Below, piece by piece: positions 1-64,000 of a stretch of DNA of 64,000 bases. Source of the stretch: Sulfolobales archaeon HS-7 (GTDB taxonomy: Archaea > Thermoproteota > Thermoprotei_A > Sulfolobales > Sulfolobaceae); contig AP024596.1 in the NCBI GenBank assembly GCA_019704295.1, positions 64,001 through 128,000 on the forward strand. Reading direction: 5' to 3'. Both the position numbers and the translations under genes were made by a program. Below the pieces are notes generated by a model. The model had not been told where the DNA came from and did not search any database. It saw only the letters and a program-made list of their open reading frames with translations. Positions within the stretch are counted from its first letter, which is position 1; every line of letters starts with the position of its first letter.

Positions 1-1207
1 CCATGACAGAGAGTGGAGCCTTTGCCGCTCCTCCGAAAGTAGAGACCATACCTATAATGACAAAGGGGGCTATTGATGGTACTAGGGTGGGAAAAAGTAT
101 GTGGAATAGAAGACCTATGTCCCCTCCAAGAAATGCGCCTATGAATATACCTGGTGCAAACACCCCCCCGCTACCGCCAGACCCTATCGTTAGCGATGTC
201 GCTATTATCTTAACAAATGGGAGTAGAGCTAACAAGAGGATAATCGGGATACCTATAGTGTAGAACTCGTTCAGCTTATTAAACTCAAGGAGATCAACCC
301 AACCGTAACCAGTTGCTATAACTTCCGGAAAAACGAGAGCAATTAAACCCATTGAAAACGCTCCTATAACGGGCTTTAGGTAGTTTGATACTCTTAATCG
401 CCTAAAGATATTAGTGACTTTGTAAAAGGTCTTGATGTACAGTATTCCCACCAATCCTGCGGCGATGCCCAATACGGCGTAAAGAGGTAGTCGTAGAGGA
501 TCGAATGGTTCCACGTAATTTCCGAAGATAGGCGTAAAACCGACGACCGAACCAAAAATTGAATACCCGATTGCTGACGCCACAAGTGCCGGGTAAATAA
601 CCTCTGGTTCCATGTCCCTTTTATAAAGAATCTCAGAAGCTAGAAGCGCGCCTCCAATTGGCGTTTTAAATATGGTACCAATCCCCGCCCCTATACCTAC
701 AGCTACCGCTCTTCTTCTATCCTCTGGTGATAACTGTAACAAATCCGCTAAGATAGAACCAAGTCCCGCCGAAAGCTGGGCTGTTGGCCCTTCCCTTCCC
801 GCACTTCCCCCTGACCCTATGGTAATGGCCGATGCAATGAGCTTTATGGGAACTACTCGCCACCTGATTTTTCCCTGCTTGTTATGATAAGCAGAAATCG
901 CTGCATCAGTTCCATGTCCTTCAGCCTCCGGTGCAAAGGTGTATACTAAAAGACCTGAAATGCCACCACCTATTGCTGTAACCAGAGGGATGAGATAGAA
1001 CCTCTCTGCAGAGAAGGTGTAAGTTAGACTCCCTCCCTCTCCCAAAGGAACGGGTAGGGTTAAACCAACGATCTGTTTCAAAAACAGGTACTCAGCCAAC
1101 CTTATAGCAAAGTAGAACGTGAGAGACGAAAGCCCAGCTATCACCCCTAGGAGTAGTCCGAGCAAGAACCACTTCTCGAAGTATGGGAGGCGGGAGAGAT
1201 TATACAT
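1..1207 (-). CDS. CLC-family chloride channel / Cl-/H+ antiporter (runs off the left edge; absent from the ORF track)
   Basis: Manual minus-strand translation from ATG at 1207: [17 protein letters not shown]...[11 protein letters not shown]...[11 protein letters not shown]...[17 protein letters not shown] and GxFAP are CLC signature motifs. Confidence 0.9.
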
Positions 1208-1331
1208 TGGATTAATCATTATGTCATTTTGAAATAAAGTTAGGGGTAATTCACGTCTCCTTTGCGAGTTTAGTTTATTTCATGGAACATAACAAATCTA
1301 ATTCAATGCTATCGCAATGACTGAGGGGATT

Positions 1332-1482
1332 TATGCTTAGTTAGACCTTGAGGGTAAAGGGAAAAATCTCTTATAAGGCACTGCATAACACGTCCTTCTC
1401 TGGGGAATACTAGGAATTATGGTTTGGAATGCTTATTACGTAGAAGCTAATCACCTTGGTTTTTATGGTCTGACAAAGTATA
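1332..1482. mobile_element. MITE family A, copy 1 (~150 bp, imperfect 29-bp terminal inverted repeats)
   Basis: Left tatgcttagttagaccttgagggtaaagg versus right ccttggtttttatggtctgacaaagtata. Shares both ends and internal ggcactgcataacacg...actaggaat with 31752-32020. Flanked by a GATT direct repeat. Confidence 0.7.
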
Positions 1483-1617
1483 GATTTAGAAATTTATTAT
1501 GTTTTATCTTTCTTTCTCAATTTAATTTACAATAGAACCTGAATAGCCAAAGTTAAGGGACATTCAATGAGGAATTCTTGAAAACCAATTTTTAGTTAGG
1601 ACTATTTATTGTGCCAT

Positions 1618-2466
1618 ATGAAAGTAGCAATTATCGGAGCAGGTTATGCAGGACTTAACGCGTATTACTCCTTGAAGGGGAGATCCGTTGAGATCATCTC
1701 GGAAGGGGAAAACTTCACGTTTTACACAAACTCTTACCTGCAAGACAAAATAGCAAGAGTGGATTTCGTAAGGGTAAGTAAAGTAACAGAGGTGGATCTG
1801 AAGGATGGTAGTTTTAAGGCTAAACAAGAGGAAAAGCCTGACGTGCTGATCGTTGCCGTTGGATGTAACCACACTGAACAGCTAAAGGTGATAAGGGATT
1901 ACATATCAAAGGGGGGATGCATATCATCTGAAACGAAATATGACGAGTATATGGCTATACAATCTGCGCTCTACCTGTCAAAGCGTTCAAGGGCCGCTAA
2001 ATATCACGGTGAATTCATGAAGTGGTTAGGAAGGGGGGTTGATCAAAAGTTAAGTAATTTTCTAGAGAGAAATGGAGTAGATACTTGTGAATCCCCATCC
2101 CACGTTATACCTCAATGTAACCCCAATCTCTTTGACGAGTTCATTCCAGTTAATAGTTACCTAATGCATGGTAGAACCTTCGTTATAGGCGATATAGCCG
2201 ACTACGGTCCGAAACTAGGCGAACTTTCCATGCGAATGGGAATTCACGTCGGTAGGGAAATCTCTCACGGATTAAGTCGCTTTATCCCCATTTACATACA
2301 CATGTTTCAGGGAAAGAAACGAGGTCTAAGGATAGTGAGTGACGTTCCGTGGGGAGGTAGAAAAGTAATTGTAAGGGAATCCGTTCTTTACAACTTTATG
2401 AAGTCCTTCATTAACGTCTACTATCCGTTGAGGAAAGGGAGAATGGGTTTCCTGGTAAAGATTTAA
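1618..2466 (+). CDS. FAD/NAD(P)-dependent oxidoreductase, short SQR/NDH-2-like
   Basis: N-terminal Rossmann motif KVAIIGAGYAG, second FAD motif FVIGD, PKLGE. ATG at 1618 preferred over the track start. Confidence 0.7.
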   Translation: MKVAIIGAGYAGLNAYYSLKGRSVEIISEGENFTFYTNSYLQDKIARVDFVRVSKVTEVDLKDGSFKAKQEEKPDVLIVAVGCNHTEQLKVIRDYISKGGCISSETKYDEYMAIQSALYLSKRSRAAKYHGEFMKWLGRGVDQKLSNFLERNGVDTCESPSHVIPQCNPNLFDEFIPVNSYLMHGRTFVIGDIADYGPKLGELSMRMGIHVGREISHGLSRFIPIYIHMFQGKKRGLRIVSDVPWGGRKVIVRESVLYNFMKSFINVYYPLRKGRMGFLVKI

Positions 2467-2478
2467 CAGGTAAGTTAG

Positions 2479-3387
2479 TTACAGAATTCGCGGGAAACCT
2501 AATATAACGTCGAGAATCACTCCCAACCCTAAGACGATTGATGAGTAAATGTTGAAATAAAACGCCTTTCCGAAGTTTCCAGACGTAGCATAAGCATAAG
2601 CCCTTAGCATGATCAAGCCGTGAAGCAATGTTGCCAAGTAGGATATAGCTCCTAACGAATACCAGTAATCCCCGACGAAGGCTAAGGTAACTGAGGCCAC
2701 CTGATTAAGACCTGCGAAGGCGAGGGCTCTTTTCCCTAACGTGACTGCAAAACTATGTAGGCCCATCTCTCGGTCGAAATCCTCATCAGGTATATGATTG
2801 TAAAGATCAAATCCTACCGCCCAAAAAACAGTTGCAACTATGAAGAACCAAGGAAGTCTGTAAATCAGGGTCGTAAACGAGGAGACATCCCCGCCTATTC
2901 CCGCTACTGCTCCTCCAAACACTGCGAGGGCCTGTATCGATGCCAAGTGGTAGTTTGCAAGAGAAGTTATTCTCTTCATATATGGGTAGGACATTGTAAC
3001 TCCAGCTACTAGGGGGGAGAACAGAAGTGCCCAGAAGTTAATGAAATAGGTCGAAACGAAAAAGCCAATTAGACCTATGGCTATCATAATTTTCGCTTCC
3101 CTAACTGTTATTGCCCCAGTAACCAAGGGTCTATTTTTCGTTCTAGGATTCCTTGAGTCTATATCCCTGTCCGCTAAGTTGTCATTAGTCATTCCAGCTA
3201 TTCTGAGGAAAAATAACGATACAAAGACAAGGATCAGGATCCTTAACGTGGGAATCCCCCTTAACGCTACGAATGCACCCAGGTAGGCCATTGGTAAACT
3301 GAAGAACGTCTGCTCTATTCTAAGGAATTTCATTATAACGTAAAGCTTTCCTTTGTTTCCTCCTAGGCCTCCTGGATCCCACGCCAT
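2479..3387 (-). CDS. ubiA: UbiA-family prenyltransferase (4-hydroxybenzoate polyprenyltransferase-like)
   Basis: Asp-rich motifs DNLADRDID-x-RNPRTKNRPL and YNHIPDEDFD; multiple TM helices; ATG at 3387 (MAWDPGG). Confidence 0.85.
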   Translation of the reverse strand: MAWDPGGLGGNKGKLYVIMKFLRIEQTFFSLPMAYLGAFVALRGIPTLRILILVFVSLFFLRIAGMTNDNLADRDIDSRNPRTKNRPLVTGAITVREAKIMIAIGLIGFFVSTYFINFWALLFSPLVAGVTMSYPYMKRITSLANYHLASIQALAVFGGAVAGIGGDVSSFTTLIYRLPWFFIVATVFWAVGFDLYNHIPDEDFDREMGLHSFAVTLGKRALAFAGLNQVASVTLAFVGDYWYSLGAISYLATLLHGLIMLRAYAYATSGNFGKAFYFNIYSSIVLGLGVILDVILGFPRIL

Positions 3388-3572
3388 AGTAAACGATACC
3401 TTGCAAAAGTTAAGAGTTTTACTATTTGGATTTTTTACTAGGAAGGTTTGGGGAGAGAACACTGTTCATAAAAAGAGCAGACGTAATGCGTCCATGATGT
3501 GTAATTGAGGTTTAGTTAAACCAAAATCCGTAGTAAAAAAATATAAAATCCCTAAAGTTGTTATACTAAACT

Positions 3573-4157
3573 ATGGAAAAATTCATCGAGTTAAGTAGGG
3601 GAAAAATTAGGTTCATTGAGATGGGGGAGGGAGATCGAACGGTTATCCTATTTCATGGTGCCAGATTTACCGCTGATACTTGGAGTCAGGTTGGAACGCT
3701 AGAAGCTATTGCTAACGCGGGATTCAGGGCAGTTGCAGTAGACTTCCCTGGATTCGGTAAGTCTAAGGGAAATTACGCATCGCTCAATCAGTTTGTGGAG
3801 GAATTCGTTAGGATGTTCAATAAACCCGTGTTACTTGGCGCCTCAATGGGAGGCGAGCAGGCTCTCAGCTTCTCAGTGAATCATCCGGATTTGATTAGCG
3901 GACTTATCTTAGTTGGTGCCGTTAGTGTAGCTAATTATTCAAAGGAGTTGAACAAAATAAAGGACATACCTATACTACTGATTTGGGGGAAACGCGATAC
4001 AGTGTCTCCAATTGAAAACGCAAGGTTAATACAGGGAGTTATCCCCCACGCAATACTGGTGCATGTAGGGGAACAACATGCCTGTTACCTCGACGATCCA
4101 AAGGGATTTAACGAAGAGGTGAGAAAATTCCTAACGAACTTGATCAAATTACGTTAA
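3573..4157 (+). CDS. Alpha/beta hydrolase (ABHD14B-like)
   Basis: LFHG, DFPGFGKS, nucleophile elbow GASMGG, HACYLD. Confidence 0.85.
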   Translation: MEKFIELSRGKIRFIEMGEGDRTVILFHGARFTADTWSQVGTLEAIANAGFRAVAVDFPGFGKSKGNYASLNQFVEEFVRMFNKPVLLGASMGGEQALSFSVNHPDLISGLILVGAVSVANYSKELNKIKDIPILLIWGKRDTVSPIENARLIQGVIPHAILVHVGEQHACYLDDPKGFNEEVRKFLTNLIKLR

Positions 4158-4207
4158 GGGAAGTTCTCTCAGATCGGAGATACGTCATTATACTCAATCA
4201 CCTTAAG

Positions 4208-4750
4208 ATGGCTAACGTCGATTACGGGAAGTCCATAATGATGAACACCAAAATACCCATAGAGGATGTTGTAATGCTTCTTGAGAAATTAGAGTCCATG
4301 GGTCTTATAGAGAGGGTTATGGGTTCTGCTCTGAAGAACACTAAGGCCAAGTTTAAGTTAAGTCCAGAAGTACATAAACACCACACTTACTACACGCTTA
4401 CTAGAAAAGGGGACATCATCTTAAGGGAATTACAGCACAAAGGAATTGACGCATATGTCGAAATAGTAAAGGAAAAGCCTGAGTACGCGCGTTACCTGAC
4501 GCTTGCTAAGGAACTAAATGCTGATCATGCACTGACCTATGCTAAGCTCTTGCACAGGCCCTTGGAAACCGTTATTAAGGAAATTGAGGAGTTAGTGAGT
4601 TTGGGATTAATGGAGGAGAAAAAGCAGAAGATAATAAAGTTCGGGGAGAGGAAATCCAAGCCTAAAAAGGAAACGAGAACACATCACAAATACTACGGTC
4701 TATCAAGAACGGGCGAACTAGTTGTGAGGAAGATCAACGGTAAAAACTGA
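4208..4750 (+). CDS. DUF2250-like tandem winged-helix protein
   Basis: Two internal repeats ending HKHHTYYTLTRKG and TRTHHKYYGLSRTG. True start may lie upstream. Confidence 0.7.
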   Translation: MANVDYGKSIMMNTKIPIEDVVMLLEKLESMGLIERVMGSALKNTKAKFKLSPEVHKHHTYYTLTRKGDIILRELQHKGIDAYVEIVKEKPEYARYLTLAKELNADHALTYAKLLHRPLETVIKEIEELVSLGLMEEKKQKIIKFGERKSKPKKETRTHHKYYGLSRTGELVVRKINGKN

Positions 4751-4779
4751 TATGTCAGGTCGCTCTAGGTGCAGGGAAG

Positions 4780-5145
4780 TTACCTAAGACTTAATATATT
4801 CTCATTTCCCTTAATCCTTTTCCTGTTTGAAAACCCCTCGCCAACGTAGTGCCAGTACATTATCTCCGGTTCACCATATCTCCAGCATAAGTAAGCCGGA
4901 GCGTCGTTAATGACGGCTGGAAAGTCTACTATTCCCTTTTCAACGTCCCTTATTATGATTCCCTTCTTAGCTATTTCGCTTACTATACTATCAACCTCCG
5001 ACACATATATAGACAGAAGTTGCTTTTCCCCCATAACGAGCGACTCCTCTACTTCCCTCCTCAACTTCTTTAATTCTTTTACTCTCTCTCTAACCCATGG
5101 CAGAAGTTCGCTAGCTGTCTCGAGGTCAAAATAAGGATAACTCAT
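4780..5145 (-). CDS. DUF2203 family protein
   Basis: YFDLETASELLP N-terminus; GIVDFP...YLCWRYGEPEIMYWH...GF..R motif. Confidence 0.85.
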   Translation of the reverse strand: MSYPYFDLETASELLPWVRERVKELKKLRREVEESLVMGEKQLLSIYVSEVDSIVSEIAKKGIIIRDVEKGIVDFPAVINDAPAYLCWRYGEPEIMYWHYVGEGFSNRKRIKGNENILSLR

Positions 5146-5183
5146 AATGGTTATTTATTTTCCTCTATTAAAAATACTCGCTC

Positions 5184-6080
5184 ATGCTCTTGGCTTTAGC
5201 AGTGACTTTAACATCGCTTATAGGCATTGCCTTATCATCGTTCATCCTTTCACGTGGGATCGAAGCTCTAGAGGAGTCCTTTGGACAGGGAACTGCTGGG
5301 GGATTAATACTAGGGTTCATCGAATCGCTACCTGAGACGATTGTGGTAATTGAGGCCCTCGCATTAAAAAGTCCTCAGATTGCAATTGGCGCATCGTTAG
5401 GTGGTAGCATAATTCTTTTTACCTTAATGTCGGGGATTGTAGTACTCTCTTCTTATCTAAAGGAAAGAGGTCCTCTACTCCTTCGGGAAGACTATAAGAC
5501 AGAAGCTATTTTTAACTTAGGTGCTGTTATGTGCGTTCTCATAATTCTGTTTTTCTTTGAAGTAAATCTCGTGAGCGGAGTAATTCTCATTGCCTTTTAC
5601 TTACTATACTCCGCTCTAAGGATCAAAAGGAGAAAAGGAGGAAAGATTAAAATCAGGAATTTAATCCAAATCTTAATAGCGGTTGCATTAACGGTGGTTA
5701 TAGCTCCCTTTTTTCTCTCAAATCTAATTTTACTGTCGACTCAGACTCGGATACCATTAATTTGGCTTTCGTTAGTTATTTCTCCTATAGGCGCTGACGT
5801 GGAGGAATTAATTAACGGATTAATACTAGCACTTATGGGGAAAGGTTCGATAGCGATAGTCAGTTTTCTCGGCGCTAAGCTGGAGAACTTCACCTTACTT
5901 CTAGGATTCACGGGTTTATTCTACGAAGTTAATCTAAGGTTATATTATTCTGAGGTATTTCCCTCGATCTTATTCTCCCTCATATTTATTCTACTAGTAT
6001 TTAGGGGGAAAATAGGAAGGATAGAGGGAGTAATTCTGATACTTCTGTACTTTCTGGCAATATCAATTCCATTCTTGTGA
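5184..6080 (+). CDS. Sodium/calcium exchanger family membrane protein
   Basis: Alpha-repeat GFIESLPE...AIGASLGGS; about 10 TM helices. Confidence 0.75.
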   Translation: MLLALAVTLTSLIGIALSSFILSRGIEALEESFGQGTAGGLILGFIESLPETIVVIEALALKSPQIAIGASLGGSIILFTLMSGIVVLSSYLKERGPLLLREDYKTEAIFNLGAVMCVLIILFFFEVNLVSGVILIAFYLLYSALRIKRRKGGKIKIRNLIQILIAVALTVVIAPFFLSNLILLSTQTRIPLIWLSLVISPIGADVEELINGLILALMGKGSIAIVSFLGAKLENFTLLLGFTGLFYEVNLRLYYSEVFPSILFSLIFILLVFRGKIGRIEGVILILLYFLAISIPFL

Positions 6081-6264
6081 TTCGCATTTACAGGTATGGG
6101 CAATAAGAATGAGGATTCCTTATTCTATATTTTTGTTGAAAAGTCCAATTAATAATATCTTACTAATGTGAGATTTTCTGTAAAATAACACTAGAAATGA
6201 TACCAATAAGGCGACGTATTTAACAAGGATAAATCTTAAATGACGTTCTTCCGTGCCCTTAAAC

Positions 6265-8724
6265 TTAGTCAATATCATTGATTTTCTCGCAGATCTCCTC
6301 TGCCGATTTTAAATTAACCAATTCCACCTTCTTGTTCTCTTCAAAGGGGATTTCTGAGAGTTTAGGATTAATTATAATTGTCCTGTATTCATTAATTCGT
6401 GAGACCCATAATATAAAGTCAAATACAATTTCGGAGAACGCCTTTACTCTCTCGTAGCTTGAGAAATACCAGGTCGCTTTCTTTAAATCGCTTCTTTGAT
6501 TTAAACACGATTCTAGAATTCTCACAAAGACCATCTCGTTTTCATTAAGTTCCTCCCTCCTAATTCCAACGGAAGGAAAGGGTTTGAATTTTACGAAATG
6601 TGATAGTACTTGTTCGTCTCTAATCTCATTCTTTAGTAATGCTATCTTCTTGAGTGAGATTACTTCCCTTGAGTTCTCCCTACTACCTCTTATTTCGAGT
6701 AACAAGTTAAGAGTGTCGTAATAAGGATCACCAGTACCAACTCCCTCCTTTGACTCACCCCTGTTTTCATCAGAGAATCCCGCGGAATCACAATTACTTA
6801 GCAATTTCATTAGTACCTCTATGTCATGTGGTGTCGCGAAGTCGCTGTAAATTGCATATAATACCTTTTTATCCCCAATCCACTCTACGAATTCCTTCAC
6901 CGAAGCACAGTTAACTTTTAGTTCTCTCCCTTTTTTTCGCTTGACATACGGCAAGTATAAGGGGATCTTCTCCTCTAATGCTGTAATCTTCCTGTCAAAG
7001 TCAATTGACTCTAGGATTCTTCTTACATTATCAGCATCTGTTGCCATAACGAATAACGTCTCGAGGAAGGAGACATCAACCCCTTCAACTTTCTGGAAAT
7101 CATGAGCGAACCTTAACCTTTTCCTAATTCCCTTAACTGGTTCTATCCTTTCTCCTCGCCCTAAGGATTGAAGCACGTATTTCTTAGCGTCTCCCTTCCC
7201 TATATTGAGGAAGAGCATAACATTGGGTCTGTTCGAGTCCCATCCCTCGTAGAACGACCTTGAACCTAAGAGAATATTAACCGAGTTTTCGTTTAGAGTA
7301 GAAAAGAAGCTCTCGTCCTTATAAGTCTGACTTACGTAATATCCAGACAATTTATAAGTTAACCATTTACTTATATCTCCTATTTTTATCATGGCAAAGG
7401 GTCTGCTCGACGTCTTAAGCTTAAATACGAGTTCCTTTGAGTTCTCGGGAATCCGTATTACCTCAATCTCTCCTGGTGCTCTAGTGTTAAAGACGTACCA
7501 TAGCACGTCCTCGTAGGAAATATTTCCTATTTCGTATCGAGAACCTTTTAGTTCCTCCATTAATTCCAAGAGAGACGTCTCATAAATCTCTCGATCCGGT
7601 AAGGTGGCTATTTTCCCCAAAGTTCGGAAGAAGATCTCTAAATCTGAGTTTCGTTTATTAACGGAATTACCTAAAACAACGAGGAGCGGTTCATGGTACG
7701 TAAGACCTTTTTCCCTAATCTTCTCCAACTCCTTTTTAGTTGCAGTGAGAATAATCAGGGACTTAATCACGGTTTTAATTTTATCTCTCTCGCTCAACTC
7801 TCCTACGTTTCCTATGTTACCGCCGAGTACGAATATCTCCTTTCCGTAACCGGAGTTTATGAACTTCGTGAGGTTAAAGTTGTAAACTGTGGTAACGATA
7901 TCCCACGGGTCAGTAAACGTGGCAGAAAAGTTGAAGAGAAACCCATTCCTGGTGAGATATGAGAGGTATACTTGTCGCCTGGAATCCTCCTTGTCACCTT
8001 TATGTGCCTCATCTAAGATAATGTACCACTTTCCCCCGTTATCTACCTCCAGGAATGATATTACCTTCTTTCCAGTATCATCGGATATCAGATCCGAACG
8101 GTATACGAATACATTAATCGAACTCTCCTCTAGTCTACTTTCCAGGCTATTTCTATCTGACAGTTCGTAAAACCTTATCTTCCTGCCGTGATCAGCATTA
8201 TATTCCTCGATATGTCTAATAACCTGATTGATAAGGTCATCCCTGGATGAAAGGATCATGATCTTCCCGAGGGGTATTTTGCCGATCCTCATTAAGTAAT
8301 CCAATAACTCGACGAGCTTTACTATGATGAGAGTTTTCCCAGAACCTGTAGCCATCCAGAACCCAGCTCTATTGACGAAATTTCGAAAGCTAATTCTCCT
8401 TTTCCTCCCAGTGTATTCCACGGGATAGTAATTCCTGATTACCTGAAACGTAGGACTTCCTTCGTTAATCCCTAACTTTGATATCAACGGTTCTACATTT
8501 ACAACCCTTTCGTAAAACCTCTCTTTTATGACGTTAATATCCTCATGGGGGGTATCTCCGTAGAAGCACCATAATAGCTTAATGATATTGTTAAGCGCAT
8601 TAACCTGATGTTCAAAAAGCTCCTTTGATTGAGAGAAAAAGTGGAAATTTTGCGGAATCCACGCGGGACTCACTTCGTCGATCTCATCGACAATTGCCTG
8701 GTATACCGGCCTTAAGATGGGCAT
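6265..8724 (-). CDS. res: Type III restriction enzyme Res subunit (SF2 helicase-like; nuclease motif possibly degenerate)
   Basis: Walker A WMATGSGKT, Walker B LDEAHKG, motif III FSAT, FYEGWDSNRPNV, QSLGRGERI. ATG at 8724 overlaps the mod stop (TAATG). Confidence 0.85.
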   Translation of the reverse strand: MPILRPVYQAIVDEIDEVSPAWIPQNFHFFSQSKELFEHQVNALNNIIKLLWCFYGDTPHEDINVIKERFYERVVNVEPLISKLGINEGSPTFQVIRNYYPVEYTGRKRRISFRNFVNRAGFWMATGSGKTLIIVKLVELLDYLMRIGKIPLGKIMILSSRDDLINQVIRHIEEYNADHGRKIRFYELSDRNSLESRLEESSINVFVYRSDLISDDTGKKVISFLEVDNGGKWYIILDEAHKGDKEDSRRQVYLSYLTRNGFLFNFSATFTDPWDIVTTVYNFNLTKFINSGYGKEIFVLGGNIGNVGELSERDKIKTVIKSLIILTATKKELEKIREKGLTYHEPLLVVLGNSVNKRNSDLEIFFRTLGKIATLPDREIYETSLLELMEELKGSRYEIGNISYEDVLWYVFNTRAPGEIEVIRIPENSKELVFKLKTSSRPFAMIKIGDISKWLTYKLSGYYVSQTYKDESFFSTLNENSVNILLGSRSFYEGWDSNRPNVMLFLNIGKGDAKKYVLQSLGRGERIEPVKGIRKRLRFAHDFQKVEGVDVSFLETLFVMATDADNVRRILESIDFDRKITALEEKIPLYLPYVKRKKGRELKVNCASVKEFVEWIGDKKVLYAIYSDFATPHDIEVLMKLLSNCDSAGFSDENRGESKEGVGTGDPYYDTLNLLLEIRGSRENSREVISLKKIALLKNEIRDEQVLSHFVKFKPFPSVGIRREELNENEMVFVRILESCLNQRSDLKKATWYFSSYERVKAFSEIVFDFILWVSRINEYRTIIINPKLSEIPFEENKKVELVNLKSAEEICEKINDID

Positions 8725-11228
8725 TACTCCCACCAAATTAACGGTTTTACATCGTTAAAGTCTACTGCATGGAAGGAAATTATTTCCCCTCCCTCAAGGA
8801 CGCACGATTCCTTCCCTACCTTAACTATTCTCTTCCCTTTTAACAGGGAAACAGTCTCACACACGTCAGCATCAGCGTATAGCTCCCTCAGGTCGACAAG
8901 TGCTCTACCCCCATCGAATTTAATTTTCACAGCTGACAGTAGCTTCGGATCCTTAATAAACGCCCTACTTTCCCTATTAAGCACTGAGGTATCGAACTCG
9001 CATCTCTCCAGCGTTTCCTCAAATTGCTCAAGTTCGCAATATTTAAAGAAGCCACCTGCCTTTCTCTCGTTGTACGCACTCCTTACGTCCTGATCTGAGC
9101 TTATTCCCCCGCTTTCATAGGCCACGACCTTTTTAAGCCTTCGAAGGATGACGGAGTGAAAGTGCTCTCCCATTTCTATCCCAATCCACTTCCTGTGAAG
9201 CTTCTGCGCCACAGCTACCGTAGTTCCAGAACCTAGGAAATAATCTAGAACCAAGTCCCCTCCTCTAGTGGTGGATGTTATTACCCTCTTGAGTAGCTGT
9301 TCCGAATTCTCTGTAGGAAAACCCCAACGCGAGGGTATTACATACGAGGGGATGTCAAGCCAAAGGGAGTCTAACTTTACCTCTTCCCGCTGGAGTACCT
9401 CAGGCATACCCTCTACAACTTTTCCGCTGGTATCTACGTACCTTTTAGAGGTATTGATCCTGATCCACCCCTCTGCTAACCCCCTGTCAATTTCCCTTTG
9501 CGAAAGAGCCCAATGCCTTCCCTTGGGGGGTAATAGCTTCCTCCCGTTAAATTCCCTCACCTGGCGTTCGTAGGTTGCTCTCTCTCCTGGGAGATGCATT
9601 GGTAACCACTTCCTATTCTCCCTTTTCACTTTAGGGGTAACGAAGTAGTACCTATCCGATTTCGAAAAGAACTCTAGGTAATCATTACCAGTGAGTAGGC
9701 GTTTCGCTTCACCCTTAGGGACCGTTCCCCTCCTTATGATGATTTCGTTCCTGAAATTATCCTCACCGAAAATCTCCCCTAATAGTAACCTGAGAAAGGC
9801 GTTTCCATTATAGTCGCACCTGACGAAGATGCATCCTGTGTCGTTGAGGAGATCCTTGGATACGGTTATCCTGTTTTCTAACATGGAAATCCAGGTGGAG
9901 TCCTTAAATCTGACCCTGTACAGGAAGTCGGCTTCCCTCTCTTTATTGAAAGGGGGGTCAATGTAGATCGCTTGCACTTTGCTCAGGAACTTATGCGATA
10001 ATGTCCTCAGTGCCTGATAGTTTTCCGAATGTATCAACCAACCGTCAAGTGAGTCGTCTAAGTTATCGAAAAGGGCTATTATCTTCCACTCAATCTCGTC
10101 GAAGTACTTTGTATCTATAGGAAGAAATGCGTACTTCTCCCTTATCGAACACTCACCGTCTGAGGAGTTGGATTCCCCAATGTGAGAATCCTGAGAAGGT
10201 GACATCTCACTCATCCCCTGCTGAAGTTCCGATCTCGAACTCTCCGAAAGGGTTCCGCACTCTAAAACTTCATTGGGAGAAAACTCCTTTGGAATCAGAC
10301 CCAACTCCTTCCATTCCTCTAGTTGACGTTCAAACCCCTCGCTCGAGATCAACTCCATTATGATGTTGATCCCGCCCTTTCTTTCCTTTATTCTGTTTAG
10401 CGATATTACGTAATGCGAGTTTCTGACGACTTTTGGCTTTTCCCATATTCTAGCGAGTTCCTCTTCGAATTGGCCTATGGCATCAATAAGTAAATACCCT
10501 ACATCCCTAATAGTTCTTATTACCTCTAATCTTTCCCCATCAAATGAGAGGTCATCTACGTACTCTTTCAGCCAAATATCGAATTGTTCCCTTAGGAATT
10601 CCCTTGCCCTCGGATTTATGAAGTAATCCACTTCAACTTGCCTCTCAAACGATGAGAGGATTTCCTCTACCTCTTCCGCGGAAAGTCCTAGCCTTCTAAC
10701 CAGTTGTCTTACAATGCCCTCTCGAGAACCGGAATTAGTCACTCTTATCTTAACTTCGTTATTGGTTACGGACTCCAATTCGTATCCGAAATCCCCTTCA
10801 CTGTATTTTGTCACGTCAAACGAGAATCTGAACTCACGACCTAGTTTAGCGTAACGAACTTCAGTATCCCTTATTCTCCTCACGGTTTTTATGTATATTA
10901 ATCCTCTTGTCCTCCAGTTTAACGCTATGTCGTTGTAATTTACTTTTTCGTAAACTTTCCTATTGGATATTCTCTGGCTGGGAAGGATTAAACCCGAATC
11001 CGAGAACATGAAGGAGAAGAAGTCGTAAAGCTTTTCGTATACCTCTTCTTTAGCTTGTCCGACAACTCTTCCGTCCACAATTTCCCTGACTTTCCTTAAA
11101 ACTAAATCGAAATAAAGCCTCTTTATTTGGATCAGGTTTATAATTCCGGATTTTCCCGTTATTGGTAATCCTATAAACGCTTTCCTGAACTTCTCTACGA
11201 AGAGTTCCTCATTTTCCATATCCTTCAC
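8724..11228 (-). CDS. mod: Type III modification methyltransferase Mod (beta-class amino-MTase)
   Basis: LIHSENYQAL, catalytic IYIDPPFN, SAM-binding LDYFLGSGTT, WIGIEMGE; directly upstream of res. Confidence 0.9.
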   Translation of the reverse strand: MKDMENEELFVEKFRKAFIGLPITGKSGIINLIQIKRLYFDLVLRKVREIVDGRVVGQAKEEVYEKLYDFFSFMFSDSGLILPSQRISNRKVYEKVNYNDIALNWRTRGLIYIKTVRRIRDTEVRYAKLGREFRFSFDVTKYSEGDFGYELESVTNNEVKIRVTNSGSREGIVRQLVRRLGLSAEEVEEILSSFERQVEVDYFINPRAREFLREQFDIWLKEYVDDLSFDGERLEVIRTIRDVGYLLIDAIGQFEEELARIWEKPKVVRNSHYVISLNRIKERKGGINIIMELISSEGFERQLEEWKELGLIPKEFSPNEVLECGTLSESSRSELQQGMSEMSPSQDSHIGESNSSDGECSIREKYAFLPIDTKYFDEIEWKIIALFDNLDDSLDGWLIHSENYQALRTLSHKFLSKVQAIYIDPPFNKEREADFLYRVRFKDSTWISMLENRITVSKDLLNDTGCIFVRCDYNGNAFLRLLLGEIFGEDNFRNEIIIRRGTVPKGEAKRLLTGNDYLEFFSKSDRYYFVTPKVKRENRKWLPMHLPGERATYERQVREFNGRKLLPPKGRHWALSQREIDRGLAEGWIRINTSKRYVDTSGKVVEGMPEVLQREEVKLDSLWLDIPSYVIPSRWGFPTENSEQLLKRVITSTTRGGDLVLDYFLGSGTTVAVAQKLHRKWIGIEMGEHFHSVILRRLKKVVAYESGGISSDQDVRSAYNERKAGGFFKYCELEQFEETLERCEFDTSVLNRESRAFIKDPKLLSAVKIKFDGGRALVDLRELYADADVCETVSLLKGKRIVKVGKESCVLEGGEIISFHAVDFNDVKPLIWWE

Positions 11229-11872
11229 TTAACTGGAAACGGAAACCTTTCCATTCTATAGGAACTATCCCAAAAAAGATATTCATAAACTGACGCAATT
11301 CTGAAATTTCTCAGTACACGACCAAAGTCGTCCACCCTTAGCGAGTTCATGAGGTTGATGACTTGTTCTACAGATTCCCTATAAGAGGTCGCGGAGTAGT
11401 TGTTTATCCACCTTTGATACACGGGATTTGGCGAACCGTCCCTTGACAGTTCCTCTCCAACCTTCATGTAAATCACGTAACAAGGCATTATTGCGGCTAA
11501 GGCCTGGGGAAGAGGGGATAGCTGAGTTTCAGCAAGGAGAAAGTTCGTATAAGCTAGATTAGTGGGAGACATGTCCCACTCCTCAGGTTCTACCTTCCAA
11601 TTAGCAATGTAAAATATGTGAAGCTGTCTTTCCTCTGAAAGCGAGGCTTCGACGTGCTTTATGAGTTTTATCATCCACTCGTATTCGCATTTATTAGCTA
11701 CGTTTAGAACGGCCCTCCCAAAACTCTTCAGGTAGAGGTAGTCTTGAAGTATGTAAAACCTAAACCTATCCTCCGATAAGGAGCCCTCCCTTAATTCAGC
11801 GATAAAAGGGTGGAAAAGTATTTTCTCGTATATATCTTTAACGTGATCCCACATCACCTGAAAATTTTCCAT
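11225..11872 (-). CDS. tenA: Thiaminase II / TenA family
   Basis: HPFI..L..GSL...FRFYILQDYLYL, PC catalytic Cys, YQRWINNY, EYLFWD. Confidence 0.9.
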   Translation of the reverse strand: MENFQVMWDHVKDIYEKILFHPFIAELREGSLSEDRFRFYILQDYLYLKSFGRAVLNVANKCEYEWMIKLIKHVEASLSEERQLHIFYIANWKVEPEEWDMSPTNLAYTNFLLAETQLSPLPQALAAIMPCYVIYMKVGEELSRDGSPNPVYQRWINNYSATSYRESVEQVINLMNSLRVDDFGRVLRNFRIASVYEYLFWDSSYRMERFPFPVK

Positions 11873-11904
11873 AATCGGAGTAAGTTACATCAGTTTTAAA
11901 TGTT

Positions 11905-12906
11905 TTAGGGAGTGACGAGAATTTTACCTACTCTACTTGGTTCGTGAAGGGAGTTAAGACCTTCCTTTACATTCGCCAGAGGAACTTCCTCACCGATAAT
12001 GGGGGTTATTTTTCCAGACGCCTCAAGTTCCATTGTCTCCCTCACGTCTGCAGAAGTTACAGAGGCATTTCCCACGAACTTAATATCCTTTAGTATGAGG
12101 GAGCCAAATCGAATAGGGGCTGACGACGACGGATCCAGATTTCCCACCTGTAGAATCGAGCCCCCTGCTGAAATCGCCTTTACGTTTTCGAAAAACGTCT
12201 GTACGCCCACTGTGTCTACTATTAAAGTAACGTCCTCCTTTTTGATCTGTTCCGCGTATTTCTCTCCCACCACGACTAAGTCCGAGAACCTTTTAACGAC
12301 TCTTGCCTTTTCCTCGCTTCTCACTTGAGCTATTACCCTAGCTCCTAATGCTTTGAGGAGTTGTACGGCGTGAATTCCAACTCCGCCCGCTGCGCCCGTA
12401 ACTAAAACCGTTGAGTCTTTCACATTAGGGGAGGATCTCTTTACACCCCTGTATATCATTGCAGTAACACAGGGAGTTATTACGGCTAATTCGTCTGTTA
12501 AATTCGTGGGAACTCTAACTGCACTTTTCGCACTTATCGTTGCGTATTCGCTGAAAAAGCCATCCAATTCCTCAGAATAGCCTAACTTATTTCTGCAGTA
12601 ATTCTCAAAGCCTAATTTACACTTATCACATGTCATGTCCGGTGCATATAACAGGGAGACAACTCTATCTCCTGGAGTAAAGTTCGTCATTGAACCGGCC
12701 TTAACAACCTCGCCTACCATTTCATGACCCAGAATTACGGGATACTTCATTCTAGGATAATATCCCTCTAACTGAAGGAGATCCCTATAGCAAATAGACG
12801 CTTTCCTTACTTTTACGAGAAGCTCGTCGTTATTAGGACTCCTTATAGGTACGTCAGTTACTTCCAATTTTCCGCGTTCCTTAACAACAGCTGCTAACAT
12901 ACCCAT
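11905..12906 (-). CDS. Acryloyl-CoA reductase (NADPH), Zn-dependent MDR family, 3-hydroxypropionate/4-hydroxybutyrate cycle
   Basis: CYRDLLQLEGYYPRMKYPVILGHE, LLYAPD..C..C, LGYSEELDGFFSE, PCVT closely match the Sulfolobales acryloyl-CoA reductase as I recall it. Confidence 0.85.
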   Translation of the reverse strand: MGMLAAVVKERGKLEVTDVPIRSPNNDELLVKVRKASICYRDLLQLEGYYPRMKYPVILGHEMVGEVVKAGSMTNFTPGDRVVSLLYAPDMTCDKCKLGFENYCRNKLGYSEELDGFFSEYATISAKSAVRVPTNLTDELAVITPCVTAMIYRGVKRSSPNVKDSTVLVTGAAGGVGIHAVQLLKALGARVIAQVRSEEKARVVKRFSDLVVVGEKYAEQIKKEDVTLIVDTVGVQTFFENVKAISAGGSILQVGNLDPSSSAPIRFGSLILKDIKFVGNASVTSADVRETMELEASGKITPIIGEEVPLANVKEGLNSLHEPSRVGKILVTP

Positions 12907-13034
12907 CTCGCAAATTTACTTTAAGTTATGCATCCTTAAGTCTTTCTGAATCCTAAACATCGTAATGAGGAAATTAGTCCCTTCCTTCACGGGGGCTTAT
13001 GGTAATAGTGTGCTAGGTTACAAGTTTCTATAGA

Positions 13035-13373
13035 GAATTGGGGTTAAGGGGACGTAAAGCCTTTGCCTTTTTAAGGCTGGATTGATAGCCCCTTTACATT
13101 AATATATCCCCTTTATTGTTTTTCAGTGACGTTAACGACGCTCCTTCCGGGCTCCATTAAGCGTTTAACGGGACTGAGGGAGGGGCACTTATCATTTCTC
13201 TTTCTTTCACGGGGATCCAGAGGCATTCTATGACAGATCCCCACTTTCCATATGGGAATGGGTTTCTGTCCCGCTTGACTGACCACTAAACGAGATGTAA
13301 CACCAAATCGATAGTGGGAACGATGAGCCCTCTGGGAGGGAACCCTTGGCCTTCAATGCAAGGAGGAAGTCAG
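13035..13373 (+). mobile_element. Internally deleted IS200/IS605-family (tnpB-type) element with left end and right-end/omegaRNA region
   Basis: Left-end motif ggggttaagggg...gcctttttaaggc..gatagcccc. Right end gatgtaacaccaaatcgatagtgggaacgatgagccctctgggagggaacccttggccttcaatgcaaggaggaagTCAG resembles Sulfolobales tnpB element ends. No ORF retained. Confidence 0.75.
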
Positions 13374-13418
13374 ACTAGATCCTGAAGCTCTTAAACTCCT
13401 CATTAAAAAACATTGAAT

Positions 13419-15371
13419 ATGAAACTTGTTATTACTGAGAAGCCTAGTGTTGCGATGGACATAGCTAGGGCACTTAATGCTACGTCGAAAGGTGATGGTT
13501 ATCTCTACAACGACGAATACGTGATAACTTGGGCTTTAGGTCATCTATTTAACATTGACGACTCAATAGCACCGGCAAAGTGGGACATTAAATCCCTTCC
13601 TATTTTCCCGGAGAAATTTTCTTACTCATTAATACGAGGAAAAGAAAAGCAGTTTAAGGTTATCCGATCCCTCCTATCCAAATCCGAGGTAGTAATTAAC
13701 TGTGGTGACGCGGGGAGAGAGGGCGAACTTATAATAAGGGAAATCCTGAGAGAGGCAAATTACGTCGGTAAGGTGTTAAGGTTCTGGACGTCTGAAGCCC
13801 TAACCAGAGAGGTTATACATAGAGAGTTCGGAAACCTAAAACCCTCACAAGCCTTTGACGACCTGTACTATAGTGCCCTTGCCAGGCAGCAGAGCGATTG
13901 GTTGGTTGGGATAAACCTCACTAGGTTAATAACGTTAAGGGCAGGAGGTAGGGAGGTCTGGAGTATAGGAAGGGTTCAGACCCCTACCTTAAATATAGTT
14001 GTAATGAGGGATAAGGAAATAGAGGAATTTAAGCCTCAGGTATACTACGTGGTCAAGGCTGAATTTGAGGGATATGAGGGAATACTCGTAAAAGATGGGA
14101 AGATATTACAGTTAACTGAGGAAGATGCTGACAAGATAGTACGGGGTCTTTCAAAATACAGTACGGGGATAGTGGACTCAATTAACGAAGAACTTCATTC
14201 AGAACCTCCCCCTTTCCTACACTCCCTTACATCTCTTCAGCGAGAGGCTAATACGGTTTACGGAATTTCCGCTCAAAAGACCCTGGACTCCGCCCAGAGA
14301 CTTTACGAGGAATTCAAGGTAATCAGTTACCCGAGAACTGATGCAAGGCATATGGGCGATGACGCCAGGGGATTAGTAACGAATGTGCTGAAGAAGCTGG
14401 GACTTGAGGAACTGATCCCCAACGTTAACAAGGTCGGGAAGAGAGTTTTCGACTCGTCAAAGTTAACGGATCACCACGCAATAATTCCGCTTGACGTCCT
14501 ACCTTCTAACGTGACGGGCATTGATAAAGAGATTTACGATCTAATCCTGAGGAAATTTAAGGGTGTATTCATGCCCGACCATAAATTCGTTGAGAAAAAG
14601 CTGATTACTCAAGTGGGAGGATTTGATTTCCTAACTGAGGAGAAATTTGATGTTCAAATGGGATGGATGTCGCTATATAGAAAACCTACTATGTCCACTC
14701 TCCCCACACTAAGGAGGGGAGATTCCGTAAGGATTAGGCGGATATACAAGGAGAAGAGAACGACCAAACCTCCCCCTAGATTTAACGAGGCTTCGCTACT
14801 GAGGGAAATGGAAAAGCTCTCTTTAGGGACTCCGTCTACAAGGGCTTCTATAATTGAGACTCTATTAAGGAGGAAATACATCGTGAGGAGAGGAAAAACC
14901 CTGTACTCTACACCTAAGGGGAGGGAGGTGATCTCTAAACTCGGAGAAAGTAAGTTAGCAGATCCCTCAATGACAAGCGAGTGGGAAAAAGAGCTTGAGG
15001 CGATCTACATTAAGAAAATGGGTGAGGAAGGACACAGGGCTTTCCTGAAGAAGATCAAGGAATTCGTTAATCAGGAAATGAAAAGGCTGATAACCGTTTC
15101 CTTTACTTATGAAGATGAGGTTAAGCAGCTAAGGTGTTTTTGCGGGGGAGATGTAAAGTTCGTTAATGGGGTATGGAAGTGTGAGAGATGTAATACTTCA
15201 ATCAAAGAGTATATCTTAGGTAAGAGGCTTACCGAATCCCAAATAAGGGGGTTGTTTGAGGGAAAGAGGGTTAAAGTGAGCGGTTTACGAAGTAAGAAGG
15301 GTAAAAAGTTTTCCGCTACGTTATTTCTGAGTGAGGGTAAGTTGAAGTTCGATTTCAGTAAAAAATCGTAA
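13419..15371 (+). CDS. topB: Type IA DNA topoisomerase III, bacterial TopB-like
   Basis: TOPRIM LVITEKPSVA, GHL, DAGREGE, SIGRVQTPTL, catalytic SYPRTD, DHHAIIP, LGTPSTRA; C-terminal Zn ribbon plus SKKGKKFSATL repeat. Confidence 0.9.
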   Translation: MKLVITEKPSVAMDIARALNATSKGDGYLYNDEYVITWALGHLFNIDDSIAPAKWDIKSLPIFPEKFSYSLIRGKEKQFKVIRSLLSKSEVVINCGDAGREGELIIREILREANYVGKVLRFWTSEALTREVIHREFGNLKPSQAFDDLYYSALARQQSDWLVGINLTRLITLRAGGREVWSIGRVQTPTLNIVVMRDKEIEEFKPQVYYVVKAEFEGYEGILVKDGKILQLTEEDADKIVRGLSKYSTGIVDSINEELHSEPPPFLHSLTSLQREANTVYGISAQKTLDSAQRLYEEFKVISYPRTDARHMGDDARGLVTNVLKKLGLEELIPNVNKVGKRVFDSSKLTDHHAIIPLDVLPSNVTGIDKEIYDLILRKFKGVFMPDHKFVEKKLITQVGGFDFLTEEKFDVQMGWMSLYRKPTMSTLPTLRRGDSVRIRRIYKEKRTTKPPPRFNEASLLREMEKLSLGTPSTRASIIETLLRRKYIVRRGKTLYSTPKGREVISKLGESKLADPSMTSEWEKELEAIYIKKMGEEGHRAFLKKIKEFVNQEMKRLITVSFTYEDEVKQLRCFCGGDVKFVNGVWKCERCNTSIKEYILGKRLTESQIRGLFEGKRVKVSGLRSKKGKKFSATLFLSEGKLKFDFSKKS

Positions 15372-15397
15372 ATACTCCTTTCTCCACAATACGACTA

Positions 15398-16375
15398 TTG
15401 AAGGTCGTATTCGATCAGATATACCTGAAACACGATCCCATATTCGAGCACGTAGAGAATTCTAAAAGAGCCGAAATTGTCCTGAAGACTTTAAACGAAT
15501 TCAACCCCGAGATCATACCACCCATTAAGATCGACGTCAAGGAGATCTACACAATTCACGACCCAGAGTACGTCGAGATGATAAGATTAAAAAGCAAATT
15601 GGGGGACGACATCGATCCCGACACCTACACAAACGCCTATACTTTTGAGGCTGCGCTGAGCGCATTAGGAGGAGCGCTAACAGCGTATGAGAACTCAGCT
15701 ATAGCTATGCTTAGGCCTCCAGGTCATCATGCCGGTATAAGAGGATGCGCTCTTGGCGCACCGACACAGGGTTTCTGCATATTCAATAACATGGCTTTTG
15801 CGGTTTCCAAGAGGAGGGAAAAGAGAATTGCGATTGTCGATTTCGATGTTCATCACGGGAACGGGACGCAGGAGATATTTTACTACGACCCAAATGTTCT
15901 TCATATTGATATTCACCAATCGCCCCTGTATCCAGGAACGGGCAGCGTTTTCGAAAACGGAGGGGGAGAAGCTAAGGGAACAAAGGTTAATATCATCCTC
16001 CCTCCACTGTCATCTGATGACGTTATGGATGACGTTTTCCCAATCATCGAGGAGATCTTATCCGAGTTTAATCCTGAGGTTATGGCATTTTCAGCGGGAT
16101 TTGACGGATACGTAAATGACGGTCTCGCTGAATTAGCTCTAACCGAAAAGACCTTTTACAGATACGGACTTTTGGGAAGAAAAATGAAGAACTTCGTCGT
16201 AATCGAGGGAGGATATTCTATAGGACTTGAAAGGGGGTTAAGGGCCTTTGTACAAGGACTTCTTGGCATCCAAGAGGACTATAAGGGCGGGAAGACCTCC
16301 CCTCCTGTAAGGTCGAGGTTTGAACAAAACCTAAAGGAGTTTAAGGCTATATACTCTAATTATTGGGGTGTGTAA
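15398..16375 (+). CDS. Histone deacetylase / AcuC family Zn-dependent deacetylase
   Basis: RPPGHHA, GFCIFNN, DFDVHHGNGTQ, SAGFD, EGGY. Confidence 0.92.
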   Translation: MKVVFDQIYLKHDPIFEHVENSKRAEIVLKTLNEFNPEIIPPIKIDVKEIYTIHDPEYVEMIRLKSKLGDDIDPDTYTNAYTFEAALSALGGALTAYENSAIAMLRPPGHHAGIRGCALGAPTQGFCIFNNMAFAVSKRREKRIAIVDFDVHHGNGTQEIFYYDPNVLHIDIHQSPLYPGTGSVFENGGGEAKGTKVNIILPPLSSDDVMDDVFPIIEEILSEFNPEVMAFSAGFDGYVNDGLAELALTEKTFYRYGLLGRKMKNFVVIEGGYSIGLERGLRAFVQGLLGIQEDYKGGKTSPPVRSRFEQNLKEFKAIYSNYWGV

Positions 16376-18143
16376 TGTGATCGCGTGTACGAGGGACTGT
16401 TACGATACCTGTGTATTCGATCAAAACTATAGACCAATAAGGGATTTCCCATTCAACGGATTTACATGCTCTAGGGGGAACAGCGACTTAAAACGCAATG
16501 ATCTCAATAGAGTTAACAATCCCGTAATTGAGGGAAAGGAGGTTGATCTGAAAACTGCAGTAACTTACCTGGTTAAGGAATTGAAGAAGACTAAAATAAG
16601 TGAGGTAATTCACGTGGATTACGACGGAAATCAAGGACTATTAACGTGGTACTTTCCCGCAAGGTTATGGAACGTCCTTGGGGCTGTAACGACCGATTAC
16701 TCGATATGTAGTTCTGAAGGTCATAAGGCCCTTTCAATGCATTACGGAACTAGTTTCGGAGCATTACCAGAGGACTTCGCCAATCAGAAGGCATTTGTCT
16801 TCTGGGGTTCGGAGGCTTCAGTAAGCTTCATTCACGGATGGTTTTTAGCTAAGGATAAGTATAAGGTCACTATAGACGTTAGAATAAGCGAAACGGCGAG
16901 GAAAAGCGATAGGTATTTCATAATTAAACCATCGAGTGACGCCTATCTGGCTGTGGGTATAATCAAACTTCTTTCTAAAAAGTTCAAGATTGATGATAAC
17001 CTGCTCAATTTCGTAGAAAGGTTTTCTATGGATCAAATAGTCTCAATCACCGGCCTTTCAGAAGGTGAGATAGAGGAGATAGCAGGGATATATTCAGAGA
17101 TGTCTCCCCTTACGGTGTTGGGATTCGCCCTGGGAAGGACTTTAAACGGTGGAGAGGCGATAAGGCTTATCTCCTTAATAAGTCACATAATAGGTAAGGG
17201 AAGAAAAGGTTTCTTCTACTCTAACACTTACGGCTGGGGAATCGATTTCGATTACTTAAGGGGGACTCACGAACACAGTCCGTCAAGGGTTGTGGGAATG
17301 GCAGAGGTAGGAAAGGAGGTTGAGGAAGGTAAATTAAAGTTCATGTTCGTATGGAACTCCAATCCGATTCACTCCCTACCGGGCGCTGACAGAATCGTTG
17401 ATGCCGTAAGGGAGGGAGGACTTTTCCTTGTGGTACATGACCCATTCTGGTCTGAAACCGCAAAGCTAGCTAACGTAGTTATTCCCGCCTCGACTTTCCT
17501 TGAGAAACATGACGTGGTTTACAGCTATTGGCATCAGTTTTTAGTTTACAACGCTCCAATAAGGCAACCTAAAGGCGTAACCGAAGTAGAGCTAATGAGA
17601 GAAATTTCAAAGGAATTGGGAATTAACGAGAGATGTTTAACCGAAGACGAATGGGATGCGATAGATTATGCCATTAGGAATACTGGCGTCACTTTAACTC
17701 AGTTAAAGGAAAAGGGTCTAGCCAAAATGATCCCTCATTATCTAGAGAAGTTTTCGATAACTCCTCTGCCAGAGAAGCTGATCCCTCCTGAGGAAAAACT
17801 TCTCGTCTATGGAGGGCATCCCAATTACACGAACTCCCAATTTAAGGAGATCTATGGGGATAGGGAAGCAGTTATATATAATTCCGAATATGAGGGGGAG
17901 GGATATCTAATTACGGAAAAAGGGGAGGTTAGAGTTACTTTTAGGAAAGGAAACTTACCTAAAGGCGTATTCTTTGCGTACAAGAACTTCTTGTTTGATA
18001 AGGAGGGCAGGCCGATCAATTCTCTGTCAAGCTGGGAAAAGGGGAAGTATGGGGGCACTCCGTTACTTAACTACACTAAGATAATTGGGGTAAGAATTGA
18101 AGAAAGGAAAGAAGAACCGAAAATTGTTGGAGATTCTCTATAA
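16368..18143 (+). CDS. Molybdopterin-dependent oxidoreductase (DMSO reductase superfamily)
   Basis: N-terminal Fe-S motif CTRDCYDTC...CSRG; WNSNP; VVHDPFWSETAKLANVVIPA. Confidence 0.85.
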   Translation: MCNVIACTRDCYDTCVFDQNYRPIRDFPFNGFTCSRGNSDLKRNDLNRVNNPVIEGKEVDLKTAVTYLVKELKKTKISEVIHVDYDGNQGLLTWYFPARLWNVLGAVTTDYSICSSEGHKALSMHYGTSFGALPEDFANQKAFVFWGSEASVSFIHGWFLAKDKYKVTIDVRISETARKSDRYFIIKPSSDAYLAVGIIKLLSKKFKIDDNLLNFVERFSMDQIVSITGLSEGEIEEIAGIYSEMSPLTVLGFALGRTLNGGEAIRLISLISHIIGKGRKGFFYSNTYGWGIDFDYLRGTHEHSPSRVVGMAEVGKEVEEGKLKFMFVWNSNPIHSLPGADRIVDAVREGGLFLVVHDPFWSETAKLANVVIPASTFLEKHDVVYSYWHQFLVYNAPIRQPKGVTEVELMREISKELGINERCLTEDEWDAIDYAIRNTGVTLTQLKEKGLAKMIPHYLEKFSITPLPEKLIPPEEKLLVYGGHPNYTNSQFKEIYGDREAVIYNSEYEGEGYLITEKGEVRVTFRKGNLPKGVFFAYKNFLFDKEGRPINSLSSWEKGKYGGTPLLNYTKIIGVRIEERKEEPKIVGDSL

Positions 18144-18371
18144 GGTGAATTATGACGTTGGCCTCCTTTTTCAAACGCCTTAGTTAGCTTCACTTAATAA
18201 GGACTTCTACAGTCTATCGACTTTTTTAGAATTACTTTTACATATAGAGGAAAAATGCGACACCTACTAGCTTTTCGAGATTATAAATCACCACCCCCCA
18301 GAAGATGAGCAGTAGAGGTATATCACAGGAGGATGTTCTTTCCCCAGTTCGTCAGGCCTATACAGAATTCG

Positions 18372-19199
18372 TTAAGTTACAAGCGAATGTAAGAGTTTAA
18401 GCGCATTATCCTTTAATATCTCACCTTTAATCTCATCGGGTATGTTAATTTCAGAGAATTCCCTAATCCATCTCTCTTGACTAATTAGCGGATAGTCTGA
18501 ACCGAAAAGTAACTTGCCGCGTAATCTCTTAGCGTTTTTCCAGATAACATCAGGAATGTATTTCGGCGACCACCCTGACAGATCTAAATAAACGTTAGGT
18601 TTATGTAGGGATATCGCTATTGCCTCGTCTGTCCATGGCCATCCGAAGTGAGCTAGAACGATCTTAGCGTTCTGGAACTCTACAGCGATCTCATCAAAGT
18701 AGATAGGCCTTCCATAATCGAGTCGTATCCCAGACTTAACGCCACTACCCACCCCAGAAGTACCTGTGTGAAAAACGATAATCATTCCCTCATCGTCTAT
18801 TACCTTATATAGTCTCTTAGCCCTTTCATCAAGAGGGTGAAATCCCTGAAGTTCTGGATGCAGCTTAACTCCTTTAGGTTCAAACCTTTTTATCGCCTCT
18901 CTTAGTTCGGTTTCAGCGTTTTGCTTTAAGGGGTCTACAGAAACGAACCTCACAATTCTATCGTCTTTTTCAATAACATCGTTAGGAATCCTTCTACCCA
19001 GAAAGGTAGATGCATCTATCGGTAGAAGCACGAACTGATTAATTCCCAGTGTTTGTCCCTCATCTAGGGAATCCTTAAGGGATTTTACATCGAATTTAGA
19101 ATTGAAGTACTTCAATGTGCTGTCCTTAAACTCCCCAAGGAAATCTAAGAATTCCCTTACTGGCGCATGAAAGTGGAAATCAACCGACATGTCAAACAC
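18372..19199 (-). CDS. Amidohydrolase family 2 protein
   Basis: DFHFH, GVKLHP, FHTG, AHFGWPW, LFGSDYP. Confidence 0.88.
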   Translation of the reverse strand: MFDMSVDFHFHAPVREFLDFLGEFKDSTLKYFNSKFDVKSLKDSLDEGQTLGINQFVLLPIDASTFLGRRIPNDVIEKDDRIVRFVSVDPLKQNAETELREAIKRFEPKGVKLHPELQGFHPLDERAKRLYKVIDDEGMIIVFHTGTSGVGSGVKSGIRLDYGRPIYFDEIAVEFQNAKIVLAHFGWPWTDEAIAISLHKPNVYLDLSGWSPKYIPDVIWKNAKRLRGKLLFGSDYPLISQERWIREFSEINIPDEIKGEILKDNALKLLHSLVT

Positions 19200-19947
19200 C
19201 GTGAGTTAAATTGTCGATTCTTCCTCCATCAATAACAATAGTCTGCCCTGTCATATATCTCGAATCCTCAGAAAGGAGGAATACCACTAAAGGGGATATA
19301 TCAGAGGGCTTTCCAGTAATTCCCAGAGACGTTTTAGATCTAAAGGAGGCCTTTATCCTTTCGACCTCCTCTTGGCTTTTTCCAGTTACAGTCATATCTG
19401 TTTCAATCCAACCGGGAGCTACTGCATTAACCCTTATTCCATATTTACCTAATTCAAAAGCCAATCTTTTCGTAAGTATTATTACAGAACTCTTAGTTAT
19501 GGCGTAAAAGGTAGTCCCCTCCGCTGCAGTGCCAATACCCGCATTTGACGCAATGTTAACAATAGAACCCCTAGTTCTCTTTAAGTGAGGAAGGAACTCT
19601 AATGTTGAGTATATTGTCCCCATTAAGTTGATTTTCAGCATCTCCATGAACGCAGTTTCATCATAGTTTTCGAAGTTCATCAATTTCATAATCCCTGCGT
19701 TATTTACAAGTCCGGATACTGTAATTCCTTCGCCCTCTATTTTCTCTCTAACTCTAGCTAGATCCTCCCTTTTGCTTACATCTGCCTTTTCCATGTGAAT
19801 TCCCGTTTGGGTTAATTCCTGAGCGTTTTCCTTTGACGAGTTGTAAGTTCCGTAGACGATATAACCTCTTTTCACCAAGTCTATGGCAATTTGCCTCCCA
19901 ATACCCCTCGAACTTCCGGTAACTAATACTGCGTGACTGGAATCCAT
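19192..19947 (-). CDS. Short-chain dehydrogenase/reductase (SDR)
   Basis: TGSSRGIG, NNAG, YxxxK (YAITK), RVNAVAPG, DGG. Confidence 0.92.
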   Translation of the reverse strand: MDSSHAVLVTGSSRGIGRQIAIDLVKRGYIVYGTYNSSKENAQELTQTGIHMEKADVSKREDLARVREKIEGEGITVSGLVNNAGIMKLMNFENYDETAFMEMLKINLMGTIYSTLEFLPHLKRTRGSIVNIASNAGIGTAAEGTTFYAITKSSVIILTKRLAFELGKYGIRVNAVAPGWIETDMTVTGKSQEEVERIKASFRSKTSLGITGKPSDISPLVVFLLSEDSRYMTGQTIVIDGGRIDNLTHGV

Positions 19948-20012
19948 AATAGTTTACTTACAATAGGATTTTTACGATTATGGTTATCCCATATCATTTC
20001 CCTCACCTTTAA

Positions 20013-20313
20013 CTTAATTGGGTTAAGGAGGCGAAAGTCCCCTTCCATGAGGATAGCCCCCTTATAGGAGGGTTTTTGTATTCATATGTCAAAATTTTCT
20101 TAGACCTTGGCTGAAAGAACTGGGACAGTACCATCGGGACTGGGGGAACTCAAGCCCCTGGAGAGAAAACCCTTCATAACCTATCTTCTACATGGGCATC
20201 ACAGAATGGTTCCAATCGATTGAACTTACGTTGTGGGTGAATGGAGATCATGTCTCTGAGAAGCAGGAAATCGCGATGCGGAGATACTTCGTCCGTGATG
20301 CTGGGGGTACTCT
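20013..20313 (+). mobile_element. IS200/IS605-derived non-autonomous remnant
   Basis: TTTAA followed by gggttaaggaggcgaaagtcccc...ggatagcccc left end, shared with 32599-32715. Right-end-like gaagcaggaa...cttcgtccgtgatgctgggggta. Confidence 0.6.
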
Positions 20314-20427
20314 AAAGCATTTTCTACATTTAGCGATTTATTCCCTTCCTTCATGTCTTCTTAAACGTGTTTAACAAATGAAGGGTTTCCATTACTAAAC
20401 AAGAGGTATAAAAAGGAGAGAGAGGGT

Positions 20428-21333
20428 TTACTCGAAAATTGGTTTTTTCTCCCTTACAAAGGTACCTCTTTTCAGGTCTAAGAGTGCCTCAGCTATCTGA
20501 TCTTGAGTGTTCATAACTATGGGACCATACCACGCTATGGGTTCCCTCAAGGGTCTCCCAGAAAGGAAGATTACATTAGCCCCTCTCTCGGTTCTTACAT
20601 AGACACTATCGCCGTCTTCAAGTATTATTAAATGACCTTTGGGTATACCTGTAGAATTCTCCCTCGACACTTTGATGGAGCCACTTACGACGTAAATTAA
20701 CGAAGTGTATCCATTTTTTACAGGTATCGTTATGTCCTTTTCCGGTGAAAGCGTTATATCCAAATAAGTTGGATCAGCATCGAAACCCGCCTTTATGTCA
20801 CTTTTAACTCCGTCGAATTCCCCACCTATTACCTTCACAATTCCACCATCTATTTTAAGGGTAGGAATTTCGTTTCTCCTCTTATCCCTGTAAATCGGTG
20901 TAGTCATTTTTCTATTTGCAGGAAGGTTTATCCATAGTTGAAGCCCCATAACCGCTGTATCTGGAATTGGGGTCTGTAAGATTCCCTTATCAGAAGGGTC
21001 TAAGGGTCGCGGCATTTCCTGATGGTAAATTCCGCTTCCAGCAGTCATCCACTGAGTATCTCCAGGGTAAAGAACGCCAGCATTTCCCTCGCTATCCTGA
21101 TGTTCCACTTTACCCCTTGTAAGGTAAGTAACGGTCTCTATGCCTCTATGCGGATGCCATGGAAATCCAGCTATGTAATCTTCTATATTTGTTGACCCGA
21201 AGAAATCGAGTAAGAGGAAAGGGTCAGTTAAATCGTAAGTATTTGGACCCCCGAACACCCTATATAATTTAACCCCAGCACCGTCTATTGTTGATCTTCC
21301 TTCAATTAATCCCGAGACCTTTCTGTAATCCAT
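20428..21333 (-). CDS. Pirin family protein
   Basis: DPFLLLD, GFPWHPHRGIETVTY, QWMTAGSGIYHQEMP, GPIVMN. Confidence 0.95.
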   Translation of the reverse strand: MDYRKVSGLIEGRSTIDGAGVKLYRVFGGPNTYDLTDPFLLLDFFGSTNIEDYIAGFPWHPHRGIETVTYLTRGKVEHQDSEGNAGVLYPGDTQWMTAGSGIYHQEMPRPLDPSDKGILQTPIPDTAVMGLQLWINLPANRKMTTPIYRDKRRNEIPTLKIDGGIVKVIGGEFDGVKSDIKAGFDADPTYLDITLSPEKDITIPVKNGYTSLIYVVSGSIKVSRENSTGIPKGHLIILEDGDSVYVRTERGANVIFLSGRPLREPIAWYGPIVMNTQDQIAEALLDLKRGTFVREKKPIFE

Positions 21334-21533
21334 TTTACATCTTTAAGTAAATTGCCCCCAGATAATTTAATAGCGAGTTATGAAAGTTACACGGTATTAT
21401 TCAGGACTTACCGTGCACTAATATGTTTAAATAACTACAAAAGTTCATATATTTCCTTATTGCAGTATAAACATGTATAGAAAAATATTGGGGGTTTATT
21501 AACTAATATTCTGATCTATTATTTAGATAAACA

Positions 21534-21905
21534 ATGTCGTTAACTAATATAGAGAAAATAAAACTCCCTGGAGGAAGAGAGGTGAGCATTAATGAATTGC
21601 TTTCCTTCATTTATGGTGTACCTAAAGCTGATATAGAGATCCTGAGAATTATAGAGAAGAAGGGTAAGGCCACTACCGATGAAATATCTGAAATGTTGAG
21701 GACTACTAAACCCTCAGTGAGTAAGTCGTTAAATAACCTGGTCAAAAAGGGACTTATTGAAAGAGAAAAGTTAAGGGACGGCACCAGAAGGGGAAGACCT
21801 GTGTTTATATATAAGGTCTCATCAAATCTACTAGACGAGAAAATCATTGCCGATCTTAATCAGGTAACCTCTGATATAAGGGAGAAATTAAAAAAAGCTA
21901 ATTAA
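21534..21905 (+). CDS. Lrs14-family winged-helix DNA-binding protein
   Basis: KIKLPGGREV N-terminus, SVSKSLNNL..KGLIER, GRP..IY wing, as in Sulfolobales Lrs14 proteins. Confidence 0.75.
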   Translation: MSLTNIEKIKLPGGREVSINELLSFIYGVPKADIEILRIIEKKGKATTDEISEMLRTTKPSVSKSLNNLVKKGLIEREKLRDGTRRGRPVFIYKVSSNLLDEKIIADLNQVTSDIREKLKKAN

Positions 21906-22390
21906 ACTTCTTTTTTTCTGTAAAGTAAACTTCTCAATATTAAGTAGGCCAAAAACAGCCCACCGAAAAGCATGAGCAGTTCTGATGTAATCACAATAGC
22001 GTAATTTCCATATTCCTCAGCATAGGCTTCCCCGGGGGACGCTAGAATTAAACTGACGAGGACATTTTGAGTAGGACCAGCGTAGACTAATGAGTAGTTA
22101 CCTACTGATAAATAGACAAAGGGAGGGGGAAGAGTCAGGTTAGCCTCTAATTCACCATTTTTATATAATAGAATGTTCCCATCACTTACGTTAATGTACA
22201 TAACCATAACCCTTGATATGGTTACATTAAGCGAATACAATACAGTCCCATTAGTTAGCGTTACAATCCTCTTGTTTCCCAAAAGTTGATGTTCGAATGT
22301 AAAGTAGTATGGCGTTAAATACGGAGTAAGGACAAATAGAGTTAGTCCTATCGCAAAAATTAGAAGAGATGAAATGATTTTCTTATCCAC
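21902..22390 (-). CDS. Hypothetical membrane protein (N- and C-terminal TM helices)
   Basis: Hydrophobic ends, extracellular domain with N-x-S/T sequons, basic C-terminal tail. Confidence 0.65.
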   Translation of the reverse strand: MDKKIISSLLIFAIGLTLFVLTPYLTPYYFTFEHQLLGNKRIVTLTNGTVLYSLNVTISRVMVMYINVSDGNILLYKNGELEANLTLPPPFVYLSVGNYSLVYAGPTQNVLVSLILASPGEAYAEEYGNYAIVITSELLMLFGGLFLAYLILRSLLYRKKEV

Positions 22391-22779
22391 TTAATACTCT
22401 TTTAGGCAGGGCAATATAAATTAAGATGTTACTGTTAACTTGCACTTTTACCATTGTCATGACGGAGGCTTTACGATAAATATGTCGATTGAACTTACGA
22501 CATTGTGCTAGCAAAGATCACCACATAAAGGGTAATGTATGTGCCATAAGGAAGAATTAGGCCATTAAAACATTCACCTTAATTGGGGAACTTAAGGATT
22601 GGGATGTATAGATCCTTATGCTTAAATATGGGTCCTTACTAAACTACTAATAACAGCCATTGAGGTAGTCGCAGAGACGACCTAGGGAGAACTTTAGTAT
22701 ACCTCGGCTCCGCTCGAGTATCATTGAGAACATAGTGAAAGTAAAATAGTAGTGGTACTTAGTATCGGTAGAGTTACCT

Positions 22780-22830
22780 GGGCAAGACGAGTGGGCGCGA
22801 AATCCTGTCCGTAGGATAGGTAGCAGTTAT
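22780..22830 (+). mobile_element. Degenerate IS200/IS605 right-end remnant
   Basis: gaaatcctgtccgtaggataggtagcagtt hairpin resembles the right ends at about 20290 and 54010. Confidence 0.35.
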
Positions 22831-22980
22831 TGGAGAATGACATATATCTCGAAGGCGTCGTATATCACAGCTGGACTTTGACCGATTAGGATCGTAAGGA
22901 GGTTACGCGACCTCTGTTAGATAGGTAAAATACTATAGTGGAATCCCTACCATACAAAATTCATTCCAGCAAAGGCAGAA

Positions 22981-23126
22981 ATGTGTGAGGCTACGCTACA
23001 CGGTTCACCTGTCGCATGACGCAAAAATCCGTTAAAGCGCAACGTCTCTGAGGAGATGATGCACGATCCTTGGAGACGTCAAAAACTCTTACGCTGACTG
23101 ATGAGGAATGAGGTGATCTCTGAATG
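22981..23126 (+). ncRNA. Candidate K-loop / box C/D-like structured RNA
   Basis: 13-bp stem (23042-23054 with 23067-23079) closed by GAU-GA-UGCAC-GA; CUGAUGA at 23098; CUGA at 23120; intervening UGAGGUGAUC complementary to the 16S rRNA 3' end. Confidence 0.35.
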
Positions 23127-23132
23127 GTGATG

Positions 23133-25856
23133 TCAATCAATCCAGTATTTCCTATTCCTAATGAAGTTCCTCTCAGCATCCAATAGGGTCTTATAAAACG
23201 CATCCTCCCCTTGGGAGAGCTTAGATAACATCCTACCCATGTTGTGAGGTCCAACCCCAGGCGTAACGAAAGCCACAGCAGCTAGCTTCCTATACGTCGA
23301 GAATAGCGAAGAAGTAATCTTTATTTCCTCAATTTTCTCTCTCTCCTCTTTATGTAACTTTCCATTTGTCTTAACCTTGTCCAAGAGCTTTTTATCGATC
23401 GTGTCCTCAGGCTCGTGAAGTGATAGGAATACGGAGCCGCACTTGGGGCATTTCTCAGGTACATCCTTCACCTTAAATACGCTGTTCCAGTAACATATGC
23501 TACATAAAAGCTTGACACTTCTCTGCTGCAGCTTTCGTTTAAATATTTCCAGCATAAAGGGTTCACCACTATCACGAACCATTATTTTCTCTAGGAACTG
23601 CTTTGAGAGCGGAGAGGGGTCAACAGTTTCAACAACGGCAAATTTCCACTTCTTTACCTCAGTAAAGACGTTAACGTCATAGCTGTACTTCTCGAGCTCA
23701 TTAACTGCCTCCTCACCTATTATAGTATTAACGTACGCGTCGAGCATCGTTTTAGTAATCTTTACGTTGGCGTCCTTGTCTATTGCTCCAAACCTTATAG
23801 CCTCGGTTACTATCTTCCACTTATACTGAGGACTGTTAATTATGGCCTTTCTCAACCACCCCCTTAATACTTCCTCTGAATTCTGCGTAAGGAATTCCAG
23901 AGCCTGTTCCACATCATTCTTCGATATTAGGTAGGGGGACGCAATGGCTATGTGGTAAGCGTCAGATCTATATGTAACTCTTCCCCCAGTTCTGTTTAAG
24001 AGAAAGAGGGAAATCAATGCACCTATTGTGTTGTTTCCCCTAGTCCCCATGGGGAGGTTAATGACAACTAAACCACCTTTTAATACCTCCGTCAACGCCG
24101 TATCCTCAGCAGGACTTGGAAATCCCCTTCTCCTCAACTCGGCAAGCATTTTGTTTATTTCCTCCTTTACTTTTTCGTCTTGAATATCCGAACTCGCTAT
24201 AAATCTCCTGTAAACTTCAGTTGCTACCTGAATCTCTACAGGTATCGTCTCTCCATACCATGAGGGGAGATGTCCTGACGAGGTCTGAGTTCTCTCTAAG
24301 AAGACTTTATCGTTCTCTATACTTATAACTCTCCATAACTTTCCGCTAAGTACTATTACGTCGTCCTCGGAAAGCGTGGAGACGAAGTCCTTATCTAGAG
24401 TGCCTATTTTCTGGTCACTAACCATGTCAATTGCCAGGAAATTCGACGAGCTTTCAGGTATCATTGAGACAGAAAAAGCGTACTTCCAGATTCTTCTAGA
24501 CTTACCTAGTTTTCCATTCTTTTCCGATATTATGTAGGCCGACTTTAGGAACTCCACGACATTCATGAACCTCTCATACTCTAAGGTCCTAAAGTAAAAG
24601 GACTTCCTTACGATATCATATATTTTCTCAGGTTCTGAATACCCTTCCATTACCATAAGCGCTATTTGATGTGCAACTACGTCAAGCGCATCTTCTTCCG
24701 TTATTGGCTTCTCGAGTTTTCCCTCCTTTGCGAAGTCGGTTATCACAATACACTCTACTACGTCCTCTACCTGACTTGTCGGCACAACCACACCATTAGG
24801 CACCTTTTTAAAAAAATGACCGCTTCTCCCAACCCTCTGGATTAATCTTAATGCCTGTCTTGGGGACGAGTATTGTATCACAGTATTTATTGTTCCTACG
24901 TCTATACCAAGCTCAAGGCTGGATGTGGCCACTAAGGCGTCTAGTTTGCCTGCCTTAAACTCCTTTTCTGCGGAAACTCTCACATCTCTTGATAATGAGC
25001 CGTGATGAACCTCAACGTTTAACTTGAATAAATTTCTCAAAACATTGGAGAGGTACTCCGCAGTCTCCCTTGTATTAGTAAATAGTAAAACAGGTTTCCT
25101 TGTCCTAATGATGTCACTTATGTATTTAACCCTAGCGTAGGTTTCAGGACTTAAACCGCTCTCTACGACCTTATCTACTTCCTCCCCGGGGTTAGGAATT
25201 GCCACTTCTATTTTCATCTCCCTTGATATGTTAACTAACGCTATATCAACGTCTCCCTCAGGATGGAGGAAATGCTTTGCCGCTTCAATTTCTCCAATAG
25301 TAGCTGAAATCCCTATTACCTGAATCTTCTGTTTCGCTCTTATCTTAAGCCTTTCAACGGCTATTGACATTTCGTATCCCCTTTTATCGTCAAGCATTTC
25401 TTGAACTTCGTCTATTATGAGCCACCTTACGTTGGACAAGTATTCCCTTAGCTTCTGATTTATTAGCAGGAACTCAAAAGTTTCAGGGGTGGTGATCAGG
25501 AGATCCGGAGGTTCTTTCTCTATACGCCTTCTGTCTCTCTCAGTTGAATCTCCGTGTCTAACTCCTACAGATACTCCGAAAGCCGATGCTATTTTCGTTA
25601 ATCGTACCTCTATATCTCTGTTTAACGCCCTAAGTGGAGTTACATATATGCCAGATATCTTCTCAGGCCTTTCTATTAGAATTTCCGTGAATACAGGTAT
25701 TACCGCCGCTTCGGTTTTCCCGAATCCTGTAGGGGCCACTATTAACGTGTTCTTTCCGCTGAGAACCTTAGGTATGGCTATCTTCTGGATCGGCGTTAAC
25801 TCGGTGTAGCCCAGCAATTTCATTCTAGTTGCTAATATTTCCAACGTCTCCTGCAT
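23133..25856 (-). CDS. lhr: Lhr-family SF2 DNA helicase
   Basis: APTGFGKT, TPLRALNRD, IIDEVQE, ISAT, HHGSLS, ATSSLELGIDVG, QRVGRSGH; C-terminal CxxC...CPKC. Confidence 0.93.
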   Translation of the reverse strand: MQETLEILATRMKLLGYTELTPIQKIAIPKVLSGKNTLIVAPTGFGKTEAAVIPVFTEILIERPEKISGIYVTPLRALNRDIEVRLTKIASAFGVSVGVRHGDSTERDRRRIEKEPPDLLITTPETFEFLLINQKLREYLSNVRWLIIDEVQEMLDDKRGYEMSIAVERLKIRAKQKIQVIGISATIGEIEAAKHFLHPEGDVDIALVNISREMKIEVAIPNPGEEVDKVVESGLSPETYARVKYISDIIRTRKPVLLFTNTRETAEYLSNVLRNLFKLNVEVHHGSLSRDVRVSAEKEFKAGKLDALVATSSLELGIDVGTINTVIQYSSPRQALRLIQRVGRSGHFFKKVPNGVVVPTSQVEDVVECIVITDFAKEGKLEKPITEEDALDVVAHQIALMVMEGYSEPEKIYDIVRKSFYFRTLEYERFMNVVEFLKSAYIISEKNGKLGKSRRIWKYAFSVSMIPESSSNFLAIDMVSDQKIGTLDKDFVSTLSEDDVIVLSGKLWRVISIENDKVFLERTQTSSGHLPSWYGETIPVEIQVATEVYRRFIASSDIQDEKVKEEINKMLAELRRRGFPSPAEDTALTEVLKGGLVVINLPMGTRGNNTIGALISLFLLNRTGGRVTYRSDAYHIAIASPYLISKNDVEQALEFLTQNSEEVLRGWLRKAIINSPQYKWKIVTEAIRFGAIDKDANVKITKTMLDAYVNTIIGEEAVNELEKYSYDVNVFTEVKKWKFAVVETVDPSPLSKQFLEKIMVRDSGEPFMLEIFKRKLQQRSVKLLCSICYWNSVFKVKDVPEKCPKCGSVFLSLHEPEDTIDKKLLDKVKTNGKLHKEEREKIEEIKITSSLFSTYRKLAAVAFVTPGVGPHNMGRMLSKLSQGEDAFYKTLLDAERNFIRNRKYWID

Positions 25857-25896
25857 GAATGATATTTAACATCAATCTCACAAATATAAGAGTAAA

Positions 25897-27501
25897 ATGA
25901 ACGAAGTGCGACATGGACTAATACTGACTACGTTGATCGCTGTACTTTTTCTTTCACAGAAACTTGAGATCATGTTCTTTGCAGGGATTGCAGTGTTTAT
26001 TGCACTAGGATTTCTTTCCTCCTGGTACTATAGTTCGCCTTTTACAGCTATGTTCTACCTTCCGGTAATATTAGTTACGGGTTATCTCTTAGGAAAATTC
26101 ACCAGTCCTTTCCTTATACTCGGCTTCTTATTCGGTATAGCTCTTTACTTAATTTGGAATACTGCCCTATCACGTGGTTTTTCCGATGCTGTTATAAGGA
26201 ATTTAAGGTACTTTAGGACTCCCTCAAAGAGGTTAATTATTTCGTCTACGATCGGATTGGTTGTATGTGCGGTATACCTTTTTTCCTCAAAAACTTGGAT
26301 TCTCTTCCCAGGAAGCGTAATAAACCTCTATCTCTTAATCACGAGCGATTACTCTCCTACCGATGCGATAATTCTGATCATGCTTAACTGGTTTTCAATT
26401 CCCTTTTTACTGTCGGATAGAGAAGTTTCAATTGGAAGAGGGGAATACTGCTTTTCCATCATTGCGATAATCCAGAAGGGGCTAGGTCATTCCCCCGTGA
26501 AAACGGAGGGAAGATATCATTGGGTTAAGTCGAGAGGTCGCTTATGCCTAAGCGTAACGGATAGGGAGAATTACAATACCACGATAATAGGTTCTAGCGG
26601 TACCGGAAAATCCCATCTAGTTAAGAAAACGCTTAGAGACATTTCACTCAACTACATTATCATTGATATTCATGGGGAATACGACATTCCTGGGGCGCTT
26701 CACGTAGATATGGCTTCCAACGGAATAAACCCCTTTTCGCTTTTCGGAAAAACTCCCCATGACAGAAGTCTTGAGATCGCCTCAATGCTGGCTTCGGTAT
26801 TTAACCTCGGAAGCATCCAAACCGTAACTTTAGCCAATCTGATCCACGAACTATATCAGACGGTTGAAACTAGTAAAGGGGATTTAAGTGCGTTACCTAC
26901 ATTTGAGGACCTTAAAAAGCTAATGGAAGCAAAGGTAAGGTTCGGTGGAGATATGCAGGAAATTGCGGTAATTCAACGACTACTTCCTTACGTTAATTTC
27001 CTCTCGGCTTATACCAATTTCAGTGAGTCTGAGTTTAACGTAGAGGGAGGAAGAGTTGTGATAGACTTCTCTAAAGTTGTCTCTGACGAATTAAGGTATA
27101 TACTCCTAGAAACGTTCTTATCCTCGATCCTGGGTCAAGCGTACAGAAGAGGTCCTTCACCTCTTCACACAATTTTAGTAATAGACGAAGCACCTTTTTT
27201 GCTCAGTAGGGAATCCGGAAGAAATATAGCTCTTAGATTTTTTGCTGAGGGGAGGAAGTTTGGGATCGGAACAATAATTGTATCCCAGTTCGGAAAACTA
27301 GTTAAGGAAGCAATTAATAACTCTTCCACGATAATCTGCTTTAAAGTTAACGATCCTGAGGACATAGATTACATGTCAAGGGTATTTAGCTCTGGGAACA
27401 ACGAAATGGCTAATGTCGTTAAATCCGCTCTGAACACGTTAAAAAGAGGGGAATTTATAATAAAGGAGAAAAGCGAATTAATATTAGGAAGGAGTTATTA
27501 G
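25897..27501 (+). CDS. Membrane-anchored HerA/VirB4-like (DUF87) ATPase
   Basis: About 6 N-terminal TM helices; Walker A GSSGTGKS, DIHGEY, Walker B LVIDEAP, EGRKFGIG..IVSQ. Confidence 0.85.
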   Translation: MNEVRHGLILTTLIAVLFLSQKLEIMFFAGIAVFIALGFLSSWYYSSPFTAMFYLPVILVTGYLLGKFTSPFLILGFLFGIALYLIWNTALSRGFSDAVIRNLRYFRTPSKRLIISSTIGLVVCAVYLFSSKTWILFPGSVINLYLLITSDYSPTDAIILIMLNWFSIPFLLSDREVSIGRGEYCFSIIAIIQKGLGHSPVKTEGRYHWVKSRGRLCLSVTDRENYNTTIIGSSGTGKSHLVKKTLRDISLNYIIIDIHGEYDIPGALHVDMASNGINPFSLFGKTPHDRSLEIASMLASVFNLGSIQTVTLANLIHELYQTVETSKGDLSALPTFEDLKKLMEAKVRFGGDMQEIAVIQRLLPYVNFLSAYTNFSESEFNVEGGRVVIDFSKVVSDELRYILLETFLSSILGQAYRRGPSPLHTILVIDEAPFLLSRESGRNIALRFFAEGRKFGIGTIIVSQFGKLVKEAINNSSTIICFKVNDPEDIDYMSRVFSSGNNEMANVVKSALNTLKRGEFIIKEKSELILGRSY

Positions 27502-27517
27502 AGAATAATGAGTAGTT

Positions 27518-27763
27518 ATGTCTTCAGAGGAGGATAGTGAGGGGGAAGACAAAAGGGAGGAGGAGGAAGATGAGGATGAGGGCTTTTCAAGTTCAATGTC
27601 TATAAATGATATTGAGTACTTTGTAGAGAGAACGCAGTTACTCGAGGATATTGTAAGCGGTAGGAAAACTATAGAACAGGCATCAAAGGATACTGTGCAC
27701 AAAGAGGTAAAAACTAGAAAAAGAAACACCAGGAGAGGGAAGAAAAAGGAGGAAGATGAATGA
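27518..27763 (+). CDS. rpo13: RNA polymerase subunit Rpo13
   Basis: Acidic N-terminus, core SINDIEYFVERTQLLEDIVSGRKTIEQA, basic C-tail; directly upstream of pcna as in other Sulfolobales. Confidence 0.85.
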   Translation: MSSEEDSEGEDKREEEEDEDEGFSSSMSINDIEYFVERTQLLEDIVSGRKTIEQASKDTVHKEVKTRKRNTRRGKKKEEDE

Positions 27764-28497
27764 GAATAGAATACTCGAACGTAGGTAACCTTACAGAACT
27801 TCTTCAATCAATGGGGAAATTTACCGATAAAATTACTCTTAATTTCACCGGGGATAAGCTCTACTCAATCCACCTCACTGAAGATAAATCTGTCCTTTTA
27901 ATCTTAGAACTAAAAAAGGAGGCATTTAACGAATATTCTGTTGATGAAAACATTTCGATCTCCATTCCGTCAGATAACGTGAAATCTATACTTGGTAAGT
28001 TCAGGAGAGGAACGGTAGAAATGGCAATAACTAACGATAGGTTAAGATTTGTTGTTAGGGAGTCAAAGGGTGTAAAAAACACAGTGAGCGTGAAAATTGA
28101 GAAGGAGGAACAGCAAAAAATCATCGAACTAAAGGTAAAGAGTGGGTTTACATTTACCTTGCCAGATGGGGGCATGTTAAGGAGAGTAGTTGAGGACGCA
28201 GGGACTATAGGGGAGACGGTGAAAGTAGAGGGTAAAAAGGACGCAGTGATATTCTCCACCTCCGAGTTAGGAAAAAGCTACGTTGCTGCTTTAAAGCAGG
28301 GAAAACCTCTAGAATCTCTATCCGTTGAAGAGGAGGGGTATTCTAATTACGCTGTAGAGATCTTAGATTCAACGGTGAGCGCAATTACGAAATTAGGAAA
28401 GCTTGAGGTGTCGTCTGGTAATAACATTCCCATAAAACTTAAAGCTATAGTCTCTGACTTCGCCTCTTTGACAGCGTGGGTGGCTCCTAGAGCATAA
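27760..28497 (+). CDS. pcn: DNA polymerase sliding clamp PCNA (PCNA1-like)
   Basis: 245 aa; HLTEDKSVL, C-terminal WVAPR; synteny with rpo13. Confidence 0.88.
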   Translation: MRIEYSNVGNLTELLQSMGKFTDKITLNFTGDKLYSIHLTEDKSVLLILELKKEAFNEYSVDENISISIPSDNVKSILGKFRRGTVEMAITNDRLRFVVRESKGVKNTVSVKIEKEEQQKIIELKVKSGFTFTLPDGGMLRRVVEDAGTIGETVKVEGKKDAVIFSTSELGKSYVAALKQGKPLESLSVEEEGYSNYAVEILDSTVSAITKLGKLEVSSGNNIPIKLKAIVSDFASLTAWVAPRA

Positions 28498-28500
28498 TCT

Positions 28501-29871
28501 TTAGCTCTCAACTATAGCCTTTATCTCATCTAAGTATATGCGTTTTTTTACAATCTCGGTAATCTTTTGGATTGCCTCATAATAAGCCTCCTCTTCCTGA
28601 GTTGGAGAGTGAGTTAACCCGAAGTACTTCAACAGTTTCCCTGATGCTTCGGAGAAGAGAAATCCGTGGACGCTGATTCCTACTTTATCATCATGAAAAT
28701 CTCCGTCGTATTCTAACGTACTGTGTCCATTCCTCCTCACTATCTTTAGTATCCCTCTATTTCCAGACACTCTACCTCTCCTGATTTCGTATCCCTTAAA
28801 TGGAAGAGAATCGAAAAACCCTTCTATCTGCGAAACGATCTTGTCGTAGTAAATGTTAACTTTTCCATTAAATATTGAGAGTCCTTTCTCACTTCTAGGC
28901 AGTCCCGATTCCATTCCTAATGGATCTGAGATCTCACTGTTCATTATCTGATAACCCCCACATATTCCTAGAAGGGGATACCTCGATATTTTAGGGAAAT
29001 ACTTCTTTATCCATGCTAGCGACTCGAATACGTTTCTTGACCCTGGGAGTATTACTAGGTAGGGATCAATGATTTCCTCCTCTCTTCTCACAAACCTCAA
29101 GTAAGCGTCTGAAAATTTGAGAGCGTAAAACTCATTGAAGTTGCTCATGAATGGATATGCGATTACATCAACCTCTTTCTTTCCATTAATTGAGAAAATG
29201 TCCTCCGAATCCTCAGGAGGAATTGGTTTTTCCTCCAGTAATGGAATACTTCCAAGATACTTCATTCCCGTTTTGGTCTCTAACCATTTACATGCCGGTT
29301 CCACGAATTTCTCTTCACCTAAGTACTTATTGATGATAAACCCCTTAATCCTGGTTCTCACCTCCTCAGGCAACATGTTATACGCCCCGTAAGCTGAGGC
29401 AAACGCCCCTCCCTTGCTTATGTCCAGGACTAGGATTATCGGAAACCCGAACTCCTTTGCAATCAAGGTCCCCGATATATCCCTCTCTAAATAATTAGGT
29501 TCAGCTATACCTCCTGCGCTTTCTATTACGTTTTCACCTATTGCATTCCTAGCGCTAAACCAAATATCTGGAAGGATTGAAACGTAATCCTGATAATTAA
29601 GTACTCCAAGAGAGTTTCCATTCAAAATTACCTCTATCCCGTTACCCATGTATTTTATGAGAACGGGATTTAGCTTTCTGGTGGGTTTAATTTTATTTCC
29701 CATTGCTTGGAACGCCTGAATGAAGGCTATTTCCCCTCCGTCTTCCGTAGAGTAACTGTTGAGCGAGATGTTTTGAACCTTAAGCGGGGGTTTTCCCAGT
29801 ATTCGAACAAGGGAGGACGTTATTAACGATTTCCCTGCACCGCTCTGAGTTGATGCTACGATTACGCTCAC
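28501..29871 (-). CDS. cbiP: Cobyric acid synthase
   Basis: STQSGAGKS, KVQNISLNS, ESAGG, GFIINK, SNFNEF, LGICGGYQ glutaminase domain. Confidence 0.88.
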   Translation of the reverse strand: MSVIVASTQSGAGKSLITSSLVRILGKPPLKVQNISLNSYSTEDGGEIAFIQAFQAMGNKIKPTRKLNPVLIKYMGNGIEVILNGNSLGVLNYQDYVSILPDIWFSARNAIGENVIESAGGIAEPNYLERDISGTLIAKEFGFPIILVLDISKGGAFASAYGAYNMLPEEVRTRIKGFIINKYLGEEKFVEPACKWLETKTGMKYLGSIPLLEEKPIPPEDSEDIFSINGKKEVDVIAYPFMSNFNEFYALKFSDAYLRFVRREEEIIDPYLVILPGSRNVFESLAWIKKYFPKISRYPLLGICGGYQIMNSEISDPLGMESGLPRSEKGLSIFNGKVNIYYDKIVSQIEGFFDSLPFKGYEIRRGRVSGNRGILKIVRRNGHSTLEYDGDFHDDKVGISVHGFLFSEASGKLLKYFGLTHSPTQEEEAYYEAIQKITEIVKKRIYLDEIKAIVES

Positions 29872-29880
29872 GTTAAACCC

Positions 29881-30543
29881 TTATGATTTCAGAGTTGCAT
29901 AAAGAACTTCTACGCTTACAGTCCCTTCCTCAAGGTTATCTAGAATGTCGTCTGTAAAGAGTATAATATCCTTAAATTGAAGAAGGCTCACCACGTCTAT
30001 CTCCGACTCTATTTCGTAAAGTTTGAGGAGGAGGGTGTCCTTGATCTCGTCTCCATTTCTCTCTAACATCTGTATTTCCCGACCTAATTTTATTGCCCTC
30101 CTTATATCGTGATTAAGGCTATTTACTACATCAACCATTTTTGACGTAGCTTCAGACACTATTACTAAGTAAGCCTCCATTTGATCACCCATTGATTGAA
30201 GGCATTTTTCTGAAACTCTTCTAGTTACGTAAGCCCTAGCTGTGTCCTTTATCGCCTTTGATGTGTAGTAGAGCGACTGCGTAAGCATGACCATGGACTC
30301 CTTGAAATCTGGAAGAAACGCCTCTCCGAAAAGCAAAGACATAACGTCCTCTCTCTCCATCGCAACCCGTTCGTAGGCAGATCTTATCCTCACGGAGTTA
30401 CCTATCGAGTCGTTTTTGTCTCCATTTCTAACTCCCATATAGAGACTTCTGAGAGAACTACTCATTTCCTTTAATGAGACCGAAATAGCTAATAGCCTCT
30501 TGAAGATCTCGTCCTCTCTAGTTATTTTAAATATCCTTACCAC
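29881..30543 (-). CDS. DUF47 / PhoU-like phosphate transport regulator
   Basis: All-helical; LERNGDEIK...DDILDNLEE pattern. Confidence 0.75.
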   Translation of the reverse strand: MVRIFKITREDEIFKRLLAISVSLKEMSSSLRSLYMGVRNGDKNDSIGNSVRIRSAYERVAMEREDVMSLLFGEAFLPDFKESMVMLTQSLYYTSKAIKDTARAYVTRRVSEKCLQSMGDQMEAYLVIVSEATSKMVDVVNSLNHDIRRAIKLGREIQMLERNGDEIKDTLLLKLYEIESEIDVVSLLQFKDIILFTDDILDNLEEGTVSVEVLYATLKS

Positions 30544-30922
30544 GGAAATAACTATTTTCTCCTTAATATAAAAACCTCAAGATTGGGGAGGTTCTTACAA
30601 TTTTGTTCCATTTAAGTAAGATTGTATGTTTTTAAAATATCTTATACTGAGATAATTAACCCTCCGTCCTGATAGGAGTAAACGGGTGGTAACTCCTAGT
30701 GATGGAACCCCACACTTAAGCACGAGCTTTGCCCAGAGTTCTAGGAGATTTAGGAATACCTGACGTAAAGCAATTAGGGGTTTTCAATTCCAATCAGGTT
30801 ACCATAATAACGCCTAACGCAATTAGCGCGAAACGAAGGAAAGTTATATGTTAAGTTGAGGACATTTGAGGGCAATGCAAAGTAGTATTCAACTCTTAGA
30901 ATAGTGAACTCAAACGCGGATT

Positions 30923-31714
30923 TCAAGAATCCATCTTTACGGTATTTCTAAGGGTACCTATTCTAGAAATTTCTACCTCCACCACATCTCCATCCTTTAG
31001 GTATTTCTCTCCTGTAAATTTACCTACCCCTGACGGAGTCCCGCTGGTTATTACGTCGCCAGGAAGAAGGGTTATTACCTTCGTTAAGTCGGAGATCATC
31101 CTCTCGAAAGAGAATATCATGTCTTCAGTAGTTCCACTTTGCCGTACCTCCCCATTTACCCTGGTTTCTATCTTCAAAGGAAAGCTTATCTCATCCTTAG
31201 TTACTAGTACTGGTCCCAGTGGAAGAGCTGAATCAGCTCCTTTTCCTAAAACCCAATCTTTTCCTAGACCCTCTACGGAGTCAAACTGAAACTCCCTAAT
31301 GCTAATGTCGTTGGCTATCGTGTATCCGTAAATGCACTGAGCTGCTTCATCAACAGATACGTACTTACACTTCCTTCCTATTACCACAGCTAGTTCCCCC
31401 TCGTAGTCTAACGTCGTAACCCCCCTAGGTATAATTATACTTTCCTCATGACCTATTAACGAATTGTGAAACTTCGTGAAGAAGTACGGTTTCTTTGGAG
31501 TCTTGACGGACGTTTCCGCTGAATGAGATCTGAAGTTCACCGCAGGCAGGTAGATTTTAGATGGTGATACTGGAGGAAGGAATTTGATAGGGTTTACGAT
31601 CCTTCCAGTTGTCGTAATACCCTCGGAAAACGAGAAGGATATTTCCTCGTATTTCTCTCCTTTAACTAATACGTAGGTTTCTTGTTCCTTGGTAAAAATT
31701 CGGGCTATCCTCAT
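30923..31714 (-). CDS. Fumarylacetoacetate hydrolase family protein
   Basis: PYFFTK, DYEGELAVVIG, GYTIANDISIR, PGDVITSGTPSGVG. Confidence 0.93.
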   Translation of the reverse strand: MRIARIFTKEQETYVLVKGEKYEEISFSFSEGITTTGRIVNPIKFLPPVSPSKIYLPAVNFRSHSAETSVKTPKKPYFFTKFHNSLIGHEESIIIPRGVTTLDYEGELAVVIGRKCKYVSVDEAAQCIYGYTIANDISIREFQFDSVEGLGKDWVLGKGADSALPLGPVLVTKDEISFPLKIETRVNGEVRQSGTTEDMIFSFERMISDLTKVITLLPGDVITSGTPSGVGKFTGEKYLKDGDVVEVEISRIGTLRNTVKMDS

Positions 31715-31751
31715 ATGTTAAAGATGTTTTAAGGAGATTTATTTTCTCCAT

Positions 31752-32020
31752 TATATTTAGTCAGACCCTGAGAGTCAAGGGAGATCTTTCATGTGGCACT
31801 GCATAACACGCCTAACTATGTGGTACACTAGGAATCATATTTTAGAAGGCACTAGATGCTTCGCCTCTAACACGACAGTGGGAACATTAAGTCCAGAACG
31901 ATGCCTACATTAACAGCGTAGTGAATCGCTATCTCCATTCCTAGTGTTATGTGTTTTCCCCGCGGAAGGTTTATCATATACAAAGTAAGAACCTTGGTTT
32001 TCAAGGTCTGACGAAGTATA
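31752..32020. mobile_element. MITE family A, copy 2 (~270 bp)
   Basis: Left tatatttagtcagaccctgagagtcaagg; right ccttggttttcaaggtctgacgaagtata (reverse complement tatacttcgtcagaccttgaaaaccaagg); homologous to 1332-1482. Confidence 0.75.
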
Positions 32021-32113
32021 ACTAAAGAGACTCAAAATCGAAAGACTTTTGAGGTAAGCATTGTGTAAACAATAAGGGACAAACCTTTTAAAAGTTTAGA
32101 AGGAAGGCACTAT

Positions 32114-32476
32114 ATGGAGCAAAAATACGCATTTATAATATTTTCAGATCCAGATATAAGATCTGAGTTAGTTAAGGCGGCTCATGCATTACATTATGCT
32201 ATAAATCTGAAGAAGAAAGGTAAGGACGTTTTCCTTTATTTTGAAGGATTAGGAGAGAAGCTTCTGGTTAACGACATACCGTATATAAAACCACTCATTG
32301 ATGAGGCGATTAGGATGAACCTGATTTACGGCGTGTGTGGATATTGTGCTAGTCCTCCGCATCTTAACGTCAAAGACAAGCTCTTAGCCAAGAACTTTGA
32401 ACTAATTGGAGATGAAACCGATCACAAGGACATTTCAACCTTCCTTGATGAGGGATATAACGTAATTATAGTCTAA
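32114..32476 (+). CDS. DsrE-family protein
   Basis: HALHYA..L...G.DV.LYFEG.G; VCGYCA Cys motif. Confidence 0.7.
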   Translation: MEQKYAFIIFSDPDIRSELVKAAHALHYAINLKKKGKDVFLYFEGLGEKLLVNDIPYIKPLIDEAIRMNLIYGVCGYCASPPHLNVKDKLLAKNFELIGDETDHKDISTFLDEGYNVIIV

Positions 32477-32598
32477 TAATGAGATAGTTTTTCCTTTCCT
32501 GTAATCAGATAATCCAACAAGGAGTTTTTCAGTAAAAGTTCCACTCCTCTACTTCAAAATGTCTGACTGCGGAAAATCTATACATTTAACGCTTTCAA

Positions 32599-32715
32599 CC
32601 TAATGAGGGATTAAGGGGGCAAAAGTCATCTTCCGTGAAGGAGCAGATGGATAGCCCCTTATAGAAGGGTCTTTATACTTCAATATCAAAATTTTCTTGA
32701 CCATAGCTGTAAAGG
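32599..32715 (+). mobile_element. IS200/IS605 left-end remnant
   Basis: ttaagggggcaaaagtc...ggatagccccttatagaagggt...tcaaaattttctt aligns with 20023-20115. Confidence 0.6.
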
Positions 32716-32947
32716 CTGCTAATAAGCTTATCTAACTCTAAGTTAAGTGTGTGGAGGACCTTTCGATCTGGACTGACATCCCATATACCTCTTCGAATTC
32801 TAAAGATCAACGTATCTCCCTCTACCTCCTTTAGCATTAACCGTGTTCAAAAATGATCTTGAGAAGGAGAAGTTTGGTTCTTTTAAGGTATGAAGATATA
32901 TATTTTAAGGACGTTAACTCTTTTTTAAACTAAGTTCACTATTCAGC

Positions 32948-33631
32948 ATGAAGGCAATTTACCTTACTAAAGACGAAATTAAGAGCATAGCAGTTCTTCC
33001 TATAGGTTCTTTAGAACAGCATGGACCACACCTCCCCATGGGGACTGATACCATAAAATCCCTTTACATAGCTGAGTTAGTGGAGCGTAACTATTCAGGG
33101 GGCATAATGATATTACCGCCGATTTATTACGGCGTCTCTATTGAGCATTCTGGTTTCCCCTACTTAGGGGTTAACTATGACGTATTTATTTCGTATGTTA
33201 AGCAAGTTTTACTCTCCGCTAGAGAGAGTGGAGTAAAGTGCGTAATAGTAATTAACGGTCATGGGGGAAATGTGCCCGCATTAGATATAGTGGCTAGGGA
33301 AATCAACTTTTCACTTCGTAATTTCAGGGTAATAAATTACTACCTTAAGTCAACAATGGAAAGCGATCTTCACGCCGGAACTGAGGAGACGTCAACCATT
33401 CACGTAATCGATCAATCTCTGATCAGAGTGAATGAAATTCCTCAGAGGAGCTACGAAATTCCTAAAGGAATCTTCTCATACATAGGAGTTAGAGAGGCGT
33501 CTCCTGACGGAATTATCGTCCAAGGGAAAATACTGATTGATAGCCAATTGGCAAGAAAGGCAATTGCTCAATGGGTTAAGGATGTAGAGGAATTGGTAGA
33601 GGAGTGTGATAGGTTTTCCAAAAGCTCGTAA
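32948..33631 (+). CDS. Creatininase family protein
   Basis: LPIGSLEQHGPHLPMGTD, INGHGGN, HAGTEETS. Confidence 0.92.
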   Translation: MKAIYLTKDEIKSIAVLPIGSLEQHGPHLPMGTDTIKSLYIAELVERNYSGGIMILPPIYYGVSIEHSGFPYLGVNYDVFISYVKQVLLSARESGVKCVIVINGHGGNVPALDIVAREINFSLRNFRVINYYLKSTMESDLHAGTEETSTIHVIDQSLIRVNEIPQRSYEIPKGIFSYIGVREASPDGIIVQGKILIDSQLARKAIAQWVKDVEELVEECDRFSKSS

Positions 33632-33676
33632 AGCTTTTGAACATGAGCTTTATATCATTTCCACTTATCATCATTA

Positions 33677-36130
33677 ATGAAGTCATTGCTGATTGTCGTA
33701 ATACTTGTCATCTTGCTACTCCCCTTAGCCATTTCCCTAGAAAACACCGTAGTTTACTCTGATTCTCCCTTTCTCTCTAACTCCCTTTCCAGCTTCCGAA
33801 CTGATCTCCTAGTACAGAAGTACTTTCACAGACAGGAATACAGCGATCTATTCATTATAACTAGCGGGAATTCCTCTTATTCGAGTATATGTAACGCTTC
33901 AAAGGTTTTAAGTGGTGCAAAGGTTATTTTCCCCTCACAGGAACAATACAATTTCAGGTCATATCTCCTCACTCAAATCGAGGAAGCATTTAATGGTACA
34001 ATAAACTTCTGTCTAAAGAAGTATACTGAAATCCATGCACTTTACGTAAAGCTACTTAACGAGAAGAACTACGCGATATCGAATCTCTCATTGGATGAGA
34101 AAATACTGAACGTTACTTTCGGAGTCCCCACGGGAAAGGTGAGTTGTAAACCCCTCCTTAGCATTTACCTCAACTTGTCAAAGAGATATGGAGAAGTGAA
34201 GGGAGCTCAGATCGCAGGTAGTGAATTCTTCAATAGTACCCTTCCCCTGCACTTCTCATTCTCAAACTACACTAATCTCTCCCTTATAATGAAATTCATA
34301 CCTTATTCGTATCTTATACCATTAAATTCTCCTGCGGATTTCGCTTCGTATATTTCCTCAAGTTTAGGTACTCCGGTTAATTCAACGTTTATGCAGAACC
34401 CCGCACTTGTTTACACCTTATTTCTCTCTCGCCTGAAAGTAAATCTAAACACGAACAATCTTGTGATTGTCCAGGTACCGAGGAATGAAAGCCTGACCAA
34501 CGTAATAAAATTCATGCACTTAGTGAACGGTACAGTAACTGGGCATTTAGCGATTTACGCAGACTCAGCATACTATACGGAAAAGCAAATAGAGATAATC
34601 GATTTAACTACCGTCGTTCTCGTCGGGATTTTACTTCTCATACTAGTGAGGTCTATATTACCGATACTCGTTCTGGTGGGAACTGCGGGTTTCGGTATAG
34701 AATTAACGCTTGCCCTTCTTCGATTATTGGAGTTCGCAGGATATCAGGTTTACTACATTTCTAGCATAGTGGCAATTCCGATAGTTTTCGGGGTGACTAT
34801 TGACTATTCCCTCCTGATTCTGTACAGATATCTCGAGGGGCTTTCTAAGGGTTATAATTCCCTTAAAGAAGCTTATCAAAGAGGAAGCAAAGCGGTTCTG
34901 GTAAGCGGGGTTTCCGTAATTCTAGGCTTTACAATATTTACTCTATCTCCCTCAAGATTACTATTTAATATTGGTGTAGCCTTAGTTACTGCTGCGTTAA
35001 GCGCCTTGACATCTTCCCTTTTCATATCGAGGGCACTGCTCTCGAATATTAAGGTCGAGTGGTTGAAATTTCCCAGGAAAACGCTACCTTCGCCCGAGGA
35101 CGCGAGGGAGAAATATCTCGAAAAAGCAGCCGAGTTTTCCGTTAAGAGGAAATTCACAATTCTTGGGGTAATGATCTTGACCGGTGTGATCTGTCTCTCA
35201 GTTGTGCTTTTGACTCACACTAACGTTAGTGTAACACAAATCGTGCCCTCAGGCGCTGAGTCAATAGTTGGATTAAATCAACTCTCGAGACTCTACCCAT
35301 ACAGCACGGAACCGATTCTCATTAAGGCTAATCCTAACGTGAGCTATATTACTATTTACGATATATCGAATGAGCTGATCTCAAAGGGAATGCTAGTTTT
35401 TGGCCCCGCATCAATAGGAAATTTGACGATACCTTATCCTACGGCTCTTACTAATTATTATTACTCTCATAACTACACTCTTTTATGCGTATACATTCCC
35501 TATCCGGTTTTCTCAAAGGGGGCTATAACGATAACCGACGCACTAATAAGGAATTTCTCGATGGTAGGAGGTGCTAATGCACAAAGGGTTGACATAGTAA
35601 ATCAGACTACTAACGCTTATTTCTACTTTACGTTACCCGTAACAGTAGTGGCTGTACTAGTTTACGTTGCTTTTGTCCTAAAAACCGTCGTAATACCTCC
35701 ACGTCTAGTAGCGACCATACTTGTAAGCTCGCTCTTCGGGCTTGCAATAGCTGAAGTAATTTTTCCGACATACTGGTTAACGCCTCCTGTAGTGTTCGCT
35801 CTCATGTTCTCCCTCGGAATAGATTACGATATATTTATAGTTCTGAGGATTGCTGAGGAAGAAGGTAATGAAGAGGAGGAGAGAATAATTAATGGGGTTA
35901 AGAAGGCAGGACTAGTAATTACCGCTTCAGGACTAATTCTAGGAGGCGCTTTCCTTTCCCTATTAACCGCAAATATGATCTTCTTGAGGGAAATAGGAGT
36001 TGCAGTAGGTTCGTCAGTATTATTCGACACCTTTGTTGTAAGGACCTATTTCGTCCCCGCTATAATGTCGATATTAAAGAAGTATAACTGGTATCCTAGA
36101 GGACGTTCCCCTCAACAATCCACAAGATAA
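33677..36130 (+). CDS. MMPL/RND-family transporter
   Basis: Two repeats with FGVTIDY and FSLGIDYDIF..RI.EE; VITASG; DTFVVR. Confidence 0.88.
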   Translation: MKSLLIVVILVILLLPLAISLENTVVYSDSPFLSNSLSSFRTDLLVQKYFHRQEYSDLFIITSGNSSYSSICNASKVLSGAKVIFPSQEQYNFRSYLLTQIEEAFNGTINFCLKKYTEIHALYVKLLNEKNYAISNLSLDEKILNVTFGVPTGKVSCKPLLSIYLNLSKRYGEVKGAQIAGSEFFNSTLPLHFSFSNYTNLSLIMKFIPYSYLIPLNSPADFASYISSSLGTPVNSTFMQNPALVYTLFLSRLKVNLNTNNLVIVQVPRNESLTNVIKFMHLVNGTVTGHLAIYADSAYYTEKQIEIIDLTTVVLVGILLLILVRSILPILVLVGTAGFGIELTLALLRLLEFAGYQVYYISSIVAIPIVFGVTIDYSLLILYRYLEGLSKGYNSLKEAYQRGSKAVLVSGVSVILGFTIFTLSPSRLLFNIGVALVTAALSALTSSLFISRALLSNIKVEWLKFPRKTLPSPEDAREKYLEKAAEFSVKRKFTILGVMILTGVICLSVVLLTHTNVSVTQIVPSGAESIVGLNQLSRLYPYSTEPILIKANPNVSYITIYDISNELISKGMLVFGPASIGNLTIPYPTALTNYYYSHNYTLLCVYIPYPVFSKGAITITDALIRNFSMVGGANAQRVDIVNQTTNAYFYFTLPVTVVAVLVYVAFVLKTVVIPPRLVATILVSSLFGLAIAEVIFPTYWLTPPVVFALMFSLGIDYDIFIVLRIAEEEGNEEEERIINGVKKAGLVITASGLILGGAFLSLLTANMIFLREIGVAVGSSVLFDTFVVRTYFVPAIMSILKKYNWYPRGRSPQQSTR

Positions 36131-36160
36131 TAATAAAACCTTCCAAGGGACATTTTGCTT

Positions 36161-36676
36161 ATGAAGGTTCTTTTCATAATAGGAGAGGAATTCGAGGACA
36201 TAGAGGTGCTTTACCCCTTCTACAGGTTAATCGAAGAGGGATTTACTCCGGTCATAGCCTGGAAGCAGGCAAAGTCAAAAGTCGAGGGTAAACATGGCTA
36301 TGCTGTCACATCTGACATAGCGTTTACTGAGGTGAGGCCAGAAGAATACGCTGCACTAGTAATTCCAGGGGGAAGAGGGCCGGAGAGAATAAGGAATTTA
36401 CAGGAGGTAAAGGAGATTACCAGGAAATTCTTCGAACTTAAGAAACCCGTAGCCGCAATATGCCATGGGCCACAGGTTCTCATATCTGCTGGGACTGTAA
36501 AGGGTAGGAAACTAACGGCAGTTAGTTCGATAAAGGACGATGTCATAGCTGCTGGAGGGGAATACGTTGATGATGTTGTAGTCACCGATGAAAACTTAGT
36601 CTCATCAAGGCATCCCGGCGATCTACCTTTCTTTGCCTCTTCGTTAATAAAGCAATTGAAGTCACTCAAACAGTAA
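36161..36676 (+). CDS. PfpI/DJ-1 family protein
   Basis: FEDIE, IPGGRGPE, AAICHGP, SSRHPGDL. Confidence 0.93.
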   Translation: MKVLFIIGEEFEDIEVLYPFYRLIEEGFTPVIAWKQAKSKVEGKHGYAVTSDIAFTEVRPEEYAALVIPGGRGPERIRNLQEVKEITRKFFELKKPVAAICHGPQVLISAGTVKGRKLTAVSSIKDDVIAAGGEYVDDVVVTDENLVSSRHPGDLPFFASSLIKQLKSLKQ

Positions 36677-36724
36677 TCCCCAAAGCTCACGAAGCGTTGA
36701 ATAGTACGTATTCAAATTTGCACT

Positions 36725-37561
36725 TCAACTGGAAGCCTTTATCCCCATCCACTGGCTCAAAAACACTCCGGTTATTGCAATCGCAGAACCTATAGCTTGA
36801 ATTAAAGTGGGTAAAACTCCTAGAATGGCAGCCGTTAACAAATACGCCGTAACGGGGACTAGAAGAGATATGGCTCCAGCGTTAACAGGTCCTATATCCC
36901 TCACTGCGCCAAACCAAAAGATGTATCCGAGAACTTGTGCTGTAGCCGTTACTCCAAGTGCTAGTAGTATGGGTATTGCACCAAAGGTGAAATGGGGAGA
37001 GAAGGCAATGGTAGGTAATACAAGAATTGCGGAAATTATTGCAAGGGACGCGTTCGTCTTTATGAGGGACTCTCCTGAAAGATTCTTCCTAAAGTATACA
37101 GTTCCGAAAGCCCAAAGGATTGCAGCTGATAACGCTATAAGAACCCCCAGATTAGGCCCACTTAACCCTGCAGATATAGTTATTCCAAGAAAGGAAAGGA
37201 GGATTCCGCTAATTTGGAGTCTATTAACCTTGGTCTTGAATACCACTGCGTATATTATTAGAACGAAAATCGGTTGAGAGTAGATTAGGACAGAAGCGAA
37301 AGCTGGGTTCTCCGAGAACATGATGGCTAAATTCAAAAGTAAAACGAAAAACGCCCCATTAAGCGCGGAGTTAACGAAGTCCCTAATCGTCAGTGAAATT
37401 CCTCTTGAGTAAATTGCCAGTATTATGCCTCCTACAGCAAATCTGAAAAAAGTCAATGTAAATGGGGACATGTAAAGTAGCGCTAGCTTAGTAAGGGGGT
37501 AGGAGAGTCCCCAGCAGATCAGAACGCCAAGCATGAAAAGGTATCCGTTGCCCTGTTTCAA
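36725..37561 (-). CDS. EamA/DMT family transporter
   Basis: WG.SY, P..LTFFRF, 10 TM helices in two repeats. Confidence 0.88.
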   Translation of the reverse strand: MKQGNGYLFMLGVLICWGLSYPLTKLALLYMSPFTLTFFRFAVGGIILAIYSRGISLTIRDFVNSALNGAFFVLLLNLAIMFSENPAFASVLIYSQPIFVLIIYAVVFKTKVNRLQISGILLSFLGITISAGLSGPNLGVLIALSAAILWAFGTVYFRKNLSGESLIKTNASLAIISAILVLPTIAFSPHFTFGAIPILLALGVTATAQVLGYIFWFGAVRDIGPVNAGAISLLVPVTAYLLTAAILGVLPTLIQAIGSAIAITGVFLSQWMGIKASS

Positions 37562-37653
37562 TGCGGAGGTTATTTTTCCCTTAATGTAAATAAACCCATC
37601 TGTTGCAGGTTTTTAAGAAAAAGTCTTTAATCACTCATTCCTCCTTTCATTTG

Positions 37654-38046
37654 ATGTCACAATTCCTTAGAGGCAATTACGATCTCTTTAGATATTATAT
37701 AGTAATATTACTGATTGTTTGGGCAATTCTCCACTTCATTCTAGCGATATCTTACCTGAATTCCTCTCCTGTGCTAGGGGACTTCTTTATTTTTGACTCT
37801 CTTCTTGCCATAATAGCTGCAGTCGTGGTATACCTCGACGTCAGGCTACTTTACATTCCTGTTATAGTTTACAGCTGGATTAACTATTTGCTTTTAGCCG
37901 AGTCTAGGTACTTTCCTGCACCTGTTCTTGGATATCCTCTGAGGGTTATAGGCTCTTTTGCTGTAGCCACGTTTGCAATAGACGTTGCTTTGATCGTACT
38001 AACGTTGCTTATCTGGTTGGCCTCGAGAAGGATAGGTAATGAGTAG
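37654..38046 (+). CDS. Hypothetical 4-TM membrane protein
   Basis: Hydrophobic ORF overlapping the next gene; ATG at 37654. Confidence 0.65.
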   Translation: MSQFLRGNYDLFRYYIVILLIVWAILHFILAISYLNSSPVLGDFFIFDSLLAIIAAVVVYLDVRLLYIPVIVYSWINYLLLAESRYFPAPVLGYPLRVIGSFAVATFAIDVALIVLTLLIWLASRRIGNE

Positions 38047-39067
38047 GAAACTTCTCCTTCTAACTTTCGCACTGGTTTCGGTTGCACCCCTAACATACGT
38101 AGGAACTGTGACAGGTTTCACGAATGGGCTGTTAGGAGGTCTCCTTTCGCTATCTTACTTTGTAGTGATTTACGTTCTCTTTACCAAGAAGGGATGGAAA
38201 AGTACGGGTTTCTATGGTTACCTTGAGCAAAATAAATTCCTCGCAACTCTTCAGACGTTATCTTGGATCGGAAGTTATTCGTTATATGTTATCTATACGC
38301 CTTATTATATTTCCCTATACGTTCTTGGCTTATCGGGTATGTCGGCTATATTACTCTCCGTGATACTGTATTTCGTATCAGCAGTAATAGTGAAGTCGAA
38401 ATACGCTTACTACTCCTTAATTCCGATAGCTGTAGTTAATGTAATAGGTCTAATTTTTCCTAGAATTTCCTTTTCCACCTCATTACCCACAGTTAACGGG
38501 CTGTTGTCTGCTTCCCTTATACCTGTTTGCATAAACCTGCTACTCTATAACAAAGGGGATAAGACAGACTCATGGGTAGTTCTCCCAGCATTCGTGCTAT
38601 CCTTTATAGGGATAATTATCGCTTCACTATCCCACTATACAGCTCCCGCCTTCTCCTATCTTTTGGGAATATCAAACTTAGGACTCATATTGGCGGAGTT
38701 CATAGCCTTACGCAATCTCATCAGTGGAATTACAGTGAAAGGAGATACATTTTTCAACGTGCTTATCCTTATCGGAGGAGTGGTAACTTTAATTGGTTCG
38801 ATTAATCCCTACGCTTTTTATCAGCTGACTATTGTTCCCTCCCTAACATTACTCTACTTCTCGTTAATTCTGGGTTTCGGATTTCTTGGAACTTTTCGTA
38901 GGGTTTTCCTGTTATCTTTTATACCTGCATTTCTCTTCGGTTACGGTCTGTACTCCGTTATTTCAACGGCATCCGGCATACTTCTGTATGAGAGCCTCTT
39001 CTCAATGCTCATAATTTCAGGCTTATCTGTTTCACTATATCTTATGCAGTCCAAGATGACGGATTAG
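38039..39067 (+). CDS. Hypothetical polytopic membrane protein (permease-like)
   Basis: 342 aa, about 11-12 hydrophobic segments. Confidence 0.7.
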   Translation: MSRKLLLLTFALVSVAPLTYVGTVTGFTNGLLGGLLSLSYFVVIYVLFTKKGWKSTGFYGYLEQNKFLATLQTLSWIGSYSLYVIYTPYYISLYVLGLSGMSAILLSVILYFVSAVIVKSKYAYYSLIPIAVVNVIGLIFPRISFSTSLPTVNGLLSASLIPVCINLLLYNKGDKTDSWVVLPAFVLSFIGIIIASLSHYTAPAFSYLLGISNLGLILAEFIALRNLISGITVKGDTFFNVLILIGGVVTLIGSINPYAFYQLTIVPSLTLLYFSLILGFGFLGTFRRVFLLSFIPAFLFGYGLYSVISTASGILLYESLFSMLIISGLSVSLYLMQSKMTD

Positions 39068-39347
39068 CTGCCTTTTCCCTTTTCTTATGTCTATTCTTTG
39101 AATCTATTGCTTCAAGAATGAGCCATAGTTCTGACGCGTCGCGTGTCTTCAGAATCTCCCATATCCTCTTAGCCGTCTTATTAAACCCTATCGGGATCAG
39201 GCCGTGGCTGGTAATGAACTTAATCTCGCAAATCTTACCGTATAGGTAAGCTAATTCCACGCTCTTAGGATTACCGTTAAAGATCTCCATCAGTAAATCC
39301 CGCCCTATCACATCTGCTCGTACGAAAATTTCCTTGTGTGTCCTCAT
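39042..39347 (-). CDS. Hypothetical protein
   Basis: 101-aa ORF; ATG has a TATA-like cttataag about 25-30 nt upstream (leaderless arrangement). Confidence 0.45.
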   Translation of the reverse strand: MRTHKEIFVRADVIGRDLLMEIFNGNPKSVELAYLYGKICEIKFITSHGLIPIGFNKTAKRIWEILKTRDASELWLILEAIDSKNRHKKREKAANPSSWTA

Positions 39348-39543
39348 GTTTAATATAATTGATTAAAATTCCTTATAAGGCGGAGTACGAAGTGTTTTAA
39401 TAGATTTGCCTACTACTCATCTTACCTAGTTATGTTATATAAAGTGAGTGCCTCAGTATTTCCCTGAGGTCCTCTGTTTGATATCTCTAAGTATCTCCTT
39501 TTGGCTCTCCATCAAGTCAATCTCCATAATGTTGTAGATTTTA

Positions 39544-39695
39544 TCACGTGTTCATTACGAATTTAGTTTATTTAGAAAAATAGAATGAATTTGATTGAAT
39601 GTCGTTGTGTGGACTAGGTAGAGATTCGCACTTAACAATTTCTTTTATTTAATTGCAATTTGCAATAATTACAATTCGCAATGGAAGCTGAATCG
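39544..39695 (-). mobile_element. MITE family B, copy 1 (~152 bp)
   Basis: Reverse complement aligns end to end with 54087-54239, including exact blocks aaattcattctatttttctaaa and aatctctacctagt; has its own imperfect TIRs (core cattgcgaatt). Confidence 0.8.
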
Positions 39696-39702
39696 CCGCA
39701 CC

Positions 39703-40638
39703 CTATAAAGATTCGAAATAATCTTTATCTATTTCCTTCAAAGAGTAACTCTGAATTTCTCTGACACCTACCATATTTTCGATCATTAATGACGCCAATT
39801 GAATACCATCAATGAGAATTATAATGTGGTCAGAATCTTTTTTAGCCGTCTCTATGGCTTCTTTGCTAAATTTTGCCGTAGTTATAAATATCCCCTTTTT
39901 GGCATGTTTAATCGTTAATGCACCTATGAAGTCCCTTATTTCTTTAGCTCCCACAGTTTGGTTTCTATTCCAACGCTTTGCTTGAAGGTATATCTTGTCA
40001 AATCCTAATTTATCTTGTGAAATTTCGCCATCGATTCCTTGGTCATTCGGTTGGCCAAGAACATTTGCCAATTCCTCGAAATTCTTTCCATATCCTAATG
40101 CCAATACTAGGTCTATTATAATTCGTTCAAAATCGGCTGGTTTTACATTCGATAAAACATTTAGTAAATCATTCGCTAATATCTTGTCTCTTTTTTTGAA
40201 AATCTCGGCAATTTCTTCATCGGGAGTAGATTCAGGTTCTTTCATTTCTTTTTGATAATTGGGCTTGTTCCTTCCCTTATTTCGCTTTGTTCCTATGAAC
40301 TCGACAAACGAGGGGAACTTTTCCAAATAAGTATAACGCACTCTCTCCGGAATAATCTTTGCCTCATTTTTCCCCTCATCAGAAATCTTGTACTTCGAAC
40401 GTCCTGTTCTGATTAAAAGGCCAGCCTGAACTAAGTAGGTGATGGCCCAGGATATCCTATCATAAATATACGTTCTCGTACCATTTGGCATTAGGCGATT
40501 CCTCTGCTCTTCATTTAGATTAAATTGCCTTGACATCTCTTCAATGGTTTCAGATAAGTCGTGCTCCTTACCATCACTGGCAAATCTTAATATGGGGGCT
40601 AAAAACTCATCAAATCTTGGTAGATCTATTTCCGTCAT
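39703..40638 (-). CDS. mrr: Mrr type IV (modification-dependent) restriction endonuclease
   Basis: Mrr N-terminal wHTH (PILRFASDGKEH...DRISWAITYLVQAGL) and catalytic domain FE..I.DL...LGYG, DQGIDG...YLQAKRW, GIFITT, LIDG. Confidence 0.93.
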   Translation of the reverse strand: MTEIDLPRFDEFLAPILRFASDGKEHDLSETIEEMSRQFNLNEEQRNRLMPNGTRTYIYDRISWAITYLVQAGLLIRTGRSKYKISDEGKNEAKIIPERVRYTYLEKFPSFVEFIGTKRNKGRNKPNYQKEMKEPESTPDEEIAEIFKKRDKILANDLLNVLSNVKPADFERIIIDLVLALGYGKNFEELANVLGQPNDQGIDGEISQDKLGFDKIYLQAKRWNRNQTVGAKEIRDFIGALTIKHAKKGIFITTAKFSKEAIETAKKDSDHIIILIDGIQLASLMIENMVGVREIQSYSLKEIDKDYFESL

Positions 40639-41010
40639 TCAATCTTCACCTTTGTCTTATCATACGTCTTTGTGGTCTTGGCTTCTTTATTTTCTTTTGT
40701 CTATACCATAACGTAGATTTATTCAGTTTCCAGAAATTCCATTGCTGAGTAATCTACAACGGAACAATTCCTGTAGATCGTAAACGAGAGGCCCTACGCG
40801 CTTCGTCCCTAACACAGTTATGGGGATAAAGAGTCCAGAACCACCTACATCAACATGACAGTCCTTAACGTTCTTAGGCTTAGGTAACTTGGACTTACTC
40901 ACGACTAAACCCTTATACACCACCTCTGTAATAACGTGGTCACTGACGCTAGTGCTTGATTTTCCCCGTGGAAGAAGCCTAAACGGATTGAACATCTTCG
41001 CCAGCCTCAT
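40635..41010 (-). pseudogene. cas1: Decayed casposase-type Cas1-solo fragment
   Basis: Collinear frameshifted blocks LAKMFN, SVSDHV, PLVYDLQELFR (40759-40791), VDYSAMEFLE, NKSTLWYRQKKIK (from 40723 downward), EAKTTKTYDKTKVKIE-stop. Confidence 0.75.
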
Positions 41011-41353
41011 AGGTCTATCTTATAAAATTCAGCGGTTTATGACCCTCAAGAACGTTGAACTCTAAGCTAAAACCTCGCTAGAAAAGCTCGTTGCTAGCCT
41101 TGATTATCGAAAATCACAAAATTATTTGTGATTATATTTAATAAATTAATTTTATATTATTGTTCTCCTCGTAATTAAACGAATTTGATTCTAGACTAAC
41201 GTGTTTATAATTTTTTACTTTATCTAGTTAATTACATTAATTATACATTGAACATTTTCACGTTTACCACCAGATGAGAAAGTGGATAATAGAATCACCT
41301 TTATAATATATATCTGATAAAGTTTGAGTCGTCAGTGAATAAAATTGTGGACA

Positions 41354-41524
41354 ATGGCATTACTAGGAGGGTTAGTATTAGAACAGTATTGGTACTTATT
41401 CGTAGTTATTGCCCTGATCCCGTTCATTATAGGGATAGTCTTTGGAATTGTATTGCCCGCGTTTCAAGAGAGACGTAGTAAACCTGTGAAGAAACCCCAG
41501 GTTAAGAAGAAAGCCAAAAAGTAA
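41354..41524 (+). CDS. Small membrane protein with Lys-rich tail (56 aa; not in ORF track)
   Basis: MALLGGLVLEQYWYLFVVIALIPFIIGIVFGIVLPAFQERRSKPVKKPQVKKKAKK; AT-rich promoter region upstream. Confidence 0.65.
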   Translation: MALLGGLVLEQYWYLFVVIALIPFIIGIVFGIVLPAFQERRSKPVKKPQVKKKAKK

Positions 41525-41577
41525 TATAGGAAATTTCAACTCTAATTTATAATCCTGACGAACTATCACAGTAGTTA

Positions 41578-43653
41578 ATGAAAAGAACGGATGTGGTTGA
41601 ACCTCTTCGAGGAAGAGGAGGATTTGTGGACGATTTCGACTATAAGGGAAAATACGTTTCGTTTGTAAGGAGTCCTTATCCACACGCAAGGATTTTGAAG
41701 ATCGATTACACCGACGTTACAAGAAAAGGGGGACACGTTTTTACCGGTAAGGATATCCGACTCTCCGCTGTGAGAGCGGGAGAAAGGGAAGGAGGTGAAA
41801 CCTCTTCAATTTTAGCTAGGGACAAGGTAAGATACCTAGGAGAACCCGTAACAATGATTGTAGGGGACGATCCCTATCTACTTGAGGATTTAAAGGAATT
41901 AGTTGTAGTTGATTATGAGCCTCTCGAGCCTATTTCCTCCATAGAAAGGGCACTTAAAGACGACGTATTAGTATTCGAGAATTTAAAATCGAATTTGGTG
42001 CTTAGCAGGGAAACCTCATTTGGTTCCCTCCCAAAGAATGATAAACAGATAGAGCTTGAACTTTACTGGTCTAGAAGCTCTGGAAACCCGATCGAACCCT
42101 ACGCTGCAGTTGTTATTCCCCAAGGGGACTCATTAAAGATAATATCTAATCAGCAAGCCCCTTATGCCGTTATTCAGGAAGTAGAGAAAGCTGTTGGCGT
42201 TAAAATAAATCACATCCCTGCAAGACATGGTGGAAGTTTCGGCGCTAAATTCTCCCTTTCTAAATACCTGACCGTTCTAGCATACGCCTCTAAAAAACTG
42301 GATCTACCTCTTAAGTGGATCGAGACCAGAACGGAACATTTGCTCGCCTCTAACTCCAGTGGGCCAGAAAGGAAGTTCAAGGCTAGAGCGTACTTTAAAC
42401 CTTCAGGTGAGGTCACTGGACTGGACTTCGAGATATGGGAGGATATCGGGGCGTCCACTTTTGCAGGACAGCCATTCAAGCCTACCGGCATCTTAGCAGG
42501 TCCTTACAAAATAAGGAATATCAGGTACTTAGTAAATCTAGTGGCCACTAATAAGAATCCTCCTGGTGCATTTAGAGGAGCTGGTACTCCTCCTCATACT
42601 TGGGCTTTAGAAAGGGTCATGGATAACATAGCCGACGAATTGGGTATTGAACGCAGTACCGTAAGAAAGATTAACTTAATCGACTCCTTTCCATACGAAG
42701 CCCCATATGCAGTATACGAATCGGGTAATCCGAGAAAATTACTGGAGCTGGCTCTATCAAGGAATGACCTTTTCTCGCTTCGTAATAACAATATAGGTGT
42801 AGGTATAGCAACCTCGACAGATCCCAGTACACCCTCGGGTTCTGAGGGAGTCAGACTGTCAATTAAGAATGGAAAAATCGTCATAGGTCTAGGATATGGC
42901 CCTGAGGGTCAGGGAAATGAGGACAGTGCGCGGATCTTAGTGTCGAAGTTTCTAGATATACCGATAGACATGGTGGAATATCAGATAATGGATAACATGA
43001 CAGCACCGCAGTCATTCGGACCAGGCGGAAGTAGAATGGCGGCTTTCCTGTCAGGCGCAATAGCAGGAGCTAGTGAGGAATTATTAGCGAGACTCAGAAG
43101 AAAGGCCTTCTCAATACTAGGTGAAGGGTTGGAGTACAAGAGCGGTCATTTCTATAACGATAGGGGAAAGCTATCAATAACCCAACTCGGGGAGGAGAAT
43201 GTGGATTTCATATTCTCCTTGCAGAGTAAAACTAGGTTCAATGCCTATCCCTTTGCATGCGACGTTGCCGTTGTTAGAGTAGACGAGGATAAGATAACGC
43301 CAATCAAGCAGGTCGTATACATTGATTCAGGAGTTCCGATAGATGAAGATCTCGTAAAGGAACAGGTAATAGGAGGGACCGCAATAGGCATTTCCCTAGC
43401 TCTCTATGAATCATATAAGTACTCAGATGACGGATACCTCTTAACAACATCCCTTGCTGATTACGGAATGCCCTCAGCCGCTGACCTCCCAGAAATAGAG
43501 GTCAACATTGAGTATACCCCCTCTACGTCAAACCCTTATGGCGCAAAGGGAATAGGGGAGATCCCTGTAGGTGTTGCAGCTGCGGCGGTAACCAGTGCCG
43601 TAGAAGACGTAATAAAAAGGAAAATCACCAAGATACCTATAGTGCCCCTCTAG
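41578..43653 (+). CDS. Xanthine dehydrogenase-family molybdopterin-binding large subunit (CoxL-like, not form I CODH)
   Basis: VRSPYPHA, GGSFGAK, GAFRGAG, GPGGSR, EQVIGG, GAKGIGE. Confidence 0.9.
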   Translation: MKRTDVVEPLRGRGGFVDDFDYKGKYVSFVRSPYPHARILKIDYTDVTRKGGHVFTGKDIRLSAVRAGEREGGETSSILARDKVRYLGEPVTMIVGDDPYLLEDLKELVVVDYEPLEPISSIERALKDDVLVFENLKSNLVLSRETSFGSLPKNDKQIELELYWSRSSGNPIEPYAAVVIPQGDSLKIISNQQAPYAVIQEVEKAVGVKINHIPARHGGSFGAKFSLSKYLTVLAYASKKLDLPLKWIETRTEHLLASNSSGPERKFKARAYFKPSGEVTGLDFEIWEDIGASTFAGQPFKPTGILAGPYKIRNIRYLVNLVATNKNPPGAFRGAGTPPHTWALERVMDNIADELGIERSTVRKINLIDSFPYEAPYAVYESGNPRKLLELALSRNDLFSLRNNNIGVGIATSTDPSTPSGSEGVRLSIKNGKIVIGLGYGPEGQGNEDSARILVSKFLDIPIDMVEYQIMDNMTAPQSFGPGGSRMAAFLSGAIAGASEELLARLRRKAFSILGEGLEYKSGHFYNDRGKLSITQLGEENVDFIFSLQSKTRFNAYPFACDVAVVRVDEDKITPIKQVVYIDSGVPIDEDLVKEQVIGGTAIGISLALYESYKYSDDGYLLTTSLADYGMPSAADLPEIEVNIEYTPSTSNPYGAKGIGEIPVGVAAAAVTSAVEDVIKRKITKIPIVPL

Positions 43654-43656
43654 CCC

Positions 43657-44034
43657 TTAGAAGAAAAGCGATCTGTCAGCATCTAATGTAAGGTCTATGA
43701 GCGTGGAACCCCCTACTATACTTACGTCAGATATTACCTGGTCTTCTCTCATATGGCACATATCCTTCAAACTCTGAATACAAACGTACATTTTAACTCC
43801 GTTATCTTTTGCCATATCAAAAAACCTGATAAACGGGTTATCCCCTTTTTTCCTCTCCTCCTCTTGCCACTTTTTATCTAATAGAAGAGGTCCCTTTATC
43901 ATGAAAAATACTGACGTGTCCATTTCCATGGAGGCTGCTATCGATGCCATAAACATTGGGGCATACGTCCTGTCTATATCCTCTGGACCGTGGGTAACTA
44001 CAATCAATATTTTCTTCTTCTCTTCCTCAGCCAT
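43657..44034 (-). CDS. dsrE3A: Sulfur carrier DsrE3A
   Basis: [20 protein letters not shown]...[11 protein letters not shown]; divergent from dsrE2B-tusA. Confidence 0.9.
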
Positions 44035-44210
44035 AAACTTCACCAAAAAGATGTTACTAATACTAGATTAAATTTCTTTCTTTTAGCATTAACTAGATTA
44101 TGTCATAAACTTTACGAAATTTGTGTAGTAATAAAAATCAATAATATTTTTGTTTATCTAAATAAGGGAAAACTTAAAAATTAATACTCAAATAATGAAA
44201 TGGTGAAAGT

Positions 44211-44633
44211 TTGTCTCAGGACAAGAAAAAAGTCTCAATAATAGTTTTCTCCGGTCAACTGGATAAACTAATGCCCGTTGGGATAATAGCGAGTGGAGCT
44301 GCTGCGAGCGGATGGGAGGTTAATTTGTTTTTCACTTTTTGGGGACTCAACGCGCTAAGAAAGGACATGTTGGAAAAGAACACAGTAATTAGTAAGGAAT
44401 TTGAAAGTTACGCTCCTGCAATAATGGATGCAATGAAGAAAATGAATTACCCTCCATGGTTCGAATTAGTCAAGCAGGCTAAGGAGGTAGGGGAAGTTAA
44501 GGTATTTGCGTGCTCTACTACAATGGAGATGATGGGTGTTAAGAGAGAGATGTTACCAGAATTCGTTGATGACATTGTGGGTGTAGCGACTTTTCTAGAT
44601 AGAGCCGAGGGAGGAATCACCTTATTCATTTGA
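44211..44633 (+). CDS. dsrE2B: Sulfur carrier DsrE2B (DsrE/DrsH-like)
   Basis: SIIVFSG..DK, LFFTFWGL, FACSTTM, VGVATFL. Confidence 0.88.
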   Translation: MSQDKKKVSIIVFSGQLDKLMPVGIIASGAAASGWEVNLFFTFWGLNALRKDMLEKNTVISKEFESYAPAIMDAMKKMNYPPWFELVKQAKEVGEVKVFACSTTMEMMGVKREMLPEFVDDIVGVATFLDRAEGGITLFI

Positions 44634-44634
44634 G

Positions 44635-44880
44635 GTGGTAGAGGTGAGCGTAAAACCTGTGAAAACGGTCGATGCAAGGGGCATGTATTGTCCAGGACCT
44701 GTTATGGAAACTGCAAAGGCAATTAAACAGATTAATGTAGGCGAAGTGTTGGAAATTTTAGCAACGGATCCCGCAGCGAAGCCGGATATTGAAGCTTGGG
44801 CAAGAAGAACAGGAAACGAGATTTTGAATATAGAACAGCAGGGAGATGCTACCAGAATACTTATTAAAAGAGTTAAATAA
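44635..44880 (+). CDS. tusA: Sulfurtransferase TusA
   Basis: DARGMYCPGP, LATDP, DIEAWA. Start is GTG at 44635 or 44644. Confidence 0.93.
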   Translation: MVEVSVKPVKTVDARGMYCPGPVMETAKAIKQINVGEVLEILATDPAAKPDIEAWARRTGNEILNIEQQGDATRILIKRVK

Positions 44881-44931
44881 GAGTTTTTATAATATAAAGG
44901 TTTTTTATATTGTTTGAAAGTACGTTATTAG

Positions 44932-45774
44932 GTGTTTGAGTTGGCCACAGTAAAGTTATCCTTACCCGAGGACCCAAGATATCTCGACATGTCATATGCT
45001 GAGCAAGGACCTCTACCAGAGGAAATGAGAAATTTGGATCAGCTTTCGGAAAAAGATAGAAAACTAGCACTAGAATTTTACCAATCGCTTGCTTCCGACT
45101 TTAGATATAACGAATACTTAAGGGGATGCCTCAATTGCGGGGTTTGTACTTCGAGCTGTCCCGCTGCTAAATTTTACGATTTCGGTCCTCGTGAAATGAT
45201 ACAATACATGATGCGAGGCGAGTACGACAAAATTTATGAGTTCACTAACGAGAAGGTTTGGGCATGTGTCCAGTGCTATACCTGTAGTATGAGGTGTCCT
45301 TTCAACAATGAGATAGCCGGATTGATCATGCTACTGAGGGAGTACGCAGTTAAGTTCGGCTTGGAGTCCGCTAAACAAATACTTGCTCCTTATAGACGAA
45401 TATTGTTAACAGTTCTCACTACGGGTAATCAAGTTACGCCAGATATGATACAACCGGAAACATTTGCGGACTGGGGACCGCAGGCCTTAGAGGAATCAAA
45501 AAACATGGATGTCTACAGAAAAGCTATACCTGTGGACCTAATGCAGAGAACGGATATCGGATGGCATGCCTCCTTACAAACTGCAGTGGAACTCATGACT
45601 ATAATGATTGAAGCCGGGGTTATAGAAAGCCTGAAAAATATTGATAAAGATCTATACGATATGATCATCGACATTTATGAGGAAAGGAAGCAATTCCTTG
45701 AGGAAATAAAGGAGAAATATCAGAAAGGTGAATTAAACGAGGAAGAGCTACCCGATAGCTGGCTAGATTTATAA
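44932..45774 (+). CDS. hdrC1: Sulfur-oxidizing heterodisulfide reductase-like subunit C1
   Basis: Two ferredoxin motifs CLNCGVCTSSCP and CVQCYTCSMRCP; cluster context. Likely TTG start at 44941. Confidence 0.92.
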   Translation: MFELATVKLSLPEDPRYLDMSYAEQGPLPEEMRNLDQLSEKDRKLALEFYQSLASDFRYNEYLRGCLNCGVCTSSCPAAKFYDFGPREMIQYMMRGEYDKIYEFTNEKVWACVQCYTCSMRCPFNNEIAGLIMLLREYAVKFGLESAKQILAPYRRILLTVLTTGNQVTPDMIQPETFADWGPQALEESKNMDVYRKAIPVDLMQRTDIGWHASLQTAVELMTIMIEAGVIESLKNIDKDLYDMIIDIYEERKQFLEEIKEKYQKGELNEEELPDSWLDL

Positions 45775-45902
45775 CATAAAGTTCGTCAGTTGTGCAATTT
45801 ACTCATTTTGTCATTTTTTTGTGATTTAGACAGAAATCATGATATTTTATTAATAAAAACTTTTTAAGTATCAATGATACTATTTTGATTAGGTGAATTT
45901 GT

Positions 45903-47201
45903 TTGGAAAGTTCAGTAGAACAGAACCCTGAGAGGGAGATGGAGAGAGCATTTCCCAATGACCTGGATTGGGAGGAAATATATCAAAGGGTTATTTACAA
46001 GTATAGCTCACCCCATGGTATTCAACATATTAAAGAACTTATGTACAAGCTCGAGGATAAAGGGGAAATTATAGTCCAACACATAAAACCCAGCAATAAC
46101 CCAGTGGAATATCAAACAATAAATGGAAACCCCAAGAAAATTCCAACTACCAAATTGTGGAACCATAAGTCGTGCGGGCAATGCGGACATATCCCAGGGT
46201 ATCCGACGTCGGTTTTCTGGATAATGAATAAACTCGAGACTGATTACGTTGACGAACCACACCAAACATCATGTACAGGTTGGAATTATCATGCCTCAGG
46301 CGCTTCTAATCCCGTTGCACTAGCAGGTGTCATGGTTAGGAATTTCTGGAGAGCCTACGAAATAGATTATTACCCCCTAATTCATTGCGGAACTTCGTTC
46401 GGTCATTACAAGGAAATCAGAAACATGCTAATACTTCACGACGAAGTAAGGCAAAAGCTTAGACCAATAATGAGAAAACTTGATATGGACATAGTGATCC
46501 CTGAAGAAATTGTTCACTATAGTGAGTGGCTTTACGTAAATAGCAAAAGGGCTGCGTCTCATAAGAGATACGACCTGTCTGAAATAAAGGCCGCGGTCCA
46601 TACGCCATGCCATGTATATAAGTTAGTACCAGATGATACAATTTACGATCCAATAGTGTATCAGGGGAGAAGACCAGCAGCACCTACCGGAACAGTGATT
46701 AATTTCGGTGCAAAACCAGTGGACTACTCCACATGGTGGGACTGCTGTGGTTTCGGATTCAGGCATATACTTACTGAGAGGGAATTCACGCGATCTTTTG
46801 CACTTTTCAAAAAGGTTGTCCCAGCAGTAGAGGAAGCAAATGCTGACGTGTTTGTCACAAGCGATACTGGATGTGTTACTACGCTTGACAAGAGTCAGTG
46901 GGTTGGCAAGGCCCATGGATACAACTATAATCTCCCTGTTTTAGCTGACGCTCAGTTCGCAGCACTTGCTATGGGTGCTGATCCATATAAAATAGGTCAG
47001 ATTCATTGGCATGCTACAGACGTCGAAGGATTCCTAAGGAAGATAGGGGTTCCCATCCAGGAGTATAAGGAACAATTTATTCAATATCTTCAAGATATTA
47101 AAGAGGGAAAGGCTGAAACGGAGTTCCTCTATAAACCTCATAGGAAAATAGACTTTTACTTAGCCCTTCCTGACAGAGTTCAGTATGAAAGACCTCAATA
47201 G
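45903..47201 (+). CDS. hdrB1: sHdr subunit B1
   Basis: KSCGQCGHIPGY, TSCTGW, HCGT, DCCGFGF, DTGC (CCG domains). Confidence 0.93.
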   Translation: MESSVEQNPEREMERAFPNDLDWEEIYQRVIYKYSSPHGIQHIKELMYKLEDKGEIIVQHIKPSNNPVEYQTINGNPKKIPTTKLWNHKSCGQCGHIPGYPTSVFWIMNKLETDYVDEPHQTSCTGWNYHASGASNPVALAGVMVRNFWRAYEIDYYPLIHCGTSFGHYKEIRNMLILHDEVRQKLRPIMRKLDMDIVIPEEIVHYSEWLYVNSKRAASHKRYDLSEIKAAVHTPCHVYKLVPDDTIYDPIVYQGRRPAAPTGTVINFGAKPVDYSTWWDCCGFGFRHILTEREFTRSFALFKKVVPAVEEANADVFVTSDTGCVTTLDKSQWVGKAHGYNYNLPVLADAQFAALAMGADPYKIGQIHWHATDVEGFLRKIGVPIQEYKEQFIQYLQDIKEGKAETEFLYKPHRKIDFYLALPDRVQYERPQ

Positions 47202-47209
47202 GTGTCATT

Positions 47210-48292
47210 ATGGAGAAGAAAGTATTAGTTATAGGAGCAGGGCCAGCAGGACTTTCAGCCACTAGAGAATTAGTTAATATGGACGTGGATGTAATACTTG
47301 TCGAAAGAGAGGCATGCCTTGGAGGAACACCGAAGAAACTTAATTACAGCCTTCTATTCCCTGAGTTAAGACCCGCTTCAGAGGTAATTGATCCCCTAAT
47401 TAAGGTCGCTAAGGAAAGTCCACGAGTTAAAAAATACGTAAACAGCATAATAGACTCAGTTAAAGAGAGTGAGGACGGATTTGAAGTCTCAATCAAAGAT
47501 AAGGAACAAAAGGTCTCCACAGAAAGAGTTTCGGCAATAATAGCGGCTTCAGGTTTTGAACACTTTGACTCTAGAAGGAAATACGAATACGGTTATGGAT
47601 TAATTCCTAATATATATCAAATCTCCGATATTGAGAGAATGCTAAGTGAAAACAAATTAGTGACGACTCGTGGAGTTCCCCCAAAAAGAGTGGCGATACT
47701 ACTCTGCGTTGGTTCTAGGGATGCAACGGTAGGGAATACCTATTGTTCTAGGGTTTGCTGTGCGGTCTCTATAAAGCAGGCCATGGAGATAAAGGAGAGG
47801 GTACCTGATGCAATAGTACATATCTACTATATGGACATAAGGACGTATGGACTAATGGAAGATAAGCTGTATTGGAGATCGCAATTGGAACACAGAGTGG
47901 GTTACATAAGAGGTAGAATTTCCGAATTCATGAGAGGACCAAACGACACCGTCATTATAAAAGGAGAGGACACTATGAATCTCAACAGAGCTCTTGTTGT
48001 GCCATATGATATGGTTATACTCGCTAACGGAATGGAATTAGGTTTAGGTTCTGCACAGGTGGCAAAGGTCTTAGGACTGCGGTTAGAGGAACACGGATTT
48101 ATAAAACCTTTAGATCCGGATAGACTTCCTGTAGTATCTCAAAGGAAGGGAGTATTCCTGGCGGGTGCATTAACGGGACCGAAGACAATGTCGGATTCCA
48201 TAACTGAAGGTCAAGCTGCAGCCATGAAAGCTTACGAATACGTAACGAAGGGTATATGGGAATACGAAGAGATAAAGGTGACTGCACATTAA
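47210..48292 (+). CDS. hdrA: sHdr flavoprotein subunit A
   Basis: VIGAGPAG, CVGSRD...YCSRVCC, YMDIRTYG, GVFLAG...GPK. Confidence 0.95.
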   Translation: MEKKVLVIGAGPAGLSATRELVNMDVDVILVEREACLGGTPKKLNYSLLFPELRPASEVIDPLIKVAKESPRVKKYVNSIIDSVKESEDGFEVSIKDKEQKVSTERVSAIIAASGFEHFDSRRKYEYGYGLIPNIYQISDIERMLSENKLVTTRGVPPKRVAILLCVGSRDATVGNTYCSRVCCAVSIKQAMEIKERVPDAIVHIYYMDIRTYGLMEDKLYWRSQLEHRVGYIRGRISEFMRGPNDTVIIKGEDTMNLNRALVVPYDMVILANGMELGLGSAQVAKVLGLRLEEHGFIKPLDPDRLPVVSQRKGVFLAGALTGPKTMSDSITEGQAAAMKAYEYVTKGIWEYEEIKVTAH

Positions 48293-48344
48293 GCAGACAC
48301 TGAATTTAGTTGACATTCATAGTATTACCGAAATTTATAATGCA

Positions 48345-49025
48345 ATGATGGCCAAGGACATAAAGAACACTGGAGGAAATCCAAAGGAATCGATAGAAAT
48401 AATTAGAAAAGCCATGGAAGTTAAGAGCGATTTACTGAAAAATAAGCGAATTTCGAGTGCTAAAGACGTAATGGAAATTTTTTCGATGATATTTTACCTG
48501 AGGAGAAGTGTAAATTCAATAGTGGAGCAGAATAGTATCGCGGAAATCGCGTCAGCTATTGAGAAACTAAGGGATACATCCCTTCCATACGAGGAAAGAG
48601 AAAAGGCATTGATCACTGTCAAGGGGGCTGAAAAAGAGGACTTAGAGGACGCTTCTAGAGAGATAATTCACTTTATCCAACCAGGGGTTTATCCGCTTTG
48701 GACAAGATGGATATGGAATCCTATGAGGAATACAGGTTCACTTACCTACGTTCTTAAGGAGGGTGTAAGGCTAGAAAATAAAGAGCAACTGTTTTCTGCA
48801 TTTAATGAAATCAGAACTGTTCTCGAAACGTTTAATCTAAACACAGGTAACTACTACGGCCTCTCCATATTCTTAGTTTACGCGTATGTTAGGTACTTGG
48901 ATTACACCACACTACTCGCAGTTGATAAGAAGGCAGCAGGACTTCTTCCAACCCACCTAAGTACAACGGCGATGGTGTTAGGGGTAAAACAGTTAATAAG
49001 GGGGATCAATTACGCCAATAGCTGA
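48345..49025 (+). CDS. Conserved sHdr-cluster hypothetical protein (sHdrH)
   Basis: Position between hdrA and hdrC2; YPLWTRWIW motif. Confidence 0.8.
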
Positions 49026-49701
49026 AGTCGAGAAGAAAATAATCAAGGGGTTAATAGAGAAAGATAAGGTAATAGTTGACGGTGTGGAAGTTGATGGCAC
49101 ATGGAATGCATTCATCATAGACAGGACTCAAACTGGCTTTGATACGTCTGTATGGGATAAAATAGCCTCAACAGTAGAAGGTAATACGATCAGTCTGTGT
49201 TGGCAATGCGGAACATGTACTAGTGGTTGTACGGCGCGTGAATACGACCCCAATTTCAGTCCGCGGAGATTTATCGATTTAGCAAGGAAGGGAGATAAGC
49301 AATCATTACAGGAACTGGAATCTAGTCTATGGAGATGCTTCTCGTGCCAGAAGTGCACACATAGATGCCCTAAAGGCGTACTTGTGGAGGAGGTAGTTCA
49401 CGCCATTCACAACTACGCTCTGGAGGAAGGCTTAGTCAGAAAAGATCCAGGAACTAAGTTTGATGAGCTATTCCTAAAGGCCGTTATGGATAACGGAGGG
49501 AGGATTTCTGAATTACTCCTAGGTTCTATGGCGGCGAAATACGGTATGGTGTCGTTAAGCCTTAAAGATCTAATCAACGTTTCGTCTGCTCTTCTTAAAA
49601 CAGGTCTGATAAAAACTGTAATGAATCCGGAAAAAGTAAGAAACTGGGAGAAGATTAGAAAAGTATTGGAAAATGCAATGAAGGAGGAGATTAAACTATG
49701 A
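49012..49701 (+). CDS. hdrC2: sHdr subunit C2 (probable ACG start at 49012; track start 49084)
   Basis: [11 protein letters not shown] and [12 protein letters not shown]; open in-frame extension (M)[23 protein letters not shown] preceded by SD-like aggggg. Confidence 0.9.
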
Positions 49702-50606
49702 CCGAAACCTATGGAAAAGTCGCATTCTATCCGGGATGTGCCCTCGACGGGCTGGGAAAGCCTTATGAGGTTTCAATTCAATTGGTTGCTAACGATTTAG
49801 GTTTAAAGTACGAGAGGTTAGATGACTATAATTGCTGCGGTGCACTCGAAGTTAAGAACGTAAACACAATGGCAGGTTTCCTATTACCAGCAAGAAACCT
49901 CTCCTTGGCAAATAGGGTAAAAGCGAACACGGTAATGTCGGCATGCCCAGGTTGTCACTACTCCCTATCAAGGACTCACTACTTCATGTCCAAATACGTT
50001 AAGGTTAAGGATAGGGTCAACTTCTACCTAAAAGAAATGGGAGAACTTCCATATGAGAACAACTTATTTATGATCCATGTAGTTGAATTCATTAGGAACG
50101 CTTTCGGACCTGAAAAACTTAAAGCAATTGTAAAGAGACGGTTCGATGGACTAAAAGTTGCACCTTATTATGGTTGTCTCTATGTGAGGCCGAAGCAATA
50201 TCTTCAAACTGGGTATATGAAAATTAAAGACGATCCTGAGAGACCGGTTTTCATGGACGAGCTACTACAATCGATAGGAGCGGAGCCGGTCCAATTTGAG
50301 GCTAAGGTGATGTGCTGCGGTGGTCCACACGTATATTCCGACGCCGAAACCTCAATGCATTTGGAGGCAAGGATCATAAAGGAGGCAGTCAGGAACGGTG
50401 CTGAACTGCTTATCACGGACTGTCCATTAGGACATGTTGCAATAGAGACTAACATGACAAAAATTGAGAAAAAATACGGCGTAAGGATATCTCTAGTTTA
50501 CTTTACTCAGTTACTGGCGCTAGCATTGGGACATTCCCCAGAGGAGGTAATGTTAGATGCTAACATCACAAGACCAATGGACGTTCTCAAAAAATATTTA
50601 CGATGA
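49698..50606 (+). CDS. hdrB2: sHdr subunit B2
   Basis: YPGC, NCCG, CPGC, YYGC, MCCG, DCPLG. Confidence 0.93.
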
Positions 50607-50651
50607 AAGGATTTATAAAAAATGAAGAGTAGAGAGGAGTGGTGAGAGAAT

Positions 50652-51095
50652 TTGGTAGTAGAAGCTGGGTGTGAGATTCCTGAGGATCTAAGTTATTACA
50701 TAGAGGGTAAAAACACTGTATGGGTAAAGCCTGAGGGCGACGTGATAATTGTCGGTATAACTGATATTGCCCAAACTATGGCTGGAAAAGTAGTAAAGGT
50801 AAGGGTAAAGAGGAAGGGAATAAAGGTCGATAAGGGGAGACCAGTAGCGACTATGGAGAGTGGTAAATGGGCAGGACCTGTACCTGCGCCCGTGTCAGGG
50901 GAGGTGATCGAAGTAAACGAAGCTGTTGAGAAAACTCCTGTTATCGTAAATCAAGATCCTTATGGAAAGGGATGGCTGGTTAAGATTAAACCAAATAGCT
51001 CAGATGAGGTAAAGCAGCTATTATCAGGTCAACAGGCTCTTGACAAGCTAAGGCAGATAATATCATCTGAAAAAGTTCAGTGTAAGAGGCTATGA
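50652..51095 (+). CDS. lbpA: Lipoate-binding protein LbpA (GcvH-like)
   Basis: VGITD.AQ..AG, lipoyl site ESGKW, N.DPYG.GW; follows hdrB2. Confidence 0.88.
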   Translation: MVVEAGCEIPEDLSYYIEGKNTVWVKPEGDVIIVGITDIAQTMAGKVVKVRVKRKGIKVDKGRPVATMESGKWAGPVPAPVSGEVIEVNEAVEKTPVIVNQDPYGKGWLVKIKPNSSDEVKQLLSGQQALDKLRQIISSEKVQCKRL

Positions 51096-51096
51096 T

Positions 51097-52191
51097 ATGA
51101 GCTGGAGGTACGTCAGGTTACCTCCTCAAGATCCTTATCATATGATTACATCTTTTCTGGCTGTAGGGGATCACGTCTCAAAAGGTACTAAAAACACCAT
51201 GTTAGTTTTTAACTCTTTGGAAACATTCGTTAATGTCGGTTTCCATCAAGAAGTATGGCTTGAAGTAGATCTGGATTACGTAAGGAAAAACGGAATACCT
51301 GTAGTTAGGAGGGATGTCGGAGGGGGAACAGTGGTGATTACCCCTGGCGAGGTAGATTACTTCCTGGTTATGAAAAGCGAAGACGCTCCAACAAACCAAT
51401 CGGAACTCTATAAAAAGTTCTTAAGCCCAGTTGCTAGTTTCCTTAATTCTTACGGAGTAAAAGCGGAGATCAGGGAGCAGGATATAGTAGTTGGAGGAAG
51501 GAAAATAAGTGGAAACGGCGCTATGACACGAGGTAAGTCAGTTATCCTTGCTGGAAACGTTTTAGTTGACGTTGACGTAAACGTTATTGCTAAGTGCCTC
51601 AGAGTTCCCAGTGCGAAATTCAGGGATAAACTAGCTAAGGAAATGAGTGAATGGATAACTAGTATGAAAAGGGAAACAGGAAAAACGCCATCTGTGGAGG
51701 AGGTTGCAAAAGGGTTGAAAAAAGCATTTGAAGAGGCGGGTTTTTCATTTTCTGAGGAGGAGCTAACCGAGGATGAAGTGAGAGATTGGAACCGCTTGGC
51801 AGAGGAGAAGATGAGGGAAAGCTGGATATACTATAAGGATTTAAGACATCCCGAATTAAGGAGTGAAAGATGCGTTAAAATAAACTTCTCAGTGACGTTG
51901 TGTCATGTCGATTATAAGGCAAGGAAACTGATAAGAATTACCGCTAAATTCTCTAAGGAAAAAGTAGAAGAGGTCTCTATATCAGGGGACTTCTTCGTTT
52001 TAACTCCTAGAGATTTCGTTGAGAGATTAGAGGATAGAATAAGGGGAATAAGGGTCGGGGACATAGAACAAGTTATACGAGATACGTTTAACGAATTCCG
52101 CCCCACAATATTCGGATTTGACGAGAACGATTTAATTAACGCCTTTAACGAGATGTTGATAAAGCCTGAAGTACAGGAAATAATTAGTTAG
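51097..52191 (+). CDS. Lipoate-protein ligase (sLpl(AB)-type)
   Basis: [19 protein letters not shown]-terminal ISGDFF domain. Confidence 0.88.
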
Positions 52192-53476
52192 CATTCCCTT
52201 TTATGTGGTCTATAACCTTTCTTATCTTAGATAGTCCACTTTTTGCATCTTCCTCTGAGATTATTAACGGCGGAATGAGTCGAATGGAACTCTCGCCTGC
52301 AGGCAATGCGATTATTTTTTCCTTATAAAGTTCTTTTATAACTTCATCACGAGTCTTAGGATCGGGTTTTTCGTTCTTAACGAATTCTAGGCCCCAAGCT
52401 AACCCTAATCCCCTTACGTCGTCGGCCTTCACTACACTTAACTCATCTTTAAATACCCCCTCTAATCGCTTGACGTTAGGCAGAACTTCTTCAATAACGT
52501 CTATAGTTTCACTTGCTATTGCACATGTTAAAGCATTCCCTCCAAAAGTGTTGCTATGTCCTCCCCTTTGAAAATCCAGCTCACTTCTAAAAACAGTTGC
52601 GCCTATTGGGACTAAACCGCCACCTAAAGCTTTAGCTAATGTGAATACGTCTGGGTTCAAGTGATAATGATGTATTGCAAGCATCTCCCCCGTTCTTCCC
52701 ATTCCCATTTGTACTTCATCGTCAATTAGCAATACCTTCCGCTTAGATGCAAATGAGTTCAAATGAGAGAAAAACTGGGGAGGAGGTACGACGTAACCTC
52801 CTTCTCCCTGGATAGGTTCGAAAAAGATAGCGCTAAGCTCATCTTCAGGTATTACCTTATTAAGTATCCATTCTTCAATATATTCGAAAACCCTATTCAC
52901 TAACTCTTCTGGTTCCTCGTAGCCGTTGATATGCCATGGATTTCTAAAGGGATTAGGATACGGTACGTGAATAACTCCTGGAATTAATGGGAAAAACCCC
53001 TTTCTTTGAACCCCCTTGCTTGCTGTTAAAGAGAGCGAACCTAAAGTTCTACCGTGAAATCCTCCTATGAAAGAAATAACATATTTACCGTTATTAGATT
53101 TTACGAGTTTAAGTGCAGCCTCTATCGTCTCCGTCCCGCTATTACTTAAAAAGACCTTCCTCTCTCCTGGTAGGAGAGGGACAAGTTTCTTTGCCAACTC
53201 TAACTGTTCTATATTGTAAAAGTCATTAGCTGCGGAATGCGCTAACTTCCTCATTTGCTTTTCCGCCCTTTCGATCACTCTGGGATGAGATGGCCACCCC
53301 AAGTTGTTTACTCCTATACCTGATGAAAAGTCGAGAAATTTCTCTCCATTAATGTCGTAAATCCACACACCTTCTCCACGTTCAATTACCAGGGGAAATT
53401 CATTAGGATCGCGTGTACTAATTGAAAGATATCTCTCTGTTTCTTCAATTACCGAGTTGTTTTTTTCGGTTAACAT
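52184..53476 (-). CDS. Class III PLP aminotransferase (4-aminobutyrate/acetylornithine family)
   Basis: [54 protein letters not shown]. Confidence 0.93.
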
Positions 53477-53779
53477 AATAGAACTTATGTTTAACCTTTA
53501 TAATATTGTTGACGAAAGTACTTTGTTCATACGTAACTTAGTTGTCAGTCACTCACGACTTCATTGAGATTTGTAATTTGTGAGAATGATTATAAAATAA
53601 AGTAAAGTTTTAGGTGATGACGCGTAGTCGTTATGGTAGCGTCCAATTAAATTTCGTTCAATTCTTTAAATAAACCGAATACTTAATAGAGAAAGGATTA
53701 CCTCGTCAGGGCTACTTATATCCCTATTACTACTTTAGTCTATTTCCATTAATGGTTCAACCATATAGGTTCACGGTAA

Positions 53780-54036
53780 TGGAAAATCAGGGGTAGATAG
53801 CCCCCTTTGTACTAGTTTAAGTCGGTTCGCAACCAGTATATCAATGACATTCATCGACGGGGTAAGCGTTACCAAGATACCCAAGCGGGGGTCTATGTGG
53901 CATACTTCTGCTCCAACTAAAGTCCCATATAGAACATTGCCTTTAATTTCGGACTACGACCCTCAGGACCTCTTTACCTCTTGGATAATACGATGCTACG
54001 AAGCAGGAAGCCTCTTCTAGGGCGTAGTGAGTTCAC
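53780..54036 (+). mobile_element. IS200/IS605-derived non-autonomous remnant
   Basis: Left-end-like ggggtagatagccccc; right end gaagcaggaagcctcttctagggcgtagtgagtTCAC. Confidence 0.55.
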
Positions 54037-54086
54037 ATTTTGCGTATTATGATTCGCAAAAAACCCTTAACTGCACTAAATAAGAC

Positions 54087-54239
54087 CGATTCAGGTTTCC
54101 ATTGTGAATTGTAATTATTGTAAATAGCGATTAAATAAAGGAAATTGTTAAGAGTAAATCTCTACCTAGTTCACACGATGGGACTCAATTAAATTCATTC
54201 TATTTTTCTAAACAAATAGAATTCGCAATGAACGCGTGA
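54087..54239 (+). mobile_element. MITE family B, copy 2 (~153 bp)
   Basis: Starts cgattcaggtttccattgtgaattg and ends aattcgcaatgaacgcgtga (imperfect TIRs); inverted homolog of 39544-39695. Confidence 0.8.
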
Positions 54240-54264
54240 ATGGCCCCTAGATAAATACGAATAC

Positions 54265-54270
54265 AGTTTC
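54265..54270 (+). promoter_or_regulatory. Putative DNA-damage-responsive ANTTTC element of the upsX-like gene
   Basis: AGTTTC at -43..-38 from the ATG at 54308. Confidence 0.4.
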
Positions 54271-54307
54271 AATGGGGAGGGCGCTAAATAAAAGATCTTT
54301 TCAATTC

Positions 54308-56260
54308 ATGTATCTCTCGTTTAACGACTTCAGAGCTCTAAAAATTCCTCCACTACTAACGTATTGGTTCGACGTAGTGAAAGAAAATATTTACTTAAGA
54401 TCGAACGCTCTTACCTCTCCTAGAATAAAGGTTTTTCCCACCTTTGAACAAGAAGGTAATAAATGGATTTATACCGATAATGAAAAATTGGTAGAATTCT
54501 ATGATGGGAAAACAGAGGTAATTGGGAAAAACACACCGGGAGATATTGCGAATATATTAGGGCTGGATATAACCCCTGATAAGGTTTTTACTTTTTCTTG
54601 GTACACCTTGACCGTTGCTGGAAAAAAAGTGTTAATACACTCATCAAATGGAATAGAAGAATTCCCACACCCGAAAAATTTGATCCCTAGGGAATACGGT
54701 TCTATCCTTAAGTATAAGGAAAAATGTATATTGTATACGAAGGCTGGGAAAATTGAACTTAATTCTGCGGAGGAGGTGATTTACTCCGATAATGACAACC
54801 TTATTTACAGCGAAAATGGAGGTATATGGTCATTAACCAGGAGAGGCATTAATTATATAGGATATTGTGAAAAACCTTCTTTCTTTCTCGGAATGGGAAG
54901 GCTTGGGTACACTTTTTCATGCAATGGTCTCGTCAAGGTCTTTCTTGGAGATTCTTGGAAGATTATAGGAAGGATTTCAAATCCCTACGCCTCTTACTCC
55001 AATTTTTATTTAACTATGCTCACTGGAACCTCAACGGAAGTGTTCGATAGTTCGTTCTATAGAAGGCTGAAGGAGATAAACAGAATAAGCGCAGGTATAA
55101 TCTACATGGATAACATAATAATGTTATCTAAGAATAAATCATATTTTGGAGTGGCTAAGCTAGAAAATGAGATAAAATGTATTAATATTAACAGTAAAAA
55201 CAACTTTAATTCCCCTGCATTCATCGAGGTAGATAAGAGCGTATGCCCTGGGGAGGTAATATTATCTGGAGAGATTGATGAGTTGAACAGGGAGTATAAA
55301 GAAAATACCGAGAGGATCTTTGTAGTTCCGAGGAAACTAACTGATACGGTAACTAAGATTACACTAATTAATCCCTTCGATTCATTTCAAAGAGACGTTA
55401 CAATAGAATCTGTTCCATATGAATTCACCGTGTTAAAGGCTGAATTGAGGAAGTCGATTAATGGGGTGTTGAAAGAAGATCGTTCTAAAAACTCACTACT
55501 CCTTTTAGAGTTTTCATCTAAGGTTCCCTCTCCAATTTCTCCTGTACTTCATATCGAAATAGGGGACTACGAATTTGAGTATAAGATTATGGACGACGGT
55601 AGCAACATTTTGAAAGTACCTGTTAGCCACTACTCAAGTAACGAAAAGGAGACTGTAAACTTTAGGTTGATTCATGCCGGTTCAATTTTATTTTCCGGTG
55701 GTGTAGAAGCAAAAGTAATAGAGGTAAGGGCATCAGGGGAAGAGATCATTAAAGTGGTACCGGGTTTAGGACGCATCGAGTACATAGCCTCACAGAGTGA
55801 TGGTTTATTCGTCTGGGAGAAAAGGAGAGTAGTTCCTATGACTCCAGTAATAAGAGTAATTAGAAATGGCGGTACACTACCTACTCAACATGAATCTAAA
55901 ACTAAGGTAAATACTCTAAACGAAAGAAACGAGATTGAGATATTAGCAGCTGATCCGTTGCATGAAGTTGGATTTAAGATTGTGAAGGACGGTATAGCCG
56001 TCGTGACAAGATTTACCGAAAACGTGATCCCTATAATAATAAACGGTCCTAATGTCGCTTTAGGAAATAATACAGGGGAAACCATACTTCCTATAGAGCC
56101 CACATATCCTCAGTTCGACATAAAATATGTCTATTATGGAATAGAATGGTCCAGGTCCTTTAGAATTAACGTCCTTGAGAGCTCAATAGCTATTGCAAGG
56201 AGAAACGCTGAGGACTTGTTAAGGAAAATAGATATTTTCGGCTACCCCATAACGGTTTAA
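54308..56260 (+). CDS. upsX: UpsX-like hypothetical protein
   Basis: About 650-aa soluble protein directly upstream of a pilus ATPase and platform gene; assignment by size and synteny only. Track start is 54272. Confidence 0.55.
   Translation: MYLSFNDFRALKIPPLLTYWFDVVKENIYLRSNALTSPRIKVFPTFEQEGNKWIYTDNEKLVEFYDGKTEVIGKNTPGDIANILGLDITPDKVFTFSWYTLTVAGKKVLIHSSNGIEEFPHPKNLIPREYGSILKYKEKCILYTKAGKIELNSAEEVIYSDNDNLIYSENGGIWSLTRRGINYIGYCEKPSFFLGMGRLGYTFSCNGLVKVFLGDSWKIIGRISNPYASYSNFYLTMLTGTSTEVFDSSFYRRLKEINRISAGIIYMDNIIMLSKNKSYFGVAKLENEIKCININSKNNFNSPAFIEVDKSVCPGEVILSGEIDELNREYKENTERIFVVPRKLTDTVTKITLINPFDSFQRDVTIESVPYEFTVLKAELRKSINGVLKEDRSKNSLLLLEFSSKVPSPISPVLHIEIGDYEFEYKIMDDGSNILKVPVSHYSSNEKETVNFRLIHAGSILFSGGVEAKVIEVRASGEEIIKVVPGLGRIEYIASQSDGLFVWEKRRVVPMTPVIRVIRNGGTLPTQHESKTKVNTLNERNEIEILAADPLHEVGFKIVKDGIAVVTRFTENVIPIIINGPNVALGNNTGETILPIEPTYPQFDIKYVYYGIEWSRSFRINVLESSIAIARRNAEDLLRKIDIFGYPITV
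56234..56239 (+). promoter_or_regulatory. Putative DNA-damage-responsive ANTTTC element of the upsE-like gene
   Basis: ATTTTC at -43..-38 from the start at 56277, the same spacing as at upsX. Confidence 0.4.
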
Positions 56261-56276
56261 ATTCTACTGAATTGTC

Positions 56277-57683
56277 ATGGAAGAGAACCAATTAGATCAA
56301 TATCAAATTGGAATGGCCAAGTTTACCTTACTAGAAAAAGCAGACATTCCATATCTTCTCGTTAACGAACCTCTTCTCTCTCAAGAAGAAGAGGAAGCGG
56401 TAGAGAGAATAGTTAGCAAGATTCTCGCATACAATTCCTCAGAACCCTTTGAATTTCAACTATCGAAGGTGATAAATGAAGAGAATCTTGAACCTACAAT
56501 GCAGGAAAAAATTATTTATTATATAAAGAAAAGAATGTTTTACGGAAAATTAACTCCCTTTCTTGAAGATCCCGATATAGAGGAAATCGAATGTAGGGGT
56601 TATGGATATCCCATTACCGTTATTCATAGGAAATATCCTTACAAGCGACTTATCACTAACGTAATATTTACTTCGGAAGAGGAGATAGTTAATACAATTG
56701 AGAAATTAATCAACAGAGCGGAGAAGACTGTGTCATTAGCGAAACCATATGCCGAGTTTTCTCTCCCTGAAGGCCATCGAGTAGCCCTAACTCTCTCTAA
56801 CGAAATATCAATACCCGGTTCTACTTTTGATATAAGAAAGTTTCCCAAGACGCCATTGAGTATATTCGATTTGCTCTCAATGAAGGTGTTAACTCCCTCC
56901 ATTCTATCGTATATATGGTCTTCCCTTGAACACACTCCATTTATTTTCATAGTAGGGGCAACGGGGAGTGGTAAAACGACGCTCTTAAATGCGTTGCTGC
57001 AACTAGTAAATCCTCTATCGAAAATCGTAACAATAGAGGATACTCCGGAAATATCCCTCCTTAATTCGAACTGGGTGCGATTTGTAACAAGAACTTCCTT
57101 TGACGAAGGATATAGCATTACCCTCTCGGATCTAGCGCGGTTAGCACTTAGGTATAGACCAGATTACTTGGTCATAGGTGAAGTCAGAGGAAGGGAAATA
57201 GAATCTCTTGTTCACGCGTCAGCCACGGGTCACGGTTCTCTCTCTACTTTTCATGGTGCACATCCTAATGACGTAATAACGAGGGTAAAGGGGTTACTCA
57301 ATCAGGAGCTAGCTACGCTCTTCATTCATAATATTAAAATGATTATAGTAATGGACGCTGGACGGAGAAGAGGGGTTAAAGCAATATATGAAAACTTCGG
57401 TTACAGGACAGGCTTTAAAAAAGTAATTTATTACGATCCTATGAAAAAGGAATTTGTAAATGATAACTTTGTTGAACTTCTAACTACGTCAAAGGTAATC
57501 CGTAGAATTATGTTGGAGAGAGGAATTACTGAGGAGGAAATGAAATTACAGTTTGAAGAAAAGGCAAAGGTATTATCCGAAGGAACGGGAAGGCATCACT
57601 ACACGCCGGAGGATATCACCAGTATGATAGCTAATTATTACAAGAGTGGGGATAACTACGAAGCTGTTATTAGACAAAAATAA
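56277..57683 (+). CDS. upsE: Type IV pilus assembly ATPase (UpsE-like)
   Basis: GATGSGKTT, TIEDTPE, LRYRPDYLVIGEVRG, TGHGSLSTFH. Confidence 0.8.
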   Translation: MEENQLDQYQIGMAKFTLLEKADIPYLLVNEPLLSQEEEEAVERIVSKILAYNSSEPFEFQLSKVINEENLEPTMQEKIIYYIKKRMFYGKLTPFLEDPDIEEIECRGYGYPITVIHRKYPYKRLITNVIFTSEEEIVNTIEKLINRAEKTVSLAKPYAEFSLPEGHRVALTLSNEISIPGSTFDIRKFPKTPLSIFDLLSMKVLTPSILSYIWSSLEHTPFIFIVGATGSGKTTLLNALLQLVNPLSKIVTIEDTPEISLLNSNWVRFVTRTSFDEGYSITLSDLARLALRYRPDYLVIGEVRGREIESLVHASATGHGSLSTFHGAHPNDVITRVKGLLNQELATLFIHNIKMIIVMDAGRRRGVKAIYENFGYRTGFKKVIYYDPMKKEFVNDNFVELLTTSKVIRRIMLERGITEEEMKLQFEEKAKVLSEGTGRHHYTPEDITSMIANYYKSGDNYEAVIRQK

Positions 57684-59154
57684 GCTGAGAATCTTATTGA
57701 TACAGAAAGTTCTCAACGAAAGAATTTTGGCTATGGCTAAATATACGGATATTTCTAGCGTTAAAAAGATTGTGAAATTAACACATTTCTCGACTTATTT
57801 CGCGCTAGCTACACTTGGAGTTTCTGCTCTTCTAACGGTATTATTCTCATCTTATTTCCCCCTATTTCTTTTAGTTACCATACCGTTAATTTATTTAGGG
57901 CCTGTGTTATACCTCAACTATAAGAAATACGAACATATTAATAAAATTAATTCAGAATTTCCTTTTTTTCTAATATTGGCTATGATAAATGAAAATATTG
58001 GAAAAAATATAGTGGACACATTCAAGGAAATATCCTCAGTGAGTCTGTTTCCAGCGTTATCAAAGGAGTGGCAATATATCCAGAAGAGAATGTCACTTAC
58101 TGGGGAACTTTTAGGTACAGTACTAATGAAGATAGGAGGAGAGATTGGCGGAGAAGTTGGAAATTTCTTTTATAGATATGGTTTGTTGAAAACGCAAGGC
58201 ATCACTAGAGAGTTAGTAAATGAAATGTCAAAGGAAAGTCTGTCAAACCTTAGTCAAAGATTCGCGGATTACCTATCTCATCTTGAGGAATTAATTGAAA
58301 TAGCATTCATGATATATCTCCTTTTACCTCTAACGATAATTGCCTTCTCCATAACTTTTTCTATAAACTACTTTATCCTAATGTTACCCCTACTCTTCGT
58401 CCCCGCTATCTTGATGTATGTAGATCAGCTTTCGCCCTTAAGGATGTATAACGTTCCATTAAAAAAGAGAGATTTCCTTCCTTTTATGTCAACTATTGTG
58501 TTTCTACCCTTCATTCACTTAACATTGGATGTCAAAATCTTAATCCTTTCATTAACTCTAGAACTCTGGTTTACTAATTATTACTTAGTTATAAGAAAAG
58601 CGGACAAAATGCAGTCGGAATTACCACTTCTTATTGAAAACACTATTAATTACTTTAGGACTGGGAAAAGTATAAAATATTCCTTAATAAAGTTGGGGGA
58701 AAGAAAGCTATCGTTAAGTCGGATAATCAGAGAAATAAAGAATGGCATATTTAAAGGAGGGCAAATCCCTGTAGTGAATAGCCCATCCACCATTGTAAAT
58801 TACGTCATTTCGATAATGAGAATATTAGATGAGAGAGGAGGTAGGAACGAAATCTCGTTAATTAGGCTTAGCGAATTTGTCCAATCGCTTAACATGTCAA
58901 CTAAGGTTTTCCTCAAGAAAATTAACTTGTACGAAGCCCTCTCCATAATTTCTCCACTAATACTAGTATATGCTTTTTCCATTATGAAATCTATTGGAAC
59001 TACTAATGATGCCTACTTACTGAAGCCGTTCATAATGATATACTCAATATCATTATCAGTTATTTTTACAAAGGCCTCTAGGTTTACTATTTTCTACACC
59101 CCTATAATAATTCTGACGACAGTAGTAAGCTATTTAGCCCTTCACTTTATATAG
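57646..59154 (+). CDS. upsF: Type IV pilus membrane platform protein (UpsF/TadC-like)
   Basis: Polytopic, duplicated E(F/L)P..I cytoplasmic domains; follows the ATPase. Confidence 0.7.
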   Translation: MGITTKLLLDKNKLRILLIQKVLNERILAMAKYTDISSVKKIVKLTHFSTYFALATLGVSALLTVLFSSYFPLFLLVTIPLIYLGPVLYLNYKKYEHINKINSEFPFFLILAMINENIGKNIVDTFKEISSVSLFPALSKEWQYIQKRMSLTGELLGTVLMKIGGEIGGEVGNFFYRYGLLKTQGITRELVNEMSKESLSNLSQRFADYLSHLEELIEIAFMIYLLLPLTIIAFSITFSINYFILMLPLLFVPAILMYVDQLSPLRMYNVPLKKRDFLPFMSTIVFLPFIHLTLDVKILILSLTLELWFTNYYLVIRKADKMQSELPLLIENTINYFRTGKSIKYSLIKLGERKLSLSRIIREIKNGIFKGGQIPVVNSPSTIVNYVISIMRILDERGGRNEISLIRLSEFVQSLNMSTKVFLKKINLYEALSIISPLILVYAFSIMKSIGTTNDAYLLKPFIMIYSISLSVIFTKASRFTIFYTPIIILTTVVSYLALHFI

Positions 59155-59399
59155 TAGTAATTTTCTGAATCGCTATAACTTACGTGAATAGGTATTTGAA
59201 CGGACTCTGGATTGAAATCTTTCAATTACTTTTAGTGCTTCCTAAAGTAACTCAGAAAAGTAATGCATAACGTAATAACCTTCCCGGATCTATTTACTCC
59301 CCCTGTGTAAAAATCGCGCCGTAGCCGTAACAGTAAAAGCTTATTTGAAACTAAATAAACCATTGAAAAAAGTAACAAACGATAGTCATTACCAGCCAC

Positions 59400-60491
59400 C
59401 TAAAATCTCAATATCCTAGAGTCGTCATTTTGTGGGATATTAGTTGGAGCTATCCCTAATCCCTCTCCTCCTAGTGTAATCTTATTGGCATCTATAACTA
59501 CGTCGCTTTTGAAGAATTCTAGGGGAATTTCATTAGGAGGTGTTTCAATGATGGCACTATTTAGCCCTAACCCAGCGACGACATGACTTCCAACCAGTAT
59601 TCCTAACCAACCGTTATGAGGTCTATTGTGCAGTGCTATGGACACGTCCTTCAGTTTCAGAAACGTTAATACGTCAAGTAAGGGAGTTATTCCACCTATT
59701 TTAGTTACGTCAGGTTGAAGAAATGTTGCGGAATTAAGTTCTACTGCTCTCATGAAGTCGAATACACTGAACAGATTTTCACCTATTGCTATAGGTAAGA
59801 GCTTATTTAACTTCGAAAGACCTTCAAGATCGTCTGGGGGCCAAAGTGGTTCCTCTATCCACTTCAATTCATACCTCTGAACCTTATTAATGAAATTAAG
59901 CGACTCTTCAAACGTGAAACCACAGTTGAGGTCTACCATTAATTCGAAGTTATAGCCGTATTTTAGCCTGATTTCCTTTACAGCCTCTAAAGTTTCACGT
60001 GGAGGTTGATGCAATTTAATCTCCTTATATCCCTTTTCTAAAAGCCTTTCTATGACCTTCACTACATCTGGACCCTTATATCTCGATAACGATACATATC
60101 TTCTGACTTCGTTTCCTCCGCCAAATATTGAGTAAATGGGCAATCCGCTTCTTCTGCCCAAAATGTCCCAGAGGGCGATATCTACAGAGGATATCGCACC
60201 CGATACTACACCATATCCTCCTGTAAATGTGGCTCTCCTCATCTCATAATGAATTTCCCTGATCCTCCTTTCATCCATTCCTATTATTACGCTTTTTAGT
60301 CTCCTCACCAAGTCGATATAAGGTTCTCTCGTATTACCAGCTGCAGGTAGAGTCTCTCCCCAACCACAAATATCCTCAGTACAAACCTTTACGAGAAGCT
60401 GATTACTCCATTCCTCAAGCCATAACTGTTTTGGCTCTGTCTGTGTCAATGGAATGCTAGCTCTATAGATCTCAAGGGACTTTATTGTCAT
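59400..60491 (-). CDS. Mandelate racemase / muconate lactonizing enzyme family (probable sugar-acid dehydratase)
   Basis: GWGE, AISSVDIALWD, MVDLN, WIEEP, AIGEN, QPDVTKIGGIT. Confidence 0.9.
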   Translation of the reverse strand: MTIKSLEIYRASIPLTQTEPKQLWLEEWSNQLLVKVCTEDICGWGETLPAAGNTREPYIDLVRRLKSVIIGMDERRIREIHYEMRRATFTGGYGVVSGAISSVDIALWDILGRRSGLPIYSIFGGGNEVRRYVSLSRYKGPDVVKVIERLLEKGYKEIKLHQPPRETLEAVKEIRLKYGYNFELMVDLNCGFTFEESLNFINKVQRYELKWIEEPLWPPDDLEGLSKLNKLLPIAIGENLFSVFDFMRAVELNSATFLQPDVTKIGGITPLLDVLTFLKLKDVSIALHNRPHNGWLGILVGSHVVAGLGLNSAIIETPPNEIPLEFFKSDVVIDANKITLGGEGLGIAPTNIPQNDDSRILRF

Positions 60492-62358
60492 TAATCAACA
60501 CCTTCTGTCCGCGTTTAAGATTGATATGAGTTATTCCTTCATATTTAGTTCCTTCAATCGTCATGCCGTTCTGAGAGTAAAGTAAGTACTCCCCATCATC
60601 GAGGGTAACACACTGTTCCCCTGTACAAGATAACCCCTTTGGCATAACATACACTCTCTTCAATCCAAATGGAATGAACTCCTTTAACGGCGATATGAGA
60701 AAATATTTAAATTCAAGTTCATTTAATTCAAATGAAATTCTGTCAGTTGATAATACTCTATCCTCAAAGTAGTCATAGGAGATCAAGTTTTCCTCAGGGA
60801 AAACCTGTCTCAGTTCTACTTCACCCCTAATTTTCCCTTCCATTTTAACGTTTGCGATCAGTAGTAAGGCTATTCCATTAGCCCAATTAATACCGACTAG
60901 GGGGGTATCCTCGTTATAGGGGTCAACAACGATGTCCCCTAAAGGCGTTAACAACGAATCTGGGAGTGCTAACTTTCCTTGGGGCAGAGTCAATTTCTCT
61001 ATTATATCCCTTCTACTCAATCCTGGAATATCTGTAATGTATACGGGACCACCAGAGAGGACTCTGAGCAGGGAATGAAACTCAGAATACCTATCATGAG
61101 TCATAAACATATCGTAATCCGGTATTCCGAAATATCTAGTTAAAAGGGAATTATATAAATTAAAAATGGCATGAAGCTTGGCGAAATCGGGCGAATTTGG
61201 AATGTAATCGTCACTATTCCTTATAACATGGGAACCGTAAAAGAAAAACATATTCTCTGGGTTCATTGCCATACAATCTATTATGGACATACCTAGTGCG
61301 CATGCCGCTCCATGTAATGCCAATTCGATGGATCTGGAGACTGAAACGGGACGACCTAGGTAGTAGGAATCAGTAACTAACCCAGATTGATTATCTACTT
61401 TTAGGAAGTCCACCCCCTCAGTTTTAAGATAACTTATATAATCTTGGAAGAATTCGAAGCTTCTTTTGGGATCTGGAATTAGTCTGTCCTTTCCCATTAC
61501 TTTCTGATAGGGTAAGTCTTTCGTTAATCCGTTCCAGTAACCCTGAATCGTCAACCATACGCCTACATAAGGTACATGTTTCTTAATTTCCGAGATCAGT
61601 TCTCCTAAGTCCCCAATTTTCTCGTTGGGGTTAAAGGAAATTAACTGTCCTTTTGCATCAACGTTCTGCCATCCGTCATCTATAAGTAACCACTTTGCAC
61701 CAAGGTCACTAATAATTTTTGCTGAATTAATTATTTTCTCTCTGTCTATCTTTTGTAAAAACGCGTTCCAGGAGCACCACCCAAGATAATCGAACATAGA
61801 GGGCTTATTCACAATCCTCTTCCCGAAAAGCCTTAGGGTAAGATCCCTCATGCAATTTTCTACAGGTTGTAATGGATCATCGCCAGAACAGTAATTACCG
61901 ATGAAGATTTTCTTGTCGAATTGATTTTCGACATTTATGTAGTATTCTAATCTAGAAATGGTAGAAATGTAAACTTGGCCCGCTCCTATAGTGAAGAAAT
62001 GGTATTTTCCCTTCGATTTTAATAAAAGATACTTCGTATTCTCCGGGGGTAACTGGCCCTGTTTAAGGAAAACGGGAAACAGCCATGGTGACGTCCCCCC
62101 TGCCGGAGAAGGATAACTAAACTTCGGAAGATTTACGTTAGATAACTTTCCGTCATAGGCAGAGCCCAAGATGTACGTCTTATTGTATACGCCTCCTCCC
62201 TCCAACATAGATTGAGTCGTATATGCAAGTCCCCTCTCAAAATTCACCTCGATTTTTACGTTGGTTGGAGTATCTACGTATAACCTGGTCACCTCGCCTT
62301 CTTTGACCGCTTCAATCCCGTAGAACTCGTTTTCGTTTATTGATATTTTACTTTCCAT
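60472..62358 (-). CDS. GH36 Sip1/raffinose-synthase-related alpha-galactosidase
   Basis: GWCSWNAF, LIDDGWQ, GYWNG, DFLKVDNQ, PDYDMF, SGGPVYITD. Confidence 0.9.
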   Translation of the reverse strand: MESKISINENEFYGIEAVKEGEVTRLYVDTPTNVKIEVNFERGLAYTTQSMLEGGGVYNKTYILGSAYDGKLSNVNLPKFSYPSPAGGTSPWLFPVFLKQGQLPPENTKYLLLKSKGKYHFFTIGAGQVYISTISRLEYYINVENQFDKKIFIGNYCSGDDPLQPVENCMRDLTLRLFGKRIVNKPSMFDYLGWCSWNAFLQKIDREKIINSAKIISDLGAKWLLIDDGWQNVDAKGQLISFNPNEKIGDLGELISEIKKHVPYVGVWLTIQGYWNGLTKDLPYQKVMGKDRLIPDPKRSFEFFQDYISYLKTEGVDFLKVDNQSGLVTDSYYLGRPVSVSRSIELALHGAACALGMSIIDCMAMNPENMFFFYGSHVIRNSDDYIPNSPDFAKLHAIFNLYNSLLTRYFGIPDYDMFMTHDRYSEFHSLLRVLSGGPVYITDIPGLSRRDIIEKLTLPQGKLALPDSLLTPLGDIVVDPYNEDTPLVGINWANGIALLLIANVKMEGKIRGEVELRQVFPEENLISYDYFEDRVLSTDRISFELNELEFKYFLISPLKEFIPFGLKRVYVMPKGLSCTGEQCVTLDDGEYLLYSQNGMTIEGTKYEGITHINLKRGQKVLINDNKVP

Positions 62359-64000
62359 TTACCATTTCACCTCTAACTCGTCACCTGGGGAAAGGGATAT
62401 CTCCCCGCTAGTTTCAACCCCGTTAACCTTCACGTTAAGTATAGGTCTCTCTGTAACAATTTTCCTGATCCTCAGGAAACCGCCTAGAAGTCTCAACTTA
62501 ACGTAGTTTTCTTCGCTGGTAAATTTCCCCCAAGCGTAGGGAAATGTAAATATCCACTCAATTTTCCTCTGGTTTCTTATTGTGAGTTCTCCAGACTCTG
62601 GATCATATATCATGTTGTTCAAAACTAAAGGTATTGACCAGGCGCTAAGAGGTCTCATATAATGCGCGCCCCACTCCTCATGATTCCAGAAATTCCCTCC
62701 CAATTCGTACCTTTCATAAACGTTTTTCAGAATTTCCTTAGCCTCGTCATCCATTCCCAAGTACATCATATGGGAAGCTACTGAGAATTCAATACCCGTC
62801 CAAGGAGTGTCTACCTGCGGAGAGGCTTTAATTCCAATCCCCTCATACATCCCGGAAAAATTAGGACGATAACCTGAGGGATAAGCCCCATTGAGGACGC
62901 CTTCCTCTTTTTTATAATTGTATTTAAAAATCGATCTTAAGATGGAAATTTGTTCCTCGTAGGGTATGGAGGGAGGGAGACCTGCTAAAATTTCCACCCA
63001 CTGTCCGAGCAACTGTGATGCCACGCACGCATTGTCTTTATTACCCGAATTGGGTTCATACCAATCAATAAGGTACTCTCCGTTCCATAGGATCTTTTTG
63101 ATTTTGTGGTAAGTCTCATTTAAATTCAAAATGTCCTCATTAAATTGAGACATTGCGTTAGTAGTAGCTAAGAGAAGACCTGATGTGAGTCCGGTCCAAC
63201 CAATCATTGTCCAATCGTCTAAAGTAGTTATGGAAATGGGAATAACATTAGGGGCTAGGAGCAGAGAAATGGGTCTAAACATTTCTAAATCATAACTTGC
63301 TGCGTCCCTCAGATTAGTTGCCATCTCTCGCATCCACTCTAGTCCGGAGGGAAGGGAATGGTAAGGCAATCCATCCTTTAATTGCGTCCTGAGAACAGAG
63401 TATACCCCATCTTTTGCCTCTTGATGAACTTTGTCTACTTCTTTACCGATCAACTTTCTGGCAAAATACCACATTAAATAGTATTCAAACCCCAGGTCTA
63501 TTCTCTGATAACCATCGACTTTTTTGTAAGTGGTGAAGAAGTGGGGGATTCTTCCCTCTGGATCCTTTCCTGTAACGTTTGTTATTTTATTAACTAAGGA
63601 GTAAATTCTTGAGAGTTCGGTCAATATAGTTGGATCCTTTTCTACCTCTCTTACGTATAACTCCCTATTTTCAGGAAACGTAAGCGAATATAAAAGCCAT
63701 GGAGGGGAATTCCTCTTTATTGAATGTCTGCCTATTTCCTCAAGGTAATTGATTCCGATTTCAGGAAAGAGGTTAATTATCGCAGGGAAAGCATATATCA
63801 TTACATCCACGGTATTTAAGGCAGTTCTCACAGGTCCTCCTGTATATGAGAAAGGTCCGCTTTTCCTCTCGTCAGCAGTGTTGTAATAACCCTCCCAAAT
63901 CCCGAAAAATCCATCCTTACCTAACCAGGTTGACTTAACAAGAGTAGTTAACTGAGAACCCACAAGATCCGCTATCCACCTATCTATACCCTTAGGATTA
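62359..64000 (-). CDS. GH116 beta-glucosidase/glycosylceramidase family (N-terminus beyond the window)
   Basis: GIWEG, NTVDV, TLDDW, SQLLGQW, WTGIEF, WNHEEWGAHYMRPLSAW; the frame stays open to the window edge. Confidence 0.88.
   Translation of the reverse strand, partial: NPKGIDRWIADLVGSQLTTLVKSTWLGKDGFFGIWEGYYNTADERKSGPFSYTGGPVRTALNTVDVMIYAFPAIINLFPEIGINYLEEIGRHSIKRNSPPWLLYSLTFPENRELYVREVEKDPTILTELSRIYSLVNKITNVTGKDPEGRIPHFFTTYKKVDGYQRIDLGFEYYLMWYFARKLIGKEVDKVHQEAKDGVYSVLRTQLKDGLPYHSLPSGLEWMREMATNLRDAASYDLEMFRPISLLLAPNVIPISITTLDDWTMIGWTGLTSGLLLATTNAMSQFNEDILNLNETYHKIKKILWNGEYLIDWYEPNSGNKDNACVASQLLGQWVEILAGLPPSIPYEEQISILRSIFKYNYKKEEGVLNGAYPSGYRPNFSGMYEGIGIKASPQVDTPWTGIEFSVASHMMYLGMDDEAKEILKNVYERYELGGNFWNHEEWGAHYMRPLSAWSIPLVLNNMIYDPESGELTIRNQRKIEWIFTFPYAWGKFTSEENYVKLRLLGGFLRIRKIVTERPILNVKVNGVETSGEISLSPGDELEVKW

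Follow-up and report, generated by a model that had tools for sequence, protein, structure and literature searches.

The window analyzed here, a stretch of 64,000 nucleotides from the genome of the Sulfolobales archaeon HS-7, contains an mrr gene on its minus strand, and the DNA upstream of this gene was read in a first-pass annotation as a broken casposase. The locus raises the question of whether a casposase once stood in front of mrr in a member of this order, where the pair came from, and what the host has kept of it. The window genome is a single 2.15-Mb contig with 91% completeness and 0% contamination. Its RNA polymerase A'' subunit scores 545–557 bits against PDB entries 2pmz, 3hkz, 2y0s, and 7ok0, which are Sulfolobales enzymes, and 374–394 bits against the archaeal entries ranked next, in agreement with the assignment to the order. 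The relevant features are listed below in window coordinates.

39544–39697, no strand assigned: host MITE-like repeat of ~154 bp, with 79 BLAST matches in the genome
39703–40638, minus: intact mrr, a gene for a type IV (methyl-directed) restriction nuclease of 311 residues with Mrr_N and Mrr_cat domains
40635–40729, minus: C-terminal, HTH-coding tail of the casposase relic (nhmmer E 1.6e-7, genome-wide), residues ~383–413 of the casposase of L003, a complete related element
40646–40650, minus: Shine-Dalgarno-like GGTGA for mrr within the last casposase codons, retained, of putative function
40661–40666, minus: position of the TATA-like box of related casposase tails, decayed in the window
40723–40791, minus: core fragment of the casposase relic (nhmmer E 1.5e-7), residues ~259–282 of the L003 casposase
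40789–40984, minus: truncated element of the IS110 family that comprises the C-terminus of the transposase and the right end, with 29 BLAST matches elsewhere in the genome, the best at 81%
40985–41263, plus: right end of a host IS of 1.3 kb (14-bp TIRs; weak match to DDE)

Casposase pieces among host insertion sequences

A DNA profile built from three near-complete casposase genes, with the window left out, was searched across the 2.15-Mb genome. It matched exactly two pieces, at profile positions 775–848 and 1151–1242, and the next match had an E value of 4. In the profile, 303 nt separate the two pieces, which adjoin each other in the window; this confirms the large internal deletion proposed earlier, and a short GAAA microhomology is present at the join. 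The core fragment (40791–40723) reads PLVYDLQELFR and, after a 5-nt deletion, VDYSAMEFLE. The tail (40729–40635) is frameshifted with a net loss of one base, and its stop codon overlaps the ATG of mrr. Neither the 303-nt nor the 5-nt deletion was found in any of the 15 related loci tested. With an X placed at the break, the relic pieces are 79% and 84% identical to casposases of 390 residues, including proteins of Thermogymnomonas, Cuniculiplasma, and Caldiplasma, and the alignment scores exceeded those of all 300 shuffles. The casposase-derived DNA totals ~150 bp (40635–40791). About 55 of 390 codons are left, with three indel lesions, and the locus thus encodes no full-length, integration-capable casposase; a casposase with a C-terminal HTH is represented only as a relic, by the core piece and the HTH tail.

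All six motifs of the first-pass annotation were found in their places on the minus strand. PLVYDLQELFR, VDYSAMEFLE, and the HTH tail are of casposase origin as claimed, whereas LAKMFN and SVSDHV belong to host IS DNA; a search of the genome against itself showed that most of the supposed relic region is repeat DNA. LAKMFN (41004–40987) is an antisense reading of the end of the 1.3-kb IS. SVSDHV (40950–40933), the counterpart of SISYHV in IS110, lies at the C-terminus of an IS110 transposase, for which a genomic copy bearing PF02371 gave 50% identity (E 2e-13); positions 40789–40984 gave no match to the casposase profile. This stretch is a fragment of an IS110 element, a group characterized by a Transposase_20/DEDD transposase, the lack of TIRs, and a conserved end. 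That end is GCCT or a close variant in 22 other copies among the matches listed, and in the window the GCCT coincides with CCT, a Pro codon of the casposase. Therefore, the casposase gene that the IS110 element entered was longer when it arrived than it is now. The end of the 1.3-kb IS now abuts the truncated IS110. On the other side, the MITE-like repeat ends 6 nt past the mrr stop, at the position of a type IIG restriction-modification gene in the relatives. Copies of this MITE-like family also occur in other genomes of the family, and its parent element was not found.

Several other candidates were discarded. The 95-residue ORF at 40723–41010 is an IS110/casposase chimera and was rejected as a gene; searches of it against Pfam, NCBIfam, and the PDB returned nothing useful. 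Positions 40951–40984 were rejected as a casposase GFLH motif, since the score of 35 lies below the shuffle maximum of 44 and the segment aligns with IS110. Weak casposase-like words at 881.9 kb and 1406.2 kb of the genome had no significance.

The pieces are short, Pfam is blank on the 95-residue ORF, and searching the genome for the Cas1 family does not recover the relic, all of which could point to a CRISPR-associated Cas1 or to chance. However, half of the relic is the C-terminal HTH, which is unique to family-2 casposases (PMC4046053). The homology to L003 also runs continuously from the casposase tail through mrr (65% identity over 1047 nt), and the shuffle test already refuted chance similarity. 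No cas gene was found among the ORFs at 30000–52000 and no repeat array in 38500–42500, so the cas2 or array context of a CRISPR Cas1 is missing at this locus, and the CRISPR-type cas1 of the host sits elsewhere in the genome. We regard this explanation as practically eliminated, and the family-2 casposase origin that had been proposed stands on the profile matches and the HTH tail.

The mrr gene and its casposon-borne relatives

As claimed in the first-pass annotation, mrr is intact. Both domains of the product scored above the curated cut-offs, and it matched the PADLOC type IV REase with an E value of 1e-71. The 936 bp contain no indel and no stop. Mrr enzymes cut methylated DNA. The D-x-x-x-D...QAK motif is intact in the window and invariant in ten aligned members of its clade, the window included; we take the residues of the D...QxK motif to be catalytic. 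The window Mrr is accordingly predicted, from family membership, to be a methylated-DNA nuclease. It resembles the Mrr proteins of Escherichia coli K-12 and Haloferax volcanii in its Mrr_N winged helix, its Mrr_cat nuclease domain, and its length (~310 residues). It differs from them in that it is casposon-borne and belongs to an acidophile-archaeal clade, which is ~42% identical to the outer Mrr matches, the named ones being bacterial. Deletion of mrr in H. volcanii lifts a barrier to methylated plasmids (PMC11033074).

Comparison with the three nearest copies gave dN/dS values of 0.11–0.13. On the window branch, there are 41 synonymous changes on 190 sites and 32 non-synonymous changes on 743, a ratio of ~0.2 that also covers the time spent in the donor. 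At least five genes for N4/N6 methyltransferase-like proteins are present in the genome, and Mrr, if active, has to tolerate their products.

The overlap of the relic stop with the mrr start is real, an ATGA at 40638–40635 on the minus strand. The final relic frame is open for only ~21 codons, and its sole start is a GTG four codons ahead of the stop. The relic is thus untranslatable, and the translational coupling that had been suggested for the present day survives as geometry alone, the fossil of an ancestral arrangement.

The ancestral arrangement is found intact in donor-type elements, in which the casposase, mrr, and type IIG genes form a single row that includes the same ATGA overlap. 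A search for intact casposase–mrr pairs with TIRs, target duplications, and polB had been suggested as a check; pairs with TIRs, a TSD, and a polB-like gene do exist. L003, from a Thermoplasmata MAG, is a complete element. Its 76-nt TIRs start GGGGATATA, and its TSD of 14 bp lies at the 3' end of tRNA-Val. It carries genes for a polB-like protein, an HNH protein, an HTH protein, a casposase, Mrr, and a type IIG restriction-modification enzyme. The casposase has 413 residues (PF01867, E 2e-57; best PDB match 6opm, E 5e-76), and its stop overlaps mrr. The 883-residue polB-like ORF has exonuclease DxET, DxxSxYP, and DTDS motifs and gave no Pfam or PDB match to PolB. In its casposase HTH, its HNH and HTH genes, its TIRs, and its 14-bp TSD at a tRNA 3' end, L003 has the characters of the family-2 casposons, which include AciBoo-C1 of Aciduliprofundum boonei and the source of the Methanosarcina mazei casposase (PDB 6opm); its polB-like ORF is a candidate for their family B polymerase. 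L003 is a good candidate for an active element. L003:1997–13781 also encodes a 459-residue ORF with weak similarity to PDC-M36A. L136 and L137 likewise hold an intact casposase–mrr pair, in L136 beside tRNA-Pro.

Methyltransferase and restriction cargo has been described for family-2 casposons (PMC4046053). The open-access papers searched contain no Mrr and type IIG cargo overlapping a casposase stop, and no report of casposon-borne Mrr or of casposons in the Sulfolobales. The casposase–mrr–type IIG cargo arrangement of the donor-type elements is unreported in this literature.

Related loci show further stages of decay. In L064:9353–10939, a tRNA-Pro is followed directly by a TIR start, a casposase tail of 270 bp, and mrr, which makes it a casposon reduced in place at its target. 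In L066–L069, the mrr start is ACG at the ancestral position, with the frame, the GGTGA, and the TATA-like box kept, which may be a non-canonical start. L131:7509–20459 holds a Marsarchaeota G1 Mrr of the same clade with only a faint casposase tail, within a defence island that also contains a BsaWI-type restriction-modification pair and a DUF1156/SNF2 system.

Origin of the locus

The closest Mrr relatives are 84–85% identical to the window protein and include that of L060, a Thermoplasmatales contig. A support tree of 31 rows (LG+G4; short and many unlabelled rows left out) placed the window Mrr as sister, with 99/97 support, to the group of L141, L060, and L061, which holds a Thermoplasmatales-hosted copy, and within a 93/98 clade that includes two Cuniculiplasma copies; a tree of 82 rows served as a quick tree only. 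Monophyly of the Thermoproteota-hosted copies (the window with those of Marsarchaeota and Nitrososphaerota) was rejected by 252 log-likelihood units (p-AU 2e-46). This grouping indicates that the window Mrr is of Thermoplasmatales origin, in agreement with the donor that had been proposed.

No Mrr ortholog was found among 324 other genomes of the order, and Mrr_N is present in one of 47 genomes of the family. Searches of 325 genomes of the order recovered no casposase, and the best match, at 69 bits against ~500 for real casposases, was a CRISPR-type Cas1. Viral contigs yielded no relative of casposase or Mrr with the patterns used. In a REBASE survey, type IV genes per genome numbered 0 in 59 Sulfolobales, 0 in 100 Crenarchaeota, and 0.33 in Thermoplasmatales (PMC10609329). 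None of the outcomes named beforehand as contradicting the proposal (no Cas1-solo match, a CRISPR Cas1 as best match, or a vertically inherited Mrr) was observed.

We consider it probable that the window locus is the last scrap of a Thermoplasmatales family-2 casposon with mrr and type IIG cargo, in which the casposase is dead and mrr has been retained. The host has kept mrr open and lost the integrase, as had been stated. After arrival, a host-type IS110 entered the casposase gene; host IS and MITE DNA now occupies the positions of the lost 5' part of that gene and of the lost type IIG gene. Entry of a fragment of a donor casposon, which may already have been damaged, is the most likely route, ahead of a clean casposition. 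The polB-less casposase element that had been named as one option is not needed: L060 has a TIR start, a 3' fragment of polB, a casposase gene interrupted by stops, an mrr gene, and the beginning of a type IIG-like gene, and is thus a wrecked but ordinary casposon.

A stronger claim would be that a complete casposon integrated actively into a Sulfolobaceae chromosome and was then eroded in place to the casposase tail and mrr. The IS110 junction is consistent with it, since the casposase gene was longer at first, and the termini could have been lost to the IS or MITE DNA that now lies on either side of the scrap. Such elements do reach acidophiles of the Thermoproteota. L161:7283–12747 (contig C48 of genome G677, Marsarchaeota G2 by cluster names) is a degraded family-2 casposon with a frameshifted, near-complete casposase ~91% identical to Thermoplasmatales-type proteins, the only casposase in 351 genomes of its class, to which the window host also belongs. 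It has a polB 3' fragment and oxidoreductase and glycosyltransferase-like cargo, at 30–35% GC in host DNA of 47% GC; with 5% contamination, this genome has to be read with care. HTH-type casposases occur in other classes of the phylum as well.

However, the window locus shows no TIR, TSD, or tRNA target, whereas related elements sit at tRNA-Val or tRNA-Pro, and searches past the end of mrr and ahead of the IS end found neither a type IIG remnant nor a TIR. tblastn with the L003 genes found no match to polB, HNH, HTH, type IIG, or other genes anywhere in the genome, and the core set of polB, HNH, and two HTH genes is therefore missing. The lack of casposases in the rest of the order and the wrecked state of the nearest relatives also argue against active integration. 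We thus judge it rather unlikely; that the host took up a fragment of donor DNA is no less likely. The genes flanking the locus are not adjacent in the relatives' loci examined; therefore, no empty site can be defined. Among the neighboring features, a minus-strand ORF of 101 residues (39042–39347) belongs to no family and has one partial relative, a repeat protein of 1054 residues (E 5e-11). Its frame continues upstream with stops; it may be the tail of a pseudogene and is not linked to the casposon. A dsrE–tusA–heterodisulfide-reductase-like–lipoate-binding cluster at 43657–52191 is typical of sulfur-oxidising Sulfolobales and unrelated to the relic.

The flanking of a foreign segment on both sides by multi-copy repeats might also suggest an assembly chimera, in which Thermoplasmatales DNA was joined into the contig through these repeats. 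However, the identity of the repeats to other copies reaches 80–86% at most. For the MITE and the 1.3-kb IS, the only matching loci were from same-family genomes, and no mrr locus from other archaea matched them or the IS110. The IS110 end is fused to a casposase codon at base precision, the nearest Thermoplasmatales mrr is just 85% identical, and the genome is one uncontaminated contig. An artefact of this kind is very improbable.

The locus differs from family-2 casposons in that only ~150 bp of casposase are kept, without TIR, TSD, tRNA, polB, or HNH. The earlier suggestion of a casposase-plus-defence element crossing archaeal phyla holds insofar as a Thermoplasmatales-type Mrr and a casposase relic are present in a Sulfolobales genome, but the passage of an Aciduliprofundum-type family-2 casposon between phyla has already been published for a thaumarchaeal case (PMC6563490). 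That element, NitNCS1-C1 of Ca. Nitrosotalea okcheonensis, is a family-2 casposon of the AciBoo type in a host that is not a euryarchaeon, and its polB is fragmented; unlike the window locus, it still has all core genes and its target at a tRNA-Pro, and the extra gene noted in it encodes a WYL protein rather than Mrr (PMC6563490). Pipolins resemble casposons with such cargo in being PolB-encoding integrative elements with exchangeable defence genes (PMC11551731). The locus combines a small, genuine casposase fossil with a horizontally gained Mrr, both of known families in a new host order. Pipolins are bacterial, encode a primer-independent PolB, and are not known as Cas1-integrase elements.

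Retention of the tail and expression of mrr

Upstream of mrr in 19 related loci, the casposase is intact in two, a significant degraded piece in 12, and absent in five; 11 of the 12 degraded pieces reach the last 30 nt before mrr. The GGTGA site has 4–5 of 5 matches in all 19 loci and is perfect in the window. A BRE-TATA-like box lies ~28 nt ahead of the ATG in most related tails, which is the distance of the TATA signal peak of the host, and 11 of the 17 non-intact loci have a promoter-like site within the top 5% of random DNA at this distance. The promoter model was trained on the window host with crude gene calls. We hypothesize that the tail persists because the last casposase codons hold the ribosome-binding site of mrr and, in the relatives, a promoter. 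The loci are kin, and the TATA-like box is what the codons for K-I-Y-N spell, occurring also in a casposase with other cargo; this reading therefore stays a hypothesis.

In the window, the TATA-like box has decayed to the 55th percentile of random DNA, whereas those of the nearest relatives, L060 and L061, are in the top 1%; expression of mrr is therefore uncertain. A strong TATA-like site, the best upstream, lies in the 1.3-kb IS end at 41218–41203 and faces mrr. Our best guess is that expression, if any, would come from read-through from this IS end, with translation from the retained GGTGA. The gene may have been kept because Mrr cuts foreign methylated DNA such as that of viruses and plasmids.

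The main rival to read-through expression is that mrr is a recent passenger, silent but not yet decayed, and was never domesticated. Among the closest relatives, the box is destroyed in the window copy only, the host has several methyltransferases of its own, and the REBASE survey lists no type IV enzyme for 59 Sulfolobales genomes (PMC10609329). However, the adjacent relic and IS pieces are rich in lesions and ~20% diverged from other genome copies, while mrr has kept an undamaged frame, its catalytic-type motif, and a branch dN/dS of ~0.2. A silent passenger seems unlikely to us, somewhat more so than active integration.

The farthest-reaching proposal is that restriction genes are shuttled across phyla by the family-2 casposons of Thermoplasmatales in acid hot springs, which can transpose into Sulfolobales and Marsarchaeales. 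The HTH-coding tail would double as a promoter and ribosome-binding cassette, so that the first cargo gene would remain expressed and be domesticated again and again on the death of such elements. In this way, the host would have acquired a functional type IV system, of which Crenarchaeota have no other record. We offer this proposal as speculative and improbable as a whole.

The window locus is dead as a transposon, and both of its components belong to known families, which limits the surprise. Within reach of our searches, it holds the first trace of casposon DNA and the sole two-domain Mrr in the Sulfolobales. It provides a testable idea for why casposase tails stay ahead of cargo genes, and its IS scars date a gene transfer between phyla of co-habiting acidophiles. 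In practical terms, a methyl-directed nuclease would be a barrier to transformation in this lineage.
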